Below, piece after piece: positions 1 through 486 of a stretch of DNA of 486 bases. Each line of letters begins with the position of its first letter. Within the stretch, counting starts at the first letter, position 1. The notes under the pieces were generated by a model. The model did no database searches. It saw only the letters and a program-made list of their open reading frames with translations, and was not told the origin of the DNA. This DNA comes from a phage. The stretch lies in sequence record EF517049.1; one strand, 5' to 3'. The position numbers and the translations under genes are program-made.

Positions 1-2
1 CT

Positions 3-134
3 CGTAAAGAGGCCACACAGTCACGCGCTCTGGCGATTCGCTCCAACGAACTGGCTGACAGTGCATCCACTAAAGTTACCGAGGCTGCTCGTGTGGCAAA
101 CCAAGCTCAACAGCTTTCCAAATTCTTTGAGTAA
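3..134 (+). CDS. 4.3: 3' end of a small phage protein of unknown function (T7 gp4.3-like); 5' end lies outside the window
   Basis: Frame 3 is open from the window start to TAA at 132-134 and translates to RKEATQSRALAIRSNELADSASTKVTEAARVANQAQQLSKFFE, an Ala/Gln-rich, helix-like and protein-like sequence. The same stretch in frame 1 is Trp/Pro/His/Leu-rich and looks non-coding, and frame 2 has stops at 5-7 and 56-58. The stop sits 19 nt upstream of the next start with a Shine-Dalgarno in between. From memory the peptide matches the C-terminus of T7 gp4.3. Confidence 0.75.
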   Translation, partial: RKEATQSRALAIRSNELADSASTKVTEAARVANQAQQLSKFFE

Positions 135-140
135 TCAAAC

Positions 141-145
141 AGGAG
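141..145 (+). promoter_or_regulatory. Shine-Dalgarno / ribosome-binding site for the 154-423 CDS
   Basis: AGGAG at 141-145, followed by an 8-nt spacer before ATG at 154. Confidence 0.7.
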
Positions 146-153
146 AAACCATT

Positions 154-423
154 ATGTCTAACGTAGCTGAAACTATCCGTCTATCCGATACAGCTGATCA
201 GTGGAACCGTCGAGTCCACATCAACGTTCGCAACGGTAAGGCGACTATGGTTTACCGCTGGAAGGACTCTAAGTCCTCTAAGAATCACACTCAGCGTATG
301 ACGTTGACAGATGAGCAAGCACTGCGTCTGGTCAATGCGCTTACCAAAGCTGCCGTGACAGCAATTCATGAAACTAGTCGCGTCAATGAAGCTATGGCTA
401 TCCTCGACAAGATTGATAACTAA
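154..423 (+). CDS. 4.5: Small phage protein, 89 aa, T7 gp4.5-like (the T7 protein is reported as a host Lon protease inhibitor)
   Basis: ATG at 154 with a well-spaced AGGAG, open frame to TAA at 421-423 (270 nt including stop). Product: MSNVAETIRLSDTADQWNRRVHINVRNGKATMVYRWKDSKSSKNHTQRMTLTDEQALRLVNALTKAAVTAIHETSRVNEAMAILDKIDN. This is the first ATG in frame and the upstream part of the frame overlaps the preceding gene. Length and flanking context (gp4.3-like gene upstream, T7 promoter downstream) fit T7 gene 4.5 from memory. Confidence 0.88.
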   Translation: MSNVAETIRLSDTADQWNRRVHINVRNGKATMVYRWKDSKSSKNHTQRMTLTDEQALRLVNALTKAAVTAIHETSRVNEAMAILDKIDN

Positions 424-436
424 GAGTGATATCCTT

Positions 437-459
437 AAGGTCGCCAAAGTGGTGGCCTT
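437..459 (+). other. Imperfect intergenic RNA hairpin; candidate RNase III processing site or mRNA 3'-end structure
   Basis: AAGGTCGCC (437-445) pairs with GGTGGCCTT (451-459): 9 bp including two G-U wobbles, with a 5-nt loop AAAGT (446-450). No U-tract follows, so it is not a canonical intrinsic terminator. T7 has an RNase III site (R4.7) in this intergenic region by my recollection. Confidence 0.35.
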
Positions 460-467
460 CATGAATA

Positions 468-486
468 CCATTCGACTCACTATAGG
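468..486 (+). promoter_or_regulatory. T7 RNA polymerase promoter (phi4.7-like), positions -17 to +2, truncated by the window end
   Basis: CCATTCGACTCACTATAGG at 468-486 matches the T7 consensus TAATACGACTCACTATAGG at -12 to +2 and at -14 and -15. It differs at -13 (T for A), -16 (C for A) and -17 (C for T). The +1 G is at 485 and transcription runs rightward. It sits directly after the gp4.5-like gene, as phi4.7 does in T7. Confidence 0.85.

What the first reader, a model, noticed from the sequence alone, without database searches (positions are those of the whole stretch)
154..423. gp4.5-like small protein: probable anti-defence factor that inhibits host Lon protease
The 89-aa product appears to be the T7 gp4.5 homologue. 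T7 gp4.5 has been reported to bind and inhibit E. coli Lon protease, which blocks Lon-dependent antitoxin degradation and lets the phage overcome a toxin-antitoxin abortive-infection system. This is the most functionally interesting element here, but it is a known function, not a new one. Substitutions relative to the reference protein could alter Lon binding; from memory the T7 protein may read ...IHEAGRVNE... where this one reads ...IHETSRVNE..., which I cannot verify.
Basis: partly seen in the sequence, partly recalled or inferred. Interest (0 to 1): 0.5.

Follow-up and report, generated by a model that had tools for sequence, protein, structure and literature searches.

The report
Phage T7 gene 4.5, mutated copy
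This is bacteriophage T7's own, already described gene 4.5 (a small protein reported to block the host Lon protease and so disarm a toxin-antitoxin defence), carrying two amino-acid changes that are probably harmless and that look like the product of laboratory mutagenesis.

Summary
Bases 154-423 (+) are an 89-codon ORF with an AGGAG ribosome-binding site. Its product is 87/89 identical to T7 gp4.5 and matches Pfam PF17574 (Gp4.5, "inhibitor of toxin/antitoxin system") end to end (E=1e-60). The whole window is T7 13431-13916, 479/486 identical: the end of gene 4.3, gene 4.5, the R4.7 RNase III hairpin and the phi4.7 promoter.

All 7 base differences from T7 are transitions and 6 are G:C>A:T. 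The window agrees with T7 wherever the sampled natural relatives differ from T7. The exact protein is NCBI ABR22863.1, one of a set of partial T7 records with similar changes. So this is most likely a clone from a mutagenised or evolved laboratory T7, not a new phage.

Residues 74-75 lie at the turn between the two C-terminal helices, in the variable third of the family. The 19 invariant core residues are all intact, so loss of function is not expected.

Lon binding and sanaTA evasion come from the literature (Sberro 2013, read only through citing papers) and were not tested here. A weak fold resemblance to PC4/Pur-alpha/Whirly proteins is the only new lead. Verdict: already known, low interest.

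The parts
1..133 (+). 3' end of T7 gene 4.3 (last 42 codons in frame from base 3, stop TAA 131-133). One synonymous C>T change at base 89 relative to T7.
   Evidence: Translation ...RKEATQSRALAIRSNELADSASTKVTEAARVANQAQQLSKFFE*. T7 annotation of gene 4.3. PHROG 1950 E=1.8e-12. Alignment to T7.
141..146 (+). Shine-Dalgarno sequence AGGAGA, 7 bases upstream of the gene 4.5 ATG.
   Evidence: Pattern AGGAG-N5-9-ATG has a single match at 141-156. Identical in T7.
154..423 (+). Gene 4.5: 89 codons plus TAA. It encodes gp4.5, a Pfam PF17574 'inhibitor of toxin/antitoxin system' protein reported to bind Lon. It differs from T7 by C198T (synonymous), G373A (A74T) and G376A (G75S).
   Evidence: The exact protein is NCBI ABR22863.1 / UniRef100_A9XKZ1, labelled Escherichia phage T7.
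373..378 (+). Codons 74-75 (ACT AGT = Thr-Ser; T7 has GCT GGT = Ala-Gly). These are the only amino-acid differences from T7.
   Evidence: In the AlphaFold2 model, residue 74 ends helix 53-74 and residue 75 begins the two-residue break before helix 77-88. In the family, column 74 is highly variable (S 39, D 16, N 10...) and column 75 is G in 56 of 84.
424..473 (+). R4.7 RNase III processing hairpin between genes 4.5 and 4.7. It carries G429A, C436T and T469C relative to T7.
   Evidence: Annotated as 'single-stranded RNA cleavage site; R4.7' at the same coordinates (424-472) in Yersinia phage Y. The fold keeps the hairpin, but MFE goes from -23.1 (T7) to -18.7 kcal/mol (window).
468..486 (+). 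T7 RNA polymerase class II promoter phi4.7, positions -17 to +2 (the window ends at +2). T469C is position -16.
   Evidence: CCATTCGACTCACTATAGG matches the T7 consensus with 3 mismatches, and 0 of 200 shuffles give a match. T7 annotates the phi4.7 start at record 13915, which is window 485. Phage 13a annotates the promoter at 468-486.

Best explanation
The feature is bacteriophage T7 gene 4.5 in its native class II context: gene 4.3, SD, gene 4.5, R4.7 RNase III site, phi4.7 promoter. It is transcribed rightward by T7 RNA polymerase, and the transcript is cut at R4.7. It encodes an 89-aa basic protein (pI 9.9). The predicted structure is a four-stranded antiparallel sheet (residues 5-50, strongly conserved, pI about 11) followed by two helices (53-74 and 77-88, poorly conserved). 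From the literature, not tested here: gp4.5 binds the host Lon protease and prevents Lon from degrading labile antitoxins. A Lon-triggered toxin-antitoxin abortive-infection system such as sanaTA therefore stays silent and the phage completes its cycle. By inference, the conserved sheet and first helix carry the activity. The distal helix and the 74-75 turn are dispensable, because the most distant family members of 70-80 aa lack them. This copy differs from reference T7 by A74T and G75S. These are most likely neutral or mildly destabilising passengers acquired in a mutagenised or evolved laboratory T7 population in which gene 4.5 is not needed. That provenance is an inference from the mutation spectrum and from the sibling database records.
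For: Identity: 479/486 bases and 87/89 residues match T7. Pfam PF17574 matches full length at E=1e-60. Synteny matches the T7 annotation. Coding constraint: 23 of 27 natural variable sites are on third codon positions. Function in the literature. Structure: AF2 mean pLDDT 89.1, strands 5-9, 16-26, 29-38, 41-50, helices 53-74 and 77-88. Conservation: 19 invariant columns all lie within residues 7-59 and all are intact in the window. Mean identity to the window is 80% over residues 5-59 and 34% over 60-89. Distant homologues of 70-84 aa keep the ...DT.D...R...RWK...HTQR core and lack helix 2. Provenance: all 7 differences are transitions, 6 of them G:C>A:T. 5 of the 7 are private among the 10 comparison sequences (T7 reference, two mutagenised T7 isolates and 7 natural relatives), and the window sides with T7 at every site where the natural relatives differ from T7. 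The exact protein is ABR22863.1 (T7), next to sibling T7 records whose changes can each be produced by a single G:C>A:T transition. The allele is absent from 50,697 phage records, from viral, metagenome and genome contigs, and from the assembly gene index. Evolved T7 isolates K115 and P82 carry 3-4 further G:C>A:T changes in the same 486 bases.
Against: Lon binding and inhibition were not tested here. The primary paper (Sberro et al. 2013) could not be read, and citing papers hedge ('might inhibit', 'thought to'). A 2024 preprint reports weak (about 70%) gp4.5-dependent effects against a RADAR system and suggests a more general ATPase-inhibitor role, so Lon may not be the only target. G75 is the majority residue in the family (56 of 84), and Ser there is rare in natural members, so a modest effect on stability cannot be excluded. 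The mutagenesis provenance rests on the mutation spectrum and on my recollection of the T7 mutagenesis literature. The nucleotide record behind ABR22863.1 could not be retrieved.
Confidence: 0.8

Rival explanations
1. The two substitutions (especially G75S, at a glycine that caps helix 1) damage gp4.5, so this allele is a decaying copy of a gene that is dispensable under laboratory growth. It would no longer protect the phage from Lon-dependent toxin-antitoxin systems.
For: Two of the three changes in the gene are non-synonymous first-position changes, whereas 23 of 27 natural changes are third-position. That fits relaxed selection. G75 is the majority residue (56/84). Gene 4.5 is deleted outright in several laboratory-evolved T7 lines (PMC8923235; truncated matches in MZ375xxx records).
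Against: Column 75 also tolerates K, V, T, A, S, C, P, D, E and R in natural homologues, and column 74 is one of the most variable; S is its commonest residue and T occurs. The whole distal helix is missing in distant members. All invariant core residues are intact. The reading frame is open, and the SD and start codon are unchanged.
Confidence: 0.15
2. gp4.5 is not a dedicated Lon inhibitor. It is a broader inhibitor of host AAA+ or other ATPases, as proposed for RADAR and by analogy with the F1-ATPase epsilon subunit, and Lon is only one of its targets.
For: The PhageMaP preprint reports that deletion of gene 4.5 lowers plating on RADAR2 by about 70%, restored by complementation. It also reports that gene 4.5 is more important in UTI strains carrying CcdAB, and claims structural similarity to the F1 epsilon subunit (PMC11482910).
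Confidence: 0.15
3. gp4.5 is a PC4/Pur-alpha/Whirly-type single-stranded nucleic-acid-binding protein, and its conserved basic sheet binds ssDNA or RNA. The Lon interaction is then secondary, or works through the nucleic-acid-binding properties of Lon.
Confidence: 0.12
4. The real gene is the 99-codon ORF on the opposite strand (181-480, -), and the + strand ORF is incidental.
For: An ORF of 99 aa starting with GTG is listed there.
Against: The ORF is shortened in several natural relatives: the longest stop-free stretch on the minus strand falls to 77-84 codons in 04922B, CQ615, 64795_ec1 and 13a. Substitutions follow the codon periodicity of the + frame. No record annotates it. It is established knowledge that all T7 genes are transcribed rightward.
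Confidence: 0.01

Closest known systems
Bacteriophage T7 gp4.5 (NP_041980; Pfam PF17574 TA_inhibitor)
   Same: Same gene at the same locus. 87/89 residues are identical, and the flanking gene 4.3, R4.7 site and phi4.7 promoter are the same.
   Different: A74T and G75S at the turn between the two C-terminal helices, plus one synonymous change. There are three further changes in the downstream R4.7/phi4.7 region.
Sibling partial T7 records ABR22861-ABR22877 and evolved T7 isolates K115/P82 (AY264776, AY264778)
   Same: T7 background with scattered changes of G:C>A:T type. G75S recurs in ABR22869 and ABR22877, and A74V occurs in ABR22861/67/73. K115 and P82 carry 3-4 such changes in the same 486 bases.
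   Different: Each clone has its own set of changes. The A74T + G75S combination is seen only in ABR22863.1, which is the window.
Other phage-encoded Lon antagonists: T4 PinA (from my own knowledge) and Pseudomonas phage PaoP5 Dap2 (PMC13083879)
   Same: Small phage proteins that bind host Lon and prevent degradation of a Lon substrate to the phage's benefit (Dap2).
   Different: No sequence relationship. Dap2 protects a phage HNH endonuclease and also binds ExsA, whereas gp4.5 is reported to protect a host antitoxin. The binding sites on Lon are unknown for gp4.5.
PC4 / Pur-alpha / Whirly / MRP single-stranded nucleic-acid-binding fold
   Same: Four antiparallel strands followed by a helix. 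These are the best and most consistent PDB fold matches.
   Different: Marginal scores, no sequence similarity, an extra second helix, and no evidence of nucleic-acid binding.

Membership tests
T7 gp4.5 / Pfam PF17574 (TA_inhibitor) | Full-length match to the family profile above the curated threshold | tested here: met
   E=1.1e-60, 202 bits against a cut-off of 27, residues 1-89 on profile 1-89.
T7 gp4.5 / Pfam PF17574 (TA_inhibitor) | Near-identity to the T7 reference protein over its whole length | tested here: met
   87/89 identical, no gaps, E=1e-64.
T7 gp4.5 / Pfam PF17574 (TA_inhibitor) | Genomic position between gene 4.3 and the R4.7 site / phi4.7 promoter in the class II (DNA metabolism) region | tested here: met
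   The window aligns base for base to T7 13431-13916, which carries those annotated features.
T7 gp4.5 / Pfam PF17574 (TA_inhibitor) | Invariant core residues of the family retained (T7 T13 D15 R19 H22 N24 V25 K29 T31 V33 Y34 R35 W36 H45 Q47 R48 T50 Q55 L59) | tested here: met
   All 19 invariant columns of the 86-sequence alignment carry the window's residue.
T7 gp4.5 / Pfam PF17574 (TA_inhibitor) | Physical binding to, and inhibition of, host Lon protease | not testable with these tools
   Known only from the literature for wild-type T7 gp4.5. The primary paper is not held.
T7 gp4.5 / Pfam PF17574 (TA_inhibitor) | Required for plating on a host carrying the sanaTA toxin-antitoxin system | not testable with these tools
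   Literature: about three orders of magnitude protection against T7 lacking gp4.5. The A74T/G75S allele has never been tested, as far as I could find.
PC4 / Pur-alpha / Whirly ssDNA-binding fold | beta-beta-beta-beta-alpha topology | tested here: met
   AF2 model, pLDDT 89: strands 5-9, 16-26, 29-38, 41-50, then helix 53-74.
PC4 / Pur-alpha / Whirly ssDNA-binding fold | Significant structural superposition on solved members | tested here: inconclusive
   [not shown]
PC4 / Pur-alpha / Whirly ssDNA-binding fold | Sequence or profile similarity to PC4, PurA or Whirly families | tested here: not met
   No such family at E<=10 among the 25 Pfam families listed for the 86 members (43 matched in all). 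No PDB chain of these families at E<=10 with the family profile.
PC4 / Pur-alpha / Whirly ssDNA-binding fold | Binding of single-stranded nucleic acid | not testable with these tools
   Needs gel-shift or anisotropy assays with purified protein.
F1-ATPase epsilon / IF1-like ATPase inhibitors (proposed in PMC11482910) | Ranks among the best structural matches to solved structures | tested here: not met
   [not shown]

The most novel reading that the evidence does not exclude
gp4.5 would be a phage member of the PC4/Pur-alpha/Whirly class of single-stranded nucleic-acid-binding folds. Its invariant basic and aromatic sheet face (R19, H22, K29, Y34, R35, W36, H45, R48) would be the working surface. 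That surface would either bind nucleic acid or mimic a nucleic-acid-bound ligand towards Lon, itself a DNA-binding protease. This would give a first structural mechanism for Lon inhibition. Separately, the repeated hits at codons 74-75 in sibling T7 clones (A74V three times, G75S three times, A74T once) could reflect selection rather than shared descent.
Probability: 0.12. Interest if true: 0.5.

Novelty: already known. Interest (0 to 1): 0.12.

Why it matters
It matters little beyond correct annotation. The gene, its family and its reported anti-defence role have been in the literature since 2013, and the exact protein sequence is already in NCBI as a T7 record. Two modest points follow. First, the window is a laboratory-type T7 variant, so its substitutions should not be read as natural adaptation of Lon binding. 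Second, the mechanism of Lon inhibition by gp4.5 is still structurally undefined. The conservation map (invariant basic sheet, dispensable distal helix) and the weak PC4/Whirly-like fold resemblance give concrete residues to mutate.

Tried and rejected
1. I looked for the exact allele elsewhere. Megablast and tblastn against 50,697 phage records gave a best match of 98.6% DNA and 97.8% protein identity. A 32-mer spanning codons 70-80 had no match in viral, metagenome or genome contigs. The assembly gene index had nothing. Only the exact-sequence look-up in the 15-billion-protein collection found it, as ABR22863.1.

2. I tried to read the primary papers: Sberro 2013 as PMC3644417, Springman 2010 as PMC2815918 and Bull 2007 as PMC1865999. 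None is held. The Lon evidence is therefore second-hand, and the link to a specific mutagenesis study remains my inference.

3. No PDB sequence relative exists, either with the single sequence or with the family profile.

4. Rfam gave no match. There are no sigma-70 promoters or intrinsic terminators.

5. PADLOC gave only noise-level hits.

6. The afdb50 fold library was unavailable. BFVD returned only family members plus weak, unannotated hits.

7. An exhaustive profile search of 1.84 billion representatives found only 22 proteins at E<=0.001. Seventeen are small gp4.5-like proteins and one is a 186-aa protein with the domain at its C-terminus. The other four are large proteins with several short matches: three carry HYR_4C repeats and CHU_C domains (P0116, P0118, P0119) and one has a LapD/MoxY periplasmic domain (P0120). 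I rejected these four as motif-level matches rather than homologues. None links the family to PC4/Whirly.

8. I rejected a natural recombinant origin for the 7 differences. Only base 89 (phiA1122 and Yersinia phage Y) and base 373 (13a) are shared with any sampled relative, and the window otherwise follows T7 at every diagnostic site.

9. I rejected the antisense 99-aa ORF.

10. I checked by eye the 5'-purine-G context expected of alkylating mutagens. Four of the six G:C>A:T changes fit, which is not distinguishable from chance, so I do not use it.

Full report
**1. What is in the window**

The 486 bases align without gaps to T7 NC_001604 positions 13431-13916, with 479 identical (98.6%). By the T7 annotation and by direct reading, the window holds the following features.
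- Bases 1-133 are the last 42 codons and the stop of gene 4.3 (translation; PHROG 1950).
- AGGAGA at 141-146 is a Shine-Dalgarno sequence.
- Bases 154-423 are gene 4.5, 89 codons plus TAA.
- Bases 424-473 are the R4.7 RNase III hairpin. It is annotated at the same coordinates in Yersinia phage Y and folds as expected.
- Bases 468-486 are positions -17 to +2 of the class II promoter phi4.7.

The finding's coordinates and the 89-aa length are therefore exact.

**2. Is it gp4.5?**

Yes.
- BLASTP against T7 gp4.5 gives 87/89 identical with no gaps, E=1e-64.
- Pfam PF17574, 'Inhibitor of toxin/antitoxin system (Gp4.5)', matches residues 1-89 on profile positions 1-89 at E=1.1e-60.
That is A74T (GCT>ACT) and G75S (GGT>AGT).
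- Among eight natural relatives, 23 of 27 variable sites in this frame fall on third codon positions, so the frame is coding and under purifying selection in nature.
- The 99-codon antisense ORF is shortened in several relatives and shows no such periodicity. I reject it.

**3. Where this copy comes from**

No phage genome record holds the allele; the best match is 98.6% DNA and 97.8% protein identity. It is also absent from viral, metagenome and genome contigs and from the assembly gene index.

The exact protein is nevertheless in NCBI nr as ABR22863.1 / UniRef100_A9XKZ1, labelled Escherichia phage T7. It sits in a run of sibling T7 entries:
- ABR22861/67/73 carry A74V.
- ABR22869 carries G28D, M49I, A67V and G75S.
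- ABR22877 carries V60I, G75S and A82T.

Each of these amino-acid changes can be produced by a single G:C>A:T transition.

In the window itself all seven differences from T7 are transitions, and six are G:C>A:T: C89T, C198T, G373A, G376A, G429A and C436T. The seventh is T469C.

I compared the window with T7, two evolved T7 isolates and seven natural relatives. Five of the seven differences are private to the window. The window carries the T7 base at every site where the natural relatives differ from T7.

The complete genomes of T7 isolates K115 and P82 (AY264776, AY264778) carry three and four further changes of the same type in these 486 bases.

My inference is that the window is a clone from a chemically mutagenised or long-passaged laboratory T7 population. 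From memory, this would be the nitrosoguanidine experiments of the Bull laboratory. That such experiments exist is confirmed by a citing paper (PMC8923235). I could not read the primary papers or the nucleotide record, so this link is not proven.

**4. What the protein looks like and where the substitutions fall**

I aligned the window protein and T7 gp4.5 with 84 of the 85 cluster representatives from the 5.8-billion-protein collection, 86 sequences in all.
- The 19 invariant columns all lie within residues 7-59, and all are intact in the window.
- Mean identity to the window is 80% over residues 5-59 and 34% over residues 60-89.

AlphaFold2 with this alignment (mean pLDDT 89.1) gives four antiparallel strands (5-9, 16-26, 29-38, 41-50), helix 53-74, a two-residue break (75-76) and helix 77-88.
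- Residue 74 is thus the last residue of helix 1, and residue 75 is the first residue of the turn.
- Column 74 is among the most variable: S 39, D 16, N 10, R 6, A 4, G 3, T 1 and others.
- Column 75 is G in 56 of 84 but also K, V, T, A, S, C, P, D, E or R.

An exhaustive profile search of 1.84 billion representatives found only 22 proteins at E<=0.001. The most distant small members (70-84 aa) keep the ...DT.D...R...RWK...HTQR... core and lack helix 2 altogether.

I conclude that A74T/G75S are unlikely to abolish function. A mild effect of losing the helix-capping glycine cannot be excluded.

**5. How it most likely works**

This part comes from the literature.
- E. coli carrying the Shewanella sanaTA (DUF1814) system resists T7 lacking gene 4.5 by about three orders of magnitude.
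- gp4.5 interacts with Lon and is thought to inhibit or sequester it. The labile antitoxin is then not degraded and the toxin is not released (PMC3985639; PMC8230891; bioRxiv 10.64898/2026.01.19.700257; PMC11323111).
- A 2024 preprint adds that gene 4.5 matters more on UTI strains with CcdAB, another Lon-dependent system. It also reports a weak effect against RADAR, and speculates that gp4.5 is a general ATPase inhibitor resembling F1 epsilon (PMC11482910).

None of this can be tested with sequence tools, and I mark it as reported rather than shown here. My own inference is that the invariant, basic sheet plus helix 1 is the working part (residues 1-51 have pI about 11).

**6. A structural lead**

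No solved relative exists by sequence. By fold, the best PDB matches are consistently the beta-beta-beta-beta-alpha single-stranded nucleic-acid-binding class:
- Drosophila and human Pur-alpha repeat III.
- Whirly proteins WHY1-3, PBF-2 and StWhy2 (Foldseek E 0.13-0.6, TM about 0.5).
- MRP1/2 and MoSub1.

No ATP synthase epsilon or IF1 chain is among the listed matches. The scores are marginal for an 89-residue protein, and there is no sequence-profile support. This is a lead, not a classification.

**7. Comparison with what is known, and novelty**

This is T7 gene 4.5 itself and the protein is already deposited, so the finding is already known. It works like other phage Lon antagonists. These are T4 PinA (from my own knowledge) and PaoP5 Dap2, which binds Lon to protect a phage HNH endonuclease (PMC13083879). 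It is unrelated to them in sequence.

**8. Verdict**

The speculation that the substitutions alter Lon binding is not supported by conservation or by the structural position. Interest is low (0.12). The most novel reading still open is the PC4/Whirly-like mechanism, with probability about 0.12.

Noticed in passing
window 89, 198, 373, 376, 429, 436, 469: All seven differences from T7 are transitions and six are G:C>A:T. Five are private among the 10 comparison sequences, and the window follows T7 at every site that separates T7 from its natural relatives. This is the signature of an alkylating or deaminating mutagen, or of a long laboratory passage, rather than natural divergence.
   Followed up: yes
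window 373-378 (codons 74-75); sibling proteins P0005, P0093, P0094: Sibling T7 records hit the same two codons repeatedly: A74V in ABR22861/67/73, G75S in ABR22869 and ABR22877, and A74T+G75S in the window (ABR22863). This could be shared descent within one evolving population, a mutational hotspot, or selection at this turn. It is unresolved because the nucleotide records and the paper were not available.
   Followed up: partly
window 424-473: In the R4.7 RNase III hairpin, G429A breaks the G429-C468 pair and T469C converts the G428-U469 wobble pair to G-C. C436T lies in the internal loop. Predicted stability falls from -23.1 to -18.7 kcal/mol, but the hairpin is kept.
   Followed up: partly
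window 469: T469C is also position -16 of the phi4.7 promoter, in the AT-rich upstream recognition region. The T7 base there was already non-consensus (consensus is A), so the number of mismatches to the consensus stays at 3.
   Followed up: partly
window 424-486 versus 1-423: Three of the seven changes fall in the 63 non-coding bases and four in the 423 bases upstream, nearly all coding (Fisher p about 0.05). This is a weak hint that even in this lineage coding changes were somewhat filtered, or simply chance.
   Followed up: partly
[not shown]
   Followed up: partly
P0117 (186 aa): One distant homologue carries the gp4.5 core at residues 119-180, behind an unrelated 118-residue N-terminal extension with no Pfam match. 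It is the only multi-domain small member of the family that was seen.
   Followed up: partly
P0116, P0118, P0119 (532-1951 aa): Large Bacteroidota-type surface proteins with HYR_4C repeats and a CHU_C type IX secretion signal match the gp4.5 profile in several short stretches (motif ...TRTWKV.D..GN..SHTQ...). I judged this a motif-level coincidence in a beta-hairpin repeat, not homology.
   Followed up: partly
L009 (phage 13a) 152-433; T3- and Klebsiella-phage homologues: The C-terminus of gp4.5 is remodelled in relatives. 13a has 93 aa with a different tail, and tblastn matches in T3-like and Klebsiella phages cover only residues 5-60/81. This agrees with a dispensable distal helix.
   Followed up: partly
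T7 records MZ375240 and others; PMC8923235: Many heat-adapted laboratory T7 genomes match the window only from base 118 onward, and others have deleted genes 4.5-4.7 altogether. This shows that the region is dispensable and deletion-prone under laboratory growth.
   Followed up: no

Follow-up and report, generated by a model that had tools for sequence, protein, structure and literature searches.

The hairpin between gene 4.5 and promoter phi4.7 of a phage T7 variant: very probably the upper stem of the RNase III processing signal R4.7

Introduction

The long polycistronic transcripts of bacteriophage T7 are cut by RNase III at ten named sites, one of which is R4.7, whereby defined mRNAs ending in protective 3' hairpins are produced. 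In T7 this site was counted among the strong RNase cleavage sites (PMC5592923; PMC6938266), and for the wild-type phage RNase III-dependent cleavage of one bond on the 3' side of its internal loop is attributed to Dunn & Studier 1983, as that work is cited in PMC5592923 and PMC6938266. For the T7 site R1.1 an asymmetric internal loop of 4 and 5 nt was reported, together with one primary site of cleavage in vivo (PMC6121014). Internal loops were found to limit RNase III to one phosphodiester, whereby protective 3' hairpins are left (PMC1540722; PMC3867540), while the E. coli enzyme needs approximately two helical turns of dsRNA (PMC1540722).

The stretch of DNA described here, in the following termed the window, comprises 486 nt in total and includes the region between gene 4.5 and promoter phi4.7. 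The T7 GenBank feature tables hold no RNase III features, and the annotations of Yersinia phage Y and of T3 served instead: the T3 record annotates the orthologous stem-loop as 'RNase III recognition site R4.7', and the phage Y record carries the feature 'single-stranded RNA cleavage site; R4.7' at positions that correspond to 424-472 of the window. A full-text literature search for a coordinate of R4.7 yielded nothing beyond papers in which R4.7 is named as a site of cleavage. A preliminary description of the window, made from its sequence, had placed R4.7 in this interval, and it is borne out by the T3 and phage Y annotations at the orthologous position and by the naming of R4.7 in PMC5592923 and PMC6938266.

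Gene context of the window

Comparison of all 486 nt by megablast identified the window as bacteriophage T7 (V01146) 13431-13916 with 98.6% identity and no gaps, whereby a T7 coordinate is obtained by adding 13430 to the window position. Seven substitutions separate it from T7 in the alignment, located at window positions 89, 198, 373, 376, 429, 436 and 469. Following the T7 annotation, gene 4.3 has its 3' end at window position 134 and gene 4.7 starts just beyond the window end. The gene 4.5 coding sequence (154-423, + strand) encodes 89 aa, terminates with the stop codon at 421-423 and differs from its T7 counterpart by the exchanges A74T and G75S. Both exchanges stem from two substitutions that make a SpeI site at window 373-378, corresponding to codons 74-75, and several phage records credit gp4.5 with inhibiting a toxin/antitoxin system of the host. 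Gene 4.5 also contains an inverted repeat (231-239/252-260; CAACGGTAA / TTACCGCTG), which is 8/9 complementary with a 12-nt spacer and reached weak, non-significant scores of ~9-10 bits with both of the covariance models introduced below.

Downstream of gene 4.5 follows the T7 RNA polymerase promoter phi4.7, of which the window, being clipped at its end, holds positions -17 to +2 (468-486, + strand). The annotated +1 is window position 485 (T7 13915), -17 is position 468, and 16/19 positions are identical to the consensus. The element described in the following is flanked by the gene 4.5 stop codon and phi4.7 and is hence intergenic and on the transcribed strand. The gap of 44 nt from the stop codon to promoter position -17, as given in the preliminary description, corresponds to 424-467.

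The hairpin at 437-459

As read directly from the sequence, 437-445 (AAGGUCGCC) pairs with 451-459 (GGUGGCCUU), which yields a stem of 9 bp composed of seven Watson-Crick pairs together with U441·G455 and G443·U453 and closed by the 5-nt loop AAAGU (446-450), to which RNAfold adds the extra pair A446-U450. Base pairing and RNAfold thereby confirm the 9-bp imperfect stem with a 5-nt loop that had been proposed at 437-459. The minimum free energy of the hairpin is -13.2 kcal/mol as compared to -4.26 (± 2.0) kcal/mol for shuffled sequences (z = -4.5), with none of 200 shuffles matching it, and its sequence is unchanged from wild-type T7. Throughout the T7 genome, 15 of 39,914 windows of 23 nt (0.04%, 8 loci) are equally stable, and six of these eight loci lie at or beside annotated or otherwise known RNA elements, namely R1, R1.3, TE, R3.8, R4.7 and the phi10 leader. 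The remaining two hairpins are found at T7 17228-17250 (gene 5.7) and 24944-24966 (gene 12), where no RNA element is annotated.

A G+C-rich 9-bp hairpin placed directly after a stop codon, which by the criterion of 23-nt windows equals the hairpin of the annotated TE terminator region in stability, might also be understood as a site where E. coli or T7 RNA polymerase terminates transcription or pauses. The tail following it (CAUGAAUACC) is devoid of a U tract, though, conservation resides in an internal loop and a lower stem (see below) and not in a tail, and the T7 records annotate terminators at TE and Tphi only. Scanning both strands of the window returned zero terminator-like sites, and a scan for sigma-70 promoters found nothing. 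A terminating or pausing role is therefore regarded as exceedingly improbable, and the Rho-independent terminator was rejected on the grounds that there is no U tract and that the hairpin forms part of a longer fold which is conserved. The preliminary description, which held an intrinsic terminator to be unlikely, had thus judged the missing U tract correctly, and the empty terminator scan agrees with it.

The bipartite fold at 424-473

Folding of 400-486 and of 424-473 revealed that the hairpin at 437-459 is the upper stem of a bipartite fold of 50 nt, extending from 424 to 473 on the + strand. Its lower stem, identified from the folds and from orthologue covariation, begins right after the gene 4.5 stop codon with the 5' arm GAGUGAUAU (424-432) and is completed by the 3' arm AUACCAUUC (465-473), which overlaps phi4.7 from -20 to -12. 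Both stems are separated by an internal loop with 4 nt on its 5' side (433-436, CCUU; CCUC in T7) and 5 nt on its 3' side (460-464, CAUGA), the latter including the single scissile bond predicted for RNase III, between U462 and G463. Within the upper stem the 5' arm (437-445) is identical to T7 and paired in 100% of the cells of the orthologue alignment, while the apical loop (446-450) located between it and the 3' arm (451-459) varies in length and sequence among relatives, where CAAG, GAAA and cUACGg occur. In the lower stem eight of nine positions are paired; the exception is A429 (G in T7), which opposes C468 as an A·C mismatch.

The fold 424-473 has a predicted energy of -17.3 kcal/mol (z = -4.0), and 0/200 shuffles were as good. 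The minus strand of the same segment reaches only -13.6 kcal/mol, because the + strand RNA uses G·U pairs. It had been anticipated in the preliminary description that the actual site may be a larger fold including the flanks, and folding of the region had been proposed as a check; in agreement with this, the loop-interrupted structure at 424-473 was obtained, 400-486 folds into two stems and an internal loop, and the upper stem holds in a context of 686 nt, with pair probabilities of at least 0.94 except for the outermost pair (0.62).

Conservation among orthologous regions

Regions 3' of gp4.5 homologues were gathered from 24 IMG/VR contigs and several GenBank phages and gave an alignment of 16 distinct sequences, stemming from T7- and T3-like phages with distant T3-like members included. 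Across these 16 orthologues the two-stem structure is formed by standard pairs in 97.9% of the cells, and 7/18 pairs show compensatory changes. Five of the nine lower-stem pairs account for most of these, while in the upper stem two pairs changed on both sides and three further pairs on one side. The covariation score was reached by 0/500 shuffles, and in a control in which the 3' partners were slid by 1-3 columns pairing dropped to 35-58%. RNAalifold, run with no structure supplied, returned the identical 18 pairs. Conservation thus covers the internal loop and the lower stem, with no tail being conserved.

Since phi4.7 positions -20 to -12 coincide with the 3' arm of the lower stem, and since a palindrome is present at this locus, the signal could alternatively reside at the level of DNA, either as the CCTTAAGG/CTTAAG palindrome or as an upstream extension of phi4.7, in which case the RNA fold would be incidental. 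The T3-like phages speak against this: they are devoid of gene 4.7 and phi4.7 and yet keep both stems with compensatory changes, so that the overlap with the promoter does not account for the 3' arm being conserved. Furthermore, the fold is strand-specific owing to its G·U pairs, as documented by the + and minus strand energies given above (-17.3 vs -13.6 kcal/mol), and the palindrome is private to the variant and at chance level. In detail, CCTTAAGG is found at 433-440, where T7 has CCTCAAGG, and owes its presence to the private substitution C436T, while CUCAAGG is found in wild-type T7 and in 13/15 of the other aligned orthologues. The window, for which 1.9 palindromes of 8 bp would be expected, contains four, a count that is attained in 12% of shuffles. 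The statement of the preliminary description that the stem overlaps a palindrome at 433-440 therefore holds as far as its existence is concerned, yet the palindrome, a by-product of C436T, does not belong to the conserved element. Taken together, an element acting as DNA is judged to be very improbable, and the RNA fold is retained as the relevant entity.

The family of RNase III sites

Two covariance models were used for the family comparison. One was built from R4.7 orthologues, and the other solely from the R0.3, R0.5, R1, R1.1 and R18.5 sequences of T7 and phage Y, R4.7 being left out because circularity was to be avoided. When applied to T7 (39.9 kb), the orthologue-based model identified eight + strand sites with E < 0.05, starting at 13852, 1426, 18500, 5846, 36815, 851, 6412 and 3099, which are, in this order, the positions of R4.7, R0.5, R6.5, R1.1, R18.5, R0.3, R1.3 and R1. 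In phage Y seven matches were obtained with the same model, coinciding with the annotated R4.7, R18.5, R6.5, R1.1, R0.3, R1 and R1.3, with the R18.5 feature being misplaced in the record. The misc_feature for phage Y R18.5 is set on the gene 18.5 CDS (34173-34616), and the model puts the stem-loop upstream of it, at 34072-34124; this is probably an annotation slip. The second, independent model matched the window at 422-475 (+) with 46.6 bits and E = 1.6e-10, the next best match reaching 12.2 bits, and in T3 it returned eight matches, each of them an annotated RNase III stem-loop and together all eight annotated sites of this type, R4.7 included, with nothing else at E < 1.

At the level of primary sequence, the motifs CUCAAGG(U/C)C on the 5' side and GGCCUU(U/C)AUGA on the 3' side are present in the window as CUUAAGGUC ... 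GGCCUUCAUGA. The sole deviation, U436, also occurs in T7 R1.3 (GCUUAAGG). The motif pair CUCAAGGUC...GGCCUU(U/C)AUGA is repeated in T7, at the sites known as R0.3, R0.5, R1.1, R1.3, R6.5 and R18.5. With its bipartite fold, its motifs, its match to the family model, its covariation and its position orthologous to the annotated R4.7, the element conforms to the R1.1-type sites of the T7 group (Studiervirinae). Considering this, the segment 424-473 of the window is with high confidence identified as the T7 R4.7 RNase III processing signal, with 437-459 forming its upper stem. The feature as such is already known: it is an ordinary R4.7 whose T7 background is slightly changed, and its value lies mainly in the correct annotation of the locus.

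Two named sites, R3.8 and R13, were missed by both covariance models (T7 11160-11230 and 27225-27310; T3 10616-10642 and 25443-25480). Both are without the CUCAAGG/CCUUUAUGA motifs, which implies that the R sites of T7 are of at least two structural types. T7 R6.5 (18500-18576) has a lower stem, an internal loop and an upper-stem base as in R4.7; most of the phi6.5 promoter lies within its enlarged apical region, while in R4.7 it is the lower stem that overlaps a promoter. A permissive Rfam scan of the window returned only two chance snoRNA matches with E > 7, and neither type of T7 RNase III site appears to be represented by an Rfam family. The small covariance model, which recovers eight of the ten named sites in T7 and T3 and seven of the nine annotated in phage Y, with no other matches at E < 0.05 in T7 and E < 1 in T3, could thus serve to annotate Autographiviridae genomes, Rfam having no such family.

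Substitutions within the element

Three of the seven substitutions fall into the element of 50 nt (binomial P = 0.028) and none of them into the upper stem. G429A converts a G-C pair into the A·C mismatch, C436U locates to the internal loop, and U469C changes the neighbouring pair G428·U into G428-C and at the same time alters position -16 of phi4.7. As compared to T7, the predicted fold is weaker by 4.4 kcal/mol (-17.3 vs -21.7 kcal/mol). When G429A alone was placed into the T7 background, a fold of -15.6 kcal/mol with a shifted register of the lower stem resulted, and the combination of G429A and U469C brought back the canonical register at -17.3 kcal/mol. In the 686-nt context, lower-stem pair probabilities amount to ~0.3-0.5 as compared to ~1.0 in T7, where the loop-adjacent pair is at 0.69.

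From the accumulation of substitutions in the element, the loss of stability, the register shift caused by G429A alone and the lower-stem pair probability of ~0.47 in the long context, it could be argued that G429A weakens the lower stem to an extent that renders RNase III cutting inefficient, which would leave the hairpin as a structural remnant in read-through transcripts. This argument has to be weighed against the restoration of the canonical register by U469C and against the position of the mismatched pair, which is fourth when counted from the internal loop and is unpaired in four of nine paralogue sequences, the efficiently cleaved R1.1 and R1 being among those where it is already open. 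Moreover, the upper stem is unchanged, and in the minimal substrate of R1.1 it is this stem that carries the distal box, beside the tetraloop (PMC1540722); the independent covariance model, too, still scores the variant element with 46.6 bits. An inefficiently cut remnant is consequently held to be improbable. As the mismatch resides where paralogues including R1.1 are already unpaired, the R4.7 variant is expected to remain functional, and its mismatch at a position tolerated in R1.1 offers a cheap test of the lower-stem pairing that RNase III needs.

The lower stem is also the part that is shared with the promoter. At three positions phi4.7 deviates from the consensus (-17, -16 and -13), and precisely these bases are paired within the lower stem of R4.7; the consensus A at -16 and -13 would make G·A and A·A mismatches there. 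By sequence logic this suggests that promoter and RNA fold are under dual constraint.

Regarding the origin of the variant, all seven differences from T7 are transitions, and five of them create four 6-bp palindromes, namely those of BclI (TGATCA), SpeI (ACTAGT), EcoRV (GATATC) and AflII (CTTAAG), at window 195-200, 373-378, 428-433 and 434-439. T7 has two BglI sites, one of which is lost through the silent change at 89. In a random-transition simulation, at least five substitutions falling into new palindromes had a probability of ~0.0004. The variant was absent from the collections searched: no phage record with 100% identity was found, and an exact 29-mer search of IMG/VR and metagenome contigs came back empty. 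These findings suggest a T7 derivative that is engineered or otherwise non-natural. The refactored phage T7.1 was considered as its origin and rejected, as reportedly only the left 11.5 kb were rebuilt there and insertions were used, neither of which fits. That G429A, C436U and U469C are jointly non-neutral, acting on processing or, via -16, on phi4.7 strength, or that they were introduced by deliberate engineering, is considered rather unlikely; if true, the balance of 4.5 and 4.7 expression would be altered, or a T7 derivative would be at hand whose perturbed RNase III site must still function.

Proposed cleavage of the element

The motif CUU(U/C)AUGA is repeated at T7 885, 1463, 5882 and 13887. 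The cleavage coordinates which Dunn and Studier reportedly obtained in 1983 are 890, 1468, 5887 and 13892. In each of the four motif copies the coordinate designates the same U, which provides a partial cross-check. From these reported coordinates and the register of the motif we infer a scissile bond between U462 and G463 (T7 13892).

The suggested reaction sequence assumes that transcripts made by T7 RNA polymerase from upstream class II promoters (e.g., phi4.3) read through gene 4.5, whereby the + strand RNA would adopt the lower stem of 9 bp, the 4/5-nt internal loop and the upper stem of 9 bp, together providing ~22 stacked positions, that is roughly two turns. RNase III would then cut the internal loop once, on its 3' side between U462 and G463, and only one cut is expected because the target resides in the internal loop with one strand engaging a catalytic site. 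As a result, the upstream 4.3-4.5 mRNA would end in the upper-stem hairpin followed by CAU, and this 3' hairpin may shield it from 3'-to-5' exonucleases, while the downstream 4.7-5 mRNA would begin with pGAAUACC at G463. Transcripts started at phi4.7 (+1 = 485) would not contain the R4.7 fold. Both the cleavage of the present variant and the stabilising role of its 3' hairpin are presumed.

The 8-bp palindrome TTCATGAA is found twice in the window, at 458-465 and 365-372. Its copy at 458-465, which is shared with T7, has the predicted bond between U462 and G463 at its centre. T3-like sites have UUUAUGAUU at this place, and the palindrome is therefore probably incidental.

Comparison with described systems

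With a Rho-independent terminator the locus shares the G+C-rich hairpin after a stop codon, but it differs by the missing U tract. Fully base-paired RNase III substrates such as the rRNA precursor stems are likewise cut by RNase III and likewise have to provide approximately two helical turns of dsRNA (PMC1540722); these stems are cut on both strands, leaving a 2-nt 3' overhang, whereas the internal loop of R4.7 should restrict cleavage to one strand. The T3 orthologue of R4.7 (AJ318471 12970-13018) also resides directly after gene 4.5, consists of two stems and an internal loop and scores 63.5 bits with the independent covariance model, but there is neither a gene 4.7 nor a phi4.7 in T3, and its lower stem (UGAUAA/UUAUCA) carries compensatory changes relative to T7.

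The T7 paralogue R1.1 possesses the same CUCAAGGUC...GGCCUUUAUGA motif, an upper stem of 9-10 bp, a 4/5-nt internal loop and a lower stem of nine positions (PMC6121014), the latter with an A·A mismatch at the position of the A·C mismatch of the window. It differs by its GCAA tetraloop, its other lower-stem sequence and its location between genes 1 and 1.1, and it is also contained in early transcripts of E. coli RNA polymerase. Closest to the window is R4.7 of T7 itself (~13854-13903), with which it has in common its place downstream of the gene 4.5 stop codon and ahead of phi4.7 as well as the upper stem, the apical loop and the 4/5 internal loop, and from which it is distinguished by G429A, C436U and U469C and by a predicted fold that is weaker by the 4.4 kcal/mol described above.

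Follow-up and report, generated by a model that had tools for sequence, protein, structure and literature searches.

The last 19 bases of the analysed window (that is, the whole 486-nt stretch of phage DNA from record EF517049.1) read like a T7 RNA polymerase promoter with an aberrant upstream end, which raises the question of which promoter the site represents and what its deviation at position -16 would mean for promoter strength. Comparison of the site at 468-486 (CCATTCGACTCACTATAGG) with the 19-base T7 RNA polymerase consensus (TAATACGACTCACTATAGG) revealed exactly three mismatches, namely C for T at -17, C for A at -16 and T for A at -13, and full identity from -12 to +2. A perfect core joined to an upstream segment reading CCATT in place of the consensus TAATA had already been described in a sequence-only reading of this DNA, and both parts of that description were borne out. 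Within the upstream segment, A:T pairs occupy 3/5 and consensus bases 2/5 of the positions from -17 to -13. No other site on either strand of the window matched the consensus with three or fewer mismatches, nor did any site in 200 dinucleotide-preserving shuffles (0/200). In a position matrix derived from the remaining 16 annotated T7 promoters, the site scored 23.0 bits, as compared to 9.4 bits for the best non-promoter site in the 39.9-kb T7 genome.

Alignment placed the window at T7 positions 13431-13916 (98.6% identity over 486 bases, gapless and collinear), in line with the suggested location around 13.9 kb. Matches to the window were found in 149 T7-group phage records, none of them with an identity above 98.6%. 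Both V01146 and NC_001604 place the start site of an annotated 'T7 promoter phi4.7' in the spacer from gene 4.5 to gene 4.7, at 13915; as this coordinate equals window position 485, position 468 corresponds to -17 and position 486 to +2. The genomic position likewise is that of phi4.7, in the spacer ~60 bp beyond the gene 4.5 stop (423) and ahead of gene 4.7, which falls beyond the window, and the promoter is also annotated in phages Y and 13a, in the former at the equivalent of 468-490. The full 23-bp element extends to +6 (~position 490) and the window stops at +2, placing +3 to +6 outside. Taken together, 468-486 very probably represents the upstream 19 bp (-17 to +2) of the T7 class II promoter phi4.7, the identity that had been proposed from sequence, in a T7 derivative differing at 7/486 bases. 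A G-initiated transcript context, whose absence the sequence-only reading had named as an argument against a promoter, is present: the window has GG at +1 and +2, the first bases of GGAGAT in the T7 reference. Phi4.7 as well as R4.7, an RNA-processing hairpin overlapping it, are already annotated in public T7-group records and named in the T7 literature, and nothing here is new in kind; all that is new is one private base change, predicted to weaken the promoter. Coordinates are compiled in Table 1.

Table 1. Features mapped in the 486-nt window, and its seven differences from T7.
Feature	Position	Strand	Basis or consequence
Gene 4.3 3' end, last 43 codons and TAA stop (132-134)	3-134	+	T7 CDS 13352-13564
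Gene 4.5, 89 aa and stop; Gp4.5, inhibitor of toxin/antitoxin system	154-423	+	T7 CDS 13584-13853
99-aa open frame, antisense to gene 4.5, reaching into the promoter; probably spurious	181-480	-	ORF list
R4.7 RNase III processing hairpin, in read-through RNA	424-473	+	Phage Y annotation, predicted fold, covariation
R4.7 lower stem	424-432 / 465-473		
R4.7 internal loop	433-436 and 460-464		
R4.7 upper stem	437-446 / 450-459		
R4.7 apical loop	447-449		
phi4.7, class II T7 RNA polymerase promoter, -17 to +2 (very probable)	468-486	+	V01146 and NC_001604 annotation, consensus match
Specificity-loop segment, -12 to -5	473-480		CGACTCAC, perfect, including G at -11, A at -10 and CTC at -9 to -7
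TATA melting segment, -4 to -1	481-484		
GG start, +1 and +2	485-486		
phi4.7 transcription start (+1, G)	485	+	Coordinate 13915, T7 reference annotation
C to T	89		Synonymous, gene 4.3
C to T	198		Synonymous, gene 4.5
G to A	373		A74T in gp4.5
G to A	376		G75S in gp4.5
G to A	429		Intergenic; breaks 429-468 G-C pair of R4.7 lower stem (468 is promoter -17)
C to T	436		Intergenic; 5' side of R4.7 internal loop
T to C	469		Promoter -16; partner of G428 in R4.7 lower stem, G.U to G-C

The remainder of the window is accounted for by the two genes upstream. The translated part of gene 4.3 was identical to that of T7 and matched Pfam DUF5471 (E = 2.8e-27; 3-131), and gene 4.5 matched Pfam PF17574 (TA_inhibitor) over its full length (E = 1.1e-60; 154-420). 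The two missense changes in Gp4.5, A74T and G75S, affect neighbouring residues; the A at 373 also occurs in phage 13a and the A at 376 in no sampled relative. Since the T7 reference has no annotated feature on the minus strand, we take the frame at 181-480 to be spurious. A scan of the window found neither a sigma-70-like promoter nor an intrinsic terminator.

As for the mode of action, it is established for T7 that the specificity loop of the RNA polymerase reads -12 to -5 in the major groove, a segment that is perfect in the window, and that the AT-rich recognition loop reads -17 to -13 in the minor groove. The TATA segment melts, and transcription would start at G485; by the reference annotation, the phi4.7 transcript would run through gene 4.7, the DNA polymerase gene (gene 5) and everything further downstream as far as the terminator Tphi, located after gene 10. 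From -12 to +2, the window site is identical to the T7 class III promoters phi6.5, phi9, phi10, phi13, phi17 and phiOR (TAATACGACTCACTATAGGGAGA), so that specificity-loop contacts, melting segment and GG start should be as in class III. It differs from them by its three mismatches between -17 and -13, and class III transcripts start with GGGAGA as opposed to the initially transcribed sequence of phi4.7 in the T7 reference. The copy of phi4.7 in the window is predicted to be much weaker than these class III consensus promoters.

Native phi4.7 (CTATTCGACTCACTATAGGAGAT) carries CTATT upstream of the core, and the window sequence departs from it by a single T-to-C change at -16 (469). The pattern ascribed to phi4.7 in the sequence-only reading thus held with respect to the deviating positions, which are the same in the native promoter, but not to the upstream sequence itself, which natively is not CCATT. 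Position between gene 4.5 and gene 4.7, register, the bases from -15 to +2 and the off-consensus positions -17, -16 and -13 are all shared with the T7 promoter; the C at -16 sets the window apart, introducing a second G:C pair into the AT-rich segment. That class II promoters deviate from the consensus, as had been stated, is well exemplified by phi4.7, which with 7/23 mismatches departs further than any of the other 16 T7 promoters and alone lacks an A at -16. Among 19 aligned relatives, all phages whose phi4.7 core is intact have T at -16; a C there is confined to Vi06 and CHRF_10025, two phages with a decayed core and no gene 4.7. Exact pattern matching in viral contigs yielded CTATT joined to an intact core in 11 contigs, from T7-like genomes, and CCATT joined to an intact core in none.

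Published activity data allow a prediction of what the C at -16 would do. Positions -12 to -5 contact the specificity loop and -17 to -13 the AT-rich recognition loop (10.1101/619395), and in the latter segment AT-rich composition counts more than exact sequence (10.1101/619395; PMC5937735). Komura et al. 2018 measured in-vitro activity as RNA reads per DNA read, and the variants considered from their S2 data retain the -12 to +2 core (PMC5937735). Among these variants, the consensus TAATA had activities of 142-188 (mean 169), compared to 192 for TAATT (-13 A to T), 149 for CAATA (-17 T to C) and 115, or ~68% of consensus, for TTATA (-16 A to T). Activity fell to 17.3 and 9.1 (5-10% of consensus) in TCATA (-16 A to C), to 26 and 22 in TGATA (-16 A to G), and to 10 in CGATA, which combines C at -17 with G at -16; overall, a G:C pair at -16 left 5-15% activity in this portion of the published data (PMC5937735). 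Judged by the S2 variants considered, the deviations of native phi4.7 are individually mild, and a G:C pair at -16 is predicted to be costly.

As the exact triples CTATT (CTATTCGACTCACTATAGG) and CCATT (the window site), and the relevant doubles, were not among the Komura S2 variants examined, promoter strength is given as a multiplicative estimate. Multiplying the single effects from these variants, on the assumption of their independence and with 1-2 barcodes per variant, yielded 0.67 for CTATT and 0.05-0.10 for CCATT relative to consensus, corresponding to a 6.6- to 12.6-fold drop; the single-substitution values derive from a consensus background with another initially transcribed region and other barcodes and were transferred to the CTATT/GGAGAT context. 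On this basis, we infer that the window copy is probably roughly 7-13 times weaker than native phi4.7.

The upstream end of the promoter overlaps a second element, R4.7, which folds into a lower stem, an internal loop and an upper stem, the layout of T7 RNase III sites, at which E. coli RNase III would cut within the internal loop. The Yersinia phage Y record annotates a 'single-stranded RNA cleavage site; R4.7' at the equivalent of 424-472, and R4.7 has been named as a T7 RNase cleavage site (PMC6938266). Predicted folding energies amounted to -23.1 kcal/mol for T7 (z = -4.7) and -18.7 kcal/mol for the window (z = -3.3). Across 16 distinct sequences, 93.4% of the cells at paired positions held standard pairs, as compared to 36-59% when partners were slid by 1-3 columns; three pairs changed on both sides, and the covariation score lay above all 500 shuffles, at modest sequence divergence. 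Neither the window nor the T7 locus hit an Rfam family even at a permissive threshold, indicating that R4.7 is not represented in Rfam. The hairpin in the window lies where R4.7 is annotated in phage Y and is conserved with covariation; it differs from R4.7 of T7 in the lower stem, by an A.C mismatch (429-468) and by G-C in place of G.U (428-469).

Promoter positions -17 to -12 form the 3' arm of the lower stem. In modelled read-through RNA, these bases were paired with P = 1.00 in phi4.7, compared to 0.04-0.69 in the other 16 T7 promoters, and the stem would lose pairing if -16 or -13 carried the consensus A, opposite G428 and A425, respectively. As phi4.7 transcripts start 3' of the hairpin, the only RNA on which R4.7 could act is read-through from promoters further upstream. 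The modelled overlap is a plausible reason for phi4.7 being the least consensus-like T7 promoter; it does not force non-consensus bases, because the non-coding 5' arm could co-vary with a consensus promoter. The locus illustrates overlapping constraints: of all T7 promoters, the one furthest from consensus alone has its upstream recognition bases wholly enclosed in an RNA-processing stem.

Natural variation in the hairpin was observed as well. In the Salmonella phages CHRF_10025 and Vi06, the DNA polymerase gene directly follows and gene 4.7 is absent, and the R4.7 hairpin is nonetheless kept, with G-C at the 428-469 pair and, in the upper stem of Vi06, an A-U pair replaced in compensatory fashion by G-C; judging from these sequences, retention of the hairpin does not seem to depend on the promoter. 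PSP2-22 has insertions in the hairpin apex and in the 3' internal loop.

Where the -16 C may have come from is suggested by the company it keeps. All seven differences from T7 are transitions, six of them GC-to-AT, with no indels and both frames left open; the change at 469 is the only AT-to-GC one. Natural relatives lack, or all but lack, five of the seven variants (the T at 436, for instance, occurs in no sampled relative). As to the haplotype, a 27-mer across the promoter had 0 matches in viral contigs, and a 22-mer spanning 429 and 436 had 0 matches in metagenome contigs and 0 in genome contigs. A similar bias is seen in the T7 isolates K115 (AY264776) and P82 (AY264778), which in the same region carry substitutions at ~1% density, 16/16 of them GC-to-AT. 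The isolates K, K115, P and P82 (AY264775-AY264778) are, we presume, the nitrosoguanidine-mutagenised T7 lines of Bull et al. 2003. That study (J Mol Evol 57:241) is cited in the reference list of PMC8923235. With these mutagenised lines the window shares a wild-type T7 backbone and ~1% substitutions, almost all GC-to-AT; it differs in having one AT-to-GC change, and its seven changes all differ from those in K, K115 and P82. Inferred from seven mutations, the differences have the look of a laboratory T7 line treated with a chemical mutagen that favours GC-to-AT changes, and the window most likely derives from a further T7 line that was mutagenised or had accumulated mutations. Should a mutagenised line be its source, the locus would offer a small example of regulatory elements absorbing mutational load.

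Gene 4.7, the first gene after phi4.7, is annotated merely as 'similar to gene 4.7' in K115 (AY264776, locus 647-786) and K (AY264775, locus 2084-2491), and lacks an annotated CDS in P82 (AY264778), which has a 1-base deletion at window-equivalent 505. The gene appears dispensable in the mutagenised lines K, K115 and P82.

Other accounts of the site and of its changes merit consideration. We give almost no credence to a chance resemblance, to a T3-, SP6- or K11-type promoter or to the T7 promoter of a cloning vector, and found no points in favour of any of these: chance is at odds with the shuffled sequences (0/200) and with the 23.0 vs 9.4 bits of the matrix scores, the flanking DNA consists of T7 genes 4.3 and 4.5 rather than vector, and C at -12, G at -11 and A at -10 occupy the T7 specificity positions, where the T3 consensus has ACC. 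The negative scan for sigma-70-like promoters in the window points the same way. That the site is phi4.7 but its T-to-C change at -16 is functionally neutral, leaving strength as in the native promoter, seems rather unlikely to us. Tolerance of the segment would favour neutrality, -17 to -13 being the promoter's most permissive stretch (73-88% retention among active variants, vs >98% at -9 to -7) and C at -17 and T at -13 nearly neutral in the S2 variants considered, and so would the origin of the published values, from single barcodes in another sequence context (PMC5937735). Against it stand two independent -16 A-to-C barcodes in the same data (17.3 and 9.1 vs 169 for the consensus), the low values for -16 A to G (26 and 22) and for CGATA (10), to be set beside 115 for A to T (PMC5937735), the T kept at -16 wherever a sampled natural relative has an intact core, and the lack of any viral contig combining CCATT with an intact core.

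Two further proposals concern the origin of the changes. Sequencing or assembly errors, or deliberate alteration of an otherwise plain wild-type phi4.7, could underlie all seven differences including the C at -16, and would fit a haplotype found in no phage record and in none of the viral, metagenome or genome contigs scanned, as well as the rarity of five of the seven variants among natural relatives. We nevertheless consider this very unlikely, given that all changes are transitions and 6/7 GC-to-AT, the spectrum typical of alkylating mutagenesis and seen in sequenced mutagenised T7 lines; random error or uniform scrambling would not yield such a spectrum, and neither indels nor frame disruptions occurred. 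Alternatively, selection may have favoured T469C because it partly mended an R4.7 stem damaged by an earlier G429A, even though promoter strength suffered. All three intergenic changes (429, 436 and 469) indeed fall inside the hairpin, a concentration of 3/7 mutations in 50 nt with a binomial P = 0.028, a value that ignores weaker intergenic constraint. G429A alone is predicted to shift the folding energy from -23.1 to -16.9 kcal/mol (a loss of 6.2), of which U469C, by turning the neighbouring 428.469 G.U into G-C, would return ~1.8-2.3 kcal/mol (1.8 in the compensation estimate); C436U has no predicted effect on hairpin stability. An energy value obtained by forcing the A.C mismatch into the canonical structure carries no meaning and was disregarded. 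Selection would also suit the status of 469 as the lone AT-to-GC change of seven, as opposed to 16/16 GC-to-AT in K115 and P82, and the co-variation of the 429-468 pair in PSP2-22, which has the same A at 429 together with T at 468, a true compensatory pair. We still regard such selection as quite unlikely: the energy recovered is small, C468T, the change that would truly restore the pair and is seen in PSP2-22, is absent, surviving mutations are expected to be denser in intergenic than in coding DNA, and the argument reads three mutations post hoc. In addition, selection on the stem may be weak because T7 is reported to grow on hosts without RNase III (PMC6938266). If selection had nonetheless acted, positions -17 to -12 would display a visible trade-off between two overlapping codes, i.e. 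DNA promoter recognition and the RNA stem of R4.7.

Returning to the reading favoured here, of a phi4.7 promoter probably weakened by the C at -16, such weakening should be tolerable to the phage because read-through from upstream promoters also reaches genes 4.7 and 5. With the private -16 C, this class II promoter of a viable phage is predicted to be weaker by several-fold, which fits redundant class II transcription in T7.

Inspection of phi4.7 orthologs revealed further variation. The core is altered by a C-to-A change at -12 in CICC 80001 and Bas102 and by a G-to-T change at -11 in HZ2R8. In phage 13a, the upstream segment reads GTAGT and the lower stem is poorly paired. PSP2-22 (flagged UNVERIFIED_ORG) contains an extra C within the promoter TATA segment (ACTATCAGG), which should disrupt the spacing to +1 and may reflect a sequencing error or an inactivated promoter. 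In the T7 reference (13915-13929), the phi4.7 transcript begins with GGAGAUAUUACCAUG, leaving a leader of just 12 nt, and its first four bases resemble the Shine-Dalgarno sequence of gene 4.7.
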